Positions 1 through 64,000 of a stretch of DNA of 64,000 nucleotides are shown here, piece after piece. Position numbers and translations under genes: made by a program. The stretch's first letter is position 1, and the number at the start of each line of letters is the position of its first letter. This DNA comes from an uncultured Candidatus Marinamargulisbacteria bacterium (lineage in GTDB: Bacteria; Margulisbacteria; Marinamargulisbacteria; SXXA01; JAHFDB01): the NCBI GenBank assembly GCA_964517775.1, contig CAZFCP010000008.1, positions 23,369 through 87,368 of the forward strand, given 5' to 3'. Below the pieces are notes generated by a model that worked only from the letters and a program-made list of their open reading frames with translations, was not told the DNA's origin and made no database searches.

Positions 1-4
1 GGCT

Positions 5-1507
5 TTGCCTGATGATGTTCTGAGTGAGTTATGTTTTAGAGCCGTTAATCGTGAGGATATCGTGTGTTTGGCTGACTTTTTGCATAAGAAAAACGTTGTC
101 CTGTCGCCAGCTACATTGGAATCTCTTAGCCATGCATGTAGAACGATTGATGTTAGGCCCGGGTACTTCACCTATATGATAGAGTCGTTCCTTGCTGTTC
201 AATCTCCATTGGTAAATAGTCTGGCTGTTTTTCTTATTCAAAATGTCAATCTCAATAGTACACATATCCATTTATTATGGAATACTGTGATTGAAAATCC
301 TTTTTTTGATCTTTCCCAAATGCCATCTTCCATGGTTTGTGATGATACGTTAACTACCCTTATTGTGAACTATATGGATGCCGGCAAACCTAAAGAGCCT
401 CTTTTAGACTGGATTCATACAGTGCCGAATAAAAACCTGATTTTGGACCATACGTTTAAACGAGTTGGTGTTACAGAGCATGCCGCGACTGTGTTGCAGG
501 TTCTGGTCGATTATCAGGCCAGATTTCCAGGCTCTTTTGTGTTTATTTCAGAGGTAGCGCTGTCTGATTTTCTCCAACGACTTCCTCACTATACGCCTGA
601 CATGAGACAAATGCTGGGTCATTTTCCTTTTTCCTGTCCACGAGATTTTTATCAGGACTACTCTCAACGTGCTGGATGTAGCTCTTCGTTGTTTATTCGT
701 GAAAATCCTGATAGAGCCCGCCAGGATATTGAAACACTTTTGCGGGAGTCTTTAACCACATTGACAACAAAAAGAGGCTGGGAAAACAGGGCTGAGAGTT
801 TTGAACACCTACAACAATGGTATCAGATGTTGACGCGTTTTAATTTTATTTCTTCCAGTAGTTTGCCTGTTTTGCAACCTGTTTTAGAGGATGTTTTGAA
901 ACGGTGTCAGGTTACATTTGGTACATTCCACCAAAAAGCAGTGGTGTCAGGTTCTGATATGATCCTCATGGAAATAGCGGTGGATTTGGCTGTGAAATCT
1001 GGATATACCTTGCCACAACCGCTTTTGCATTCCCTGTTGAAACTGTCCTGTAAGGTGCATTCCAATGTGTTTAAAGATATAAACGATACCTTCCATTCTG
1101 ATTATGCAGGACTGGTTATGGCTGATAGGCTGATCCAGTTAGGTGCTGTTATGACAAAAGAGATGGCACCTCACTTTTTTAAAGTAGGGTTCAGACACGA
1201 TGATGATTGTCGGAGTATGGACCGTATTTTAAAACATATGCAAACCAGAGGTTTAACACTTCCTGTTCGTTATCGCCGGTTTCCAATTTCTCCATCGTTC
1301 AGCCTGGCTGTTGAAACAGAACGTCAGTATCTTGTCGATGCTTTTACCGCAGTTTTTGATCCTAAAGAATTGGCTGCATTAAAACTTTCTCGCCCTGATT
1401 TTGCAGAATCGGTAGAGGATTACAGTTTGGTGTACCAGTACTCTGAACGACCTGGTAGGGAAACTGCAACGTCTATGAGTAATCTAAGAAAATGGAACAA
1501 CGTTTAA
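5..1507 (+). CDS. Hypothetical helical protein, probably 5'-truncated by the window edge
   Basis: 500-codon ORF. The frame is open back to position 2 (GCT TTG CCT), so the TTG start is probably internal. No family recognised. Confidence 0.7.
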   Translation: MPDDVLSELCFRAVNREDIVCLADFLHKKNVVLSPATLESLSHACRTIDVRPGYFTYMIESFLAVQSPLVNSLAVFLIQNVNLNSTHIHLLWNTVIENPFFDLSQMPSSMVCDDTLTTLIVNYMDAGKPKEPLLDWIHTVPNKNLILDHTFKRVGVTEHAATVLQVLVDYQARFPGSFVFISEVALSDFLQRLPHYTPDMRQMLGHFPFSCPRDFYQDYSQRAGCSSSLFIRENPDRARQDIETLLRESLTTLTTKRGWENRAESFEHLQQWYQMLTRFNFISSSSLPVLQPVLEDVLKRCQVTFGTFHQKAVVSGSDMILMEIAVDLAVKSGYTLPQPLLHSLLKLSCKVHSNVFKDINDTFHSDYAGLVMADRLIQLGAVMTKEMAPHFFKVGFRHDDDCRSMDRILKHMQTRGLTLPVRYRRFPISPSFSLAVETERQYLVDAFTAVFDPKELAALKLSRPDFAESVEDYSLVYQYSERPGRETATSMSNLRKWNNV

Positions 1508-1547
1508 GACACTGGCTGGACGGGCTGTAAGGCTTTATACTGGTTCC

Positions 1548-1946
1548 ATGACAAAGCGTTTACTGTCTTTTATGGTGTTGTTGTGTTTAAGCCTATTGAT
1601 CGTGTCACCGGTTTTTGGCTGGCATATTCATCATTCCTGTTCAAATTGTCATCATGGGTTTGAAACACATTCTTCTTCTCATGCAGAACATGGCTCACAT
1701 CCCGATGAGTGTCAGGCCGAAAATCTCTACCAGCACGTAACAGAGCAGGGCATGGTGCTTAAAAAAGCAGAGCCCGTTGTGATTTATACGGATATTGCCT
1801 TTCTTTTCACCCCTGTCAGCTGTGTCGTCCCTCTTGATAGTTCCATTGAAAATAAAACCTGGACAGACAGCGATGTTGGCTATCAGGTTTCCTCGTATTT
1901 CATATCCTCTATTGCATTCAGGGCCCCTCCACAACAGCTTTCCTAA
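1548..1946 (+). CDS. Small exported His/Cys-rich protein (DUF2946/CzcI-like) heading a metal efflux operon
   Basis: N-terminal signal-like segment, HIHHSCSNCHH metal-binding-like stretch, C-terminal RAPP motif typical of DUF2946-like proteins; lies directly upstream of TolC/CzcA. Confidence 0.6.
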   Translation: MTKRLLSFMVLLCLSLLIVSPVFGWHIHHSCSNCHHGFETHSSSHAEHGSHPDECQAENLYQHVTEQGMVLKKAEPVVIYTDIAFLFTPVSCVVPLDSSIENKTWTDSDVGYQVSSYFISSIAFRAPPQQLS

Positions 1947-1982
1947 GTTCCGTTTTAGTATTATAACGAAGGAGACTGTACT

Positions 1983-3218
1983 ATGAATTCCCTAAAAACC
2001 GGGGGGGTATTGATATATATAATTTTGGCATTTCCCTGCTTACTGGCGGCCGAAACGATGTCAGTTCACACTGCGATTCAACATATGTTGAAAACGCATC
2101 CCGCCATTCGTGCGGCTGAGGCTGAAAAATCGGCATTATTTAAAATGGTTGAGACGACCCAACAAGGCCAAAATCCGGAAATGGAGGTTGGACTTGGCCA
2201 AAAACAAGACGGCGTGTCCACGGGTCTGACCGTTGAGGCTACGCTAAAACAGCCGCTGGTTTTTTCCGGGAAGGCTGAGCATAAAAAAGCTGTTGCTTTG
2301 CAGGATGTTCTGATTCAGGATTTTGTGATCAAACAGTTAAAGGCTGAACTGGTGCATGCTGTGCTGATTCAGGCTGCGCAGCTGGAGTTGATAGGTAAAA
2401 AAATGACCTTGAATCAAAAACGGATGAAAAAATTGAACTGGATTAAGCAGTATATTAACAGCCGGCCTTTTGTGTCTCCACAGAAGAGGTTGGAGCTTCG
2501 GCTTGTGGAAAGTGATTTGAAATCGCATCAGTTGGAAGAGTTGGAGTTAAACGCGGAGGCAGATAGGTGTAGGCAAACTTTAAGCCAGCTTGTTGGGCAG
2601 CCTGTTTATGGGTTTTTGGATATGGGGACTGTGGATGATTATGTGGATATGAAGGGGGGGTATGATGGGTTTTTGAGGGAGAACCCGGGATTGCGAGTGA
2701 TGGCTTTGGTAGTAGAAAAAGTAAGGCTGGAGACTCGGGTTTTTACGGCTGAAAACGCTTCGAGGGTGGATCTCTTTGGCCGGTACGCGTCGGAATCTGC
2801 TTCGGGGAGGGATCAGTTTTTGAGTGTGGGACTTGGTGTCGAGCTTCCGGTTGTCGATAAAAACACGGTGATGACAGCTATTCAATCGGATAAACAAAAG
2901 GCTTTGGATCTGCAGCTTAAACAGGAGACGCAGAAAAAAGAGGCGCAGTGGCAAGTCGCGCTATCCGATTTAAATCGTGCCAAACGTGTGTTGTCGTTAT
3001 ATTCCTCAGACTGGGTGCTTCAAATGGAATCCGGCCTCGATCAGGCCATTGATGCCTTTAAAAAAGGTCAGACTGATTTACTAAGCGTACTGGAATTGGA
3101 ATCCCAATGGGTATCTGCAGCTTACATGCAGTACACCGCACAACGTGACGTTATCAATTCCTACGGAGAGTTCGCCGAATTATCCGGTAAAACCTCCCTT
3201 TCAGGAGACACATTATGA
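1983..3218 (+). CDS. czcC: TolC/CzcC-family outer membrane efflux protein
   Basis: Signal peptide; OEP repeats (QNPEMEVG, FLSVGLGVELP, AFKKGQTDLLSVLE); ATGA overlap with czcA. Confidence 0.85.
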   Translation: MNSLKTGGVLIYIILAFPCLLAAETMSVHTAIQHMLKTHPAIRAAEAEKSALFKMVETTQQGQNPEMEVGLGQKQDGVSTGLTVEATLKQPLVFSGKAEHKKAVALQDVLIQDFVIKQLKAELVHAVLIQAAQLELIGKKMTLNQKRMKKLNWIKQYINSRPFVSPQKRLELRLVESDLKSHQLEELELNAEADRCRQTLSQLVGQPVYGFLDMGTVDDYVDMKGGYDGFLRENPGLRVMALVVEKVRLETRVFTAENASRVDLFGRYASESASGRDQFLSVGLGVELPVVDKNTVMTAIQSDKQKALDLQLKQETQKKEAQWQVALSDLNRAKRVLSLYSSDWVLQMESGLDQAIDAFKKGQTDLLSVLELESQWVSAAYMQYTAQRDVINSYGEFAELSGKTSLSGDTL

Positions 3219-6200
3219 TAAATCGATGGTTAAAACGTGCTTTATCCCATAGAGTCTGGGTGCTGGCTTTCATCGCAGCTGCCGCAGGAATCGGATTATG
3301 GACCTTACCCCAACTCAGTATCGATGCCGTTCCCGATATTACCAATGTTCAGGTCGTCATCAATACAAAAACCGGTGCTTTGGATCCCGAACAAATCGAA
3401 AAAACCGTCACCAATTACATCGAAATGGAAATGGGCGGTATATCCAGAGTGGAAGATGTCAGATCTCTATCCAAATACGGTTTGTCTCAAGTCACCCTAG
3501 TGTTTAAAGATCACACCGATATTTACTGGGCCAGACAGCAGGTCTCCGAGCGTCTCCAGACCGTAAAAGAGCAGCTTCCTTCCGGCATGTCACCCGAGCT
3601 TGCTCCCATTACCACAGGCCTTGGCGAAGTATTGATGTACGTGGTTTTACCGAAACCCAATTCCGCTTTAAGCAAGAAACCTGAAATCGAACAGCTTCGT
3701 TATCTGCGAACAGTTCAGGACACGATAATCCGTCCGTTTTTAAAATCAAAAGTCCAAAACGTAGCCGACATTGATTCTACGGGAGGATTTAAAAAAGAAA
3801 TTCATATTGATGTAGAGCCTCAAAAACTGGCGGCTTACGGCATTAGTCTGGATCAGCTGACCAAACAGCTGGAACGGTTGGGAGAAAATGCTGGAGGAGG
3901 GTACATCGAACAGGATGGAAATCAGGTGGTGGTGCGCTCTAAAGGCACGGTTCCTGATTTGGAGACGCTAAAACGGTTTCCGGTTAAGCTTTCTGTATCT
4001 GGAACTCCTGTTCAGCTTCAGGATTTAGCTTTGGTGAGAGAGGATCAGGCCCAACGTCTGGGAGCTTCAACTTATGAAGGAAAAGAAGCGGTTTTAGGAA
4101 CAGTGTTGATGTTAAGCGGTGCCAATTCCAGGCAGGTTGCCAACGATGCTGATGCAGCTCTCAAAGCACTGACTTTACCTGATGATGTAACCATAAACGT
4201 AGTCTATACACGGTCATTTCTCGTCAATGCCACAATCCAGACAGTTGCAAAAAACCTGGCTGAAGGTGCCTTTCTGGTTATTGTTGTTCTCGTCCTGATT
4301 CTGGGAAGTTTCCGCGCTGCATTAATTGTAGCCTCCATCATCCCCATAGCTATGCTGATTGCTGTTGCCGGCATGAAACCCCTAGGTATCTCCGCCAACC
4401 TGATGAGCCTCGGCGCCATCGATTTTGGCCTCCTCGTAGATGGTGCAGTCGTCATCGTTGAAAATGTGTTGAGACAGATGCGTCAGTCGCCAGTGGTTTT
4501 ATCCTCAAAAGAAAAACTAAAACTGGTTTGGACCGCTTCAAAAGATGTAATGGGCCCCGTGTTACTTGGCCTCATTTTGATTATGCTGGTTTACATCCCG
4601 GTTCTGTCTTTGGAAGGCATTGAAGGCAAGATGTTTAAGCCGATGGCCGCAACCGTATTGCTGGCTTTGGGTGCTGCCCTTATTACCACGTTCCTACTCA
4701 TTCCGGTACTAAGTTATTTTATGCTGAAATCGACACATGACGAAAAAGAGCCTTTGCTTTTTAGAGGCTTTCAAAAAGTGTTTTCTCCTGTCATCACAGC
4801 GGGTTTTTCATTTCCTAAAACCGTTGTGGTCGTGGCTGTTGGTTTGTGTCTTTTGGCCTGTATTTTGTATGGACGAATGGGCTCTGATTTTATGCCGCCT
4901 TTAGATGAAGGCGATATGGTCATCAACATGTCCAGAGACAGTAAAATTTCCATCGATACCTCCGTGGCCATCCAAAAAAAGTCTGAAGCTGTAGTTACCA
5001 AAATTCCTGGCATAACCACCGTGTTTTCCAGAATGGGAACCCCAGAATCTGCTACCGATCCCATGGGCCCTCATTTGTCGGATACGTTTATTGTGTTGAA
5101 TAAAGATCATAAAACCTGGCCTCAAAAAAATGGGAAAACGGTTACAAAGTCTGAGTTTTTTGAGGTGATAAAAGAAAAATTGGAGGCCTTGAATATCGAG
5201 CAGGAAATCTCCATGGCCCAACCCATTGAAATGCGGTTTAACGAGATTCTGGAAGGAAGCCGGGCAGATATTTCGCTTCGGATTTTTGGCCCGGATTTAG
5301 ATCGCCTGGCCCAGCTTTCAGATCAGATTCTGGAGACGTTGGAGTCTGTAAAAGGAACAGAAATAGAACTGGATGCCTTAACCGCTTTATGGAAAAGCCC
5401 GGTATTAAATGTGGTTCCCGATACATCCAGATTAATTGCTTATGGTCTTCATCTGGACGATGTTCACCTCATTATCGAAACGGCGATGACAGGGCGCCAG
5501 ATTGGCAGCTTTTATGCGGATAACTGGCGCTATCCCATTGTCGTCAGACTGGCTGAAGAACACCGAGGTTCCCCTCAATCCATTTCAAATATTGCCATTT
5601 CGCTTCCTGAAGGCGGTAGCATTCCATTATCCCAGGTATCCACCCTTCGTGAAGAAAGTCAGGTAACAACCATTGCTCACAGTAATGGAAAACGGTATGC
5701 CGGTTTGTCTATCAATCTGGATGGCCGAGATGTCCAAAGTGTTGTTTCAGAGGCTAAAACACGTATCCATGCCTTATCCATCCCAAAAGAATACACACTC
5801 GAATGGGGCGGTCAGTTTGAAAATCTCCACAGCGCCAAACAACGCCTGATGATGATTATCCCACTGACACTCTTAGCCGTTTTTATTCTGGTTTTTGGTT
5901 ATTTAAAACATCTTAAACAAACCATTGTTGTATTAGTCAGCATTCCTTTTGCTGTAACCGGAGGTGTTTTTTCGTTGTATCTCAGACATCTTCCTTTAAC
6001 GGTTTCGGCCGGAATAGGGTTTATCGCTTTGATGGGAATTGCTCTGTTAAATGCGCTTGTACTGATGACGTTTATAAATCAGCTGAAACAATCTGGATTA
6101 TCTACCCGTGAGGCCGTACGAAACGGTGTTATGATTCGGTTAAAACCGGTTCTGTCCACGGCGTTGGTGGCCAGCCTTGGTTTTATCCCCATGGCCTTGA

Positions 6201-6325
6201 ACACCGGCATCGGGTCAGAGGTTCAGCGTCCATTGGCAACCGTTGTTATCGGAGGGCTAATTACCTCCACATTACTGACGCTGGTAGTTATCCCCCAGCT
6301 GTTGCTTTGGATTGAAAAAGAGTAA
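3215..6325 (+). CDS. czcA: CusA/CzcA-family heavy-metal RND efflux transporter
   Basis: 1036 aa; DAVPDITNVQV, MSLGAIDFGLLVDGAVVIVEN and RPLATVVIGGL motifs of HME-RND pumps. Confidence 0.95.
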   Translation: MINRWLKRALSHRVWVLAFIAAAAGIGLWTLPQLSIDAVPDITNVQVVINTKTGALDPEQIEKTVTNYIEMEMGGISRVEDVRSLSKYGLSQVTLVFKDHTDIYWARQQVSERLQTVKEQLPSGMSPELAPITTGLGEVLMYVVLPKPNSALSKKPEIEQLRYLRTVQDTIIRPFLKSKVQNVADIDSTGGFKKEIHIDVEPQKLAAYGISLDQLTKQLERLGENAGGGYIEQDGNQVVVRSKGTVPDLETLKRFPVKLSVSGTPVQLQDLALVREDQAQRLGASTYEGKEAVLGTVLMLSGANSRQVANDADAALKALTLPDDVTINVVYTRSFLVNATIQTVAKNLAEGAFLVIVVLVLILGSFRAALIVASIIPIAMLIAVAGMKPLGISANLMSLGAIDFGLLVDGAVVIVENVLRQMRQSPVVLSSKEKLKLVWTASKDVMGPVLLGLILIMLVYIPVLSLEGIEGKMFKPMAATVLLALGAALITTFLLIPVLSYFMLKSTHDEKEPLLFRGFQKVFSPVITAGFSFPKTVVVVAVGLCLLACILYGRMGSDFMPPLDEGDMVINMSRDSKISIDTSVAIQKKSEAVVTKIPGITTVFSRMGTPESATDPMGPHLSDTFIVLNKDHKTWPQKNGKTVTKSEFFEVIKEKLEALNIEQEISMAQPIEMRFNEILEGSRADISLRIFGPDLDRLAQLSDQILETLESVKGTEIELDALTALWKSPVLNVVPDTSRLIAYGLHLDDVHLIIETAMTGRQIGSFYADNWRYPIVVRLAEEHRGSPQSISNIAISLPEGGSIPLSQVSTLREESQVTTIAHSNGKRYAGLSINLDGRDVQSVVSEAKTRIHALSIPKEYTLEWGGQFENLHSAKQRLMMIIPLTLLAVFILVFGYLKHLKQTIVVLVSIPFAVTGGVFSLYLRHLPLTVSAGIGFIALMGIALLNALVLMTFINQLKQSGLSTREAVRNGVMIRLKPVLSTALVASLGFIPMALNTGIGSEVQRPLATVVIGGLITSTLLTLVVIPQLLLWIEKE

Positions 6326-6389
6326 ACGACTGTAAAAAAAGGGGCGTTAAAAGGGGGGGATTCCTTTTTGAAAATTTCATGCTACTTTA

Positions 6390-7610
6390 TTGAATATGGG
6401 TAATATTGCAAAGACGGAAAACCCGTCTGCTGTATTAACAGCATTAGTGGAAACCTTGTCTATGGCATCCACGCTTCCGGCAATTACCAAGGCTGTTGCC
6501 GAATCGGCCAGGCTTCTCACAGGTGCTGATGGGTCCACGTTTGTTTTGCGTGAAGGAAACAAATGTTATTACGTCGATGAAAATGCTATTGAACCCCTGT
6601 GGAAGGGATTAAAATTCCCTTTAGAGGCTTGTATCAGTGGCTGGAGTATGCTGAATAAGCAAACCGTTGTCATACAGGATATTTATGAAGATTCCAGAAT
6701 TCCTCACGATGCCTACAGGCCTACCTTTGTTAAAAGTTTATGTATGGTTCCCATTCGTCAGCAAAATCCCATAGGTGCTATTGGAAATTATTGGGCAAAT
6801 GGCTACTGTCCATCCCAGGAAGAAATAAAATTGTTACAGGTTCTGGCCAACAGCACCTCAATAGCTTTGGAAAATCTGGAATTAAAAACCAGCCTCCAGA
6901 AATTTAATGATGAAAGTCAGTTTTTACAGGACAGGGAAAAACAGCTTGAAACCGCGTTGCATACCATGGCACATAATCTAAAACACCCGCTTACCGCCAT
7001 GATGGGCTTTGCCGAACTGCTACAAATTCGTTTGCAGGATCAACTTGATGATAAGTTGAATGGTTATTTTCGATCTATTTTAAAAACAGGCTATCAGGCG
7101 AATGAAAGTATTAAAAAAATGCTGGCTTTATACAGTGTGAGTCAGAGCAAGATTGATAAACAGACCGTTAATATAACACTCATGTGTCAGGAGCTGGCGG
7201 AACAATTTAAGATGAATGCTCCAGACCGTAAAATCACCGTGGATATTGCGGAAGACTTAACCGTTTATGCAGATTTTGCCCTGCTTAACATTGTTTTGGA
7301 GAATTTGATGTCCAATGCCTTCAAATTTACCAGCAAAAAAGTTGAAACGGTTATCCGATTTGGACATCATGACGAAACACATTCAACTGTTACCTTTTTT
7401 ATATCGGACAACGGTGTTGGTTGGGATCCTGCTTATACATCCAAACTTTTTCATCCTCTCGAGCGATTGCATTCCGAATCTGAATTTCCGGGTACTGGTC
7501 TTGGCTTATCGTCTGTAGCCCGAATTTTAGAGCTTCATGGTGGCAGTATTCGTGCTGAAGCCAGTCTTAATCAGGGTGCTGTCTTTTATTTTACGTTACC
7601 CAAACACTAA
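6390..7610 (+). CDS. Cytoplasmic GAF-domain sensor histidine kinase (no adjacent response regulator)
   Basis: GAF domain, H-box AHNLKHPL, N-box NLMSNAFKF, G1 DNGVG, G2 GTGLGL. Confidence 0.9.
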   Translation: MNMGNIAKTENPSAVLTALVETLSMASTLPAITKAVAESARLLTGADGSTFVLREGNKCYYVDENAIEPLWKGLKFPLEACISGWSMLNKQTVVIQDIYEDSRIPHDAYRPTFVKSLCMVPIRQQNPIGAIGNYWANGYCPSQEEIKLLQVLANSTSIALENLELKTSLQKFNDESQFLQDREKQLETALHTMAHNLKHPLTAMMGFAELLQIRLQDQLDDKLNGYFRSILKTGYQANESIKKMLALYSVSQSKIDKQTVNITLMCQELAEQFKMNAPDRKITVDIAEDLTVYADFALLNIVLENLMSNAFKFTSKKVETVIRFGHHDETHSTVTFFISDNGVGWDPAYTSKLFHPLERLHSESEFPGTGLGLSSVARILELHGGSIRAEASLNQGAVFYFTLPKH

Positions 7611-7634
7611 CCTTTTAAATTTTCTGATCGATTA
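7608..7634 (+). promoter_or_regulatory. Candidate sigma28-like promoter upstream of ORF 7685
   Basis: TAACCTTT-N11-ATCGATTA versus consensus TAAAGTTT-N11-GCCGATAA (11/16). Confidence 0.3.
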
Positions 7635-7684
7635 TGGTATTCTTTAGACCCTGAAAGGGACTTTTTTATGAAAAGGCCTTTTTT

Positions 7685-9493
7685 ATGCACAAAATCCTTG
7701 CTGTACCCTTCAGACATCCCAAAAAAATCTATCCAAATGGTCACGCTTATTTTGAATCTTCTTTTAAGTTTATTAGGCTCATGTTGTCTTGCTTTAGAGC
7801 CAGGTTCCTGGCCATCCCGATTCACGCAGACATTGTTTATCCCTTAAATCCCTTTGTTCGTGCCCTTGATAACTGTTTAAACAGCCTTCATGTGGCCCGA
7901 TCTAATCCCACAACTATTAGCAGTACTACAGAGTGTGGTACTCATTTAAAAATCTGCCTGGATGAACTTGCAGGTTTATTGAAGCCCGGGAATTTGGATT
8001 TTCCTCCAACACTGGTAACCGAGCTTATGTCTACTGTACTCACTGCGTTGCAACAACATGGATTAAATGATGAACAGTGCAGGGGCTTTTTTTTGGAGGT
8101 TTTGAGATCGAGCTATCGTCCGTTCCATTCTGGCTATGAACAGCTGATAAACACATGTTGTACGGTATTGAACTCTCCTGATTTTGAACAGGCTATTAAG
8201 GGCTACAGGGATACGTTGGACAGCCAATTGAACGATTTTTTGGAATCAATCTTCACACAAAATTCCGAGGATGCCTGCACGGCTTTGATTAGATTCTACG
8301 ATCGTGTTCACAACCAACATGAAAAGAACGCCTTTTTCGGCTACATGGTTGCAAACGGCCTTCTTACTGATGTTGAGCGCAATCCCTGTCAGTTTGAGGT
8401 TGAAAATCTCATTTTACAGGATGTCATGAGTCAAAGACCGGTTTTGAATGCTTCATTATTTATGGTGGTTATCAGGCAGCTGACAGAATCCAAGTGTCAC
8501 GATCCGCTTAGTTTTTTGGTTGTTTTCGATGAGTTATGCCAGGTTCTTCCTAACAGAAACGTTTTGAAAAATGAGTTTTTTGGACGATTATCCTCAAAGA
8601 TGCAGTCTGCCGTTTATTACGAATTGTTGAAAAGCCCTAAGCAGGAGCAAAATAAACCGTTGAGGCGCTTTTTTAAACAAACAGGTGTTATCCCACATCA
8701 GATTACACCCGATGGTTTTTTAATTCCCAATCCTCCTGTAAAACCAAGTCCACGTTCCACGCCTGTTAAACGAACTTTTTCAATGGCCAGCCAAACAGAG
8801 TTGCAGGCAAGTCTTATTGCTAAAAGCATTCTTCAGGCTCCTTTTTGTGACACGGAGGCTATTCATATCAAATTAAGAAGTCTCAATAGCGAGCCTTTAA
8901 ACACCGTACTGGATACGTTGAGGCAAACACATCGAACTCTCGAAACGGCCTTGCATTCTGATGGACCCTCATCGTCTGCCTTACCTCCGTTTTCCCTTGA
9001 ACGTTATGTGCCTTTGCTCTGTACATCACATGCTGCAACGCTGCAGGTGTATAACCATGGCGTTAGCATTGTTTACTCCATGTTGTCGACTATGTTTTCA
9101 ACTCAGGAGTCTACTCTTCAGGCCTGTTATAAACGTTACATTCAAGACCCCTTTTCCAGTATTCTAGCCGTTATGAGTCGAATGGTTCAGAAAAACAGTT
9201 TAGACAGGGTAGAGCAGCTGATTGGTAATGGACAGTTTCAGGATGCGTTACCTTTGTTGCAAGGTCTTGTCGCTATTGAATCGGGGTCTTCGATTGTTGT
9301 GCCCCTTCATAACCTGCTCACACGGTATATTGGACTTCCAGATCTTTTGGGGAATACATCGTCTTCGTCATCATCCATGACTTTGGAACAATTTAAAGTG
9401 GAGTTTTTAAGGCAATTGGGGACGGTTAAGCGACAATTGGGGGTTGGTGATGTTGTTGAAAGTGTTCGGGAGGAGATAGTGATGAGGGAGTAG
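7685..9493 (+). CDS. Orphan hypothetical protein, effector-like (Pro/Ser-rich linkers)
   Basis: 602-codon ORF, helical composition, PNPPVKPSPRSTPVKRTFS and poly-Ser stretches; no family recognised. Confidence 0.75.
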   Translation: MHKILAVPFRHPKKIYPNGHAYFESSFKFIRLMLSCFRARFLAIPIHADIVYPLNPFVRALDNCLNSLHVARSNPTTISSTTECGTHLKICLDELAGLLKPGNLDFPPTLVTELMSTVLTALQQHGLNDEQCRGFFLEVLRSSYRPFHSGYEQLINTCCTVLNSPDFEQAIKGYRDTLDSQLNDFLESIFTQNSEDACTALIRFYDRVHNQHEKNAFFGYMVANGLLTDVERNPCQFEVENLILQDVMSQRPVLNASLFMVVIRQLTESKCHDPLSFLVVFDELCQVLPNRNVLKNEFFGRLSSKMQSAVYYELLKSPKQEQNKPLRRFFKQTGVIPHQITPDGFLIPNPPVKPSPRSTPVKRTFSMASQTELQASLIAKSILQAPFCDTEAIHIKLRSLNSEPLNTVLDTLRQTHRTLETALHSDGPSSSALPPFSLERYVPLLCTSHAATLQVYNHGVSIVYSMLSTMFSTQESTLQACYKRYIQDPFSSILAVMSRMVQKNSLDRVEQLIGNGQFQDALPLLQGLVAIESGSSIVVPLHNLLTRYIGLPDLLGNTSSSSSSMTLEQFKVEFLRQLGTVKRQLGVGDVVESVREEIVMRE

Positions 9494-9515
9494 GGGGTGT
9501 AGGGCTATAAAATTT

Positions 9516-9555
9516 CATAGCTACATAGCTACATAGCTACATAGCTACATAGCTA
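9516..9555. repeat. Tandem repeat (CATAGCTA)x5
   Basis: Five exact 8-nt units read directly; they abut the left end of the element at 9553-9786. Confidence 0.95.
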
Positions 9556-9786
9556 CAGACTACCCCGTCAGCTGCGCTGCCACCCCTTCTGGGAAGGGGA
9601 ATTTTTGTTGATTCTATATCTGTTATCACTCTAGTGTCACCCCAGCGGAGGCTGGGGTCCAGGCTGTTTTTATTCAAACTGGATTCCAGCCACTGCTGGA
9701 ATGAGACAGCATCATAAATGCAATCACAGTTGTTAAAATCCCCTTCTCAGAAGGGGTGGCAGCGCAGCTGACGGGGTAGTCTGTAG
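9553..9786. mobile_element. Nested palindromic MITE/REPIN-like element, copy 1
   Basis: 52-nt outer inverted arms 9553-9604 and 9735-9786 (2 mismatches) enclose inner 27-nt inverted hairpin repeats 9636-9662 and 9679-9705. Homologous to 27175-27425 in the opposite orientation. Confidence 0.85.
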
Positions 9787-9797
9787 TTGTGAGGTTG

Positions 9798-9878
9798 AAG
9801 GTGCCATGAAGGTGCCACCAATGAAGGTGCCAGGGTTCTAACCGAGAAGAGGTGCCAGGGTAAATTAAGGAGGTACCC
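9798..9878. repeat. Degenerate AGGTGCCA(GGGT) direct repeats
   Basis: AAGGTGCCA at about 9798, 9809 and 9824, GAGGTGCCAGGGTAAATT at about 9850, GAGGTACC at about 9870. Confidence 0.7.
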
Positions 9879-9955
9879 ACTCATTTTTATATATCAAAAC
9901 CCGTCCCAATAAGATAAAATAAAAAGACTCTCATTAAAAACGAAAGGTTCATTTT

Positions 9956-10390
9956 ATGGCTAAAACAGGTACATATTTAAACTTCCCAAGAAACACGGAG
10001 ACGGTTTTTAATTTTTACAAATCCGTTTTTGGTGGCGATTTTGTAGGCGGGATTCATCGTTTTTCTGATATCCCCGCAAGCCCCGAGCATCCACCTCTTT
10101 CCGATTCGGACAAAAACCTCATCATGCACGTTTCCCTCGAGCTTCCCGGCGGCCATATGTTAATGGGTACCGATGCTCCAGAGTCCATGGGTTTTAACGT
10201 AACCGTTGGCAACAACGTTCACATCAGCCTTGAACCCGATAGCCGTGAAGATGCCGATAAACTATTTAATGCCTTATCCAAAGGTGGAAAAGTAAGCATG
10301 CCGCTTCAGGATACCTTTTGGGGTGCTTATTACGGATCCTGTACCGATCAGTTCGGCATTCAATGGATGGTCAATTTCCCAACCAAATAA
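9956..10390 (+). CDS. VOC/PhnB-like protein
   Basis: YLNF...FYKSVFGG, IMHVSL, LMGTD, MPLQDTFWGAYYGSCTDQFGIQWM motifs. Confidence 0.9.
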   Translation: MAKTGTYLNFPRNTETVFNFYKSVFGGDFVGGIHRFSDIPASPEHPPLSDSDKNLIMHVSLELPGGHMLMGTDAPESMGFNVTVGNNVHISLEPDSREDADKLFNALSKGGKVSMPLQDTFWGAYYGSCTDQFGIQWMVNFPTK

Positions 10391-10401
10391 AGGAGTACAC
10401 A

Positions 10402-10941
10402 ATGTTTTTGAAAATAAGTGCAGGTATTGGTGTTCTAGTGGCCGCATTTTTGATTTATGTAGCCGTTCAACCAGCCGATTTTAAGATTTCCAGACAAATA
10501 ACCATTCATGCAAAACCGGAAGTCATTTTCCCATATATCAATAATTCCAAAAAAGGCTACGAATGGATGCCCTGGAAAGAGATTGATCCACAGGTTGTCA
10601 TCACCATGACAGGCCCTGAAGAAGGTGTTGGTGCTGGATCCAGCTGGACAAGCAAAGGCAAAATGGGCGAGGGAAAAGCGGTGGTTACCGAAAGCATCCC
10701 AAATAAATCCGTTAAAACCGAATTAACCTACACAAAACCCATGGCCATGACCCAGCAGGCAGAAATGACTCTGGTTGAAGGCCCTGACGGTACCGTGGCA
10801 AACTGGACAGTTACAGGTAAAAATACCTTTATGGGACGTTTGTTTTGCACCTTTATGAATATGGATAAAATGGTGGGCGGCCAATTTGAAAAAGGATTGA
10901 ACACGTTGAAGGGGATTGTTGAAGGTCCCGATAAAAAATAA
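10402..10941 (+). CDS. SRPBCC/polyketide cyclase-family protein with N-terminal membrane anchor
   Basis: AGGAG RBS before ATG 10402 (shorter than the track ORF); GPEEGVGAGSSW, MDKMVGGQFEKGLNTLK. Confidence 0.88.
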   Translation: MFLKISAGIGVLVAAFLIYVAVQPADFKISRQITIHAKPEVIFPYINNSKKGYEWMPWKEIDPQVVITMTGPEEGVGAGSSWTSKGKMGEGKAVVTESIPNKSVKTELTYTKPMAMTQQAEMTLVEGPDGTVANWTVTGKNTFMGRLFCTFMNMDKMVGGQFEKGLNTLKGIVEGPDKK

Positions 10942-11020
10942 CGGTTTCATGCGTGAAATAGGGGGGCGCATGCCCAAACCACACGTTTCAATCGCACGGT
11001 CCAATGTCGCACGGCCCAAG

Positions 11021-11216
11021 GTAGAGACGCATAATTATGCGTCTCTTTTTTTTGCATGGTGACCGATAACGTTAAAATGAATTACCGATGGTTTTGGTGA
11101 GAAAAATGGTTTTTTTGGTTTTGGTTTTTTTGGTTTTGGTTTTGCGGCATGGGTGTGCGATATACATGGGGTTTTATGGGGTGGTGTTGAGGAGACGCAT
11201 AATTATGCGTCTCTAC
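11021..11216. repeat. GTAG-family REP inverted doublet (REPIN-like)
   Basis: GTAGAGACGCATAATTATGCGTCTCT at 11021-11046 and its inverse at 11192-11216; perfect 22-24 nt palindromes with outward 5' GTAG tags. Confidence 0.85.
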
Positions 11217-11307
11217 CAAACGAAAATGAAAATGAATGAAAATGAAAATTAAATGGGGGATATTGGCCTCCATGGGCGTCAACGTGCATTTTTGGTAAAA
11301 TGGGCCC

Positions 11308-13185
11308 ATGTCTGTTTTATTCAGCGTTCAGAATCTTAGTGCCGTTCAGGGATCGAAAACCCTGTTTCAAAACATTGCGTTTGGCATTGAGGACGGCGAA
11401 AAATGTGCGTTAATCGGGGTAAACGGTTGTGGGAAAACCACGCTTTTATCTCTTATTCAGGAGGCTGTTCAAACCCCTCATCCTAACGTGATGGTCAGGC
11501 AGGGGCTTTCTATTGGCTATCTTCCCCAGCTTCCTTTCTTTTCTCCTGACGATACCATTCTCGATCATTTATTCTCGTCTCAAAGTAAAATTGTGCGGTC
11601 CATCAAGCAATATCATGCGGTTTTGGATCAGCTGGAAACCCATCCTTCTCCCGATCTCGAACGTCAGCTTGCCGAGGCGTCCGAAACCCTGGATCATCTC
11701 GATGCCTGGCCTTACGAACAACGTGTGGCCTCTATTTTAAAAGAGTTGCATATTCATGATCTCACCCAAAAAATGGCAGCGCTTTCGGGTGGGATGATTA
11801 AAAAAATAGGGCTGGCTCAGACTTTTTTTGAGGATGTTGATTTATTGATTCTGGACGAACCTACGAACCATCTGGATGTTGAGACCATTCAATGGCTGAC
11901 AGTTGCCTTAAAAAAGAGGCCAAGCGCGGTGTTGATGGTGACCCACGACCGGTATTTTCTGGATAGCATCTGCACCAAAATTTTTGAGATCGACCAGCAG
12001 ACCCTGTTTACGATTCCTGGAAATTATCAGCGGTTTTTAGAGCAGCGGGATTTCCGTTACAGCTCACAAAAACGGGAACAGGATGTGATTCAATCCACCT
12101 TAAGACGGGAAATGGAATGGCTTAAACGAGGCCCAAAAGCCAGATCCACCAAACAAAAAGCCAGAAAAGACCGCATTTATGACATGATGAGCTCCAAAAA
12201 ATTCAGCCCCGAGGCGGTTTTAGAGCTTGGTGTTCAGCATCAACGTCTGGGTAAAAAAATTATTGATGTTAAAAAGATTAAGAAATCCTTCAACGGGCAG
12301 CTTGTAATTACCGATTTTACCTACGCGTTTACAGCCGGTGAAAAAATCGGGGTTATTGGGCCGAACGGTGTTGGAAAAACCACGTTTTTAAATGTGATGA
12401 CAGAGCAGCTTGAACCCGATTCCGGCACCATTGAAGTGGGCCAAAACACCCGCTTCGCCTATTTTGACCAACATAGCCGGGTTTTAGACGACGATAAAAC
12501 CATTTACGAGCATATATCCTCTATCGGTGACACAATCGAATTGTATGACGGTTCCAGATTGTCGGCCTCCAAATTGCTGGAGCGGTTTTTATTTCCCAGC
12601 CAGATGCTGTCTACCCTGATCGGAAAACTGTCTGGTGGAGAAAAACGCCGCCTTCATCTGGTGTCTTTGTTGTTATCCAACCCCAATTTTCTGGTATTTG
12701 ATGAACCTACAAACGATCTGGATATTATCACGTTGTCTGTGCTTGAGGATTTTTTACACGCTTTTAGGGGCTGTATTCTCATTATTTCCCACGATCGTTA
12801 TTTTATGGATCGAGTGATAGACAAACTCTTTATTTTCGAAGGACAGGGCAAAATTAGGCCTTTTGTGGGTAGTTATACGGATTATCTGGACACCCTTGCT
12901 GACATAGAAGAGGCCCAGAAAGCGGCTGTCGTATCGAAGCCTCAGGAAAAGCCGTCTGCATCCACTGAAAAGAAACGCCTGACCTATGGCGAAACCCAGG
13001 AATTTAAAAAACTGGAACAGGATATTCATAACCTTGAAGATGAAAAAGTTCGATTAACCAATCTTTTTTCATCACCTGATGTCCCAGCTTCCGATTATGA
13101 AACCTCCGGGAAACGGCTGGTGGAAATCGAGCAGCTTCTGGATGAAAAACTGAAACGGTGGGAGTATCTGGCCGACTATGCGTAG
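11308..13185 (+). CDS. uup: ABC-F family ATP-binding protein (Uup-like)
   Basis: Two ABC domains (GVNGCGKT, LSGG, LDEPTNHLD; GPNGVGKT, LSGGEKRR, DEPTNDLD) and a C-terminal coiled coil. Confidence 0.92.
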   Translation: MSVLFSVQNLSAVQGSKTLFQNIAFGIEDGEKCALIGVNGCGKTTLLSLIQEAVQTPHPNVMVRQGLSIGYLPQLPFFSPDDTILDHLFSSQSKIVRSIKQYHAVLDQLETHPSPDLERQLAEASETLDHLDAWPYEQRVASILKELHIHDLTQKMAALSGGMIKKIGLAQTFFEDVDLLILDEPTNHLDVETIQWLTVALKKRPSAVLMVTHDRYFLDSICTKIFEIDQQTLFTIPGNYQRFLEQRDFRYSSQKREQDVIQSTLRREMEWLKRGPKARSTKQKARKDRIYDMMSSKKFSPEAVLELGVQHQRLGKKIIDVKKIKKSFNGQLVITDFTYAFTAGEKIGVIGPNGVGKTTFLNVMTEQLEPDSGTIEVGQNTRFAYFDQHSRVLDDDKTIYEHISSIGDTIELYDGSRLSASKLLERFLFPSQMLSTLIGKLSGGEKRRLHLVSLLLSNPNFLVFDEPTNDLDIITLSVLEDFLHAFRGCILIISHDRYFMDRVIDKLFIFEGQGKIRPFVGSYTDYLDTLADIEEAQKAAVVSKPQEKPSASTEKKRLTYGETQEFKKLEQDIHNLEDEKVRLTNLFSSPDVPASDYETSGKRLVEIEQLLDEKLKRWEYLADYA

Positions 13186-14056
13186 GATTCCGGCACCCGC
13201 ACTTGGGCTTTTACTGGGGGCTTTGGGAATCTTGTGTTTTAGTTTGACTGTGCCCTTAACGAAGGTTGCGCTTGAGGGGTTTTCGCCGTTATTTATTGCT
13301 ATCGGACGAGTCAGTATTGCGGGAACGTTGGCGGCATTGCTGGCTGTTTTATCCGGTAAAAGCTGGCCGGAAAGACGCCACTGGCCATCCATTTTTATTA
13401 TTTCGGCGGGCATTTCCATAGGGTTTCCGGTGTGCCTCAGTATGGCTTTAAGTCAAACCGGTGCTTCTCATGCCGGGCTGGTGATGACGATTATTCCCTT
13501 GTTTACGGCTATTGTTGGCTCGTTTATTACAAAGACAAAACAAAGCATGTTGTACTGGACACTGACCTTTCTGGGCTGTCTGGTGATGCTGGCCTATGTG
13601 ATGTGGAACAGCGGCCTTACGCTTGTACCTGCGGATGGCTGGTTGCTTGTGGCTTCCATTGCAGCCTCCATTTCCTACAGTGTAGGTGCGCGACTTACAA
13701 AGGAAATTGGCGGTTTGAACACCATTTCCTGGGCCTTGATTTTTATTCTGCCGCTCACAATCCCCTGTTTTTTAGGGTTGTTGTATGTTTATCATCCCAT
13801 TCATCATCCGTCGTTTGCTGCCATAGGCTCTTTTTTATACCTAGCGCTGATCAGTCAGTTTTTGGGATTTGTGCCCTGGTACTCGGGTCTTCATCTGGGA
13901 GGGATTGCTAAAGTATCCCAAATCCAGCTTCTTCAAACTTTTTTTACCCTTATTTTCTCTTATTTTTTGTTGGGAGACCGCATCAGCTGGCATGGATGGG
14001 TTGTAGCTGTCATTATTGTTTTGATTATCGTCATGATTAAAAAAATAAAGGATTAG
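13178..14056 (+). CDS. DMT/EamA-family transporter
   Basis: About 10 TM segments in two EamA repeats; GGIAKVSQIQLLQTF. Confidence 0.9.
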   Translation: MRRIPAPALGLLLGALGILCFSLTVPLTKVALEGFSPLFIAIGRVSIAGTLAALLAVLSGKSWPERRHWPSIFIISAGISIGFPVCLSMALSQTGASHAGLVMTIIPLFTAIVGSFITKTKQSMLYWTLTFLGCLVMLAYVMWNSGLTLVPADGWLLVASIAASISYSVGARLTKEIGGLNTISWALIFILPLTIPCFLGLLYVYHPIHHPSFAAIGSFLYLALISQFLGFVPWYSGLHLGGIAKVSQIQLLQTFFTLIFSYFLLGDRISWHGWVVAVIIVLIIVMIKKIKD

Positions 14057-14064
14057 ATTTTCTA

Positions 14065-14646
14065 ATGAAACAATGGCTGGCAGGTATGTTATGTGTGATG
14101 ATGATGGCGCCCGTTTATGCTGAAACGGTTCCGACAAAGTCTGCCCAGCAGCGTCTTGAAAGCCTGGCTTTGAGCGATAAAACAAACCGTGAAGCCTCCA
14201 GCTTATTTTCCTATGTGTTAAGCGGAGCCTGCCTGGTTCCTGTGTTTTTTGAGCCTGACATGAAGACAAAATCCTATTTGGTAGCTGCCAGTCTTGGATT
14301 TTTTGGATTGGGTGAGGTTGGCAAAAACCATTGGAAACTTCCCAGTGAAATCGAAAAAGAACTTGTGGACGCATCAATACCTTCTCATAAACAAAAAATG
14401 GCCGAAATGGCCCTAAAACGACTGTCTGACGGGGCATTTCAGGACAGGATGGTAGCGTTTGGTTCCAATTTGATTACGGGGTTGATTGTGTATACGTTGC
14501 TTCAAAATCAATCTCCAAACACGGATTATAGGCCTACACTGATTGTTCAGGGGGTGTTTGCGCTTGGCAATCTGTTTGTGGAAACGCCGTATGAAAAAGA
14601 ATACAAGAGTTTTTTAGAGGATGAGAAAAACAGCCGTTTGAAATAG
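14065..14646 (+). CDS. Hypothetical membrane/exported protein
   Basis: Signal-peptide-like N-terminus, several hydrophobic segments, operonic spacing. Confidence 0.65.
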   Translation: MKQWLAGMLCVMMMAPVYAETVPTKSAQQRLESLALSDKTNREASSLFSYVLSGACLVPVFFEPDMKTKSYLVAASLGFFGLGEVGKNHWKLPSEIEKELVDASIPSHKQKMAEMALKRLSDGAFQDRMVAFGSNLITGLIVYTLLQNQSPNTDYRPTLIVQGVFALGNLFVETPYEKEYKSFLEDEKNSRLK

Positions 14647-14651
14647 ACGAT

Positions 14652-15560
14652 CTACTTTTCTTTGGCGAAATCAATAAAGCCTTTTAAATACGAAATGTCC
14701 TGATCTGCGGAGCGAATTCCTACGTAAATATGTTTATGAATCCCTGTTTGTCCCAGTGGAATAGCGGTTAGCGGATGCTGTTTTTGGTAATACTCGATAA
14801 GCCAGTCGGGCAGGGCGGTGAGGCCTCTGTTAGCGGATACAAGTTGCATCATTAAATCCGTGGACTGCATGGTTTTATGGGTGGCCGGTCTGTAGTTGGC
14901 CGGGATCAGAAACTGGGTGAAAATATCCAGTCTTTCCATGGGAACGGGGTAGGTAAACAGAGTTTCTCCTGAAAAATCGTCTGGATTTAAAAACGGATGA
15001 CGGCTTAAGGGATTTAAAGGGCTTAAAACCGCTTTGAATTCGTAATCAAAAACCGGATAAAACTCCAGCCCGTTTTTGTACACTGGATCCGGGGTAATCA
15101 CCACATCAATTTCATGATCGATTAACGCCGAAAACGCATTAAACCGAAACTGTTCCTCAACATCCAGATCCACGCCCGGAAAGGCCTGAATAAACTTTTT
15201 CACCACACCATTCAGCCAGTGCCTGCAGGGATGACATTCCATCCCGATTCTCAAGCCTCCCTGTTTGCCCTGAGAAAATTGCTTCAAGGCCTGTACCGCA
15301 TGTTCAAATTGAGGCAAAACCCGTTCGGCAAGTTCTACAAGATAGCGTCCACTTTGGGTAAAACGCAGGGTTCGCCCCTGTTTTTCCATCAGTTTTGTCT
15401 GCAGGTTTGTTTCCAGTTTTTTAAGAATATGACTGACAGCCGACTGGGTAAGATGCAGATGTTTTGAGGCTGCCGTTACCGTACCCAGACAGTGAATACT
15501 GTGAAGGACGTCCAGATGAATGCGGTCTATAACAGGATTTAATATATGATTTTTTTTCAT
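14652..15560 (-). CDS. metR: LysR-family regulator MetR
   Basis: HTH (LHLTQSAVSH), LRIGMECHPC MetR signature, divergent from metE; start chosen at ATG 15560 (alternative 15581). Confidence 0.92.
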   Translation of the reverse strand: MKKNHILNPVIDRIHLDVLHSIHCLGTVTAASKHLHLTQSAVSHILKKLETNLQTKLMEKQGRTLRFTQSGRYLVELAERVLPQFEHAVQALKQFSQGKQGGLRIGMECHPCRHWLNGVVKKFIQAFPGVDLDVEEQFRFNAFSALIDHEIDVVITPDPVYKNGLEFYPVFDYEFKAVLSPLNPLSRHPFLNPDDFSGETLFTYPVPMERLDIFTQFLIPANYRPATHKTMQSTDLMMQLVSANRGLTALPDWLIEYYQKQHPLTAIPLGQTGIHKHIYVGIRSADQDISYLKGFIDFAKEK

Positions 15561-15651
15561 GGATTTCTCAGAATAAATCATTATTATTCATTTATTATGT
15601 TCTGTAAACTACCGGTATTTGCATCAATTTTTAGAGAAAAGGATGAGAATT

Positions 15652-17949
15652 ATGGTTACGGTACATAACCTGGGTTTTCCCAGAATTGGTAAACAAAGAG
15701 AGTTAAAAACGTTATTGGAAACGTATTGGAAAGGCGGTAAATCTCAGGACGAGCTGCTACAGGCTGCGTTGAAGATTTATTCAAAAAATCTAAGTGATCA
15801 GGGCCACCTGGATTGGGTTCAGGCTGGAGATTTTTCTCTTTACGATCATATGCTGGATACCAGTTTGTTAGTCGGAAATTTGCCTGATCGGGCTGCGGAT
15901 GAGAAAAGTCATTGGGTGGATCAGTATTTTCGTGCGGCAAGAGGGCGTTCTGTTGAACACGACTGTTGCTCTGTTCGTGCCGGAGAAATGACAAAATGGC
16001 TGGATACGAATTATCACTATATCGTGCCGGAGTTTTCTGCTCAGACACAGTTCAGCCTAAATCCCGAGTGGCTGTTAACGCAGATAGAGGAAGCGAAAAA
16101 GCTGGGAAAACCCATCAAGCCTGTTGTGGTTGGGCCTTTGACATATCTGTACCTGGGAAAAGTTCTGGATGAATCGTCCGTACTGGATTTGCTGGATCCG
16201 TTGTTAGCTCAATATCAGGCCTTATTCCTAAGGCTAAAACAGGAAGGAATCACCTGGGTACAGGTAGACGAACCCATTCTCGTTACCGAATTATCCGAAA
16301 CCTGGAAAAACGCTTTCCAAAAAGCCTATTCCCAATTAAACACAGGTTCCCTAAATATTCTTCTCGCAACCTATTTTGACCGTTTGGATTCCAACGCCGA
16401 CTGGATATGCCACTTACCGGTAGCCGGCCTCCATATCGATGCCGTAAACGCAAAATCTGATCTTCCTGCTGTGCTGACTTTATGGCCAAAAGAAAAGGTT
16501 TTATCGCTTGGGGTTGTAGATGGTCGTAATATCTGGAAAACCGATTTAACCGCTGTTTTAGAGTGGTTAGAGCCTGTTTATGAACAGCGTCCTGATACGT
16601 TGTGGCTGGCCCCGTCCTGCTCTCTGCTTCATGTGCCTGTGGATTTGCTTCAGGAACAGGACTTGGATGATGATGTGTACTCCTGGTTTGCCTTTGCTGT
16701 TCAAAAACTGGATGAAATTCGATTGCTGGCTCTGGTTTTTAATCAGGGTAAAGCGTTTGTGTCGGCTGCTTTAAAAGCTAACGCAGATAGCATACAAAAC
16801 CGAAAAATATCGTCCCGGATTCATAATCCAGCCGTAAAATCAGCGGTTGCATCGGCCAGTTACCGTCATTTGGGAACCCGGCAGTCGGCGTTTAACATCA
16901 GAAAAGATAGTCAGCAAAAAACGTTGAATTTGCCTCTTTTTCCTACCACGACAATTGGGTCTTTTCCTCAAACGGCAACTATTAGAAAAAAGCGATTAGC
17001 CTATAAAAAAGGTGAGATCACCACCGACCGTTATGTGGCCGATATTCAGTATGAAATTGCAAGTTGCATTCGTGAGCAAGAGGCTTTAGGTCTGGATGTT
17101 CTGGTTCACGGTGAGGCTGAACGTAACGACATGGTGGAATATTTTGGCGAACAGCTGGACGGATTCTGCTTTACCCGATACGGCTGGGTTCAATCTTACG
17201 GATCACGTTGTGTGAAGCCGCCGATTATTGTGGGAGATGTGTCCCGTCCGACTCCTATGACTGTACAGTGGAGTGTCTTTGCTCAATCGTTGAGTACAAA
17301 ACCGGTGAAAGGCATGTTAACCGGTCCTGTAACAATTTTGAACTGGTCGTTTGTCCGTGATGATCAGGAGCGTTCCGAGACGTGTCTGCAGCTGGCCTTG
17401 GCTTTACGGGAAGAGGTTTTGGATCTGGAGAAGGCTGGTATTACGATTATACAAATTGACGAAGCGGCTTTACGTGAACGGCTTCCGTTGCGTCGGGCAG
17501 ACTGGAAAACGTATCTGAACTGGGCGGTGGAGTCGTTTCGGATTACGGCAAACGGCGTTAAAGATACAACCCAGATTCATACGCATATGTGTTATTCCGA
17601 GTTTAACGACATCATCGAAGATATTGCAAAAATGGATGCAGATGTTATTACCATCGAAACCTCACGCTCCAACATGGAGTTGCTGGATGCTTTTGAAACG
17701 TTTAATTATCCCAACGACATTGGGCCTGGCGTCTATGACATCCATTCCCCAAATGTCCCAACCGTAGAATCCATGCTGGCCCTGATGGTAAAAGCGACAG
17801 AGTTTGTTCCTGCCGGTCAGCTGTGGGTAAATCCGGATTGCGGACTTAAAACCAGAAACTGGCCCGAGGTCAAAGAAGCTTTATCCAATATGGTGACGGT
17901 TGCGGCAGAGCTGAGATCTTATAAATCCAAATCCATTGAAACTCCATAA
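15652..17949 (+). CDS. metE: Cobalamin-independent methionine synthase
   Basis: [51 protein letters not shown]; start chosen at ATG 15652 behind AAGGA. Confidence 0.97.
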
Positions 17950-18473
17950 GCGCCATCTGTAGAAGAAAAGTTCATTTTTGATCCTTTTGAGATCACGGAA
18001 ATGCCGGATGAGAATACTTGTCTGGCATTTGCCATTCTTACTTCTTTCCAGCCGCTATATAAGCTGATTCCGGTAACAGGACAGTATTCAATCCCCACAG
18101 ATTTTAACCCGTCACTGCCTTTAACCTGACCGATAAGTGACACCGTTTTGGACAACAGGCATTTTCCCGACAAAATAAGATCCGTAGGAACAGCCAGTGT
18201 AGACGATGTTTTAGACGGTGATTTATCCGATAAAGACGGCTGTCCATCGAAAGACACCGAAGAGGTTTCTGTTTGTAAGGCCACGTCCATATCGACATTG
18301 CCGTTTGAGCCAAAATCTAAAAAACAATCCTGAGACAATGTTGTTTCAAGTGTTCTTGAACTTGAAAACACAGGTGAGATCGTATTTTGAGGACAGTCGT
18401 TTGAAAGAGCGAACGACGGGCAACTTAAACATCCAACCGTAAAAAGTGCTGCAATTACTTTACTGTAAGCCAT
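17919..18473 (-). CDS. Hypothetical exported Ser/Thr-rich protein
   Basis: Signal-peptide-like N-terminus, alternating beta-strand pattern at the C-terminus; overlaps the metE 3' end by 31 bp. Confidence 0.55.
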
Positions 18474-18670
18474 AACGTGATCCCCCGATTCAGTTAATGG
18501 GTATTCTGTTTTGAAAGTTTAAGCTGTTCTTTTTTGACCGTGATGATTAAACTTTAAAAACAAAATATGTACTGTGGTTATTCCCTTTGAGAGTGAATTT
18601 AAACATCATGACCTTATCCAAGATTTTGGCCGTTGCCGTTAATTCAGATTTCTCCAGTGTTGCTTAATCC

Positions 18671-28350: not shown

Positions 28351-29844
28351 ATGGGTATTTTACGTAGCATAATGCAGTGGCTGTTATGTGTGGTTTTGTT
28401 TGGATACTTTATCCTTTTTGGTTGGGCAACAAATTTGAACTGGGATCTCAACCAGCATGTGGGCATGGTAGATAGTTTTTTGAAAAATGGGAGCTTTTAT
28501 TCCGGGATTACTCATCAGTTTTTTCCTGAATCGGCTTATTTCCCCGGAGTGTCTTTTTTAGGTTATTTTTTTCATTACTTGGGGTTTTATGATATCAGGT
28601 TCCCATTAATTGTTACTGCGTCTTGTTTTGGGATGATCATGATTGCATTGCTTGTGCACTGCGCTTTTATACTTTTTGATGTTCCTAAGTGGCTAACAAC
28701 GACTTTTATTTTAGGCTGGTATAGTTTGGGTGCTTTTGAAGGTTTTGAAGGTTATATTGATTATTTAAAAGAGTTTAAGCCGGATACAGCTTCACTTGTT
28801 TTTGGGATTTTAGCTTTTTTACTTGCGAAGAAAGCTTCTTTTTTTTCTGAACAGAAACAGAGTGAAAAAGAGATGTTCTGGTGGTTTTTATGTGCACTAA
28901 GTTTGTGTTTATCGTTACTTTTTAAGCAGCAAGCTTTAGCCTTTTTTATAGCCTTTTTTTTGAGTGCTTTATTTGACTCTTCCTTATCACTTTCTGTAAG
29001 AAAAAAGCTTATTATTGTTTCGGGATTGTCTTTTTTTATGGCTGTTGCCATTCTTATGCAGATTCCTAATAGTTTTTTTGGAACTTTTTTTGTGATGTCT
29101 AAGCATCCGTTATCTATTTATTGTGGGTTAAAATCTCTGTATGTATTTTTTACTAAGTCCAAAACAATGCTGTATAGCATTCCTTTGCTTTTTCTTGTCA
29201 TTAAAGGAGTTAGAGCTCCTCATTTTTTTGGTGAAAAATCGTGGATTTTTTTATCATGTTCGTGGATGTTTTTTTCATTACTATCTGCTTTTAAAGAAGG
29301 AGGTAATATAGGTAATATTGAAGTGGGGGCTCTTGTATTTATTCCAGCTGTTTTAGGATTGATTTATAAAACTGTTTTTGATTCTCAGACAGAATTTTAT
29401 CATAAAAAACATGTTCAGTTTTTTTTGTTTCTTTTTTTTGGATTACTCCTATCCAGAGTTTTATTTAATACAGATTCAAATGAACAGCATGTATACGGAC
29501 TGTGGAAAAAAATTCAATACAATACGTCTAAAGAAACCGTTACACTAGAATTTCTAAAGCCGTATTCGGGTTCTAAAGCTCTTATTGATGCTGATATTTA
29601 TCCTATAGCTAAGCAGGCAAATCTTTTAGTTATTTCAGATGTTATTACTGCTTTTCACTACCATATAGCGGGTATAAAGCCCGATTATGTTGATCAGGCT
29701 CTTTTACGCAAGGAATTCGATGTTGTTTATGTGTTAAAAGATTATAGGAGAGATGCAATTATAAACAGAACCTTATTAATAGAACATTATTCGCAAATTC
29801 AGACTCCACCGGGTTTTATAGGGTACCTCTGGGAAAAACGTTAA
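28351..29844 (+). CDS. Polytopic membrane protein, GT-C (ArnT/PMT-like) glycosyltransferase candidate
   Basis: GAGGA RBS before ATG 28351; more than 10 TM segments, YFPG, KPD and FKQQ motifs; visibly AT-rich; convergent with the GT2/GtrA operon. Confidence 0.7.
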   Translation: MGILRSIMQWLLCVVLFGYFILFGWATNLNWDLNQHVGMVDSFLKNGSFYSGITHQFFPESAYFPGVSFLGYFFHYLGFYDIRFPLIVTASCFGMIMIALLVHCAFILFDVPKWLTTTFILGWYSLGAFEGFEGYIDYLKEFKPDTASLVFGILAFLLAKKASFFSEQKQSEKEMFWWFLCALSLCLSLLFKQQALAFFIAFFLSALFDSSLSLSVRKKLIIVSGLSFFMAVAILMQIPNSFFGTFFVMSKHPLSIYCGLKSLYVFFTKSKTMLYSIPLLFLVIKGVRAPHFFGEKSWIFLSCSWMFFSLLSAFKEGGNIGNIEVGALVFIPAVLGLIYKTVFDSQTEFYHKKHVQFFLFLFFGLLLSRVLFNTDSNEQHVYGLWKKIQYNTSKETVTLEFLKPYSGSKALIDADIYPIAKQANLLVISDVITAFHYHIAGIKPDYVDQALLRKEFDVVYVLKDYRRDAIINRTLLIEHYSQIQTPPGFIGYLWEKR

Positions 29845-30437
29845 GGTTTCCAGATCGGAATGTTATGCATTTTCGTGCAAATGGCATCGATCTGAAGCCT
29901 ATTTTGGTTCAGGTAGTCTCTGTATACGACGATATCATTCGGTCTTCCCTGAAGCTCAGGAGACACGAGACAGAGCTGAAATCCAGCCTCTTTTAAGCGT
30001 GAAAATGTATCAGGAGTCAGTGGCAGTTTTGTAAAACAATCGACCCACACCCATTTTACTTTCCCTTTTAGGGCAAGTATCGTATCCAGACCTTCATATT
30101 CGGAAAAACGAATGGCCGTATTGGATTCCTGAAAGTGAGTAAGAAGGTGAATAATCATTGGAAATGAAGAATCCAGAAAAAAATAAGAGGTAATCCCGTG
30201 TTTTTTTAAAAGCTCGAGGATAGGGATTTCAATACGTTCACTTTTGATATTTAAAATAATGAGTTTGTGGGTGTAATGGCCAAGAAACTCGTCCAGATCC
30301 TCTCCGTCTTTAAAAGGATCATGTTGCAGGATGAGTTTTCCATCTTTTCCGTCACGAATATCCACTTCAATCCCGTAATGAGACGGTACGGTTTTTAAGG
30401 CCTCAATGGTATTGATTCTGTGCGCGATGTAAAGCAT
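29841..30437 (-). CDS. GDPD/PLC-like phosphodiesterase-fold protein
   Basis: IAHRIN...GIEVDIR...LQHDP catalytic-type motifs of the GDPD/PI-PLC TIM barrel. Confidence 0.7.
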   Translation of the reverse strand: MLYIAHRINTIEALKTVPSHYGIEVDIRDGKDGKLILQHDPFKDGEDLDEFLGHYTHKLIILNIKSERIEIPILELLKKHGITSYFFLDSSFPMIIHLLTHFQESNTAIRFSEYEGLDTILALKGKVKWVWVDCFTKLPLTPDTFSRLKEAGFQLCLVSPELQGRPNDIVVYRDYLNQNRLQIDAICTKMHNIPIWKP

Positions 30438-30439
30438 TC

Positions 30440-31159
30440 TTAATCCTCCAGATGAGAGTCAGACAGTTTTCTTTTTAGAGTCATACTGTAAGACACCGTA
30501 CGCTTAATAAATTTGAAACGGGATTTCAGGCCTGTATTCCAGCTGGATTGCCCGGCAACTCTGGGTGGAAAATGTACAGGAAATCGAAGGATAGTGTGTT
30601 TTTTGACTTTAGCCATCACATAGATATAAAGGTCTAAAGAAAAATCAAAAGGGGGATGTTTAAGGCTTTGGAAAAAGGTTTTGGAAAACAGGGTGGGTTG
30701 CGCGTTAATATCCCAAAGAAATGTTTTAAATAAAAGCGATTCAAAACAGGACATGCCCGTTGTAAAAAGCGTATCAAAAAACGAGCGTCCTTTTCGATTC
30801 CCTTTTACTAAAATGGAGGTGTTGGAGGATCCTGAAAAAAAATCCAATCCTTTAATCACATCATGTGGATCGGTTTGAAGGTCGGCATGAGTCCAGCCTA
30901 AAATCTCACCTGAAGCCGCATATAATCCTTGTAATATCCCATGTCCATATCCCTGATTTTTTTCTACGTGTACCACTTTAATGAAGGCATGTTGTTTACG
31001 GATCTCTTCTAAAAGGATGGCCGACGAATCGGTTGACCCGTTGTTTACTAAAATAACTTCGTAATCAGGTTTGTCTGAAAAGACACGGTGCAGTTTGTCT
31101 GCAAGTGCTTTTAAGTTTCCGGATTCATTATAACAAGGGATGACCAGCGAAAATTTCAT
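30440..31159 (-). CDS. GT2 polyprenol-phosphate glycosyltransferase (DPM/GtrB-like)
   Basis: LVIPCYNE, VNNGSTD, NQGYGHGI, WTHADLQTDP, FPPRVAGQS. Confidence 0.9.
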   Translation of the reverse strand: MKFSLVIPCYNESGNLKALADKLHRVFSDKPDYEVILVNNGSTDSSAILLEEIRKQHAFIKVVHVEKNQGYGHGILQGLYAASGEILGWTHADLQTDPHDVIKGLDFFSGSSNTSILVKGNRKGRSFFDTLFTTGMSCFESLLFKTFLWDINAQPTLFSKTFFQSLKHPPFDFSLDLYIYVMAKVKKHTILRFPVHFPPRVAGQSSWNTGLKSRFKFIKRTVSYSMTLKRKLSDSHLED

Positions 31160-31539
31160 AGGGTTTTCTCCTTAAATACCCAGAATTTTTGACCTAAAAA
31201 ATTAATAACCATGGAGGTTGCCGTGGCGATAACAAAGCCTATCCATTTTGGAGAGGGCACACTATACAAACACAGCTCGTTTACACCGACGTTGACCCAA
31301 AGTGAACACAGATAAAGAAAGAAAAATTTATACAGCCCGGATCGTGTGTGTGGTGCCGACGAAAATGTAAACTGTTTGTTTCCTAAAAAAGCAACACAGG
31401 TTCCTGTTATAAAGGACAGTGCTTTGGCTAAAGCCGTGGTGAGATAGGGATGTGAAAGCGTATACACTAAAAAATCGGCCCCTGTTGCGCAAAGTCCTAT
31501 GATAACAAAACGGGATAACTGCTTCATAAGGTTTTTCAT
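31156..31539 (-). CDS. GtrA-family flippase-like protein
   Basis: 4 TM segments, RFVIIG...NKQFTF...NFLGQKFWVF; ATG 31539 gives an ATGA overlap with the upstream gene. Confidence 0.9.
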   Translation of the reverse strand: MKNLMKQLSRFVIIGLCATGADFLVYTLSHPYLTTALAKALSFITGTCVAFLGNKQFTFSSAPHTRSGLYKFFFLYLCSLWVNVGVNELCLYSVPSPKWIGFVIATATSMVINFLGQKFWVFKEKTL

Positions 31540-33101
31540 GACTGTTTTTTCCGGGAAAAAAAGGCATCCCAATAGCGATAGGTTTCATAGTCTGTTGGTG
31601 TTCCCCAGCAGATATAGTGATCGACCTCAAAAACCTTAACGGTTTTCCCAAGATCTATCAGCATTTGCATGCAGCTGTCCACGTAGTATTCCTGATTAAT
31701 CGTTGTTTTTGTATCGATAAGTCGCTGATACGCCTCAAAAAATAATCCAACGGTTCTAAAATAAAAGGCTCCAACAATCGCATGATCATTTTCAGGACTG
31801 TTAGAAACCGGTGTTTTTACCGATACGGAAAGAGCTGTGTTCTGTTCTGTTGCCTGTACCCATCCATACATATGAGGATTTTTTTTGGAGCTGGGATGAT
31901 GTTTAAACGTGAAAATAATGGCATCTACGGTGTCATCCTGAGTAAGCTCCAGAAACTGTTGAGCTTTGTATCTTAGTCCGTTATCGCAGGCTCCGATAAT
32001 AAGTTTAAAATGGGATGGTAGTCCGGAAAGGCCTTCAGCACAGGTTGTTGCCTGTCCGTTTGTGACGGAATCGAGAAAGGTTATGTCTCCTTTTTGATGA
32101 AGAAACGCGTGAAGAGGCGTGTCTTTAATGGATGACAATGCCACTACCTGTGTCCGTTGTGTTTGAGGCAGTTCGGACAACGCTTGAATCACCATGGGTT
32201 TTTGCTGAACGGGCAGAAGTGGTTTGGATGTCGCATATCCTTCTTTTGCAAATCGTTCTCCTTTACCGGCCATGGGCATAAGTGTAATCGACTCTGATCC
32301 AAGATGAGGTGGCTGAAAATCCTCTTCTGCATTCAAAAAAAAGCGAGACCATACCAAATACTCTTCAAGATCCTGAGGGGTTCCCCATTGAAGCATATGG
32401 TCGATTTCAAAAATCCTTACCTGATACCCCTGCTCAACCAGTTCGTTGAAAGCGAGGCTGACATAAAACTCCCCGTTTGTATGATGGTTTTTTTGTTGTT
32501 GTGCCGTAAAAGCCTTCTTCATAAGTGCGCCGGAACGAAAATAATAGGTGCCGTCTGATGCAAATTCCTCGTTACGGTTTTGGGTAAACGGCTCTTTTTC
32601 TTTGATTTGTTGAAGCCAGAGGTTTTTTTCCTTGATAAAGGCATAATGGGTTGATCCTGCCATATGAGGATGAAATCCTTTATACGCGGTAATGGCTCCA
32701 TCGGCTTTTAGTCTTCGGACTGTGGATAAAAAATCAGCATAATTCCAGGCTTTGGAAAAATCACAATAATTAATGATAATTTCTTCGTCATCCGGAATGG
32801 CATCAAATACCTGTGACACCGCAAAAACAGGCCCAAGTTTATGTGGAGGAATGGATAAAATCGTTGCATGCTGAGCATAGTGCTGAAGCATCTGCCTCAG
32901 AGAGGTTGAACGCAGATGTTCGTCATTACAAATAAAAATAAACCGGGTGTCTTTGGGAAATAAATCAATAATATGCGCAATGATGGGCTTCCCTTCAACC
33001 TGGATTAAGGGTTTGGGATCTGTGTATCCGGCATCAAGAAATCGTTTTCCGATTCCTGACATAGGAATAACAACGGTTACTGCTGTAGATTTTGTCTCCA
33101 T
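31536..33101 (-). CDS. Tandem two-domain nucleotidyltransferase
   Basis: Two NTP-transferase N-terminal motifs: IPMSGIGKRF..AGY..PKPLI and MPMAGKGERF..EGY..SKPLL; each half ends in WGTP. Confidence 0.85.
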   Translation of the reverse strand: METKSTAVTVVIPMSGIGKRFLDAGYTDPKPLIQVEGKPIIAHIIDLFPKDTRFIFICNDEHLRSTSLRQMLQHYAQHATILSIPPHKLGPVFAVSQVFDAIPDDEEIIINYCDFSKAWNYADFLSTVRRLKADGAITAYKGFHPHMAGSTHYAFIKEKNLWLQQIKEKEPFTQNRNEEFASDGTYYFRSGALMKKAFTAQQQKNHHTNGEFYVSLAFNELVEQGYQVRIFEIDHMLQWGTPQDLEEYLVWSRFFLNAEEDFQPPHLGSESITLMPMAGKGERFAKEGYATSKPLLPVQQKPMVIQALSELPQTQRTQVVALSSIKDTPLHAFLHQKGDITFLDSVTNGQATTCAEGLSGLPSHFKLIIGACDNGLRYKAQQFLELTQDDTVDAIIFTFKHHPSSKKNPHMYGWVQATEQNTALSVSVKTPVSNSPENDHAIVGAFYFRTVGLFFEAYQRLIDTKTTINQEYYVDSCMQMLIDLGKTVKVFEVDHYICWGTPTDYETYRYWDAFFSRKKQS

Positions 33102-34129
33102 TTTTCTGCTTCCCAGTGGACAAGATAGTGAAGCTCTTCAGAATCGAGCTCTTGAGGTGATGATGGACTTAATGCAAGTGTCATAAAATGGGCTAGTAGA
33201 ACATCTTCGTTGTCTCGGGCTTTTTTTACGGTCTGGGCAATAGAATAGAGCCTCGACTGAGCTACCACAAAACGAGGCCAAACCTGATGTTTTTGATAAT
33301 ACGCCAGCAGCCCCTGTTTTTCGTGAAGAGGTGTTAAAGTCGGAATCGAAAATCCCCCGTAAATGACCTGATCTGGAAATAACGGAGGCTGAACAAGCCA
33401 TTCCGGATGATCCTGAATATAGGCCAGAATGGTTGCGTTTTGAACTGGCACAACACTCCACCACTGTTGCGTACAGTCATAAAACTCCGTCTGAATACGG
33501 GAGGCTGTATGATGGTCTGAAAGATCAACATTTAAATAAGAGGCACAACGGTCTGTAACCTGATGCTGCAGCGTCATAACCTCCTCAATCGAGTCTCCAG
33601 ATACAATCAGTCCATGATTTTGTAACAGCCCGATCGATGCGGATTTTTTTGAAGAGCTGCATTCCCGTTTGAGGGCTAACCCCAATGGAACCCCAGGCGT
33701 TGCATAGTCAATAGTGAGGCTGTCCGGATATAAATCCAACCAGAGTTCTTTCCAGTTTTTTTGGCAGGCTAACGCTGAAATAACCCAGGGATGACTATGT
33801 AATACTACTTTTCCAAGCAAGGCATGGAGATACACTTCTATGGACGGTTTTACAGGTAAACTATCAAATCCAAGCTGCGTTTTGCCAAAAAGCTCCTGTT
33901 CTGACGCTGAAAGATGATCCGGAATCTGATTCAAAACCTCTGCGATGATTTGGGGATTGACCTCGATCCATCCTTTTTTTTCATCGACTTCTGATAACGA
34001 AAACCCTGAGGCTTTAATCAGCATGACGGTTGGGCTGAGTTTGATGGAGGTATTGCCTCCTCCGGCCTGAGTCCAGTCTAATCGCGTTCCAGCCTGTTTA
34101 GACAGCGTTACAAAGTCCGAAAGACTCAT
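33077..34129 (-). CDS. Class II aldolase/adducin-family protein
   Basis: AGGGNTSIK, KASG, KPSIE, HSHP, LLQNHGLIVSG. Confidence 0.88.
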   Translation of the reverse strand: MSLSDFVTLSKQAGTRLDWTQAGGGNTSIKLSPTVMLIKASGFSLSEVDEKKGWIEVNPQIIAEVLNQIPDHLSASEQELFGKTQLGFDSLPVKPSIEVYLHALLGKVVLHSHPWVISALACQKNWKELWLDLYPDSLTIDYATPGVPLGLALKRECSSSKKSASIGLLQNHGLIVSGDSIEEVMTLQHQVTDRCASYLNVDLSDHHTASRIQTEFYDCTQQWWSVVPVQNATILAYIQDHPEWLVQPPLFPDQVIYGGFSIPTLTPLHEKQGLLAYYQKHQVWPRFVVAQSRLYSIAQTVKKARDNEDVLLAHFMTLALSPSSPQELDSEELHYLVHWEAEKWRQNLQQ

Positions 34130-34776
34130 AATCCCAATCCTTCATAAAGAGGTTCAAATCCTTTTTCAGGCTGAAAATGAAATCCGGTAATTCCCAGATT
34201 TTCCGCGCCTTCCACATCTTTTTTGAGATCGTCTCCAATCATACATACCTCATGAGGGTGAAGCGATACTTTATCCAGGGCAAGCCGAAATGGTGAGGGA
34301 TGCGGTTTATCAAATCCGGCCTCTTCACTTGTTACAAGAAAGGTGATGGCCGTAGAAAGTCCCAATGTTTTGATCTTTCTGAACTGAATATCTGCCACCA
34401 GATCTGTGACGATGACTAATGGAATCTGTTTGTAGTGTAACCGGTTGATGAATGCCATACATCCCGGGAAAAGCACCATGGTGTTTAAAAATGTTTCCCA
34501 ATACAGCTCTGTGGCCTCATACGCAACAAACAATGGTAGGGACAGGGATTCACAAAGCCCCTGGAAATAAAGCAGTCTGTGGTGACTGGCGGCTGTTCCC
34601 TTAAGACGAGTATGTGTTGTATGCCTGCTGATATCATAAGCTGCCTGAAGCGATTCCACAGTATGTTGTGTGTGATGAGACAGCCATGTTAAAGCTGCCG
34701 ACAGCCCTGCCTGATGCGCAGGATCATAGGGGTAAAGTGTATTATCCAAATCACAAAAAACAGCTTTAAACGTCAT
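34126..34776 (-). CDS. HAD-superfamily hydrolase
   Basis: DLDNTLY motif I, VTD, KPHP, MIGDDLKKD. Confidence 0.9.
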   Translation of the reverse strand: MTFKAVFCDLDNTLYPYDPAHQAGLSAALTWLSHHTQHTVESLQAAYDISRHTTHTRLKGTAASHHRLLYFQGLCESLSLPLFVAYEATELYWETFLNTMVLFPGCMAFINRLHYKQIPLVIVTDLVADIQFRKIKTLGLSTAITFLVTSEEAGFDKPHPSPFRLALDKVSLHPHEVCMIGDDLKKDVEGAENLGITGFHFQPEKGFEPLYEGLGL

Positions 34777-36811
34777 GATCCAGCCTTCCTTTTTTTGAGG
34801 CTAACACCATAAGAAAAATGAGCTGTATAAATCCGTAGTAGCCGTCTGCCCAATTGGGTTGGGATGAGAGAAGCTCGTCAGTGTTTGGAATAAATGTTTC
34901 AAAGCAGTAGGATAACAAAGCTGTCGGGATCGGCTGATGAAGTATAATGCTTTGGTTTTTAAGATCATCTTTGTAATCCCATTCTATGGAAATAGAATGA
35001 ATTTCAAGTGTAGCGATAATTTCTTCAAGATGAAGTGTCGTATCACAGGTTATTTCCAGAGACAATGTTCCTTCATTATTTTTTTTGAAAAACCTGATGA
35101 CAAGGTCGGCAAAGTTTTTTTGAGGAGAAATAAACGTTTCGGCATCTGCTTTTCGTGATTTTATCTGATTTAAAATATGATCGTGACTATGACCTCTTTT
35201 ATCCTTGTCTCTATTGATTTTCCAAAATATACGTAATGATTCTTCTGTATCCAGATAAATTTTAATATCTATGTTTTTTCGTAAAATGGGAAGATAAAAC
35301 GGATGAAGTCCGGAAATGATAATAAAATCTTTGGGCATAATCTTTTTAGGAGGATCGAATTTTCCCGTGTGATGGTTGTAATCCGAGCGCCAGACAGGTT
35401 TCCAGTGTTTGAGTGAAATAAGATGGTCGGCCTGACGATGAAGCGCATTGGCCTTGGGATTAAGATGCGTAATATGATTCCAGTGCTGATCATGCCTTTC
35501 CCATTTATGATCCCCATCTCCTTCAATTTTAAGTACAGATTCCCCTAAAATCTTGTGAAGTTCCTGGTTCAGGGTTGTTTTTCCTGTTCCGCTATCTCCG
35601 CCAATGCCAATAATAGTGGCCAGATTTTGTGTGTAAATCGCATTGCTTTTCACCCCATTGGTATAAAGGGCATAGATACACCCGCTTAGACCTATTTGAA
35701 GTGCTGTAAAACAGAGATTTGGCCATTTTTCATCCCCAAAAAACTTCCACATCAGCGGCTGTCTAAGCCATTCCAGATCTACATAATCCGGAATATAAAA
35801 GTGTATAAAAAAGATGAGATAGACAACATTCCAGACTGAAAATAAAAAAATGTATTGAGGATTTTTCTCCTGATGTTTGATGAGAAAATGTACCATCGTT
35901 GGAATAAACCAGACGTACCAGCCGGGAGAGGGTTTGATTAAAAACAGAAAAATGGCAAAGGCTATGCCAACATAGGCATAAAGAAGGTCAAGATTTACTT
36001 TTTTATAGCACCAGAACCGTAGGCAAAGGATGCCCAATAAAAATACAGGCCAGTATAATTTAAGCGATCCTACTGATAAAAACGAGCTGAACAGTTGCAT
36101 TTGTTTGGGGTTCACTAAAACAATATGGTAAAACCCAAAACTGAATAAATAAGGAAGCGTACACAGGATAGGAATCCCTATACTGAAAACCAACGTGTGG
36201 ATGCTTGCCTGCAGCCCGTGTCGTTTGTATAAAAACATAAGAAATAGAGGCACAACCATAATAAGGTGAAATTTTGTGGCAAGCCCAAGGCCTAAAAATA
36301 ATCCGGTTTTTGTCCAGTTTTTTTCATGTAATCCCACTAAACTGCCCATAAAAAATGCCGTGGAAATTAAATCTAGCTGTCCATGTATAAACACAGCGTA
36401 CAAAATAATGGGATTGGCAAAATAGAGGAGGGTTACCAGCGTTTTTTTGCGTGGGAAAATCGACAGTAAGCTCCAAAATATAAAGATGTCTGCAAAAAGA
36501 GAGGGGAGTTTATAACATAAGTTTTCAAAAAGTGGAGCCGAAAATAAAGACGAAATCCAGACAAAGGGCGACAGTATCCACAACATCAAAGGAAAATAAG
36601 GGAAATCAAACAGAAGATGCTGTTGAACCATCTTATCCCAGGGGTTTGTCAGTATGTTTTCTAAAAAAAGCTTAATAAACGGGATAAAAAGCTGATTCTG
36701 GAATGCTGAGGAAAATAAAGTGGCGATACTTATTTTAATAGCAAGAATCACTCCAATCATAAAGTAGAAAGAATATTTTCGTGGAATAGAGATCACCGGC
36801 TTGATTTTCAT
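34766..36811 (-). CDS. Fusion: GT-C (GT87/PIG-M-like) membrane domain plus phosphoribulokinase-like kinase domain
   Basis: N-terminus FPYFP, KLPSLFAD, NPIILY...HGQLD, ATKFH; C-terminus GGDSGTGKT (404-412), NPKAN, YNHHTGKFDPP, GLHP, WKINRD..KRGH. Confidence 0.85.
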   Translation of the reverse strand: MKIKPVISIPRKYSFYFMIGVILAIKISIATLFSSAFQNQLFIPFIKLFLENILTNPWDKMVQQHLLFDFPYFPLMLWILSPFVWISSLFSAPLFENLCYKLPSLFADIFIFWSLLSIFPRKKTLVTLLYFANPIILYAVFIHGQLDLISTAFFMGSLVGLHEKNWTKTGLFLGLGLATKFHLIMVVPLFLMFLYKRHGLQASIHTLVFSIGIPILCTLPYLFSFGFYHIVLVNPKQMQLFSSFLSVGSLKLYWPVFLLGILCLRFWCYKKVNLDLLYAYVGIAFAIFLFLIKPSPGWYVWFIPTMVHFLIKHQEKNPQYIFLFSVWNVVYLIFFIHFYIPDYVDLEWLRQPLMWKFFGDEKWPNLCFTALQIGLSGCIYALYTNGVKSNAIYTQNLATIIGIGGDSGTGKTTLNQELHKILGESVLKIEGDGDHKWERHDQHWNHITHLNPKANALHRQADHLISLKHWKPVWRSDYNHHTGKFDPPKKIMPKDFIIISGLHPFYLPILRKNIDIKIYLDTEESLRIFWKINRDKDKRGHSHDHILNQIKSRKADAETFISPQKNFADLVIRFFKKNNEGTLSLEITCDTTLHLEEIIATLEIHSISIEWDYKDDLKNQSIILHQPIPTALLSYCFETFIPNTDELLSSQPNWADGYYGFIQLIFLMVLASKKGRLDHDV

Positions 36812-36820
36812 GGTAACAGT

Positions 36821-37732
36821 TTAAATCTTTTGAGGAATCATGGCAAAGTCTTTAAATTGTTCAAATTGTTCCTGAAGCTGATCCACTGTTAAGTTTTTGA
36901 GCTGATTTAAGCTAAAGTCTCTTACCGTATGCGATGAGATAAGCGTGCCTGCTACCACAGCTTTACGGAAAGCGTCTTCGTTAAGTTCTTTTGCCTGAGC
37001 CAGGTAGCCTGAAAATCCGCCTGCGAAGCTGTCTCCAGCCCCAGTCGGATCGACCAGCTCTTCCAACGGAAAAGCAGGGCAGGTAAAAAATTCTTTGCCG
37101 TTATACATCACCGAGCCATGTTCGCCTTTTTTAACAATCACGCGTTTCGGCCCCAGCTTCAATACTTCCGCCATTGCCTGAATCACATTATCTATTTTCG
37201 TTAATAATCTGATTTCCTGATCGTTTAAAATCAATACATCCACTAATTTAAGCGTTTCTTTCAAATTGTCACAATGGCTTTCAATCCAATAATTCATACT
37301 GTCCAGTACAATAAGTTGAGGTGAAGAAAACTGTTCAATCGCTTTTTTCTGTAAAACCGGATCAATATTTGCCAGAAAAACGATCTTGCTGTCCTGTGCA
37401 TTTTGAGGCACTTTCGGGTCGAATTGCAGTAGAACATTCAGGTCGGTTTGTACCGTAAAGGCCTGATTCATATCCGCTTTGTAATAGCCTTTCCAGTGAA
37501 ACGTGTCGCCATCCAGTTTTTGAATCCCGTTCACCTGGATGCCTCTGTTTTCAAAGAAATTTAAATGTTCGTTTGGAAAATCTTTTCCCACCACGCTGAT
37601 CAAATGCACTGGCGAAAACAAGCTGGCTGCTGTACCTGCGTAAGAGCCTGACCCTCCTAAAATACGGTCAAACTGGCCTTTTGGGGTTTCTATACTGTCA
37701 AATGCAACGGTTCCGATAATAGCAACGCTCAT
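36821..37732 (-). CDS. PfkB-family carbohydrate kinase
   Basis: GGSGSY, KKGEHG, DPTGAGDSFAGGF. Confidence 0.92.
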   Translation of the reverse strand: MSVAIIGTVAFDSIETPKGQFDRILGGSGSYAGTAASLFSPVHLISVVGKDFPNEHLNFFENRGIQVNGIQKLDGDTFHWKGYYKADMNQAFTVQTDLNVLLQFDPKVPQNAQDSKIVFLANIDPVLQKKAIEQFSSPQLIVLDSMNYWIESHCDNLKETLKLVDVLILNDQEIRLLTKIDNVIQAMAEVLKLGPKRVIVKKGEHGSVMYNGKEFFTCPAFPLEELVDPTGAGDSFAGGFSGYLAQAKELNEDAFRKAVVAGTLISSHTVRDFSLNQLKNLTVDQLQEQFEQFKDFAMIPQKI

Positions 37733-37741
37733 GATAACTCC

Positions 37742-40471
37742 TTAATGTTGAAACTGATGGATGGCGGCCTCACAGCGGGCACAAACCTTGTCGTGATTGA
37801 TGGGCAGAAAACGCCAGCACCGTTCACATTTTTCTTCTGTTGTTTTTCCAACTTTGATGTCTGATAATGCCGAATTTACGGTCACTTTGCTGACAATCAA
37901 AAACGATTCCCAGTCTTGAAATCCAAAACCGTCCGGAATTTCTACAACCGCTTCAAGAAAGGTTTTGATGGTTTTGTCGGCCCGTAATGGCTCGAGTTGT
38001 TGATAAACGGCGTCTCTTGCCGACAATAACGACTGAACCGTTTTTTGCAAAGACGGATTATCCCAGTCCGGTTGCTCTGCCGGGTAGGCCAGATCATGCA
38101 CGGATGGTGTCGATTTATCTGAGAAATAGGCGTAGGCATCGTCCATGGTGAAGGCTAAAATCGGGGCACAAAGCTTCAATAATGTGGTGACGATGTGATG
38201 CAAAACGGTTTGAGTACTTCTGCGTTCGTGACTGTCTTTTTTGCCGCAATACAGCCTGTCTTTTACCATATCCAGATACATCGAGCTTAACGTAATTGCA
38301 CAAAAATGATGAACAGCCTGTGTAAGCAGATGAAACTCATAGTTTTTATACTGATGAGTGACGGTTTTGATAAGCGTGTTCAGCTCTAATAACGCCCATT
38401 GATCCAAAGTGTTTAGCTTTTCATACGAGATGGCATCTGTGGTGCTGTTAAAATCAAACAGGTTACTTAAACAGAACCTCATGGTATTTCTTACTTTGGA
38501 GTAGCTGTCCCTGCATTGATTTAAAATGGATTGAGAAATCGCAATATCATTTTTAAAATCCGTACTCGCAATCCACCATCTCAACACATCGGCGCCGTAA
38601 TCCTTGATAACCTGCTCGGGAGAAATCACGTTCCCCATGGATTTGCTCATTTTCCGGCCTTTATCATCCACCAGAAAACCATGCGTTAAAACCGCTTTGT
38701 ACGGAGCTTTCCCCAACGCACCAACCCCAATCAGCAGAGACGATTGAAACCACCCCCGATGCTGATCCGACCCTTCAAGGTACAAATCCGCCTGAGTATG
38801 TTCCGCTCCAAATTGTGAAAGCACCGTAGCAAAACTCGCCCCGGATTCGAACCACACATCCAGAATATCCGTCTCTTTTTCAAACGCCGTCCCGCCACAT
38901 TTAGAGCAGGCCGCACCAGTCGGAAGCAGTTCCTCCGCCGATTTATCAAACCATAATTGCGTTCCATGTTGTTTAACGGCCTCTACAACCGCTTTGTTAA
39001 ATGGCCCGGTTAGTTCCGAATGGCTGCAGGTTTTGCAGGTAAACGCCGGGATGGGAATGCCCCAAAAACGTTGCCGTGAAATACACCAGTCCGGTCTGTT
39101 TTCAATCATCGATGTAATGCGGTTTTCACCCCATGCCGGATACCAGGTTGTCGCCTTGATAGCCTCCAACGCCGATTGACGCAGGGTTTTGCCCGTATGC
39201 GGCATGATTTTATCCATGGCAACAAACCATTGCTGGGTAGCCCTGAAAATCACAGGGTTTTTACAGCGCCAGCAATGCGGATACGAGTGAGTAATAAATT
39301 TTAATTTCAGAAGATTCCCTTTTTCTTCCAGACGCTGACCGATGGCTTTGTTAGCCTCAAAAACCGGTGTTCCAGCCCATTCTACGTCCTGAGTAAAACG
39401 GCCCTTTCCGTCTACGGGCATGATGGTTGGCAATCCGTATTCAAGCCCAACTTTATAGTCGTCCTGACCGTGTCCAGGTGCAATGTGTACAAAGCCCGTT
39501 CCGTCTTCTTTTGTTACGTAATCAGCGGTTACAACCGTCGATGTCCGACCCAAAAATGGGTGATTGGCTACCGTGTTTTTTAGTTCTGCTCCTGAAAGCG
39601 AGCCTAAAATGTCTGTGTCTTGAAGATCTAAAAGTGCGGTCAATGGTTCTACAAGCTCCTGAACCATAACCAGGCAGCCTTTTGAGGACTTCAAAACGAC
39701 ATAGGTAAACTCGGGATGAGCCGCGATGGCTACGTTGGCTGGCAATGTCCACGGTGTTGTTGTCCACACCATAACCGATACAGGTTCATTCCCGGCGATT
39801 TTTGCTAAAGCCTCGCTAGGTGTTTGAACAGGAAATTTAATATAAATAGAGGGAGATTTATGATCGGCGTATTCGATTTCAGCCTCAGCCAATGCTGTTT
39901 CGCAATGGGTACACCAGTGAATCGGTTTTGATCCTCGATACACCAGCCCGTTTTCTGCCATTTTCCCGAACATCGCAAGCACATTAGCCTCATATTCCGG
40001 ATTTAGGGTCAGGTACGGTTTTTCCCAGTAGCCACGAATCCCCAACCGTTTAAAATCGTTACGCTGAGTCTCAACATACGACAAAGCAAACTGCTTACAG
40101 CGTTCCCGAAACCAGGGAATATCTTTCTTTTTTTCTTCTTCCTTATTTTTTTGAAGCTCTTTAATAACCTGTGTTTCAATCGGTAATCCATGACAGTCCC
40201 AGCCTGGAACATAAGGCGAATAGTGCCCGTTCATGGTATTAAATCTCACAATAATATCTTTTAAAATCTTATTTAAAGCATGCCCCATATGGATGTTTCC
40301 GTTAGGGTAAGGCGGACCGTCATGCAAAATAAACGATGACGATTGAGGCTGCGGATTGTAAGCTGTTTTCTCCCAATCTTCTAAAAAACGAGGCTCGACA
40401 GTTGCAAGTCCGGCACGGATGGAAAACTCGGTTTGAGGAAGATTAACCGTATCTTTTAATGAAATGGGCAT
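37742..40471 (-). CDS. ileS: Isoleucine--tRNA ligase (type 1)
   Basis: LHDGPPYPNG, HMGH, WCISRQRFWG, KMSKS, C-terminal CERCW Zn finger. Confidence 0.98.
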   Translation of the reverse strand: MPISLKDTVNLPQTEFSIRAGLATVEPRFLEDWEKTAYNPQPQSSSFILHDGPPYPNGNIHMGHALNKILKDIIVRFNTMNGHYSPYVPGWDCHGLPIETQVIKELQKNKEEEKKKDIPWFRERCKQFALSYVETQRNDFKRLGIRGYWEKPYLTLNPEYEANVLAMFGKMAENGLVYRGSKPIHWCTHCETALAEAEIEYADHKSPSIYIKFPVQTPSEALAKIAGNEPVSVMVWTTTPWTLPANVAIAAHPEFTYVVLKSSKGCLVMVQELVEPLTALLDLQDTDILGSLSGAELKNTVANHPFLGRTSTVVTADYVTKEDGTGFVHIAPGHGQDDYKVGLEYGLPTIMPVDGKGRFTQDVEWAGTPVFEANKAIGQRLEEKGNLLKLKFITHSYPHCWRCKNPVIFRATQQWFVAMDKIMPHTGKTLRQSALEAIKATTWYPAWGENRITSMIENRPDWCISRQRFWGIPIPAFTCKTCSHSELTGPFNKAVVEAVKQHGTQLWFDKSAEELLPTGAACSKCGGTAFEKETDILDVWFESGASFATVLSQFGAEHTQADLYLEGSDQHRGWFQSSLLIGVGALGKAPYKAVLTHGFLVDDKGRKMSKSMGNVISPEQVIKDYGADVLRWWIASTDFKNDIAISQSILNQCRDSYSKVRNTMRFCLSNLFDFNSTTDAISYEKLNTLDQWALLELNTLIKTVTHQYKNYEFHLLTQAVHHFCAITLSSMYLDMVKDRLYCGKKDSHERRSTQTVLHHIVTTLLKLCAPILAFTMDDAYAYFSDKSTPSVHDLAYPAEQPDWDNPSLQKTVQSLLSARDAVYQQLEPLRADKTIKTFLEAVVEIPDGFGFQDWESFLIVSKVTVNSALSDIKVGKTTEEKCERCWRFLPINHDKVCARCEAAIHQFQH

Positions 40472-40571
40472 AGTCGCAAGTCCTTAAACAAGGTAGAATA
40501 AAACAACACATAATGATTGTGTCTAGATGTCTGATCAGTATACAAAATTTAGGGAAAAAGGACTACAAGGT

Positions 40572-41024
40572 ATGAGAATGCGCATGATGATGTTTTTGCT
40601 GATGGTTTGCCTCGTTTACCCTGCTTTCGGACAAACAAAAGGCACAACATCCAAATCAGCTAACTCAAAATCCAAAAACGAAAAAACAGATACGGTCAAA
40701 AAAAATCCCATACAAACAGCCTCCAAATCAAAATCTGAAAATTCAGATGACTCGAAATCCCAAAAAAATGAAGAAAAGCTAAAAGCCAACGAAATCGAAT
40801 TTTCAGGCATGGTAGAAGTCAGCTCTTTTAAAAACAACGAACCTCAGGGCTTAAGCGTATGGACGGTATTTCCCGTTGTAAAAGACGATGTAAGCCGCAC
40901 CCTGCTAAAATCCTCACATAAAATGATGAAAATTAAGGGACAGTTGGTTGAAGAAAAGCCGGGGAAATGGGTGTTGAAAATCAAAAAGGCCGAGTCTATT
41001 GAAGAGGCGCCGTTGGATATTTAG
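40572..41024 (+). CDS. Hypothetical exported protein with S/K-rich linker
   Basis: Signal peptide, low-complexity linker, compact C-terminal domain; start uncertain (40527-40584). Confidence 0.65.
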   Translation: MRMRMMMFLLMVCLVYPAFGQTKGTTSKSANSKSKNEKTDTVKKNPIQTASKSKSENSDDSKSQKNEEKLKANEIEFSGMVEVSSFKNNEPQGLSVWTVFPVVKDDVSRTLLKSSHKMMKIKGQLVEEKPGKWVLKIKKAESIEEAPLDI

Positions 41025-41035
41025 GGATACGACTT

Positions 41036-41409
41036 GTCATTCCAGCGTAGGCTGGAATCTAGTTCAAAACTTAGAGTCTAGAAAATCGATTGATAAATCT
41101 TTCCACTCTGGATTTTGATTTTCAATTAAATTTATTTTCCAAGCTCTTTTCCATGTTTTAATTTGTTTTTCCCTTGTTATAGCTGCTTGAATATTATGTC
41201 CGTACTCATAGTAAACGAGTGTTTTAATCCCATATTTTTTAGTGAAGCCCTCGATTAATCCTTGCTGGTGTTCATAAATTCTACGAGTTAGGTCAGATGT
41301 TACTCCTGTGTATAAGGTGCCGTTTTTTGAGCTTGCCAAGATATATACCCAGTATGTTTTTTCCATTTAGAGCGAAATTATACTGGATTCCAGCCTGCGC
41401 TGGAATGAC
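41036..41409. mobile_element. GIY-YIG nuclease cassette bounded by inverted hairpin repeats
   Basis: GTCATTCCAGCGTAGGCTGGAATCTAG (41036-41062) and the inverse GTCATTCCAGCGCAGGCTGGAATCCAG (41383-41409), 25/27 identical, tightly enclose the gene. Confidence 0.85.
41064..41366 (-). CDS. GIY-YIG nuclease (YhbQ/UPF0213-like)
   Basis: YWVYIL...TLYTGVT.DL.RRI.EH, AITREKQIK.W.R.WK..LIE..NP.W.DL. Confidence 0.95.
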   Translation of the reverse strand: MEKTYWVYILASSKNGTLYTGVTSDLTRRIYEHQQGLIEGFTKKYGIKTLVYYEYGHNIQAAITREKQIKTWKRAWKINLIENQNPEWKDLSIDFLDSKF

Positions 41410-41495
41410 AAACAAAAGGCTGGAATGGCAAACGAGAGTGGTATGGTAAGTAAAAGGTTTGCATGGCAAATAAAAGGCTAGAATGAGAAACGATA
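41400..41495. repeat. Decaying 18-20 nt tandem tail derived from the repeat end (CTGGAATGAC...)
   Basis: Units CTGGAATGACAAACAAAAGG / CTGGAATGGCAAACGAGA / GTGGTATGGTAAGTAAAAGG / TTTGCATGGCAAATAAAAGG / CTAGAATGAGAAACGATA. Confidence 0.7.
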
Positions 41496-41565
41496 CATGG
41501 AGAAGCTTAATTCTGAGTATGATTTATAGATATTCCCGATCGAGAATATTTTTTGAAAAACACCT

Positions 41566-41638
41566 AAAAACACCATGAAAAAATACAACAGCACTATAAG
41601 ATTTTCATGGTGTTTTTCTAAAATTCCACCATGAAAAT
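41566..41638. repeat. Three copies of CACCATGAAAA (two form a 16-bp inverted repeat)
   Basis: AAAAACACCATGAAAA 41566-41581, TTTTCATGGTGTTTTT 41602-41617, CACCATGAAAA about 41627-41637. Confidence 0.7.
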
Positions 41639-41650
41639 TGTATAATCAAA

Positions 41651-41706
41651 AAAATCCCCTTCCCAGAAGGGGTGGCAGCGCAGCTGACGGGGTAGTCTGT
41701 AGCTAT
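41651..41706. repeat. Solo outer arm of the nested element
   Basis: AAAATCCCCTTCCCAGAAGGGGTGGCAGCGCAGCTGACGGGGTAGTCTGTAGCTAT, near-identical to 9735-9786; overlaps the fdhD-like stop codon. Confidence 0.9.
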
Positions 41707-42380
41707 AAATACTGCGTATACCGCGTCCCCCTCGCAAATCCAATAATCGTAATATTATTATCCTTCGCATTTTGATACGCCTTATCCGTAGGCCCTAACC
41801 GAGAAATCACCATTCTCGCGCCAATCGCTTTGGCCTCCTCAACGATCCACGCGTCGATTTTTCCCGATAACATCAGAATCGAAGGCGCTGGCTGCTCCTT
41901 GGACACACAAAGTCCAAGCGTTTTATACCAGGCGTTTTTACGGGATAAATCCTCTGCAAAATAAACAATCTGTTTCGGGGTAGCCAGGGCGGCACTGTGG
42001 CTGATCGAAACATCCTTATACAACATGGATTTTTCCTGAAACGAGGCTGTTAGCTGAAAAATCACAGCCGCCGGTAAACTGAGAACCTCCGTTTGAGCCT
42101 GTTGTTGTTGCTGCTGTTGTTGCTGACCCGATTTCAACGACACCGAACACAGCGGACTGTCCACGGTTATCTTTTCAATATCCTGCATTCCTGAAATAAA
42201 GGCTTTGCTTTTTAAATAGCCAACCATCGCTTCTTTTTCCAGGTTTGGGGTCAATGAAAAAACCTGATTTTTCACGCCGTTTATAACCAGTTCCAGCTCT
42301 TTTTCCATGCCTAAATTTTCATTGCTTTTACGGTGTTTGTTGTCATCGTGTTTGATGACGGTTACGGTTCTCATCCACAT
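41703..42380 (-). CDS. fdhD: FdhD/NarQ-like protein, divergent, with poly-Gln
   Basis: EKELELVING, TP..EKEAMVGYL.S, HSAAL, EDLSRKNA..K..G, SGKI, TIIGFARG; 9 Gln codons at 42099-42125. Confidence 0.8.
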   Translation of the reverse strand: MWMRTVTVIKHDDNKHRKSNENLGMEKELELVINGVKNQVFSLTPNLEKEAMVGYLKSKAFISGMQDIEKITVDSPLCSVSLKSGQQQQQQQQQAQTEVLSLPAAVIFQLTASFQEKSMLYKDVSISHSAALATPKQIVYFAEDLSRKNAWYKTLGLCVSKEQPAPSILMLSGKIDAWIVEEAKAIGARMVISRLGPTDKAYQNAKDNNITIIGFARGTRYTQYL

Positions 42381-42390
42381 AAAAAAATTC

Positions 42391-43191
42391 CTAGTCTACC
42401 TCGACCATTACGAGGGTTTGATCGTCTTTTAAGATTTCTGATTGCGAAAATGAGGCTATTCCAAAGTAAATATCCTCTAACTGCTGCGATAAGGCTGATT
42501 TGGATGTAAAACGGATTAACGCTTCCCACCTGTCGGATCCGAATTCTTCTCCTTGAGGGTTTCTGGCTTCTAAAAGTCCGTCTGTATAAAAAATGATGCG
42601 GTCTCCTTTTTCAAGCGCCACTTCTGTTAGAGGATAGTCCTCATTGTCGAACATACCTAAAAACAGTCCGTTTTGAGAAAGAGGGGTAATTTGTCCCCGT
42701 CTTAAAAGCAAGGCTGGCGGATGTCCGGCATTGGAGATAAGCATTTTTTTATTTTGAGGATAAAAACGTGCCGAAATACCGGTGACATAACGGATTTGAG
42801 AGTTTTCGAGATAGGGGATCAACGTGTTGTTCGTAAGCTCCAATATCTGAGAAGGAGATTTTGCAGTTTTTAAAATTTCACCTAATAATCCAGATGTTAA
42901 AGCCATCACTAATGCTGACGATACGCCGTGTCCTGCTACATCTCCAAGAACAATGTCCAGACACTGTTGCCGCTGATCCTGATACTGAAAAATTCCAGAT
43001 TGCGACGACGACAGTGACCCTCCTGTCAGCGTATGGCCTTTAAACACATAAAAATCTCCGCCAACATTATCCGCCGGAATACACCGCTTTTCGATTTTAA
43101 ATCCCGGAATCTGAGGCGGCTCCACGGACAGAAGTCCCTGTTGTACTTTTTTGGCCATTTGAAGCTCTTGGGCGTACTGATCGTGTTGCAT
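42391..43191 (-). CDS. PP2C/SpoIIE (RsbU-like) Ser/Thr phosphatase
   Basis: VGGDFY, GDVAGHGVSSAL, NAGHPP, FYTDGLLEA, DDQTL; start at ATG 43191 with AAAGGA RBS, because the longer track ORF runs through the tRNA. Confidence 0.9.
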   Translation of the reverse strand: MQHDQYAQELQMAKKVQQGLLSVEPPQIPGFKIEKRCIPADNVGGDFYVFKGHTLTGGSLSSSQSGIFQYQDQRQQCLDIVLGDVAGHGVSSALVMALTSGLLGEILKTAKSPSQILELTNNTLIPYLENSQIRYVTGISARFYPQNKKMLISNAGHPPALLLRRGQITPLSQNGLFLGMFDNEDYPLTEVALEKGDRIIFYTDGLLEARNPQGEEFGSDRWEALIRFTSKSALSQQLEDIYFGIASFSQSEILKDDQTLVMVEVD

Positions 43192-43214
43192 TATTGCTGA
43201 AAATCCTTTACTAT
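43186..43214 (+). promoter_or_regulatory. Sigma70-type promoter for tRNA-Cys
   Basis: TTGCAT(43186-43191)-N17-TACTAT(43209-43214), 13 nt before the tRNA. Confidence 0.6.
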
Positions 43215-43227
43215 TGACCTCCGTTTT

Positions 43228-43301
<74 letters not shown>

Positions 43302-43318
43302 AAACATCGTGGGTTGGG

Positions 43319-44614
43319 TTATTTCTCGTAAACGTTCTGGTAGATAAAATCTACGTAGGCCATATATTTTTGTAGTGAGAAAATCTCTGAAATTTCAGCG
43401 TCACTCAGGGTTTCTGTAATACGGTTGTCTTCCCTGATTCTATCATCAAATAAGGTGCCTGAATTAAAGGCCTCGTGGGCATTTTTTTGTACCACACGGT
43501 AGGCATCTTCACGCAGCATGCCTTTATCAATCAATTTTAAAAGAAGCTGCTGGGAATAAAATACATTGTAAGACCGTTTGATATTGATGGCCATCTGATC
43601 CACATTCACGGTCATGCCTTTAATGACTCTGGTCATGATGGAGAACATGTAATCAAGATTGATGGTGGCATCAGGGAAAATAATCCGTTCAGCAGAGGAA
43701 TGTGAAATGTCACGCTCGTGCCATAAATTCTGATTTTCAAGCGCCGTTAACGCATACCCGCGAATGGTACGTGATAGTCCTGAAACCCGTTCACATAGAA
43801 TCGGATTCTTTTTATGCGGCATGGCTGAAGATCCTTTTTGTTTGTCTGAAAAAGGCTCTAAAATTTCATTTAATTCTGTTTTTTGAAGGGCACGGATTTC
43901 GGTAGCTAATTTATCTAATGTTCCGGCAATAATAGCTAAAGTCGTTATAAAATGAGCGTGTCTGTCCCGTTGCAGAATCTGTGTCGAGGCTTTTGACGGC
44001 TCCAGATCCAACAGCTCACACACCCGTTTTTCAACGGCCGGAGACATATGCGCGTAGTTGCCAACCGCACCTGATAATTTTCCAACCTTTGTCTGAGCCA
44101 TAGCCTGAACCAGACGCTCACGGTTGCGTTTCATTTCTTCGTAAAATACGGTTAGCTTTAAGCCCAATGTTGTAGGTTCTGCGTGAACACCGTGAGTTCT
44201 GCCCATGGCCGGTGTAAATTTATGAGTGTCAGCCTGTTTTTTAAGTTCGGTTTGGAAGTCGTCTATTGCGTTTAACAGTAAAGCTCCGGCATCCTGGATC
44301 AGCATGCTGAAGGCTGTATCCACCACATCGGAAGAGGTTAAACCAAGGTGAACGTAGCGCGAAGACGGGCCAACATGTTCGGCAACATTGGTTAAAAAGG
44401 CAATCACATCATGATGGATTTCAGCTTCAATTTCATCGATGCGTTTTACATCAAACTGGGCTTTTTCAATGATAATGTTCACATCATCCCATGGAATGGT
44501 TCCCATTTCAGCGTGAGCTTTGCAGGCGGCAATCTCAACATCCATCCATTTTTGAAATTTGTTATGAGGTTCCCACACAGCTTTCATGGGTTCACGGGAA
44601 TAACGGTTAATCAT
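43319..44614 (-). CDS. purB: Adenylosuccinate lyase
   Basis: HDVIAF, GRTHGVHAEPTT, GSSAMPHKKNP, WHERDISHSS. Confidence 0.97.
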   Translation of the reverse strand: MINRYSREPMKAVWEPHNKFQKWMDVEIAACKAHAEMGTIPWDDVNIIIEKAQFDVKRIDEIEAEIHHDVIAFLTNVAEHVGPSSRYVHLGLTSSDVVDTAFSMLIQDAGALLLNAIDDFQTELKKQADTHKFTPAMGRTHGVHAEPTTLGLKLTVFYEEMKRNRERLVQAMAQTKVGKLSGAVGNYAHMSPAVEKRVCELLDLEPSKASTQILQRDRHAHFITTLAIIAGTLDKLATEIRALQKTELNEILEPFSDKQKGSSAMPHKKNPILCERVSGLSRTIRGYALTALENQNLWHERDISHSSAERIIFPDATINLDYMFSIMTRVIKGMTVNVDQMAINIKRSYNVFYSQQLLLKLIDKGMLREDAYRVVQKNAHEAFNSGTLFDDRIREDNRITETLSDAEISEIFSLQKYMAYVDFIYQNVYEK

Positions 44615-44769
44615 CAGTACATCTCCTACGTTAAAATCACATTACATAATCTTTAAAATATTTTTAAATAATCCTTGGAAAGGGTACTAGGTTTTTTCTG
44701 CCAATACAACCGGCTTGATTTTGAAATTCTCCTCTTTTTTAACATGTCTCAGCGTGTCATAATAAGCTC

Positions 44770-45576
44770 ATGTCTGTGAAACATCTTAGAACCGCTGTTG
44801 TTCAGCTGAATAGCACGCCTGAAAAGTCGGAAAATCTGCACAGAGCGCTGGCTATGACTCAAACGGCCATCAATAATGGGGCTGAATTTATTGCGTTGCC
44901 TGAAATGTTTAACCTCCGTGGTGCCGGGCCGAATACATTTCACGAAAGTGAATCCATTCCGGGTCCAAGTCTCATCCCTTTTTTAAATTTATGTGCCGAT
45001 CATCACGTATGGATTTTAGCTGGAAGTCTGGCTGAAACCTCAGGAAAAAGAAAAGTGTATAACACCAGTGTGTTGCTTAGTCCTTTAGGTATTCATGCGG
45101 TATACAGAAAACTACATTTATTTGATGCTGAAGTTGAAAACAAACAGATTAGAGAGTCTGATACCTACGAATGTGGGAAAACGCCGGTTTTAACGGATAT
45201 TAAAGGCATTCCCATGGGCATGTCGATTTGTTACGACCTTCGTTTTCCAGAGTTGTATCAACGTTATTACCGCCATGGGGCTCAAATTCTATGCGTTCCA
45301 GCCTCCTTTACCGCACCTACGGGAGAAGCCCATTGGGAAGTTCTGCTTCGGGCACGGGCCATAGAAACCCAAAGTTATGTCATTGCACCCAATCAAACGG
45401 GCGTTGGAACAGGTGGGGTTCCTACCTACGGAAACAGTCTGATCATCGATCCCTGGGGCACGGTTTTAGCCAGAGGTAGCCGAGACAAAGAAGAATTGAT
45501 CATGAGCGTGCTGGATTTTGAACGTCTGGCCTCTCTGCGTCAACAATTTCCGTTATTGCATCATAAGCGGTTGTAA
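44770..45576 (+). CDS. Carbon-nitrogen hydrolase (Nit1/YbeM-like)
   Basis: LPE, YRKLHLFD, SICYDLRFPE, HWEVLLRARAIETQ. Confidence 0.93.
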   Translation: MSVKHLRTAVVQLNSTPEKSENLHRALAMTQTAINNGAEFIALPEMFNLRGAGPNTFHESESIPGPSLIPFLNLCADHHVWILAGSLAETSGKRKVYNTSVLLSPLGIHAVYRKLHLFDAEVENKQIRESDTYECGKTPVLTDIKGIPMGMSICYDLRFPELYQRYYRHGAQILCVPASFTAPTGEAHWEVLLRARAIETQSYVIAPNQTGVGTGGVPTYGNSLIIDPWGTVLARGSRDKEELIMSVLDFERLASLRQQFPLLHHKRL

Positions 45577-46673
45577 TGCCCGATTATGATCTCCTGATTG
45601 TTGGGGCAGGGCTTTACGGAGCAACAGTTACCTCACAGTATACGGCCTCAAAAAAACGGGTTCTGGTTATCGATAAACGGCCTCATATTGCCGGAAATGC
45701 CTATACGGAATCGGTTGAAGGTATTCAGGTGCATCGTTATGGTGCCCATATTTTTCATACGAGTAACAAACAGGTCTGGGATTTTGTAAATCAGTTTACA
45801 TCGTTTAATCATTATGTAAATCGTCCAAAAGTTAGGTTCAAAAACAAGCTGTTTTCTTTTCCCATAAATTTAATGACACTGTATCAGATTTGGGGCGTTC
45901 ACACTCCCGAAGAGGCCAAAAAAAAGTTGAACGAGGTTCGTCATAAAATTGACCATCCACACAATCTTGAAGAGTGGATCTTATCTCAGGTTGGAGCTGA
46001 ACTCTATGAGATTTTTATTAAAGGCTACACTCAAAAACAGTGGGGCGTTCATCCCTCAAAATTGCCGGCGGTTATTATCAAAAGACTGCCAATACGTCTT
46101 GATTTTAACGACAATTATTTTGAGGATTGTTATCAGGGCATTCCAAATGGCGGCTACACACAGATGGTGGCTAAAATGCTTGAGGGTGCGGATGTTCAGC
46201 TGGGAGAAGACTTTTTTGCAAAGCGGGAGTATTGGACATCAAAAGCCAAAGCCGTTTTGTTTACCGGCCCCATCGATGCCTATTTTGACTACTGTTACGG
46301 AGCTTTAGGCTACAGATCCTTACGATTTGATACAAAAACCCTCCAAAATCCAGATTTTCAGGGGAATGCTGTCATCAATTATACGGATGCAGAGATTCCT
46401 TTTACCCGCATTATCGAGCATAAACATTTTGATTTTCAGCCTCAATCGTCCCAAACGGTGGTAACCTGGGAATATCCTGAAACCTGGACCATCGGTAAAG
46501 AGCCGTATTATCCCCTTGGTGACGAGACTAATTTGTCTTTATACAAACGCTATAAAACTCTCGCTGAATCCGAGAAAAATGTGTTTTTTGGAGGTCGTTT
46601 AGCCGAATATCGGTATTATGATATGCATCATGTGATTGCAGCGGCTTTGGCGTTTTCAGGAAAGCTACAGTGA
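45576..46673 (+). CDS. glf: UDP-galactopyranose mutase
   Basis: VGAGLYG, HIAGNAY, HRYGAHIFHT, EPYYP, GRLAEYRYYDM. Confidence 0.97.
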   Translation: MPDYDLLIVGAGLYGATVTSQYTASKKRVLVIDKRPHIAGNAYTESVEGIQVHRYGAHIFHTSNKQVWDFVNQFTSFNHYVNRPKVRFKNKLFSFPINLMTLYQIWGVHTPEEAKKKLNEVRHKIDHPHNLEEWILSQVGAELYEIFIKGYTQKQWGVHPSKLPAVIIKRLPIRLDFNDNYFEDCYQGIPNGGYTQMVAKMLEGADVQLGEDFFAKREYWTSKAKAVLFTGPIDAYFDYCYGALGYRSLRFDTKTLQNPDFQGNAVINYTDAEIPFTRIIEHKHFDFQPQSSQTVVTWEYPETWTIGKEPYYPLGDETNLSLYKRYKTLAESEKNVFFGGRLAEYRYYDMHHVIAAALAFSGKLQ

Positions 46674-47447
46674 TGACGGTTCCATCACAAGAATAGCCAG
46701 GTTTTTAATACAGACGTTATACGATTTTACATAATGGAAATAAAACCCAAAAAGCCGTTCGGCGATAAAGGCAAAATCACGCTCATTTAAAGAACGATTT
46801 TCTGTGACGGCCTGCTCATCCAGACTGAATAGAAAATGAAATAACCAGTTCATAAACTCGTTAAAGTGGTCGTAGCGGGTTACAAATAACAGTGTGGGGT
46901 AAAAGACTTTTGTTTCAAAGAAGTACTGATCGAAGCGGTGTTTTAAGTCCGGGTATGTTTTATAAAAATGCCCAACAAACCACGAAAAATCACCATGACA
47001 TCCGTTGTACTGTTCGGCGATAGTTTGCCTAAAAACCATGGGTTTGGGAAGAATAATATCTGTTTTTTTTAGATGGTTAAGGAATAAGTCTGCTCGGGAA
47101 TAATGGGTTTCCCATTTTTGTGTGAGTTCCTCATGTGTTATGTGTGGATAATGATGCCGTTTTTTAAACCATAAAAACCTTTTTTTTAGCTCAAAAAATC
47201 GTCTGTAGTGGCAAAATCCGATAAAGTCGGTTTTGGGTGCATTTTTCCACACCCAATAATGGGCTGTAAGCTCGCCGTAAAGAGCATTTTTTGAAGAAAT
47301 ATGATCGCCAGTATTGTCCTGAATGGATTTTGGAAAAGTAGCGTTGATATCACAGCCGCTTTGAATGCTTTTTATAAAATCCGACTCTAAAACAGGATAA
47401 GCCGTATCTCTAAAATTAATAATGGAATAGAGGCTTAAATTACTCAT
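46665..47447 (-). CDS. DUF4422-family (galactofuranosyl)transferase
   Basis: DNTGDHISSKN..YGELTAHYWVWKN, GFCHYRRF, FIAERLF. Confidence 0.88.
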   Translation of the reverse strand: MSNLSLYSIINFRDTAYPVLESDFIKSIQSGCDINATFPKSIQDNTGDHISSKNALYGELTAHYWVWKNAPKTDFIGFCHYRRFFELKKRFLWFKKRHHYPHITHEELTQKWETHYSRADLFLNHLKKTDIILPKPMVFRQTIAEQYNGCHGDFSWFVGHFYKTYPDLKHRFDQYFFETKVFYPTLLFVTRYDHFNEFMNWLFHFLFSLDEQAVTENRSLNERDFAFIAERLFGFYFHYVKSYNVCIKNLAILVMEPSSL

Positions 47448-48330
47448 GTTTTTTTAATTGCTCTAACCCCTCTTTAAAGGAATAACGAGGCTTCCAGTTT
47501 GGCAAAATGGGATAAAACGGAGTGGGATTCATCACCTCGCGAGGTCTGTACGGCAACGCACCAAACTGAATGGGAACGGGTACGTTGTAAACAGTTTCAA
47601 AGGTTTTGACCACATCTTTTAAGGTTAAAAGTTCGGATGCAGACAAACAGAAATGAGAGGATTTTTTAGATAAAGATTGAGTTTCAAGCTGCTGAACAAG
47701 GCTCAAAAAACCAGAGACCACATCATCACTATATAAAAGATTCATCAGCTGCTCGCCGGGGGACATATGTAGCGGTGTGCCTGACAAGGCTGTTTGTTTA
47801 AGAAGCGCTATGATTTTTTTTCGAGTGTCGTTTGGGCCAAAGGTGTCGCAAAGTTCCAGATGTACAAATAACGTAGGCGAAGTTTCCTGATAATACGTAA
47901 TAATCGATTCAAACGCCTGTTTTGAGGCTGCATATAAATTAACGGGATTGTAAACCTCGTGATTAAAATGCTGCCAGAACGTGGAGGTATTAATCATCCA
48001 TGGGCAGTTTAATGTGGTGACAATATCGCAAAGCAGGGTTCCGAATTTAACGTTGGCATCAATCATAGAGGAGATGTTATCGAGGGTATGCGCAGCCATA
48101 AACTGTGTGGCCAGATGAATAACGCCGGCCGGAGTATATTTGGCTACCTGATCCAAGGTTTGATTGGGATCTGAATGAATAATGCCGATACAGCCTTCCG
48201 GCAACTGTCTACATGCCGCTTCAGTGCGTACCAGGGCTACAACGTTAACGCCGTTTTGTATCAAAGACTGTGTTAAAGCCTTCCCTATAAATCCTGTTGC
48301 GCCGGTTAAAAGAATGGTTTTCTGTGTCAT
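47440..48330 (-). CDS. NAD-dependent CDP-sugar 4-reductase (abequose/paratose/ascarylose synthase-like)
   Basis: TGATGFIG, YAASK, DTFGP, GALPYRPRE; directly follows the epimerase in the ddh operon. Confidence 0.8.
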   Translation of the reverse strand: MTQKTILLTGATGFIGKALTQSLIQNGVNVVALVRTEAACRQLPEGCIGIIHSDPNQTLDQVAKYTPAGVIHLATQFMAAHTLDNISSMIDANVKFGTLLCDIVTTLNCPWMINTSTFWQHFNHEVYNPVNLYAASKQAFESIITYYQETSPTLFVHLELCDTFGPNDTRKKIIALLKQTALSGTPLHMSPGEQLMNLLYSDDVVSGFLSLVQQLETQSLSKKSSHFCLSASELLTLKDVVKTFETVYNVPVPIQFGALPYRPREVMNPTPFYPILPNWKPRYSFKEGLEQLKKHE

Positions 48331-48860
48331 AGCTCTAAGGCGTTAAAAGGCGGGAAGGCGTTGTCCCGTTCCGAAATGATGGGATTTGTACTGGGCCATT
48401 GAAATCCAAAAGAATTCCATAAAACTCCCCGTTCGGATTGTGGCGCATAGGGCCCGGATTGAAGGTAAAAAACCTGGGCGTCTGTATCCGATGTGACCGT
48501 GAACCCATGCGAGCAGCCTTCCGGGATATAAACGGCTTTCGGGGTGTCTGAATCCAGTGCAACGGAAAACGTTTTGCCGAAGGTGGCAGAGTCTTTTCTT
48601 AAGTCCAGAATCACATCTAAAATCGAGCCGCTGGTAACCCAGATACATTTTGTCATGGCATGAGGTGCTTTTTGATCGTGCATGCCGCGTAATACCTTGG
48701 GCTTGGACATCGAATAAAAACATTCTGTCCACTGTGTTTCCAATCCCCATTTTTCAAACTGTTCGGCTGAAAATGGTTTGGCAAAAAAGCCTCTGTTGTC
48801 TGCAGCTTTGAAAAAAGGCAGGATGTAAACGCCTTCAATTGGTGTGGTTTTCTTTACCAT
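48327..48860 (-). CDS. RmlC-like NDP-4-keto-sugar (3,)5-epimerase
   Basis: DNRGFF, LRGMHDQ, DLRKDS.TFG, IPEGCSHGF, ISERD. Confidence 0.9.
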   Translation of the reverse strand: MVKKTTPIEGVYILPFFKAADNRGFFAKPFSAEQFEKWGLETQWTECFYSMSKPKVLRGMHDQKAPHAMTKCIWVTSGSILDVILDLRKDSATFGKTFSVALDSDTPKAVYIPEGCSHGFTVTSDTDAQVFYLQSGPYAPQSERGVLWNSFGFQWPSTNPIISERDNAFPPFNALEL

Positions 48861-50191
48861 TCTAGCCTCGTTTTGTTTTGAAAAAAATCGTGAATGGTAG
48901 TGCTGATATAGGTCATTTTTTCATCGGTTAATCCCGGATAAACGCCAAGCCAGAATGTGTTGTTCATCACGGTGTTGGTCTGTTTCAAATCACCAACGAC
49001 TCTGTACTTGCTTGGGTTGTTCCGAATAGGATCAAAAGCAGGGTGACAAAGAATATTTCCAGAGAATAATCCTCTCGTCTGAATGCCTTTGGACTCCAGA
49101 TGCTGAACAATGTCCTGTCGTTTAAACAGGCAGTTTTCTTTTAGCGTAATAATAAACCCGAACCAGGATGGGATGCTGTTTGCCGTAGGTTCCGGCAGAA
49201 TAAGAACGTCTTCATACGGTTTAAAGGTGTCATACAGTTTTTGCCAGTTTTCGCGGCGTTTTTTAACAAATTCAGGAAGTTTTTCAAGCTGGGCAACCCC
49301 AACGGCTGCCTGCATGTCTGTGGCTTTTAAGTTGTAGCCGAAGTGTCTGTAGATATATTTGTGATCATAGCCTTTTGGCAGCGTGCCCAATTCCCATTCA
49401 AAACGTTTTTTACAGCAGTTGTCTTCGCCAGAGCTGCACCAGCAATCACGGCCCCAGTCTCTAAACGATTCTGTTACCCGGGACAGCATGGCGTTTGAGG
49501 TACAAACCGTTCCACCTTCTCCCATCGTAATATGGTGAGCCGGATAAAAGCTGTGTGTAGACATGTCCCCAAAAGATCCGGTTGGTTTTCCGTTGTATAA
49601 CGCTCCAAGCGCGTCGCAGTTGTCTTCAATCATCCATAAACCATGCTGTTTGCAAAAGGCCTGAACAGCACCAATATCAAACGGATTTCCCAAGGTATGG
49701 GCCACAAAAACAGCCCGTGTTCTAGGCGATAATGCAGCTTCAAGCTGTGTTACATCCATATTGTAAGTTGGCAGTGAAATATCCACAAAAACGGGTACGA
49801 ATCCGTTTTGTAAAATAGGAGCAATTGTGGTTGGAAATCCTGCAGCAACCGTGATAATTTCATCGCCTTCAAGTAGCTGCCTGTTTTGAAGTAGTGGAGA
49901 ACTGAGAGCAGAAACAGCCACCAGATTGGCAGACGATCCTGAATTAACCAGTTTCGTAAATTTTACACCTAATACATCCGAGAACTGTTCCTCGAATTGT
50001 TTGGAATAACGGCCGGCTGTCAGCCAGAAATCCAGGCTGGAATCCACCAGATTTACAAGTTCTTTTTCATCAAAAACACGGCCTGCATACGAAATTTTGT
50101 CTCCAGGCGAAAATGGTTTGTCCTGAAAGGCTTCCTGATAATACTGTTCAACAGCTTCTAATATTTTTTTACGAAGATGTTCTGCACTCAT
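48854..50191 (-). CDS. rfbH: CDP-4-keto-6-deoxyglucose 3-dehydratase (E1)
   Basis: SFYPAHHITMGEGG (His in place of the PLP Lys), RDWGRDCWC, YDHKYIY; ATG 50191 overlaps the rfbG stop. Confidence 0.93.
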   Translation of the reverse strand: MSAEHLRKKILEAVEQYYQEAFQDKPFSPGDKISYAGRVFDEKELVNLVDSSLDFWLTAGRYSKQFEEQFSDVLGVKFTKLVNSGSSANLVAVSALSSPLLQNRQLLEGDEIITVAAGFPTTIAPILQNGFVPVFVDISLPTYNMDVTQLEAALSPRTRAVFVAHTLGNPFDIGAVQAFCKQHGLWMIEDNCDALGALYNGKPTGSFGDMSTHSFYPAHHITMGEGGTVCTSNAMLSRVTESFRDWGRDCWCSSGEDNCCKKRFEWELGTLPKGYDHKYIYRHFGYNLKATDMQAAVGVAQLEKLPEFVKKRRENWQKLYDTFKPYEDVLILPEPTANSIPSWFGFIITLKENCLFKRQDIVQHLESKGIQTRGLFSGNILCHPAFDPIRNNPSKYRVVGDLKQTNTVMNNTFWLGVYPGLTDEKMTYISTTIHDFFQNKTRLEW

Positions 50192-51240
50192 AACGATTTT
50201 TTCCAATAAGATTGAAGTTGTTTTTTTGTGAATTCTATCATGTCCTGATGACCGTAATAAGACGAATACCATTGAAACGTCCATTCCAGAGTCGTTTCAA
50301 CGGATAGTTTTGGCGTCCAGTTTAAGCGTGTATGACTTTTTTCAGAGTTCAAGGCCAGGTACGGATTTTCATAAAAAACTGCAGGCTCCATGCGTACGGA
50401 CTGCTCACCCGATTTTCCTAAAACATGTAACGCAAACTCCACAACCTCTTTTACCGTGACGTTAACACGTTCAAGCGGCCCAAAATTCCAGGCTGAGCCG
50501 GTTTCAATATCACCTTCCCAGGTTTTTTGAACCAGATCCACATAGCCCTGCGTAAGATCCAATACATGTTGCCAGGGTCTTACATAAAGTGGATTGCGGA
50601 TAACCAACGGAACTTTTGTATAAACGGCTCTTACAATGTCAGGAACCAGTCGATCTGCGCTCCAATCGCCACCTCCGATAACGTTACCGGCTCTGGCAGA
50701 AATCAGTTTGCAGCTGTGATTTTTGAAAAAAGAATGAAAATAGGAAGCCGTTACAAGTTCCGTACAGCCTTTACTTGCGCTGTAGGGATCGTGTCCACCC
50801 ATGGGATCTGTTTCTACAAAGGCATGGTTTGTACCTGATGGTTCGTAACATTTGTCACTGGATACGATAAGTGCCGTTTTAACCGAAGGCGTTTGACGAA
50901 TCGCTTCCAGAACATGAGCGGTTCCCATCACATTGGTAGAAAACGTCTCCAAAGGATTTGAATAAGACGGTTTTACAAGCGCCTGTGCTGCAAGATGAAA
51001 GACAATATCCGGCTGAATCTTTTTAAACAGATCTGAAACAGTCTGAAAATCCTGAATATCCGCAAAAAAAGTGTGTTGAGGTTCTGTACCTAAAATAGAG
51101 AAAAGGCTAGGAGAGGTTTGAGGTTCAAGCGATATGCCATACACATCAGCCCCACATTCCTTTAGCCATAATGACAGCCAGCTTCCCTTAAATCCTGTAT
51201 GTCCTGTAATTAGAACCCGTTTATTCTTCCAAAACGACAT
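50188..51240 (-). CDS. rfbG: CDP-glucose 4,6-dehydratase
   Basis: FWKNKRVLITGHTGFKGSWL, SSDKCY, YSASK, RPWQHVL; start ATG 51240 (TAATG overlap). Confidence 0.95.
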   Translation of the reverse strand: MSFWKNKRVLITGHTGFKGSWLSLWLKECGADVYGISLEPQTSPSLFSILGTEPQHTFFADIQDFQTVSDLFKKIQPDIVFHLAAQALVKPSYSNPLETFSTNVMGTAHVLEAIRQTPSVKTALIVSSDKCYEPSGTNHAFVETDPMGGHDPYSASKGCTELVTASYFHSFFKNHSCKLISARAGNVIGGGDWSADRLVPDIVRAVYTKVPLVIRNPLYVRPWQHVLDLTQGYVDLVQKTWEGDIETGSAWNFGPLERVNVTVKEVVEFALHVLGKSGEQSVRMEPAVFYENPYLALNSEKSHTRLNWTPKLSVETTLEWTFQWYSSYYGHQDMIEFTKKQLQSYWKKSL

Positions 51241-52010
51241 TACATCCAAACTTTCCAGGGTGCCTGTTGTTTGCTCCATAACTCTTCAAGATGATTTTTA
51301 TCCCGCAACGTATCCATAGGCTGCCAGAACCCACTGTGTTTGTAAGCTGAAAGCTGCCCACGTTCCGCAAGAACTGTCAGAACCTGACTTTCCAGAATAA
51401 TGTCATCGTTGGGGATGTGTTGCAGAATTTTGGGTGAAAATACAAAAAATCCGCCATTAATCCAGTTTCCGTCCCCAAGGGGTTTCTCTACAAATTTAGT
51501 TATTTTTGAACCTGAAAATTCCAAAGCCCCAAAGCGTCCAGGAGGCCGAACGGCTGTAACTGTAGCTTCAGTCTGATTGTCTTTATGATGTTTAAGCAGC
51601 GCGTGAATATCCACATCGGATACGCCATCTCCGTAGGTAAGGCAAAAATCATCGTCGCCCAGATAACTGGCGATTCTGCCGATACGTCCGCCCGTGTTCG
51701 ATTTATCACCCGTATCTACAAGCGTAATCGTCCAGGGTTCGGACTTGCTGTGATGGTAGGTTTTCGTGTTGTTAGCCAGATCAATAGTAAGGTCGCTGGA
51801 ATGAAGAAAATAATTGGCAAAATACTCTTTAATCACATAGCCTTTGTAGCCGAGGCAAATAATAAAATCGGTAATGCCAAAATGAGAGTAATATTTCATG
51901 ATATGCCACAAGATCGGTTTGCCGCCGATTTCAACCATAGGTTTTGGTTTCAAGTGAGATTCTTCACTAATTCGTGTTCCGAGGCCCCCAGCTAAAATAA
52001 CGCATTTCAT
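51240..52010 (-). CDS. rfbF: Glucose-1-phosphate cytidylyltransferase
   Basis: ILAGGLGTRISEE, KPMVEIGG, TYGDG, GFWQPMDTLRD. Confidence 0.96.
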   Translation of the reverse strand: MKCVILAGGLGTRISEESHLKPKPMVEIGGKPILWHIMKYYSHFGITDFIICLGYKGYVIKEYFANYFLHSSDLTIDLANNTKTYHHSKSEPWTITLVDTGDKSNTGGRIGRIASYLGDDDFCLTYGDGVSDVDIHALLKHHKDNQTEATVTAVRPPGRFGALEFSGSKITKFVEKPLGDGNWINGGFFVFSPKILQHIPNDDIILESQVLTVLAERGQLSAYKHSGFWQPMDTLRDKNHLEELWSKQQAPWKVWM

Positions 52011-52090
52011 GGTGTATTTTCCTTTAAAAAACTTCACAAGTGATGCCAGTGCAACGTATACTAACGTAAATTTAAAAAAAAGGACACTTC

Positions 52091-54472
52091 ATGGGCATAC
52101 TTTCATCATTAGTTAAGACAATTTTTGGAGATCCTCACGTTAAAGTTGTAGCGCCGTTTTGGCCTGTTGTTGAGTCAATTAATGCGTTGGAAGCGTCAAT
52201 TCAACCTCTTTCAGACGAACAGCTTGCCGATAAAACAAAAGAATTCCGTCAACGCCTGGCCGACGGTGAAAAACTGGACAATTTATTACCCGAAGCTTTT
52301 GCTGTTGTAAGAGAAGCCTCCCGCCGTGTTTTAAATATGAGACATTTTGATGTTCAGCTGATCGGTGGCATGGTGTTGCATCAAGGTAAAATTTCCGAAA
52401 TGAGAACAGGGGAAGGAAAAACCCTGGTTTCAACACTTCCTGCTTATTTAAATGCGCTTGAAGGTAAAGGTGTTTACGTGGTCACCGTTAACGAATATCT
52501 CGCAAAACGTGACAGCGAATGGATGGGACGTATTTTTAGATTTTTAGGATTAACTGTTGGATTAATTCAATCCTCCATGCCGCCTCAGGATCGTCTGGAA
52601 GCCTATGCCTGCGATATTACCTACGGAACCAATAACGAATTTGGTTTTGATTATTTGAGAGACCACCTTGTGTATGACAGCTCTCAATGCTGCCAGTCTC
52701 GCCGCAATTTTGCGATTATCGATGAGGTGGACAGCATTTTAATTGACGAAGCCCGTACCCCTCTGATTATTTCCGGCCCGGTTAAAGATTCTACCCATAA
52801 ATATGGTCAGGTGGCTGAATCTGTACGTCATCTTAAAGAAGAAGCCGATTTTACCATTGATGAAAAACATAAAAATATTGTGCTGACTGAGCCTGGAATT
52901 GAAAAGCTTGAGTCTCTTTTAAAGGTTGATGATATTTATTCCATCCAAAATATGGAGTGGGCACATATGGCTCTTCAATGTCTAAAAGCCATGTATTTAT
53001 ACCGTAAAGATGTCGATTACGTTGTTAAAGACGATGAAGTGTTAATTGTTGATGAATTTACCGGCCGTATTCTGGACGGAAGACGTTACTCAGATGGATT
53101 ACACCAGGCTATCGAGGCTATGGAAGGTCTATCCATTCGGGAAGAAAGTCAGACTTTAGCGTCTATCACCTTCCAAAACTATTTCAGAATGTTCCCAAAA
53201 CTATCTGGCATGACAGGTACAGCGCTTACGGAAGAAGCTGAATTTGGAAAAATTTATAATTTGGATGTTATCGTTGTCCCAACGCATCGTCCGATGGTAA
53301 GAAAAGATAATCCAGATGTCGTCTACAAGACGAAAGATGAAAAATATAAAGCCGTTGTAAATGATGTGAAAGAGGCTCACGCAAAAGGCCAGCCCGTTCT
53401 GGTAGGTACAATTTCCATCGAAACATCCGAAAAATTATCCAGATATTTAAAAAATGAACAGATTCCCCACAATGTTCTAAATGCAAAATATCACGAAAAA
53501 GAAGCTGAAATCATCTCTCATGCCGGTCAAAAAGGTATGGTGACGATTGCAACCAATATGGCAGGCCGTGGAACTGATATTACCCTTGGCGAAGGCGTTC
53601 CAGAGCTTGGTGGTTTGTACGTGATTGGTACCGAACGTCACGAATCTCGTCGTATTGATAACCAGCTTCGTGGTCGTTCAGGACGACAAGGCGATCCAGG
53701 ATATTCACGGTTTTATGTATCGCTTCAGGATGATCTGATGAAGCTTTTCGGTTCAGACAGAATCGCCAAAGTGATGGAAACGCTGGGTTTGCCGGAAGAT
53801 ACGCCAATCGAACATCCCTTAATCACCCGTTCTATTGAAAAAGCACAAAGCAAAGTAGAAAAATATTATTTCGGCATGAGAAAAAGCATTTTGGAATATG
53901 ATGATGTTATGAACAGACAGCGCGATACGATTTATGCGCTTCGCAGACAACTGATTCAGCCTCAAAGCCTTGACGGAAAAATCAAGGAATTGCTTTCCGA
54001 TTTAATAACCGGACTTGTAGCCATTTCATTTGGCGAACAATCGGTTACTGATCTTGCCGGTCGTTCGGATCTTGCCGAAAGACTTCAGCAGGTTCTGCCT
54101 ATGGAAAATATAGCCGAACTGATCCAATCCTTTAAATCAAAAGAAGCCCTTATTTCCGGCCTAACCGAAGCCTCCTTCGCGATTTATACCGAGAAAAAAG
54201 CTCAATATCCTGACACGATTTTTGAACTGGCTGTTTCCCGTCAGGTGTTATTAACGACATTAGACCGGAAATGGGTAGATCACCTGCATCAAATGGAAGT
54301 GCTTCGTGAGGGGATTGGCCTTCGCGCATACGGCCAGAAAGATCCGTTAATTGAGTACAAAATGGAAGCGTTTGATATGTTTCAGGAACTTCTGATGAGC
54401 ATTTCTATCGAAGCTTTCGAAATGATTTTTAAAGCACATTTAATGATGGAAACCACAGCGGAGGATTCATAA
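52091..54472 (+). CDS. secA: Preprotein translocase ATPase SecA (compact, 793 aa)
   Basis: [63 protein letters not shown]. Confidence 0.97.
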
Positions 54473-55583
54473 ATGGCTGATTTTACCAAAGATTTTTCAC
54501 TCTACAGACAAAAATTATCCGATCTGGGAGACTATCTTTGAAATCTCCAGCTTAAAGGAAAAAATCAGACAGCTGGAGGCCGATGTCAGTCAGGACAGTT
54601 TTTGGGATCAAAATACCCAAATTCAAGACATCTTTTCTCAATTAAATCGTTATAAAAGTTCCGTGCAGCATTTTCAGGATCTTGATAAAAAAGCTCAGGA
54701 TATTCAAGCTTATTTAGAACTTCTGGACGATCATTCCGATCCCGATCTTGAAAAAGAGGCGGCCTCCGAATGGACACAGTTTCAAAAAAAAGTGGATGCT
54801 CTGGAAACCCAATCCCTGTTATCTGGCCCCTATGATAATTTAAATTGCTTTTTTAGCTTAAATTCCGGTGCCGGTGGAACAGATGCTCAGGACTGGACCG
54901 AAATCCTGCTCAGACTCTACACTCGCTGGTTCGAATCCAAAGGGTTTTCCGTGGAAATGATCGACCAAACCCCCGGAGACGAAGCCGGTTTAAAATCCAC
55001 CACCTTTTTAGTCAAAGGCGAGTTTGCCTACGGACTGTTAAAAAACGAAATCGGAGTTCACCGTTTGGTACGGATTTCCCCCTTTAATGCCAATGGAAAG
55101 CGTCAAACCTCTTTTGCGGCTGTGGACGTTATTCCCGATTTCCAACATGAAAAAATTGAACTTGATATCGATCCCAAAGATTTACGTGTAGACACGTTCA
55201 GATCCAGCGGAGCCGGTGGCCAACACGTCAATAAAACCGATTCTGCTGTACGTATCACCCATATTCCAACCGGAACCGTGGCACAGTCCCAGCATAGCCG
55301 ATCCCAAATTTCCAACCGTGAAACCGCGTTAACCTTGTTGAAAAGCCGCCTGATGCAGCGTTTGATCCAGGAACAAAAACAGCAGGTTACCGACCTCCGG
55401 GGCGACATCACCGATAACTCCTGGGGCAATCAAATTCGCTCTTACGTTTTTCATCCCTATAAACTGGTCAAAGATTTACGTACCGAACTTGAAAAAACCG
55501 ACCTCCAGGCTGTGTTGGACGGCGATATGCTGGATGATTTTATTCAGGCGCATTTGTTATTAAATCGGCAAAAAAATCAATGA
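54473..55583 (+). CDS. prfB: Peptide chain release factor 2 with programmed +1 frameshift
   Basis: 22-codon leader from ATG 54473 ends CTT TGA (54536-54541); the +1 frame from 54540 is open into the RF2 body with SPF and GGQ motifs. Confidence 0.96.
54526..54542 (+). promoter_or_regulatory. prfB frameshift cassette (internal SD GGGAG + CTT TGA A)
   Basis: GGGAG at 54526-54530, then ACTAT CTT TGA A. Confidence 0.92.
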
Positions 55584-57412
55584 ACCGTCTGGCTCTATTT
55601 TTAGGGAGTTTCGTTATCGGTCTGGCCTTTATTTTGGGCTGTTTTTTTGCGGCCCATCGTCTTGATTTTGAGGCCCATCAGTCTTCCCTTGAGGTGGCTA
55701 TTCCGTTTAAAGATGTTCAACGGCTGGGTGCTTCCGATTTTCCTGCTGGGGTTTTGAACCGATTAAAAACGGAAACAGGGTTTACCTCGATTATTGTAGA
55801 TGAAAGCACTTTGGAAGACTGGACGAACTCCGCCAGGGCCGTTTTGCTCACCCCGGATCAACTCGTCTCACTTGGATCAGACAAGCCGCTTAATGCTCGC
55901 CATGTTTTTATCCGGTTATCTGAATCGGATCATCAACAATGTCTGTCTATTTTAAAACAATATCCAGCTTATTCTGTTACCGAACGACCAGGTCATATTT
56001 TGGAAATTGCCGCCGAATGGGATGATATTAAACAGTTAGGCCTTGGTTTCGATCAACAGCTTATTCATACCCTTAAACAAAGCGGCTGGGCTGTTATTCC
56101 TCGTTTAAAACCAGGAAGTCCTGTAACTCGTTTGCACATATTTGATAGCCCACAAACTGTATTATTTGAAGGCTCTTCCATTGCAGCCTCTACTCCGTTA
56201 GATCAAACTCTATCGTTTTTAAAAGAGACCCAACACTATTGGGGCTGGATAGAATTTGCAGAACAAACGGGATCTAAAACTCTGGCTAAACATCTCCCTT
56301 TGCAAACCCGACGTGTCCACAGTATTTCCGAGCCTGAATTGCTAAAAATGACCCCTCAAAAAGCCATCCAACGTTATATCAGAGCCGTAAAAGAACGAAA
56401 AATATCCATTATCGTGGTTCATCCGTTTTGGTTTTTACCGTCTATCGAAGGAACTTTAACTCAAAATCTATCGTATTTTAAAACCTTATTACAGGCTTTG
56501 CGTGATAATGATTTAACGGCAAATCCTTCCGTAAAATGGTCATTGTTTGCATCCGTTCGGCCTTGGCAGCTTGGTGTTTTTGCTGCGGTCTTAAGTATTT
56601 TAAGTAGCCTGTTAACGGTCTGTTATGGAAGAAAATCCGGTGTTTTAGATATGATTTTTCCCGTTATATCAGCTGTGATTGTTGTGGCGGCATCTGTTTT
56701 GGGTTGGATGACTCTTACTCAACAAGCGTTGTTGTTTTGGGTAATGCTCATCATCCCGACTTTATCTGTAGTTGCAGCACTTTCCTTGTCCGGTTGGAAA
56801 AGATGGAGCGTTCCTTTTGCCGTTCTGATCTTGGGAATTGTGACCGTTACCGGCATAACCTCAACGCCTGATTTTTACCTGGGAATTGCAACCGCTGTCG
56901 GCATCAAGGCCGGATTTATACTCCCTTTACTGTTGGTTGGTCTGTTTACTCTCACAAAGAAAGAAAAATCAATAGGGGAGATTTTAAAACATATAGCCGA
57001 ATCTCAAGTTCGATTATGGTGGATTTTATTGGCCGGACTTCTGGTTGGCATGGTTGGCCTGTACCTTCTTCGCAGCGGCAACGGAACCTCTTTTGTGTCA
57101 GAAACGGAACTTCTCCTTCGATCCAGGCTGGATGTTATTTTTGGGGTTAGACCACGGACAAAAGAATTGATAGGATATAGTTTCTTTTGTTGGGCTTTAA
57201 TGTGTCCTGCTTTAGATCAAAAAAGGGTCTGGTCTTGGCTTTTGCCGGTTTTTGGAACCATTCCTTTTGTTTCAGTGCTGAATTCTTTTTTACATACACA
57301 TACGCCTTTGTTGTTATCTCTCCATCGTTCGATTTTAGGACTTGTATGTGGCGTATTTGTCTGGAAAATAAGCGATATTTTATGGTGGAGTTGGAAGAAG
57401 ATCTATGGATAA
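55580..57412 (+). CDS. DUF5693-like membrane protein
   Basis: AAHRLDFE...EV, GWIEFAEQ.G, RVHSI, RAVKERKI, GIKAGF..P, RPRTKE, NSFLHTHTP match my recollection of DUF5693. Confidence 0.75.
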   Translation: MNRLALFLGSFVIGLAFILGCFFAAHRLDFEAHQSSLEVAIPFKDVQRLGASDFPAGVLNRLKTETGFTSIIVDESTLEDWTNSARAVLLTPDQLVSLGSDKPLNARHVFIRLSESDHQQCLSILKQYPAYSVTERPGHILEIAAEWDDIKQLGLGFDQQLIHTLKQSGWAVIPRLKPGSPVTRLHIFDSPQTVLFEGSSIAASTPLDQTLSFLKETQHYWGWIEFAEQTGSKTLAKHLPLQTRRVHSISEPELLKMTPQKAIQRYIRAVKERKISIIVVHPFWFLPSIEGTLTQNLSYFKTLLQALRDNDLTANPSVKWSLFASVRPWQLGVFAAVLSILSSLLTVCYGRKSGVLDMIFPVISAVIVVAASVLGWMTLTQQALLFWVMLIIPTLSVVAALSLSGWKRWSVPFAVLILGIVTVTGITSTPDFYLGIATAVGIKAGFILPLLLVGLFTLTKKEKSIGEILKHIAESQVRLWWILLAGLLVGMVGLYLLRSGNGTSFVSETELLLRSRLDVIFGVRPRTKELIGYSFFCWALMCPALDQKRVWSWLLPVFGTIPFVSVLNSFLHTHTPLLLSLHRSILGLVCGVFVWKISDILWWSWKKIYG

Positions 57413-58109
57413 TCTAGTTGAACTAGAATCAAAAATGGGTGTTGTATTTAAAGATAAACTGCTGTTGCGGACGGCGCTAACACACAGCTCGTATGCCAAG
57501 CAGAAAGCCAACCGTTTTCTGGTTCAGGACAATGAGCGTCTGGAGTTTTTAGGCGATGCGGTTCTAAAACTTTTGGCGTCCCGATATCTGTTTAAACGTT
57601 ACCCTCGTTATCTGGAAGGTCAACTTACAAAAATCAGAGCCAAATTGGTTTCCGATAAAAATTTATACAAACTGGCCCTGCAGCTGGATCTTGGCAAATA
57701 TATTTTATTTTCTTTTGGTGAAAAAAACACAGGTGGTGCTGAAAAAATCTCCAACCTGGCCAACGCATTTGAGGCTGTTTTAGGTGCCTGTTATCTGGAT
57801 CAGGGCATTGATGCTGTGCAACAGTTTTTTGAAACCTTAATTGATAAAAACCTGGATGATTTTTTATCCGAAGAGCAGCTTGGCGATTACAAAACACAGC
57901 TTCAGGAATTTTTTCAACGTAAAAAAATGCCGCTTCCCATTTATACGGTTACCCATATCGAAGGCCCTGATCATCAAAAAATATTCTACATTAAAGTGAC
58001 GATTGAATATAAAGGTGAAGGTCAGGATTTTTTCGGCACCGGCCATTCCAAAAAAGAAGGTGAGCAGTCTGCTGCTAAATCAGCTTTGGAAGCATTAAAT
58101 CAAAAATAA
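57405..58109 (+). CDS. rnc: Ribonuclease III
   Basis: NERLEFLGDAVL, ANAFEAVLGACYLD, dsRBD (DYKTQLQE, EGPDHQK, KKEGEQSAA). Confidence 0.97.
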   Translation: MDNLVELESKMGVVFKDKLLLRTALTHSSYAKQKANRFLVQDNERLEFLGDAVLKLLASRYLFKRYPRYLEGQLTKIRAKLVSDKNLYKLALQLDLGKYILFSFGEKNTGGAEKISNLANAFEAVLGACYLDQGIDAVQQFFETLIDKNLDDFLSEEQLGDYKTQLQEFFQRKKMPLPIYTVTHIEGPDHQKIFYIKVTIEYKGEGQDFFGTGHSKKEGEQSAAKSALEALNQK

Positions 58110-58127
58110 ACAGTAAAGGATTTTAAG

Positions 58128-58541
58128 ATGGATTTGGAACAGATTTTTTTAAAACAGATGGAATTGAATCAGAAAATTAACCCTGATTTTTATAACGATT
58201 TAAAGGACCCCGAAATTCGCAGACAACGCTTTATGCAGTTTGATTTGGCCTTAAAACAGGAGTCGGCGGAAGCCATAGACAGCCTCAGCTGGAAATGGTG
58301 GAAAAAAATGGATGACGATTGGGATAACGTTAAAATTGAGTTGGTGGATATGCTGCATTTTTGGGTATCCATGTGTACGATTGCCGGGCTAACCGCTCAG
58401 GATGTTGTAGAGCTTTATTTTAAGAAAAACCAGCTGAACCACAAACGTCAGGACGAGGGTTACAAAGAAGGAACCTACCAAAAAGTTCAGGACGGTGTGG
58501 AAGATAACCGGTTGTTATTGACGAAGGACAGTCATGAATAG
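58128..58541 (+). CDS. Dimeric (all-alpha) dUTPase
   Basis: ESAEAIDSLSWKWWK, ELVDMLHF, YFKKNQLNHKRQDEGY. Confidence 0.9.
   Translation: MDLEQIFLKQMELNQKINPDFYNDLKDPEIRRQRFMQFDLALKQESAEAIDSLSWKWWKKMDDDWDNVKIELVDMLHFWVSMCTIAGLTAQDVVELYFKKNQLNHKRQDEGYKEGTYQKVQDGVEDNRLLLTKDSHE

Positions 58542-64000: not shown

Follow-up and report, generated by a model that had tools for sequence, protein, structure and literature searches.

Two nested hairpin-repeat families in intergenic DNA and their probable partnership with small endonuclease genes

The stretch of DNA analysed here (64 kb, hereafter the window) carries two nested palindromic composites, A and B, and a third intergenic site, C, where a single arm of the same kind lies near a GIY-YIG nuclease gene. 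Composite A spans 9548-9791 and consists of inverted arms enclosing two 27-nt hairpins. Its left outer arm (9548..9604, + strand; profile match, nhmmer E = 3.9e-10) and its right outer arm (9735..9791, - strand) are 57 nt long, 93% complementary and separated by 130 nt; the core half-motif of the right arm (9739-9779) is 98% identical to the left arm. On the + strand the left core (9560-9602) reads CTA-CCCCGT, hairpin 1 (CAGC-TGC-GCTG, 9569-9579), CCA, hairpin 2 (CCCCTTC-TGG-GAAGGGG, 9583-9599) and then AATTTTTG. The preliminary description had given the element as 9553-9786 with 52-nt arms; the arms proved real, but the limits were slightly short.

The inverted pair reported inside these arms, 16 nt apart, was confirmed in the sequence at 9637-9706. 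By a 27-nt definition it comprises GTCACCCCAGCGGAGGCTGGGGTCCAG (9637-9663) and CTGGATTCCAGCCACTGCTGGAATGAG (9680-9706), with a gap of 16 nt. The left inner hairpin (9635..9662, + strand) is a degenerate Ssn-related motif (SRM), TGTCACCCCAGCGGAGGCTGGGGTCCAG, with an SRM profile match of E = 2.3e-5. The right one (9679..9706, - strand) is a degenerate SRM as well, TCTCATTCCAGCAGTGGCTGGAATCCAG, in which the G of the tag has become C (SRM profile E = 1e-6). The left stem is CCCCAGC/GCTGGGG, as against ATTCCAGC/GCTGGAAT in the GIY-YIG cassette; since the changed stem still pairs, the stem changes are compensatory. The 16-nt spacer, GCTGTTTTTATTCAAA (9663..9678, or 9664-9679 by the 27-nt definition; no strand assigned), occupies the position that the GIY-YIG gene holds in the full cassette. 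Folded as single-stranded DNA, composite A gives one long stem capped by small hairpins (-89.3 kcal/mol, z = -16.7).

Composite B (27164-27436) has the same architecture. Its outer arms, 74 nt long and 92% complementary, lie at 27164..27237 (+ strand; core 27191-27235, profile E = 1.2e-14) and 27363..27436 (- strand; core 27365-27409, 100% identical to the partner arm). Hairpin 1 is the variant CAGGC-TCT-GCCTG, and the arm is extended outward by GCCAGGGTAAAATTTAA. The interior (27238..27362, - strand) contains two decayed SRM hairpins, at 27266-27293 (+ strand) and at about 27307-27338 (- strand). It is homologous to the interior of A in reverse orientation, with 72% identity, as against 51% in the other orientation. 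As a single strand, B also folds into one long stem capped by small hairpins (-94.2 kcal/mol, z = -16.8).

The reverse complement of B aligns with A from end to end, so that unit A indeed recurs inverted, interior similarity included, as had been noticed before. The flanks of A and B do not align and the two loci are unrelated; the two copies are therefore not parts of a segmental duplication, a possibility that the preliminary description had itself raised against its reading. Within one copy the arms are 98% (A) or 100% (B) identical, the variable positions of the family included. Between copies they differ in hairpin 1 (CAGC-TGC-GCTG in A, CAGGC-TCT-GCCTG in B) and in the distal extension (..CTACAGA in A, GCCAGGGTAAAATTTAA in B), each copy having its own arm sub-variant that both its arms carry, and the interiors are 28% diverged. 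Shared interior homology at unrelated loci means that a block was copied at least once or that a module was inserted twice.

At site C, the GIY-YIG gene (41064..41366, - strand) encodes a single-domain protein of 100 aa, a size in keeping with the 94-100 aa or so of the Ssn system, in which PF01541 covers residues 5-79 (E = 3.5e-15) and no other domain was found. It stands between two intact SRMs in inverted orientation, TGTCATTCCAGCGTAGGCTGGAATCTAG (41035..41062, + strand) and TGTCATTCCAGCGCAGGCTGGAATCCAG (41383..41410, - strand). The published SRM pattern, HGTCWYN(0-2)YYVSBRHN(0-5)WNVSBRGN(0-2)RNCYNB, has exactly two matches in the 64 kb, these two hairpins beside the GIY-YIG gene, against 0.12 expected. 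A solo outer half-motif of the A sub-variant lies nearby (41653..41707, core 41653-41695, - strand), with the same distal extension as A, ATAGCTACAGA. It turns its G-end toward the cassette, 245 nt away, and is the fifth outer half in the window, absent from the preliminary description. In the nearest relative found, L182, the FdhD gene is followed directly by a CACCATGAAAA hairpin and the solo arm is absent from the orthologous place; in the window, the counterpart of this hairpin stands beyond the solo arm. From this comparison, L182 may serve as an approximate empty site for the solo arm.

Across the window, the outer core pattern matched 5 times against 0.00 expected, and the hairpin pattern 7 times against 0.01 expected. 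Profile searches of the window recovered five outer halves, five clear inner hairpins and one very weak one, all in three intergenic gaps. All five arms match a profile built from 110 distinct members of the outer family (E = 1e-14 to 6e-9).

The inner repeats belong to a described system. Small GIY-YIG proteins (Ssn) are site-specific nucleases for single-stranded DNA, and ssn genes are flanked by inverted hairpin repeats, called NTS in Neisseria (CGTCATTCCCGCGMAVGCGGGAATCYRG) and SRM more generally; in Neisseria and Wolbachia, Ssn nucleases bind hairpins of this kind and cleave single-stranded DNA immediately 5' of the tag (Chenal 2025, Nat Commun, PMC11893778). The cassette SRMs of the window are close to the NTS consensus. 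The hairpins of A and B miss the strict SRM pattern, yet match the SRM profile (E = 1e-6 to 0.017); by our reading, the mismatch is a single loop position in the left hairpin of A and the tag G in the right hairpin. Judged by their sequence, the inner hairpins of A and B are decayed copies of the cassette SRM, which agrees with the earlier statement that the inner hairpin is the repeat flanking the GIY-YIG gene, the same repeat being present at 41035-41062 and 41383-41410. The inner pair had also been called an empty GIY-YIG cassette. It has the cassette geometry without the gene, and since its tags point outward as they do at 41035-41410, this is a fair description. Given their degeneracy, the inner SRMs may no longer be cut by Ssn.

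The GIY-YIG protein itself is likely to be an Ssn-family nuclease, specific for sites in single-stranded DNA, with the inner hairpins as its cognate repeats. It has thousands of homologues at 60-70% identity in different phyla, and the nearest ones with readable DNA (64-72% identity) are flanked by NTS-consensus hairpins, with no outer motif. The only relative found in the PDB is a distant UPF0213 protein, 1zg2. On these comparisons the inner layer reads as a gene-less doublet of SRMs, that is, of TGTC/CGTC-tagged hairpins, and represents known biology. As in the Ssn/SRM and dRS3 systems of Neisseria, a small single-domain GIY-YIG gene is flanked by inverted hairpins of the SRM pattern, and further hairpin copies are scattered in intergenic DNA. 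The difference is that A and B contain degenerate copies with no gene between them and with a second repeat family around them, and that the host is probably a Margulisiibacteriota relative rather than a proteobacterial symbiont.

The inner hairpins also resemble the CGTC-tagged REPs (Di Nocera 2013, PMC3733652) in the TGTC/CGTC tag, the 8-bp stem beginning with AT and the 4-nt loop, as well as in forming hairpin dimers, with a dimer inside a longer palindrome. In H. neapolitanus, CGTC-1 dimers are nested in 41-bp palindromes (Di Nocera 2013, PMC3733652). The enclosing palindrome of H. neapolitanus was not found without its insert; the one here is a member of an independent family that spans phyla and has a link to DUF559 genes. 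In the outer motif, hairpin 1 is itself similar to a short-stem CGTC REP (CGTC, a 5-bp hairpin, then CCA).

The outer motif is about 45 nt long, contains two hairpins and is conserved almost base for base across many phyla. A strict pattern derived from a window arm, with 26 specified bases, hairpin 1 unconstrained and the choice between T-A and C-G in hairpin 2 also left free, retrieved 100 loci in the genome collection. Among the 80 loci listed there are about 29 differently named taxa, including Ignavibacteria, Kapaibacteria, Cyanobacteriota, Desulfobulbus, Thiomargarita, Piscirickettsiaceae, Rickettsiales, Francisella, Saccharibacteria, Endomicrobium, Atribacteria, Nitrospira and Marinamargulisbacteria. 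The unit conserved in the family reads (A)CTA-CCCCGTCAG, hairpin 1, CTG-CCA, CCCCTTC-nnn-GAAGGGG and AAT, the slot of hairpin 2 between CTGCCA and AAT being written as CCCCTTCnnnGAAGGGG in the consensus. A shorter sister half is common and reads CCA-CCCCG, hairpin 1, CA-CCCCTCC-nnn-GGAGGGG-AAT. Both hairpins covary: among 110 distinct 45-mers, 98.3% of the cells are paired, against at most 55% with a slid partner, and the 109 double-change cells were equalled in none of 500 shuffles (0/500).

Most outer arms stand alone as halves, abut as dimers or form tandem arrays. Members of the family elsewhere are mostly without the T-run seen in the window and continue with GGGGAATTCCCC. The motif is also found in frame within coding sequences, namely in the FdhD and ABC transporter genes of L182 and in a methyltransferase-like gene in five other loci. 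A phage-borne origin was considered and dropped, the viral contigs giving 0 matches to the outer motif. On the motif strand, CTAC stands 5' of the hairpins, so that GTAG stands 3' of them on the other strand.

DUF559 proteins are Vsr-like PD-(D/E)XK endonucleases, a large family with no assigned function. In five loci (L012, L041, L042, L070 and L074) the outer motif runs straight into a DUF559 ORF (PF04480, E = 1.3e-27), and a DUF559 gene adjoins the motif in 13 of the 100 motif-selected loci. For the reverse test, 80 metagenome loci were retrieved by DUF559 peptide patterns alone (LDFDRQK[IV] and E[IV]DGxSH[DN]xK) and scored with the motif pattern fixed beforehand; some of these loci are near-duplicates of each other. 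The motif was found upstream of the DUF559 gene in 54/78 loci (69%), downstream in 51/77 (66%) and on both sides in 41/75 (55%); these loci, 212 kb in all, contain 176 motifs, as against 0.0 after dinucleotide shuffling. The preliminary description had tentatively placed repeats like the outer arms beside DUF559 genes, and the motif-selected and DUF559-selected loci strongly bear this out.

The variants on the two sides pair, upstream/downstream, as TCC/TCC (30 loci), TTC/TCT (10) and TCT/TCT (5), and the DUF559 proteins are more alike within a flank variant than between variants (0.706 against 0.666, permutation p < 0.0005). Flank variants and DUF559 proteins are thus inherited together. The nuclease-core residues D..E.DG..H are invariant in the DUF559 proteins, whose only solved relative is the uncharacterised N. 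gonorrhoeae protein 3hrl. The association covers one DUF559 sub-family (at least 60% identity to the query) within PF04480. We found no description of flanking repeats in the literature on DUF559, but the search was incomplete and "undescribed" is therefore provisional; the literature on small dispersed repeats and Vsr-like palindromes likewise yielded nothing relevant. Neither tblastn nor a maximum-sensitivity profile search detected a DUF559 gene within the 64-kb window, so that the window arms are gene-less members of the family. By sequence comparison, the outer layer consists of two inverted copies of the cross-phylum motif that flanks DUF559 genes.

The half-motif has two distinct ends, a C-end, CTACCCCG, and a G-end, GGGGAAT, and the spacing of paired halves depends on which ends face each other. 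When the C-ends face, 49 of the 67 pairs are spaced by 201-700 nt, as in gene cassettes. When the G-ends face, 32 of the 52 pairs are spaced by 30 nt or less; such halves abut around the centre GGGGAATTCCCC as dimers that hold no gene. Both window composites have this G-end-facing arrangement, and the motif pattern puts their interiors at 140 and 135 nt. Hence the SRM module lies where the centre of a dimer would be and not at the gene position of the usual cassette. This is the minority orientation, most DUF559 cassettes facing the opposite way. We therefore rejected the composite as a canonical DUF559 cassette that has lost its gene, the arm orientation being opposite, and revived this idea only for the rare type described next.

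In L072, a locus from a Marinamargulisbacteria MAG, a DUF559 gene lies between 47-nt arms that are 100% complementary, with the G-ends inward, and the outer flank, GGGGTAG|TCTGT, is the same as at window sites A and C. Only L072 and L175 among the DUF559 cassettes share the orientation of the composites. An octamer tandem repeat present in the window had first suggested a cyanobacterial origin of the DNA. This was abandoned in favour of Margulisiibacteriota relatives, to which the IleRS homologues point: the nearest named matches of the window IleRS are to Candidatus Margulisiibacteriota (59-62% identity), the best match overall being at 77%. The window organism is probably related to the lineage of L072, which makes L072 the best candidate for a gene-bearing counterpart of the composites.

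Outside the window the two families go separate ways. The motif-selected loci hold 7 SRM matches in 664 kb, two or three of them near the outer motif, and the DUF559-selected loci hold 1 in 212 kb. GIY-YIG homologues occur, weakly, in only two of all the motif- and DUF559-selected loci, and the outer motif in none of the GIY-YIG-selected loci. Within the window, both families share 3/3 sites. The naive probability of sharing three of three intergenic gaps is 0.003-0.02. This figure carries little weight, since A and B are not independent of each other and the gaps are widened by the elements within them. Independence elsewhere makes the nesting a local feature of this genome and not a rule of the families. 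An independent distribution of inner and outer arms, which the preliminary description had named as telling against it, is therefore found in other genomes but not at the three sites of the window, and its view of two distinct nested families stands.

All three sites have one arm whose hairpin 2 and following T-run lie in sense orientation, 31-90 nt past the upstream stop codon. The left arm of A is terminator-like in this way for the gene at 7685..9493 (+ strand), the second arm of B (27384-27368) for the NicO-family gene at 27438..28172 (- strand), and the solo arm of site C for FdhD (41703..42380, - strand). On sequence, the intrinsic-terminator consensus is matched by one arm per site, and it is plausible that the arms were co-opted as terminators for the upstream genes. 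At gathering thresholds, Rfam reported only a tRNA in the window. Below threshold, 9616-9726 aligns with WsnRNA46 (RF02625), a small RNA of Wolbachia with a consensus of two SRM-like hairpins in inverted orientation; at 30.4 bits (E = 1e-4), where the gathering score is 65.3, the region is not a member.

Taken together, the region is probably a non-coding, non-autonomous mosaic of two unrelated hairpin-repeat families, each the partner of its own small endonuclease gene. How the mosaic arose can be read in several ways. The one that we consider most likely, and hold tentatively, is that the unit behaves like a REPIN/BIME module derived from an L072-type DUF559 element, with the SRM doublet as cargo. 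As a single strand, the unit would fold into a stem of about 57 bp capped by two SRM hairpins. Copying might take place in trans, or through repair once the cognate nucleases have cut the unit, if either nuclease is used at all, and would in that case leave no target duplication. A and B would then be recent members of two sub-families, themselves old, of a REPIN-like composite; copy-specific arm variants are not expected from simple block copying unless there are sub-families or the arms are homogenised. The main alternative, possible but somewhat doubtful, is that an SRM module of about 130 nt entered the centres (GGGGAAT|ATTCCCC) of two pre-existing outer palindromes independently, a single-stranded palindrome perhaps exposing its centre as a loop. 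This would account for arms that are 98-100% identical within a copy and differ between A and B while the interiors are 28% diverged. It agrees with the abutted G-end-facing dimers being the commonest arrangement of the outer family (32/52 such pairs) and with B lying itself at the centre of a third palindrome, GCCAGGGTAAAATTTAA, and it has a precedent in the CGTC-1 dimers inside 41-bp palindromes of H. neapolitanus (Di Nocera 2013, PMC3733652). Against it, every SRM-doublet module found lies between outer arms, and the metagenome and viral contigs added none to those of the window; abutted dimers in other genomes mostly combine two different half types, whereas the window arms are of one type; and no insertion mechanism is known for Ssn.

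A strict MITE, in which the outer arms are the terminal inverted repeats of a transposase and the whole 244-nt unit moves by cut-and-paste, seems improbable to us. In its favour are the length and near-perfect pairing of the arms, the presence of two copies with homologous interiors at unrelated intergenic sites, and L072 as a gene-bearing counterpart with the same arm orientation. However, no direct target-site duplication was found at the ends of A or B, DUF559 is a Vsr-like nuclease and not a known transposase, the ORFs tested include no transposase and none is linked to the arms, the arms are, like REPs, found for the most part as single halves, as abutting dimers or in tandem arrays, and the arm sub-variants differ between A and B. 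The missing target duplication and the differing sub-variants also speak against the earlier suggestion that the composite moves as one unit, as does the failure to find further copies of the interior (GGTCCAGGCTGTTTTN{5,9}AACTNGATTC; 0 in metagenome contigs and 0 in viral contigs), although a pattern built from only two copies makes this miss weak evidence. That earlier interpretation is partly borne out: the nested families and the DUF559 link hold, and the mobility as a unit finds no support here. A strict empty site for A or B was not found, there being no close relative among the contigs searched; for B, the best homologue of the neighbouring NicO-family gene is 72% identical, on a contig (L101) that is not syntenic. 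It is rather unlikely that the region is a host functional element, such as a bidirectional terminator, an mRNA-stabilising hairpin or a small-RNA locus kept for the flanking genes. The terminator-like hairpin 2 and T-run at all three sites and the sub-threshold match of the inner doublet to WsnRNA46 are in its favour, but the T-run is lacking in most family members elsewhere, the motif also occurs in frame inside coding sequences, and both the nucleotide identity between phyla and the linkage to nuclease genes suggest mobile DNA. A role in termination would fit a later co-option and leaves the origin unexplained. Finally, assembly errors can yield palindromes and only two copies are known, but a chance palindrome, an assembly artefact or a part of a segmental duplication is ruled out for practical purposes by pattern counts of 5-7 against 0.00-0.01 expected, by the unrelated flanks of A and B and by the same motifs in hundreds of independent assemblies.

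The composite lies close to several known systems. In REP/BIME elements with their RAYT genes and in REPINs (Nunvar 2010; Bertels and Rainey 2011, PMC3116915), a small nuclease-type gene lies between inverted hairpin repeats, further copies of the repeat are spread over the genome singly, as inverted doublets or in clusters, and the doublets fold as long hairpins and show no target duplication. The partners here are GIY-YIG and DUF559 PD-(D/E)XK nucleases, instead of an HUH Y1 transposase, and the GTAG tetranucleotide is not at the REP position, the flanked genes being DUF559 and GIY-YIG. With regard to membership in the established classes, inverted arms are present, as in MITEs, while a target-site duplication and a linked transposase are absent, and of the REP/REPIN and RAYT hallmarks both the GTAG tag 5' of the hairpin and the RAYT gene are absent. 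NIMEs are intergenic mosaics in which dRS3/SRM hairpins are interleaved with other repeat families (Di Nocera 2013, PMC3733652). They share with the composite the mixing of SRM hairpins with another repeat family in intergenic DNA, but the composite is a strictly nested palindrome within a palindrome and not an array, and its partner family is different. Nesting as such has precedents in BIMEs, NIMEs and the CGTC dimers of H. neapolitanus, and our verdict is that the composite is a real, non-autonomous mosaic like a BIME or a NIME. The in-frame insertion of the outer motif within protein-coding genes is reminiscent, by description and not by sequence, of a further group. These are the Rickettsia palindromic elements (RPE), which Ogata et al. 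reportedly described in 2000; unlike them, all window copies are intergenic.

A broader proposal, which we regard as speculative, is that DUF559 genes with their two-hairpin flanks form an unrecognised cross-phylum partnership of nuclease and repeat, a third one beside RAYT/REP and Ssn/SRM. The nuclease would recognise the palindromic junction of half-motifs and sit inside it like a homing endonuclease, and the gene-less dimers would be spare targets or relics. If this is true, the nested composite would show that such junctions also capture Ssn/SRM elements, with palindrome centres as common insertion sites and layered palindromes arising stepwise.

For the inner layer, the Ssn/SRM system, described in 2025, gains a member from a poorly studied lineage. 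The outer layer is the more useful result: it ties a DUF559 sub-family to a specific structured DNA motif, which is a concrete candidate substrate. The motif may also explain many palindromes annotated as "REP-like", as well as odd in-frame peptide insertions (..SPSLKGWQAKPDGVV..) in annotations. The composite itself offers a natural case for the interplay of two such systems, and for how nested palindromes are built and tolerated.

Downstream of FdhD, the window was compared with the locus of the nearest relative found (L182), whose IleRS is 77% identical to that of the window. A hairpin 3′ of FdhD, AAACACCATGAAAA..TTTTCATGGTGTTT, is conserved in both, at 41560-41650 of the window and at 1960-2010 of L182. 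In the window, the solo arm (a lone outer half-motif) is placed between the FdhD stop codon and this hairpin, and the two loci therefore provide an approximate filled-versus-empty comparison for the solo arm. The outer half-motif was also found within coding sequences of L182. Its FdhD holds one in frame (1534-1573), yielding the peptide NPPSQKGWQTKSDGVV, and a second in-frame copy lies inside an ABC-transporter gene (13904-13941). At the FdhD position where L182 carries the half-motif, the window has a poly-glutamine run (42099-42125).

A location inside a reading frame was also observed for an entire DUF559 cassette. In five loci from differently named taxa (L012, L041, L042, L070, and L074), the cassette and its flanking motifs lie within a single open reading frame, a DNA-methyltransferase-like gene, and their position in that gene is identical in all five (for example, L042 6980-7610). 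The arrangement is ..VFEN|SPSLKGWQAKPDGVV..DUF559..|KHLPIDTKYF..IYIDPPFN. It could have arisen by homing, with a conserved gene as the target, or it could be a fusion transferred in one piece.

Both ends of composite B, one of the two elements in which outer inverted arms enclose a pair of SRM hairpins, are adjoined by a third repeat, GCCAGGGTAAA(A)TT. The two copies are inverted, at 27174-27187 (+) and 27413-27426 (-), and form a third palindromic layer. Near composite A, the same repeat is found 65 nt to the right of the element (9854-9867), amid short GAAGGTGCCA repeats. The G+C content falls to 0.345 at 28001-30000, compared with about 0.43 elsewhere; the drop extends across two ORFs, 28339..29844 and 29841..30437, that gave no Pfam matches.

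Five tandem copies of (CATAGCTA) at 9516-9557 appear to derive by expansion from the distal end of composite A's left arm, and the extension ATAGCTACAGA present in that arm also follows the solo arm (41697-41707). A 20-nt unit, GCTGGAATGGCAAACAAAAG, in which the right-hand SRM contributes its 3′ half and its flank the remainder, is repeated 4.4 times in tandem at 41399-41485. In loci outside the window, the outer motif itself forms regular tandem arrays (L056 49-247, L096 57-255, and L172 1832-2117), recurring every 80 nt in a Prochlorotrichaceae MAG and every 42 nt in L172, where the array lies downstream of a DUF559 gene. In spacing, these arrays resemble a CRISPR array.

Finally, hairpin 1 of the outer half-motif consists of CGTC, a 5-bp hairpin and then CCA (for example, at 9566-9582 of the window). 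The tag and tail are the same as those of CGTC-type REPs/SRMs, but the stem is shorter in the outer motif. The outer and SRM repeat families may share a distant origin; alternatively, similar features may be recognized by their nucleases.

Follow-up and report, generated by a model that had tools for sequence, protein, structure and literature searches.

The window analysed here, a 64,000-nucleotide stretch from an uncultured Candidatus Marinamargulisbacteria bacterium, contains a run of seven genes on the minus strand. The first encodes a membrane domain joined to a kinase of the phosphoribulokinase (PRK) type. The genes, with the two domains of the fusion protein, are:

34766..36811, minus strand: fusion gene, one ORF of 681 aa (GT-C-like membrane domain plus PRK-type kinase)
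35636..36811, minus strand: N-terminal domain of the fusion, aa 1-392, with 12 TM helices predicted from AF2 secondary structure and hydropathy
34766..35635, minus strand: C-terminal domain of the fusion, aa 393-681, a whole PRK protomer by Pfam, NCBIfam, Foldseek and alignment
34126..34776, minus strand: HAD phosphatase, 216 aa (11-nt overlap with the fusion gene)
33077..34129, minus strand: class II aldolase/epimerase-fold enzyme, 350 aa (PF00596, E=2.6e-14)
31536..33101, minus strand: tandem nucleotidyltransferase, 521 aa (PF00483 in two stretches)
31156..31539, minus strand: GtrA-family small membrane protein, 127 aa from ATG (PF04138, 77 bits, E=1.7e-21)
30440..31159, minus strand: GT2 glycosyltransferase, 239 aa (PF00535, E=1.5e-22)
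29841..30437, minus strand: compact, soluble GDPD/PI-PLC-fold phosphodiesterase, 198 aa (AF2 pLDDT 93)

This order, with the fusion gene in the lead, is the same across many phyla. In the 52 loci with enough flanking sequence, the partners are found in 44-49 loci each (GT2 in 48), and GtrA in 23. Next to the fusion gene, HAD is missing in about 15% and GtrA in about 55% of complete loci. GtrA is an optional member of the cassette family, and takes the equivalent position in Leptospira, Paenibacillus, and Aliarcobacter. The conserved seven-gene cassette headed by the fusion gene is new here, and a full-text literature search found no published description of either the fusion or the cassette. 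Three candidate associations were rejected. The PfkB kinase and IleRS genes upstream give the appearance of co-transcription in the window, but none of the 80 related loci has them; downstream, the 501-aa membrane ORF lacks conservation, and dTDP-rhamnose genes occur in only 8 of the 80 loci.

The fusion gene forms one uninterrupted ORF, in keeping with the original prediction of a GT-C-like domain followed by a kinase in a single frame. As there is no stop codon or frameshift at the domain junction, and linker residues G386, S389, N390, and Y393 are kept in 30 independent full-length fusion homologs, the sequencing error between domains that was initially considered is excluded. An assembly artefact is likewise excluded, the in-frame junction being kept in hundreds of independent assemblies. 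The AF2 model of the protein, predicted with database homologs, has a pLDDT of 88 and a pTM of 0.80. Full-length homologs with 38-50% identity occur in many phyla, and a survey of how often the fusion recurs returned 517 matching database clusters and relatives encoded by at least 358 GTDB species genomes. Carriers include Leptospira, Flavobacterium, Paenibacillus, Clostridia, Campylobacterales, Chlamydiae, Dependentiae, Melainabacteria, and Margulisiibacteria. When the membrane domain was searched alone, 117 of its 150 best relatives were 640-850 aa long, that is, fused; the domain has no close relative that stands alone and is almost never found without the kinase. The fusion architecture is real and ancient.

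The kinase domain carries the in-frame motifs GGDSGTGKT (aa 404-412), LNPKAN (450-455), YNHHTGKFDPP (478-488), GLHP (501-504), WKINRDKDKRGH (aa 530-541), and RKADAETFISPQK (aa 553-565). The aligned solved cyanobacterial PRKs have LDPRAN, YNHETGxIDPPE, EGLHP, and WKIQRDMAERGHS, the class II parallels of the original prediction. A domain search placed the Pfam PRK/uridine kinase family PF00485 at aa 400-577 (E=6.8e-39, 134.2 bits, cutoff 22). NCBIfam PRK07429 (NF005655) matches over 216 of 326 model positions with 206.3 bits, under its 236-bit cutoff, and is the top-scoring NCBIfam family in all 30 fusion members examined. The uridine kinase (udk) equivalogs reach 88-89 bits on the window protein (TIGR00235, 87.8 bits, cutoff 220; NF004018, 89.2 bits, cutoff 180). 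A profile of 64 full-length family sequences scores 211 bits on cyanobacterial, 182 on archaeal, and 165-171 on plant PRK structures, compared with 78-89 on uridine kinase structures and 61 on class I PRK. Foldseek aligned the full model with PDB entries 9qko, 9qkp, and 9qkn over 299-312 columns (TM 0.77-0.79, E~5e-18), and also with 5b3f, but with uridine kinases over only about 185 columns. The PRK-specific C-terminal β-sheet (dimerisation) domain of about 100 aa is present in the fusion and missing from uridine kinases. These comparisons of HMM and profile scores, structure coverage, and residues support a grouping with plant/cyanobacterial and archaeal PRKs, not with uridine kinases, and uphold the PRK-type identity proposed for the domain in the original prediction. 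Because its score lies below the NCBIfam PRK cutoff (206 vs 236), the kinase is a relative, not an ortholog, of characterised PRKs. Its core is 37-40% identical to solved PRKs, and two solved PRK clades are 41% identical to each other.

The resemblance to class II and archaeal PRKs (9qko, 9qkp, 9qkn) extends over the protomer of about 290 aa, including the sheet domain, and to the P-loop (G405-T412), the catalytic Asp/His dyad (D432/H480), the R534-D535-R539 loop, and the Arg/Tyr pair. Residues D432/H480, R439, Y478, and R534/D535/R539 align with CrPRK D57/H105, R64, Y103, and R159/D160/R164, for which roles have been described (bioRxiv 10.1101/422709; PMC9978339). By this correspondence, R439 and Y478 would be ligands of the ribulose 5-phosphate (Ru5P) phosphate. 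In an alignment of 30 sequences these seven catalytic and Ru5P-site residues do not vary, and among 64 sequences each is conserved in 90% or more; the P-loop, too, is nearly or fully invariant. Unlike class II PRKs, however, the fusion kinase sits behind a 12-TM domain and lacks the redox-regulatory Cys16/Cys55 pair of phototroph enzymes, with T409 and an invariant E430 instead. It also belongs to a glycosylation cassette of heterotrophs rather than a cbb operon, with no RuBisCO nearby. Searches with a Synechococcus RbcL probe and motifs found no RbcL-like sequence in the window, as originally stated, or in the 80 related 20-kb loci; the check for rbcL came back negative at the scale of these loci.

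Downstream of the fusion gene, the HAD phosphatase (DxDxT motif at D9/D11) has as its best family the haloarchaeal ribulose-1,5-bisphosphate 5-phosphatase, NF053830 (166.5 bits, E=7.5e-49; next family, 102 bits). Among 20 HAD orthologs, NF053830 is one of five families matched by all 20 and has the best E-value (1e-52). Since its score is half of what an equivalog requires (166 vs 330), the HAD protein is a relative, not an ortholog, of the characterised ribulose 1,5-bisphosphate (RuBP) 5-phosphatase. In the aldolase-fold enzyme, an alignment guided by an E. coli FucA sequence shows invariant phosphate-loop residues G25, N26, and S28 and metal ligands H111, H113, and H172, with E98 nearly invariant. 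This enzyme carries a C-terminal extension of about 150 aa, and its best PDB match is the uncharacterised protein 3m4r. With 16 bits (E=0.005) on NF053831, the FucA-type ribulose 1-phosphate (Ru1P) aldolase, its sequence assigns it to a different subfamily from the haloarchaeal Ru1P aldolase.

The tandem nucleotidyltransferase has two sugar-1-phosphate NTP-transferase domains, each with a GxGxR...K signature, and RmlA-like and GlmU-like matches fall on both halves. GtrA is a putative flippase or accessory for a lipid-linked sugar. The GT2 protein lacks TM helices of its own. Its top seven PDB rows, which represent four proteins, include the Dol-P-Man synthase 5mlz (218 aa aligned), ArnC, and GtrB sll0501. 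Every one of these closest solved structures is a polyprenyl-phosphate glycosyltransferase, which makes the GT2 protein one of the polyprenyl-phosphate-sugar synthase type. The GDPD-fold protein is the most conserved of the cassette (50-65% identity), with an N-terminal HR...E.D...HD motif. Foldseek relates it to the GDPD 2pz0 (E=4e-7, TM 0.7), Pfam GDPD gives only E=0.013, and some orthologs are named PI-PLC/GDPD family by NCBI.

We propose, with a probability of roughly 0.55, that the locus is an envelope-glycosylation cassette of the Gtr/Arn kind with its own sugar-activation pathway. The same estimate jointly takes in two further points: the fusion ORF encodes a genuine inner-membrane protein with two functions, and the cassette is a self-contained unit that has spread horizontally. 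A role in surface glycosylation was already part of the original prediction, and is strongly reinforced by a neighbourhood of HAD, aldolase-fold, nucleotidyltransferase, GtrA, GT2, and GDPD-fold proteins. In the cytoplasm, the PRK domain would phosphorylate Ru5P at C1 to give RuBP, from which the adjacent HAD would strip the 5-phosphate to leave Ru1P, the net result being a phosphate moved from C5 to C1 for one ATP spent. The class II aldolase-fold enzyme would then remodel the pentulose 1-phosphate, probably by epimerisation, and the tandem nucleotidyltransferase, possibly helped by the GDPD-fold enzyme, would form an NDP-activated pentose or pentulose. The DPMS/ArnC-like GT2 would place this sugar on polyprenyl phosphate, GtrA would aid its crossing of the membrane, and the GT-C domain, its conserved residues predicted to be periplasmic, would pass it to a cell-envelope acceptor. 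What the sequences show directly is the domain architecture, the conserved catalytic residues, the gene order across phyla, and the family assignments. The mechanism is inferred, including what the kinase phosphorylates and which sugar results, and for the aldolase-fold and GDPD-fold enzymes the roles given are guesswork.

In Ru1P the phosphate is on a non-anomeric carbon, and a plain nucleotidyltransferase-then-GT2 route would therefore give no glycosyl donor without an extra step. A more specific proposal, which we advance tentatively, makes RuBP obligatory in a widespread pathway that fixes no CO2, with Ru1P leading to an NDP-ketopentose or pentofuranose donor for the envelope. The membrane-tethered PRK and the RuBP 5-phosphatase would shift the Ru5P phosphate from C5 to C1; the aldolase-fold epimerase, the two nucleotidyltransferase domains, and the PI-PLC/GDPD-fold enzyme would convert the pentulose 1-phosphate, perhaps by way of a 1,2-cyclic phosphate that moves the phosphate onto the anomeric C2. 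The donor would reach the envelope by way of polyprenyl phosphate and be displayed there.

It is also conceivable, although we consider it less likely, that the PRK-like fold acts on another phosphorylated substrate, so that RuBP is no intermediate and a lipid-linked sugar is nevertheless made by the remaining cassette enzymes. Candidates are xylulose 5-phosphate, a different ketose phosphate, and, at the surface of the membrane, a sugar phosphate linked to a lipid or a nucleotide. The failure of the kinase to reach the PRK subfamily cutoff (206 vs 236 bits) and the modest identity to solved PRKs (37-40%) are compatible with a different substrate, but the two solved PRK clades are equally far apart (41%). 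All PRK catalytic and Ru5P-phosphate-binding residues are conserved, and the best match of the next gene is a RuBP-specific phosphatase family, which both argue for RuBP; permanent membrane tethering, on the other hand, would suit a membrane-proximal substrate, and it is hard to see which reactions would turn Ru1P into a glycosyl donor. A further point in favour of another substrate comes from some Obscuribacterales, in which a second copy of the fusion lies outside any cassette and retains all kinase residues. These orphan paralogs hint at a link between kinase and transferase that is tighter than simple precursor supply.

In the proposed glycosylation cassette, the N-terminal domain would be the transferase. 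Both of its termini are predicted to be cytoplasmic, with a long first periplasmic loop (aa 33-102). Its K/R-rich loops all lie on one side in the model, which by the positive-inside rule would place the kinase in the cytoplasm. Residues F70, P71, D108, D147, K180, W298, and W301 are invariant and predicted to lie on the periplasmic side; the conserved FPY, D108, HxQxD147, K180, and W298/W301 are predicted to face away from the K/R-rich loops. The invariant D108 and D147 are candidate catalytic acidic residues; D69, directly before FPY, recurs often without being invariant. The window protein itself reaches no Pfam threshold of a GT-C family (GT87, 15 bits; cutoff, 25). GT87 matches occur in 11 of 30 family members, and the sporadic matches of these 30 all fall in the GT-C clan (GT87, ALG3, PMT_2, PIG-U). 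Two full-length relatives exceed Pfam cutoffs (P0007, GT87, 30.9 bits, cutoff 25; P0085, ALG3, 31.7 bits, cutoff 23.6). Against the PDB, a 14-sequence N-domain profile (A4) weakly matched GPI mannosyltransferase 1 (E=2e-5). This match was not reproduced by a 64-sequence full-length profile or by a 26-sequence N-domain profile (A8), the latter having no PDB match at all; a single-sequence search of the PDB with the N-domain found nothing, and the 50 best Foldseek matches listed for the full-length model are all kinases. Taken by sequence, the relationship to GT-C glycosyltransferases appears real but remote, and the GT-C-like label given to the domain at the outset stands at that distance. Like GT87 (PimE-like), ALG3/GT58, and GPI mannosyltransferase I/GT50, the domain is polytopic with a long first extracytoplasmic loop, which contains a conserved aromatic-Pro motif (FPYxPLM against YRYTPLL); unlike them, it is so divergent that the window protein stays under all thresholds.

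This divergence, together with the failure of the broad N-domain profile to match any solved structure, is what could be expected if the domain were a membrane anchor, flippase, or polymerase-like module and another enzyme transferred the sugar. We regard this as improbable. The absence of GtrA from about half of the loci leaves room for a flipping role, and no strictly invariant acidic residue occupies the canonical position directly before FPY in loop 1; however, D108, D147, and K180 are invariant and predicted to be periplasmic, as in GT-C enzymes, close full-length relatives pass curated GT87 and ALG3 thresholds, and the sporadic matches keep within the GT-C clan. The cassette would otherwise be left without a transferase for its apparent lipid-linked sugar.

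With the domain as a GT-C transferase, the model puts the kinase site in the cytoplasm and the transferase site in the periplasm, with at least five enzymatic or flipping steps between them. As the two sites would lie on opposite membrane faces, direct product hand-off or channelling by the fusion is not expected. The tethering of kinase to transferase in the original prediction is confirmed as a physical fusion, which would not imply such a hand-off. The most likely purpose of the fusion is to set the stoichiometry of the two activities and to hold the first committed step of the cytoplasmic pathway at the membrane; it perhaps also dimerises the transferase via the PRK sheet.

The least probable reading, a uridine/cytidine kinase feeding nucleotides to the neighbouring nucleotidyltransferase, draws on the many database records that name relatives "uridine kinase", on PF00485 spanning both activities, and on the molecule name "Uridine kinase" of the near PDB entry 9qkn, but the record of that structure is titled "cyanobacteria specific PRK", and the assignment was rejected on the HMM scores (88-89 bits, cutoffs 180-220, against 206 for PRK), the family profile (78-89 bits against 165-211), structure coverage, residues, and the PRK-specific C-terminal domain.

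The Gtr proteins (GtrA/GtrB/GtrC) carry out O-antigen glucosylation, and the Arn proteins (ArnC/ArnT/ArnEF) modify lipid A. Both systems, and mycobacterial PpgS/Rv3632/Rv3779, combine a GT2 loader, a small membrane protein, and a polytopic GT-C transferase. The cassette likewise pairs a polyprenyl-phosphate GT2 and a GtrA-type protein with a putative extracytoplasmic GT-C. In contrast to Gtr and Arn, its GT-C bears a cytoplasmic kinase, its GT2 is short (239 aa) and without TM helices, and four more soluble enzymes are present (HAD, aldolase-fold, tandem nucleotidyltransferase, GDPD-fold), which imply an unusual, privately synthesised sugar. A second parallel is the haloarchaeal non-carboxylating pentose bisphosphate pathway, in which ribose 1,5-bisphosphate isomerase supplies RuBP and a strictly RuBP-specific phosphatase, operonic with a class II aldolase, yields Ru1P; this pathway is catabolic and ends in DHAP and glycolaldehyde (PMC9700705). 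In both modules a RuBP-5-phosphatase or its relative adjoins a class II aldolase-fold enzyme without RuBisCO and follows a step that forms, or in the cassette would form, RuBP. In the cassette, however, RuBP would come from PRK within an anabolic glycosylation setting, and between its aldolase-fold protein and the Ru1P aldolase of haloarchaea there is no more than a distant relationship (E=0.005).

PRK and RuBisCO count as the pair of enzymes by which the Calvin cycle is recognised, and in metagenomes a PRK gene is taken as a marker of autotrophy. Here, a PRK-type kinase with all catalytic residues intact is fused to a putative envelope glycosyltransferase in hundreds of heterotrophic species, which suggests that non-photosynthetic bacteria use ribulose bisphosphate chemistry for envelope decoration. 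If so, RuBP would serve anabolically as well, its second role being in the biosynthesis of glycans; there would be a new activated pentose or pentulose to discover, together with the surface glycan that contains it; and metabolic reconstructions are led astray by the "uridine kinase" and "phosphoribulokinase" labels that fusion proteins carry in databases. As a compact, portable set of seven genes, the cassette lends itself to direct reconstitution.

The host is probably a non-photosynthetic member of the Margulisiibacteriota. The fusion family is abundant in this phylum and in Melainabacteria, both non-photosynthetic sisters of Cyanobacteria. Because of this abundance, and because the distance of the kinase from cyanobacterial PRKs is about that between the two solved PRK clades, a direct ancestor may be common to the glycan-pathway kinase and the PRK that oxygenic phototrophs use in the Calvin cycle; the origin of cyanobacterial PRK would then be testable against a large non-photosynthetic sister family.

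The fusion gene of the window heads a conserved cassette, and this neighbourhood is the main new finding of the analysis. The gene forms a single unbroken ORF of 681 residues. Six genes follow it downstream on the same strand, each overlapping its neighbour or separated from it by 2 nt:

34766-36811 (-), fusion of a membrane domain and a PRK-type kinase domain
34126-34776 (-), HAD phosphatase
33077-34129 (-), class II aldolase-fold protein
31536-33101 (-), two-domain nucleotidyltransferase
31156-31539 (-), GtrA-family protein (PF04138, 77 bits)
30440-31159 (-), GT2
29841-30437 (-), 198-aa protein without family assignment

Tblastn searches show that the order and orientation of the partners are shared across 80 related loci from many phyla. 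HMM searches in the 52 loci whose flanks are long enough identified the nucleotidyltransferase in 49, the GT2 in 48, the aldolase-fold protein in 47, the 198-aa protein in 46, the HAD in 44 and GtrA in 23. Two of the 52 loci have no partner at all; both are second fusion paralogs in Obscuribacterales genomes that have a complete cassette elsewhere. The cassette is also present in annotated contigs of Leptospira levettii, Paenibacillus tianmuensis, Oceanidesulfovibrio marinus and Aliarcobacter cryaerophilus, three of the four inside polysaccharide loci. Immediately upstream in the window, 9-nt gaps separate a ribokinase-like sugar/nucleoside kinase of the PfkB family (303 aa; 36821-37732, -) from the fusion gene on one side and from IleRS, further upstream, on the other; the three apparently share an operon. 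Neither this kinase nor IleRS occurs in any of the 80 related loci; the kinase may supply pentose phosphate to the pathway of this one organism, or be unrelated.

The motifs cited in the original prediction were all located in frame within the fusion ORF: GGDSGTGKT (residues 404-412), LNPKAN (450-455), YNHHTGKFDPP (478-488), GLHP (501-504), WKINRDKDKRGH (530-541) and RKADAETFISPQK (553-565). A sequencing error hiding a stop or frameshift between the domains is excluded by conservation of the linker, in which Gly386, Ser389, Asn390 and Tyr393 are invariant in a 30-sequence alignment. Among 5.8 billion proteins searched, 517 clusters match the fusion protein; each of the best 120 aligns over 91-100% of the fusion, with 39-50% identity. 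These 120 derive from Babeliales/Dependentiae, Omnitrophota, Obscuribacterales, Nitrospirota, Oceanidesulfovibrio, Margulisbacteria, Aliarcobacter, Cytophagaceae, Leptospira, Flavobacteriaceae and Paenibacillus. Scanning one genome per GTDB species placed a relative in 358 species, with many of the carriers being Melainabacteria. When the membrane domain by itself was scanned exhaustively with HMMER, 830 clusters at 50% identity were recovered (515 at E ≤ 1e-10); 117 of the best 150 are 640-850 residues long, and shorter relatives stop where the match ends, indicating contig fragments. On this sequence evidence the fusion is real, and the membrane domain is known essentially only in fused form with the kinase.

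The kinase domain is PRK-type by every sequence and structure criterion applied. Pfam places a PRK/uridine-kinase domain at residues 400-577 (E = 6.8e-39). Among NCBIfam models, the plant/cyanobacterial PRK subfamily NF005655 ranks first (E = 6e-61), with 206 bits, below its cutoff of 236, and only 216 of 326 model positions matched; uridine kinase equivalogs reach 88-89 bits and class I PRK 33 bits. The ranking of PRK over uridine kinase is identical in all 30 members tested. Against solved structures, the kinase domain of the window scores 100-145 bits with PRKs and 36-54 with uridine kinases, and a family profile built from 64 sequences orders the structure groups as follows.

Scores of structure groups against the 64-sequence family profile
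Cyanobacterial PRK: 211 bits
"Cyanobacteria specific PRK" (9qko/9qkn): 205-210 bits
Archaeal PRK (5b3f): 182 bits
Plant PRK: 165-171 bits
Uridine kinases: 78-89 bits
Class I PRK (1a7j): 61 bits

The AlphaFold model of the fusion is confident (pLDDT 88, pTM 0.80). Foldseek aligns approximately 300 columns of it to 9qkp, 9qko and 9qkn (E ~ 5e-18, TM 0.78), and to other PRKs, spanning the entire PRK protomer including the C-terminal sheet domain. Uridine kinases align over approximately 185 columns only; a uridine kinase identity is rejected on this coverage, the HMM scores and the residues. In these score comparisons the kinase groups with PRKs and not with uridine kinases.

In PRK the catalytic dyad is Asp57/His105 and the Ru5P ligands are Arg64, Tyr103, Arg159, Asp160 and Arg164 in CrPRK numbering (bioRxiv 10.1101/422709; PMC9978339). 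The equivalent residues in the fusion are Asp432/His480 and Arg439, Tyr478, Arg534, Asp535 and Arg539, all invariant in 30 sequences and at least 90% conserved in 64. Thr409 and Glu430 replace the regulatory cysteines specific to phototrophs. In HMMER alignments the kinase core is 40% identical to Hyella PRK and 37% identical to the Synechococcus and Thermosynechococcus enzymes, while the Hyella and Synechococcus/Thermosynechococcus types are 41% identical to one another. By sequence, the fusion kinase is a separate, unregulated branch of PRK-type kinases. The nearest solved structures are 9qko, 9qkp and 9qkn. These recent "cyanobacteria specific PRK" entries come from Hyella/Chroococcidiopsis PCC 6712 and Gloeocapsa PCC 73106, and in one of them the molecule is named "Uridine kinase". 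Literature searches found no paper on these structures. Like the fusion kinase, Hyella PRK has a P-loop without cysteine (GDSAAGKT), and the two have the YNHxTGKFDPP motif in common.

The first approximately 390 residues of the fusion form a polytopic membrane domain, for which 12 TM helices are predicted from AlphaFold secondary structure, hydropathy and charge. The N-terminus, rich in Lys/Arg, is predicted to be cytoplasmic, as are all the Lys/Arg-rich loops (FPRKK, EKNWTK, YKRHG, YKKVN, KHQEKN); the first outside loop is long (residues 33-102), and the final TM helix places the kinase in the cytoplasm. All residues invariant in the most diverse alignments (Phe45, Phe70, Pro71, Asp108, Pro134, Asp147, Lys180, Trp298, Trp301) fall on the predicted periplasmic face. 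A single sequence gives no significant Pfam match, GT87 reaching E = 0.02. Among 30 members, 11 match GT87, with sporadic matches to ALG3, PMT_2 and PIG-U, and two full-length relatives exceed curated thresholds: P0007 for GT87 (30.9 bits, cutoff 25) and P0085 for ALG3 (31.7 bits, cutoff 23.6). A 14-sequence profile matches GPI mannosyltransferase 1 in the PDB (E = 2e-5), aligning FPYxPLM with YRYTPLL; this match was not reproduced with broader profiles, and the proposed GT-C-like character is therefore graded as probable rather than proven. The homology to GT-C enzymes is remote but recurrent.

For the HAD, the haloarchaeal ribulose-1,5-bisphosphate 5-phosphatase leads all other families by a clear margin (166 bits, with a cutoff of 330; the runner-up scores 102); all 20 HAD orthologs match this family, which also gives the best E-value among them (1e-52). 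The characterised haloarchaeal enzyme accepts only RuBP, produces ribulose 1-phosphate and shares an operon with a class II aldolase (PMC9700705). The aldolase-fold protein of the cassette, compared with a FucA guide sequence, retains the phosphate-binding G-N-x-S loop, three metal histidines and the catalytic glutamate. The seven best PDB matches of the GT2 represent four different proteins (Dol-P-mannose synthase, ArnC and GtrB variants) and are polyprenyl-phosphate glycosyltransferases without exception. The 198-aa protein models confidently as a compact GDPD/PI-PLC-type TIM barrel (pLDDT 93; Foldseek to 2pz0, E = 4e-7, TM about 0.7) with the motif HR...E.D...HD, and some of its orthologs are named as PI-PLC/GDPD family by NCBI.

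The glucosylation of O-antigen by Gtr, the modification of lipid A by Arn and mycobacterial PpgS/Rv3632/Rv3779 follow a GT2, GtrA and GT-C logic: polyprenyl phosphate receives a sugar on the cytoplasmic side, the loaded sugar is flipped, and the GT-C enzyme transfers it outside. The cassette has the same trio, with the GT-C-like domain of the fusion as its third member. The kinase and the four soluble enzymes would make a nucleotide sugar. In the best-supported start, the PRK domain would convert Ru5P to RuBP and the HAD would convert RuBP to Ru1P, so that kinase and phosphatase together would act as a "mutase" shifting the phosphate of C5 to C1. Later steps are proposed from folds only. The phosphate of Ru1P is non-anomeric, so some step must create an anomeric phosphate; candidates are the probable epimerase with the aldolase fold and the GDPD-fold enzyme, which might, speculatively, act via a 1,2-cyclic phosphate between two nucleotidyl transfers. 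The GT2 would then load the sugar onto polyprenyl phosphate on the cytoplasmic side and, after flipping, the GT-C-like domain would transfer it outside. The cell-surface glycosylation role originally proposed is supported as far as computation reaches and is reinforced by the gene neighbourhood, with kinase substrate and sugar as predictions.

The two activities had also been described as tethered. They do reside in one protein, but the predicted topology puts the kinase and transferase sites on opposite membrane faces, so the fusion cannot channel product. More likely, it fixes the stoichiometry, recruits the committed step to the membrane, or serves dimerization through the PRK sheet. A longer second paralog (~740-760 residues), found outside any cassette in the Obscuribacterales loci L017, L019/L084 and L024, retains all kinase catalytic residues, which leaves room for more direct coupling or a membrane-proximal substrate; these genomes also have a complete cassette (L013, L010). 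At L084 the second paralog adjoins a PMT_2-type GT-C gene.

What is new is a Gtr/Arn-like system with a putative PRK-initiated sugar pathway and an obligate fusion of GT-C-like and PRK domains; the kinds of component were already known. NCBIfam models cover neither the full-length fusion nor the GDPD-fold protein. In source databases the fusion goes under "uridine kinase", "phosphoribulokinase" or "hypothetical protein", and full-text literature searches yielded no description of it. The reported absence of RuBisCO from the window was borne out with a Synechococcus RbcL probe, which likewise detected no RuBisCO-like sequence in the 80 related loci. The window is ordinary chromosomal DNA (MetE, AcrB, an ABC-F protein, PurB, IleRS). 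The named best matches of IleRS (37742-40471, -) are from Candidatus Margulisiibacteriota (50-62% identity; the top match overall is a JGI metagenome protein at 77%), suggesting that the window derives from an uncultured member of this phylum and that the host is probably a non-photosynthetic relative of Cyanobacteria.

Convergent to the end of the cassette is a 501-aa polytopic membrane ORF (28339-29844, +), located where the GC content of the window is lowest (34.5% in 28001-30000). It has no Pfam or NCBIfam match and is not conserved beside the cassette elsewhere; it could be an acceptor-side enzyme or an unrelated island gene. Between it and a giant ORF of 2816 residues (18671-27121, -), whose sole family match is DUF3638 (residues 1813-1983, 37 bits), lies a membrane protein resembling NicO-type nickel/cobalt transporters (27438-28172, -). 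At gathering threshold, Rfam matches just one feature of the window, a tRNA gene (43228-43298, +). This gene overlaps the start of a SpoIIE-like phosphatase ORF on the opposite strand (42391-43302), indicating that the TTG start of this ORF was probably called too far upstream.

What the first reader, a model, noticed from the sequence alone, without database searches (positions are those of the whole stretch)
41036..41409. Minimal GIY-YIG cassette as the candidate autonomous partner of the hairpin repeats
Seen: a 374-bp unit of one 100-aa GIY-YIG gene between 27-nt inverted hairpin repeats, with the left repeat 1 nt from the stop codon. The left repeat plus following AGTTCAAA matches 27267-27299, and gene-less versions sit in both nested elements. 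Established: similar CGTC/TGTC-tagged ATTCC-N-GGAAT palindromes are widespread, and their mobiliser is not firmly established to my knowledge. Inference: GIY-YIG plays the role RAYT plays for GTAG REPs.
Basis: partly seen in the sequence, partly recalled or inferred. Interest (0 to 1): 0.65.

Follow-up and report, generated by a model that had tools for sequence, protein, structure and literature searches.

The report
Known Ssn nuclease-hairpin cassette
This small nuclease gene sitting between two inverted DNA hairpins is a typical member of the Ssn family described in 2025, whose enzymes cut single-stranded DNA beside exactly such hairpins, so it is a real but already explained feature.

Summary
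A 100-aa GIY-YIG gene (41064-41366, minus strand) lies between two 28-nt hairpin repeats in inverted orientation (41035-41062 and 41383-41410), 1 nt from its stop codon and 16 nt from its start codon.

It is not a new partnership. Chenal et al. 2025 (Nat Commun, PMC11893778) described the Ssn family. These are single-domain GIY-YIG nucleases that bind such hairpins (NTS/SRM, CGTCATTCCCGCGMAVGCGGGAATCYRG) only as single-stranded DNA and cut just upstream. Their genes are typically flanked by the hairpins.

Both window hairpins fit the published SRM search pattern. The catalytic residues have the published spacing. In 80 homologous loci from many phyla I found the same geometry.

Here the gene is single-copy and absent from the closest relatives, so it was probably acquired horizontally. 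Cassettes in other genomes are duplicated as discrete units.

Three points weaken the mobiliser reading:
- Most other hairpin copies in this genome ride inside a second repeat element that is paired with a DUF559 nuclease gene.
- Two related genomes have many hairpins and no detectable gene.
- GIY-YIG chemistry cannot rejoin DNA.

Verdict: a new member of a known kind.

The parts
41035..41062 (+). SRM/NTS-type hairpin at the 3' side of the gene (TGTCATTCCAGCGTAGGCTGGAATCTAG). The TGTC tag points outward and the unit ends 1 nt from the stop codon.
   Evidence: It matches the published SRM degenerate pattern. It forms an 8-bp stem as ssDNA. It is one arm of inverted repeat I1.
41064..41366 (-). 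ssn-type gene: a 100-aa single-domain GIY-YIG nuclease. Y8, Y19, R29, H33, E66 and N85 are conserved.
   Evidence: Pfam PF01541 E=3.5e-15. Invariant and near-invariant residues appear in a 22-sequence alignment. More than 7,900 homologs have E<=1e-5, the best at 60-74% identity. It is the only copy in the 2.15-Mb genome. Its GC is 33% against 43% for the window.
41383..41410 (-). SRM/NTS-type hairpin at the 5' side of the gene (TGTCATTCCAGCGCAGGCTGGAATCCAG on the minus strand). It ends 16 nt before the ATG, and TATAAT follows it directly.
   Evidence: The geometry equals the median of 80 homologous loci.
41399..41496 (-). Tandem array of 4-5 decaying 18-20-nt units. Each unit is the outward flank plus the 5' arm of the hairpin (CTTTTGTTTGTCATTCCAGC on the minus strand), and the array lies upstream of the right SRM in its own orientation.
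   Evidence: Direct-repeat family D1. The same directional feature is found at 10 of 107 hairpins in other phyla and at none on the other side, and in relatives G003 and G007.
9635..9706 (.). Gene-less SRM doublet: a CCCCAGC-stem unit at 9635-9662 (+) and a TTCCAGC-stem unit at 9679-9706 (-). It lies inside the outer arms 9549-9606 and 9735-9791.
27266..27338 (.). Decayed gene-less SRM doublet (27266-27293 + and 27311-27338 -) inside the outer arms 27164-27237 and 27363-27436.
41649..41706 (+). Solo copy of the outer arm (AAAAAATCCCCTTCCCAGAAGGGGTGGCAGCGCAGCTGACGGGGTAG...). This is a different repeat family and is context, not part of the cassette.
   Evidence: It is absent at the same spot in relative L133, where the FdhD stop abuts the terminator hairpin.

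Best explanation
The locus is an SRM-ssn-SRM cassette, a member of the Ssn family of single-domain GIY-YIG nucleases.

Inferred by homology with the four enzymes tested by Chenal et al.: the 100-aa protein recognises the hairpin TGTCATTCCAGC-N4-GCTGGAATCYAG only when the DNA is single-stranded, and only on the strand that reads TGTC...CYAG. It then hydrolyses that strand a few nucleotides 5' of the TGTC tag. In N. meningitidis the cut lies about 4 nt upstream.

Shown: the two flanking hairpins point their TGTC tags outward, so the predicted nicks bracket the gene.

Inferred: the cassette was acquired horizontally by this probable Margulisiibacteriota genome and is, or was, a selfish unit that propagates as a block.

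Shown: in this genome the roughly 13 other hairpins of the family are not scattered singly. Most lie as gene-less head-to-head doublets inside a ~220-bp composite element whose own 48-nt arms belong to a second repeat family, paired with a DUF559 nuclease gene.

Inferred: their copy number is therefore largely due to that carrier and not to Ssn. What the nicking does for the cell is untested. Candidates are trimming of incoming or exposed ssDNA as in Neisseria, or promoting spread of the cassette through host repair.
For: - Published family definition and biochemistry.
- Both flanking hairpins match the published pattern HGTCWYN(0-2)YYVSBRHN(0-5)WNVSBRGN(0-2)RNCYNB.
- Y8, Y19 and E66 have exactly the spacing of the mutated catalytic residues Y6, Y17 and E64 of Nm SsnA.
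- In 80 homologous loci from many phyla, SRM density is 1.71/kb within 200 nt of the gene against 0.072/kb further away. The nearest upstream SRM is in + orientation in 37/40 loci and the nearest downstream in - orientation in 32/41. The median gap to the ATG is 16 nt, against 16 nt here. 33/82 genes are flanked on both sides, close to the paper's 42%.
- The hairpin shows compensatory changes: 98.9% of cells paired, 4 of 8 pairs changed on both sides, 51 such cells against 9.8 in shuffles.
- Patchy distribution: the gene is absent from three same-family genomes and from a closer relative that keeps FdhD...ORF165-IleRS synteny.
- Discrete duplicated cassettes occur in Desulfacyla, SpSt-1139, a Bdellovibrionales MAG, Sphingomonas and G007.
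- Composite carrier and DUF559 gene.
Against: - I could not compare directly with the characterised N. meningitidis protein or assign CDD cd10448, because neither sequence nor model is available in these tools.
- There is no expression evidence. The RNA runs gave nothing on the gene.
- No biochemical test exists for this protein, and its stem variant (A-T instead of C-G at one pair) is untested.
- The hairpin count here is low (15 at <=1 mismatch) compared with the hundreds in the genomes studied by the paper.
Confidence: 0.82

Rival explanations
1. One reading: the GIY-YIG protein is the mobiliser of the hairpins, the functional analogue of RAYT for REP/REPIN. It would excise or copy hairpin doublets and its own cassette via ssDNA intermediates, so the solo hairpins are its non-autonomous offspring.
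For: - The architecture is IS-like, with outward-facing recognition sites.
- Discrete multi-copy cassettes occur in single genomes. In SpSt-1139 homology begins 2 nt outside TGTC, close to where Ssn enzymes cut.
- Gene-less SRM(+)-~20 nt-SRM(-) doublets recur in G000 contig C61, G003 and G021, resembling REPINs.
- The hairpin type that flanks the gene (TTCCAGC stem) is the commonest type in this genome.
- The paper raises the same idea.
Against: - From established knowledge, GIY-YIG enzymes hydrolyse DNA without a covalent enzyme-DNA intermediate, so they cannot rejoin strands as HUH Y1 enzymes do. Host factors would be required.
- Most solo hairpins here sit inside a carrier element that has its own arms.
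- In Desulfacyla the duplicated unit extends 61 nt beyond each hairpin to separate 23-nt terminal inverted repeats.
- G003 (29 hairpins) and G021 (17) have no detectable gene.
- Identical proteins P0026 and P0007 occupy a single locus in 10-12 contigs from different samples.
- No empty-site joint appears in the reads.
Confidence: 0.25
2. A domesticated ssDNA restriction or recombination modulator, as shown for N. meningitidis. Ssn trims incoming transforming ssDNA, or other exposed ssDNA, at hairpin sites and so shapes which DNA recombines. The cassette form is only an evolutionary relic.
For: - This is the only in vivo function demonstrated for the family.
- The genome encodes ComEC and DprA homologs.
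- The gene sits at a stable position across samples in other species.
Against: - Only about 15 sites lie in 2.15 Mb, too few to affect most incoming DNA.
- ComEC and DprA occur in most control genomes, so they are weak evidence.
- The gene is missing from close relatives.
- Competence of this uncultured organism is unknown.
Confidence: 0.3
3. Homing-like spread. Ssn nicks a hairpin doublet that lacks the gene, and repair templated on a gene-bearing copy converts the doublet into a cassette. On this view the doublets are targets, not derivatives.
For: - The superfamily contains classic homing endonucleases.
- Doublets have the same outward-facing hairpin geometry as the cassette.
- Near-identical proteins across distant phyla indicate frequent transfer.
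Against: - Ssn enzymes do not cut dsDNA.
- No doublet/cassette allelic pair was found.
- The doublets here pair two different stem types, unlike the cassette.
Confidence: 0.12
4. Coincidence: the hairpins are ordinary terminators or regulatory palindromes, and the GIY-YIG gene is an unrelated housekeeping nuclease of the YhbQ/UPF0213 type.
For: The closest solved structure is a UPF0213 protein, 1ZG2. The 3' hairpin lies where a terminator would be.
Against: - The 1ZG2 match is weak (E=8e-5, 25.6 bits).
- Hairpins are enriched 24-fold around homologs with fixed orientation in many phyla.
- No T-tract follows the hairpins, and the scan called no terminator there.
Confidence: 0.02

Closest known systems
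[quoted passage not shown] 2025, PMC11893778)
   Same: It is a single-domain ~95-100-aa GIY-YIG protein with the same catalytic residue spacing. The hairpin has the same tag, palindrome and tail (H-GTCATTCC-stem-loop-stem-GGAATC-YRG). The gene sits between two inverted hairpins. Homologs are spread over many phyla.
   Different: One stem pair is A-T instead of C-G (TTCCAGC/GCTGGAA). The genome holds about 15 hairpins instead of hundreds. The host is a probable Margulisiibacteriota MAG. Most extra hairpins are nested in a second repeat element. No biochemical or genetic data exist for this member.
RAYT (REP-associated tyrosine transposase) with REP/REPIN/BIME, and IS200/IS605 TnpA
   Same: A small nuclease gene is flanked by the hairpins it recognises. 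Recognition is on single-stranded DNA and is strand-specific. Gene-less hairpin doublets are scattered in the genome.
   Different: The fold and chemistry are unrelated: GIY-YIG hydrolysis against an HUH/Y1 covalent phosphotyrosine intermediate. The hairpin carries no GTAG tag. Mobilisation is not demonstrated. This genome has its own separate Y1_Tnp gene with different flanking repeats.
Neisseria dRS3 repeats and intergenic mosaic elements (NIMEs)
   Same: The ATTCC(C)-N-GGGAAT palindrome core is the same, and inverted pairs bracket short segments.
   Different: dRS3 was defined without the oriented tag and tail. NIMEs are Neisseria-specific arrays, whereas the doublets here sit inside an unrelated carrier repeat.
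GIY-YIG homing endonucleases (I-TevI type)
   Same: They share the GIY-YIG catalytic core (Tyr, Tyr, Arg, His, Glu, Asn) and are selfish, horizontally moving genes.
   Different: This protein has no DNA-binding extension. The NCBIfam group I intron endonuclease model scores 22 bits against a cut-off of 56. Ssn enzymes do not cut dsDNA. The gene is not in an intron or a phage.

Membership tests
Ssn family (cd10448-type GIY-YIG ssDNA nucleases, Chenal et al. 2025) | Single-domain GIY-YIG protein shorter than 150 aa | tested here: met
   The protein has 100 aa. PF01541 covers residues 5-79 and there is no other domain.
Ssn family (cd10448-type GIY-YIG ssDNA nucleases, Chenal et al. 2025) | Catalytic Tyr, Tyr and Glu (Y6, Y17, E64 in Nm SsnA) present | tested here: met
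   Y8, Y19 and E66 have identical spacing (11 and 47 residues). Y19 and E66 are invariant and Y8 is >=90% conserved in 22 homologs, as are R29, H33 and N85.
Ssn family (cd10448-type GIY-YIG ssDNA nucleases, Chenal et al. 2025) | SRM hairpin matching the published degenerate pattern within 500 bp on both sides of the gene | tested here: met
   The regex from the paper's methods hits 41035-41062 (+) and 41383-41410 (-).
Ssn family (cd10448-type GIY-YIG ssDNA nucleases, Chenal et al. 2025) | Homologs elsewhere are likewise flanked by SRMs | tested here: met
   33/82 genes in 80 loci are flanked on both sides. SRMs are enriched 24-fold within 200 nt, with fixed orientation.
Ssn family (cd10448-type GIY-YIG ssDNA nucleases, Chenal et al. 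2025) | blastp E<1e-10 with >=75% coverage to Nm SsnA (CAX49033.1), or top CDD hit cd10448 | not testable with these tools
   Neither the reference sequence nor CDD models could be obtained. No supplement is held, no Neisseria genome is among the controls, and no Ssn structure is in the PDB copy.
Ssn family (cd10448-type GIY-YIG ssDNA nucleases, Chenal et al. 2025) | Strand-specific cleavage of ssDNA a few nucleotides 5' of the hairpin, with no activity on dsDNA or RNA | not testable with these tools
   This needs purified protein and oligonucleotide assays.
RAYT / IS200-IS605 TnpA (HUH Y1 transposases) | Y1_Tnp fold with HUH motif and catalytic tyrosine | tested here: not met
   The protein is GIY-YIG. 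The only PF01797 match in the genome is a different gene, C18:21241-21576.
RAYT / IS200-IS605 TnpA (HUH Y1 transposases) | Flanking REP hairpins with a GTAG-type tag | tested here: not met
   The hairpins carry a TGTC tag and a CYAG tail and have no GTAG.
GIY-YIG homing endonucleases (I-TevI type) | GIY-YIG domain joined to a C-terminal DNA-binding region, reaching the family model threshold | tested here: not met
   The protein has 100 aa and no extension. TIGR01453 scores 22.2 bits against a cut-off of 56.05.
UPF0213 / YhbQ-type GIY-YIG proteins (PDB 1ZG2) | Close sequence similarity to the family representative | tested here: inconclusive
   Only E=8.3e-5 and 25.6 bits to 1ZG2. It is a superfamily relative and not evidently a member.

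The most novel reading that the evidence does not exclude
Ssn cassettes are autonomous selfish elements of a new mechanistic kind. A hydrolytic ssDNA-nicking GIY-YIG enzyme marks both ends, and host replication and repair do the copying. Gene-less hairpin doublets are their non-autonomous derivatives. The directional tandem arrays of 5' half-sites upstream of hairpins (10/107 against 0/107, ~20-nt period, seen here, in G003, in G007 and in several other phyla) are footprints of repeated nick-primed strand-displacement synthesis that stalls at the hairpin.
Probability: 0.25. Interest if true: 0.65.

Novelty: new member of a known kind. Interest (0 to 1): 0.25.

Why it matters
The main point, a minimal GIY-YIG nuclease paired with the hairpins that flank it, was published in 2025. 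This locus therefore adds only one more member, in a probable Margulisiibacteriota genome, with a compensated stem variant.

Three things still matter. First, whether Ssn cassettes move, and how, remains open, and this genome offers a compact test case: one gene, about 15 sites and three stem types. Second, the genome holds three separate pairs of a nuclease gene with its own flanking hairpins (Ssn, DUF559 and a RAYT-like Y1 enzyme). Repeats of two of these families (SRM doublets and the DUF559-type arms) are nested one inside the other, with a short motif resembling the RAYT gene's flank just outside the arms. This suggests a general, layered ecology of ssDNA-hairpin elements. Third, new Ssn and hairpin pairs are of practical interest as site-specific ssDNA cutters.

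Tried and rejected
- **Empty-site evidence from reads.** Contigs of eight public runs were laid on the locus. The ORF165-hairpin-gene junction is present in an independent sample (X2). The joints found (41408-41412 to 41651, and 41059 to 41383) have short sides and carry other letters, or an undetermined stretch, between them. They are best explained as other copies of the repeats, not excision.
- **Multiple insertion sites of one identical protein.** P0026 and P0007 each sit in a single genomic context across 10-12 contigs. An apparent 186-nt difference in L120 was only a gene-calling difference.
- **Nucleotide-level empty site in relatives.** The same-family genomes are too distant (IleRS 62-67% identity). 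G002 and the closer L133 lack the cassette, but the neighbouring gene content also differs.
- **Direct comparison with N. meningitidis SsnA.** This could not be done.
- **Transcription.** The three RNA runs gave no coverage of the gene.
- **Promoter and terminator scan.** Nothing convincing was found for the gene. A TATAAT directly follows the 5' hairpin, but there is no good -35.
- **Local test that the gene predicts the repeats.** In 41 relatives the result was weak. Of the three genomes with close homologs, two have the hairpins, while 11 of 38 without the gene also have them.

Full report
**Observation.** The window is C8:23369-87368 of a 2.15-Mb, 41% GC, 62-contig genome. Its IleRS is closest to proteins named Candidatus Margulisiibacteriota (59-62% identity), so that is the probable host.

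At 41064-41366 on the minus strand lies a 100-aa ORF that matches Pfam GIY-YIG at E=3.5e-15. It is bracketed by inverted arms of 30 nt, 93% complementary. The functional units are 28 nt each:
- 41035-41062 (+): TGTCATTCCAGCGTAGGCTGGAATCTAG
- 41383-41410 (-): TGTCATTCCAGCGCAGGCTGGAATCCAG

Each folds as ssDNA into an 8-bp stem with a 4-nt loop. The left unit is 1 nt from the stop codon and the right unit ends 16 nt before the ATG. The palindrome core occurs 3 times in the window against 0.01 expected. The "match" at 27266-27299 is a decayed copy, 28/34 identical by my count.

**What it is.** A literature search found Chenal et al. 2025 (PMC11893778). The paper defines the NTS of Neisseria (CGTCATTCCCGCGMAVGCGGGAATCYRG) and a degenerate "Ssn-related motif" (SRM).
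- 71% of homologs of a 94-aa GIY-YIG protein (SsnA, cd10448) have an SRM nearby, and 42% have one on both sides.
- Four purified homologs bind the hairpin only as ssDNA, only on one strand, and cut a few nucleotides upstream.
- In N. meningitidis the enzyme lowers transformation by hairpin-bearing DNA.
- The discussion points out that NTS-ssnA-NTS looks like an insertion sequence and compares it with IS200/IS605 and RAYT/REP.

The partnership itself is established, while mobilisation is not.

**Membership tests.**
- Both window hairpins match the paper's SRM pattern.
- Y8, Y19 and E66 have exactly the spacing of the mutated residues Y6, Y17 and E64. They are invariant or nearly so among 22 homologs, as are R29, H33 and N85, which correspond to the canonical GIY-YIG Arg, His and Asn from my knowledge of I-TevI.
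- The family is huge and oddly uniform: more than 7,900 proteins at E<=1e-5, with the best hits 60-74% identical and named from Desulfomonilaceae, Armatimonadota, Margulisbacteria, Trichorickettsia, Caldiserica, Nitrospirae and Parcubacteria.
- In 80 named loci, 33 of 82 genes are flanked by SRMs on both sides. SRM density is 1.71/kb within 200 nt of the gene against 0.072/kb further out. The nearest upstream SRM has the gene's orientation in 37/40 loci and the nearest downstream one the opposite in 32/41. The median hairpin-to-ATG gap is 16 nt. The window cassette is therefore typical in every respect.
- Across 67 distinct 28-nt SRMs the stem is paired in 98.9% of cells. Four of eight pairs show compensatory changes (51 cells against 9.8 in shuffles, 0/500). 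The window's A-T pair is one such variant. One caveat is that the search pattern itself favours complementary classes.
- I could not compare directly with CAX49033.1 or assign cd10448. The only solved relative is the UPF0213 protein 1ZG2, at a weak E=8e-5.

**Distribution and mobility.**
- The gene is single-copy here and has 33% GC against 43% for the window.
- Among 40 relatives it is absent from the three same-family genomes. It is present twice in G007 (72% and 68% identity), with SRMs on both sides of one copy and on one side of the other, and three times in G026.
- The neighbours are conserved. ORF165 sits next to IleRS in G002, G003 and in a closer metagenomic relative (L133, IleRS 77%), which also keeps FdhD nearby. 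None of them has the cassette. G002 has a convergent fumarase 6 nt after ORF165, L133 has a 417-aa gene in that place, and G003 has a hairpin cluster at a different spot, between ORF165 and IleRS.
- In other genomes, cassettes are duplicated as discrete blocks. Desulfacyla has 517 bp at 98.6% in two contigs, but there the block extends 61 nt beyond each hairpin to its own 23-nt terminal inverted repeats. SpSt-1139 has 363 bp at 81%, with homology starting 2 nt outside TGTC. A Bdellovibrionales MAG has 403 bp at 85%, Sphingomonas 548 bp at 80% and G007 367 bp at 86%.
- Identical proteins P0026 and P0007 each occupy one locus across many samples. Read contigs gave no empty-site joint.

Taken together, horizontal acquisition and block-wise duplication are well supported. 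Frequent hopping is not.

**The other hairpins in this genome.** A tight pattern (GTCAYYCCNGCNNNNGCNGGRRTCYAG, <=1 mismatch) finds 15 sites in G000 and none for the reversed control in any of 41 genomes.

Apart from the two cassette hairpins, one solo copy (C5:51263) and a CCCGCG-stem doublet on the small contig C61, they lie inside a ~220-bp composite. The composite reads: outer arm, then a TTCCAGC-stem SRM (+), then TTCAAACAAAAACAGC, then a CCCCAGC-stem SRM (-), then outer arm. There are five full copies and three partial ones.

The 48-nt outer arm (CTACCCCGTCAG...CTGCCACCCCTTCTGGGAAGGGGAATTT) is a separate family with at least 26 copies. A third pair exists as well: a Y1_Tnp (RAYT-like) gene at C18:21209-21815 lies between inverted AAGGTGCCAGGGT-type repeats.

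Hence most hairpin multiplicity here can be credited to the carrier element and not to Ssn. In relatives, G003 has 29 and G021 has 17 hairpins without a detectable gene. Either the gene is unassembled, or it was lost, or hairpins persist and spread without it.

**Mechanism.**
- Shown: the anatomy, the family-wide geometry, the covarying hairpin and the patchy distribution.
- Inferred from published enzymes: strand-specific ssDNA nicking about 4 nt 5' of the tag. I derived this distance from the paper's numbering, where the cut is after nt 20 and the NTS spans nt 25-52, given that G26 and C49 are the key positions. With both tags facing outward, the nicks would fall just outside the cassette on opposite strands.
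- From established knowledge: GIY-YIG nucleases hydrolyse without a covalent intermediate. Any copying must therefore rely on host replication or repair. The RAYT analogy holds for the association but not for the chemistry.

**A directional footprint.** Next to the right hairpin is an array of 4-5 decaying 18-20-nt units, each made of the outward flank plus the 5' arm. The same thing occurs in G003 (21-nt units), in G007 and at 10 of 107 true hairpins in the 80 loci. It is always on the 5' (tag) side and never on the other. The arms are better conserved than the spacers. This may record repeated nick-primed synthesis or provide alternative pairing partners. It is unexplained and, as far as I could read, not described in the paper.

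**Verdict.** This is a new member of a known kind and of low interest as a discovery. It has modest value as a compact test case for the open question of Ssn cassette mobility.

Noticed in passing
window 41399-41496; also L100:1040-1120 and 1290-1340 (G003), L082:1790-1830 (G007), and L025, L034, L060, L062: Tandem arrays of 5' half-sites (outward flank plus left arm, period 18-21 nt) lie upstream of full SRM hairpins. 10 of 107 hairpins in 80 loci have them on the tag side and none on the other side. The arms are conserved better than the spacers.
   Followed up: partly
G000:C8:4029-4471 (outside the window); window 9549-9606, 9735-9791, 27164-27237, 27363-27436, 41649-41706: A second hairpin repeat family (CTACCCCGTCAG..CTGCCACCCCTTCTGGGAAGGGGAATTT, at least 26 copies) flanks a DUF559 nuclease gene as an inverted pair. 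It also forms the outer arms of the ~220-bp composites that carry the SRM doublets.
   Followed up: partly
G000:C18:21100-21875 (outside the window); compare window 27164-27190 and 27410-27436: The single Y1_Tnp (RAYT-like) gene of the genome is flanked by inverted repeats containing AAGGTGCCAGGGT. A related GCCAGGGTAAAA motif sits just outside the outer arms of the composite at 27164-27436. The genome thus holds three nuclease and hairpin pairs; repeats of two of them (SRM and the DUF559-type arms) are nested here, with a short motif resembling the third's flank just outside.
   Followed up: partly
window 41566-41706 versus L133:100-200: The inverted repeat AAAAACACCATGAAAA/TTTTCATGGTGTTTTT is conserved directly after the FdhD stop codon in a relative that lacks the cassette, so it is most likely the FdhD terminator. 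In this genome a solo outer arm is inserted exactly at the FdhD stop codon, between gene and terminator.
   Followed up: partly
L082:1780-1870 (G007); proteins P0002, P0003, P0049: In several close homologs the reading frame runs through the 3' hairpin, giving C-terminal tails ...FLDSRLRGND... encoded by the hairpin itself. In the window gene a stop codon lies 1 nt before the hairpin.
   Followed up: no
G003 (29 sites) and G021 (17 sites): Two related genomes are richer in SRM hairpins than this one, many of them identical in sequence and arranged as SRM(+)-~20 nt-SRM(-) doublets. Neither has a detectable ssn gene (completeness 84% and 94%).
   Followed up: partly
G000:C61:928-1009: A head-to-head SRM doublet with the canonical CCCGCG stems (unlike the TTCCAGC type of the rest of the genome) sits on a 2.5-kb contig. 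It may be a separate acquisition or a mis-binned contig.
   Followed up: no
L018:2866-3384 and L038:2866-3384 (Candidatus Desulfacyla euxinica): The ssn cassette is embedded in a 519-bp unit with its own 23-nt terminal inverted repeats (GGAGCATTACCAGTTTGTTAAAG) and extra hairpins. The unit is present at 98.6% identity in two contigs, another case of a hairpin cassette nested in a larger repeat.
   Followed up: partly
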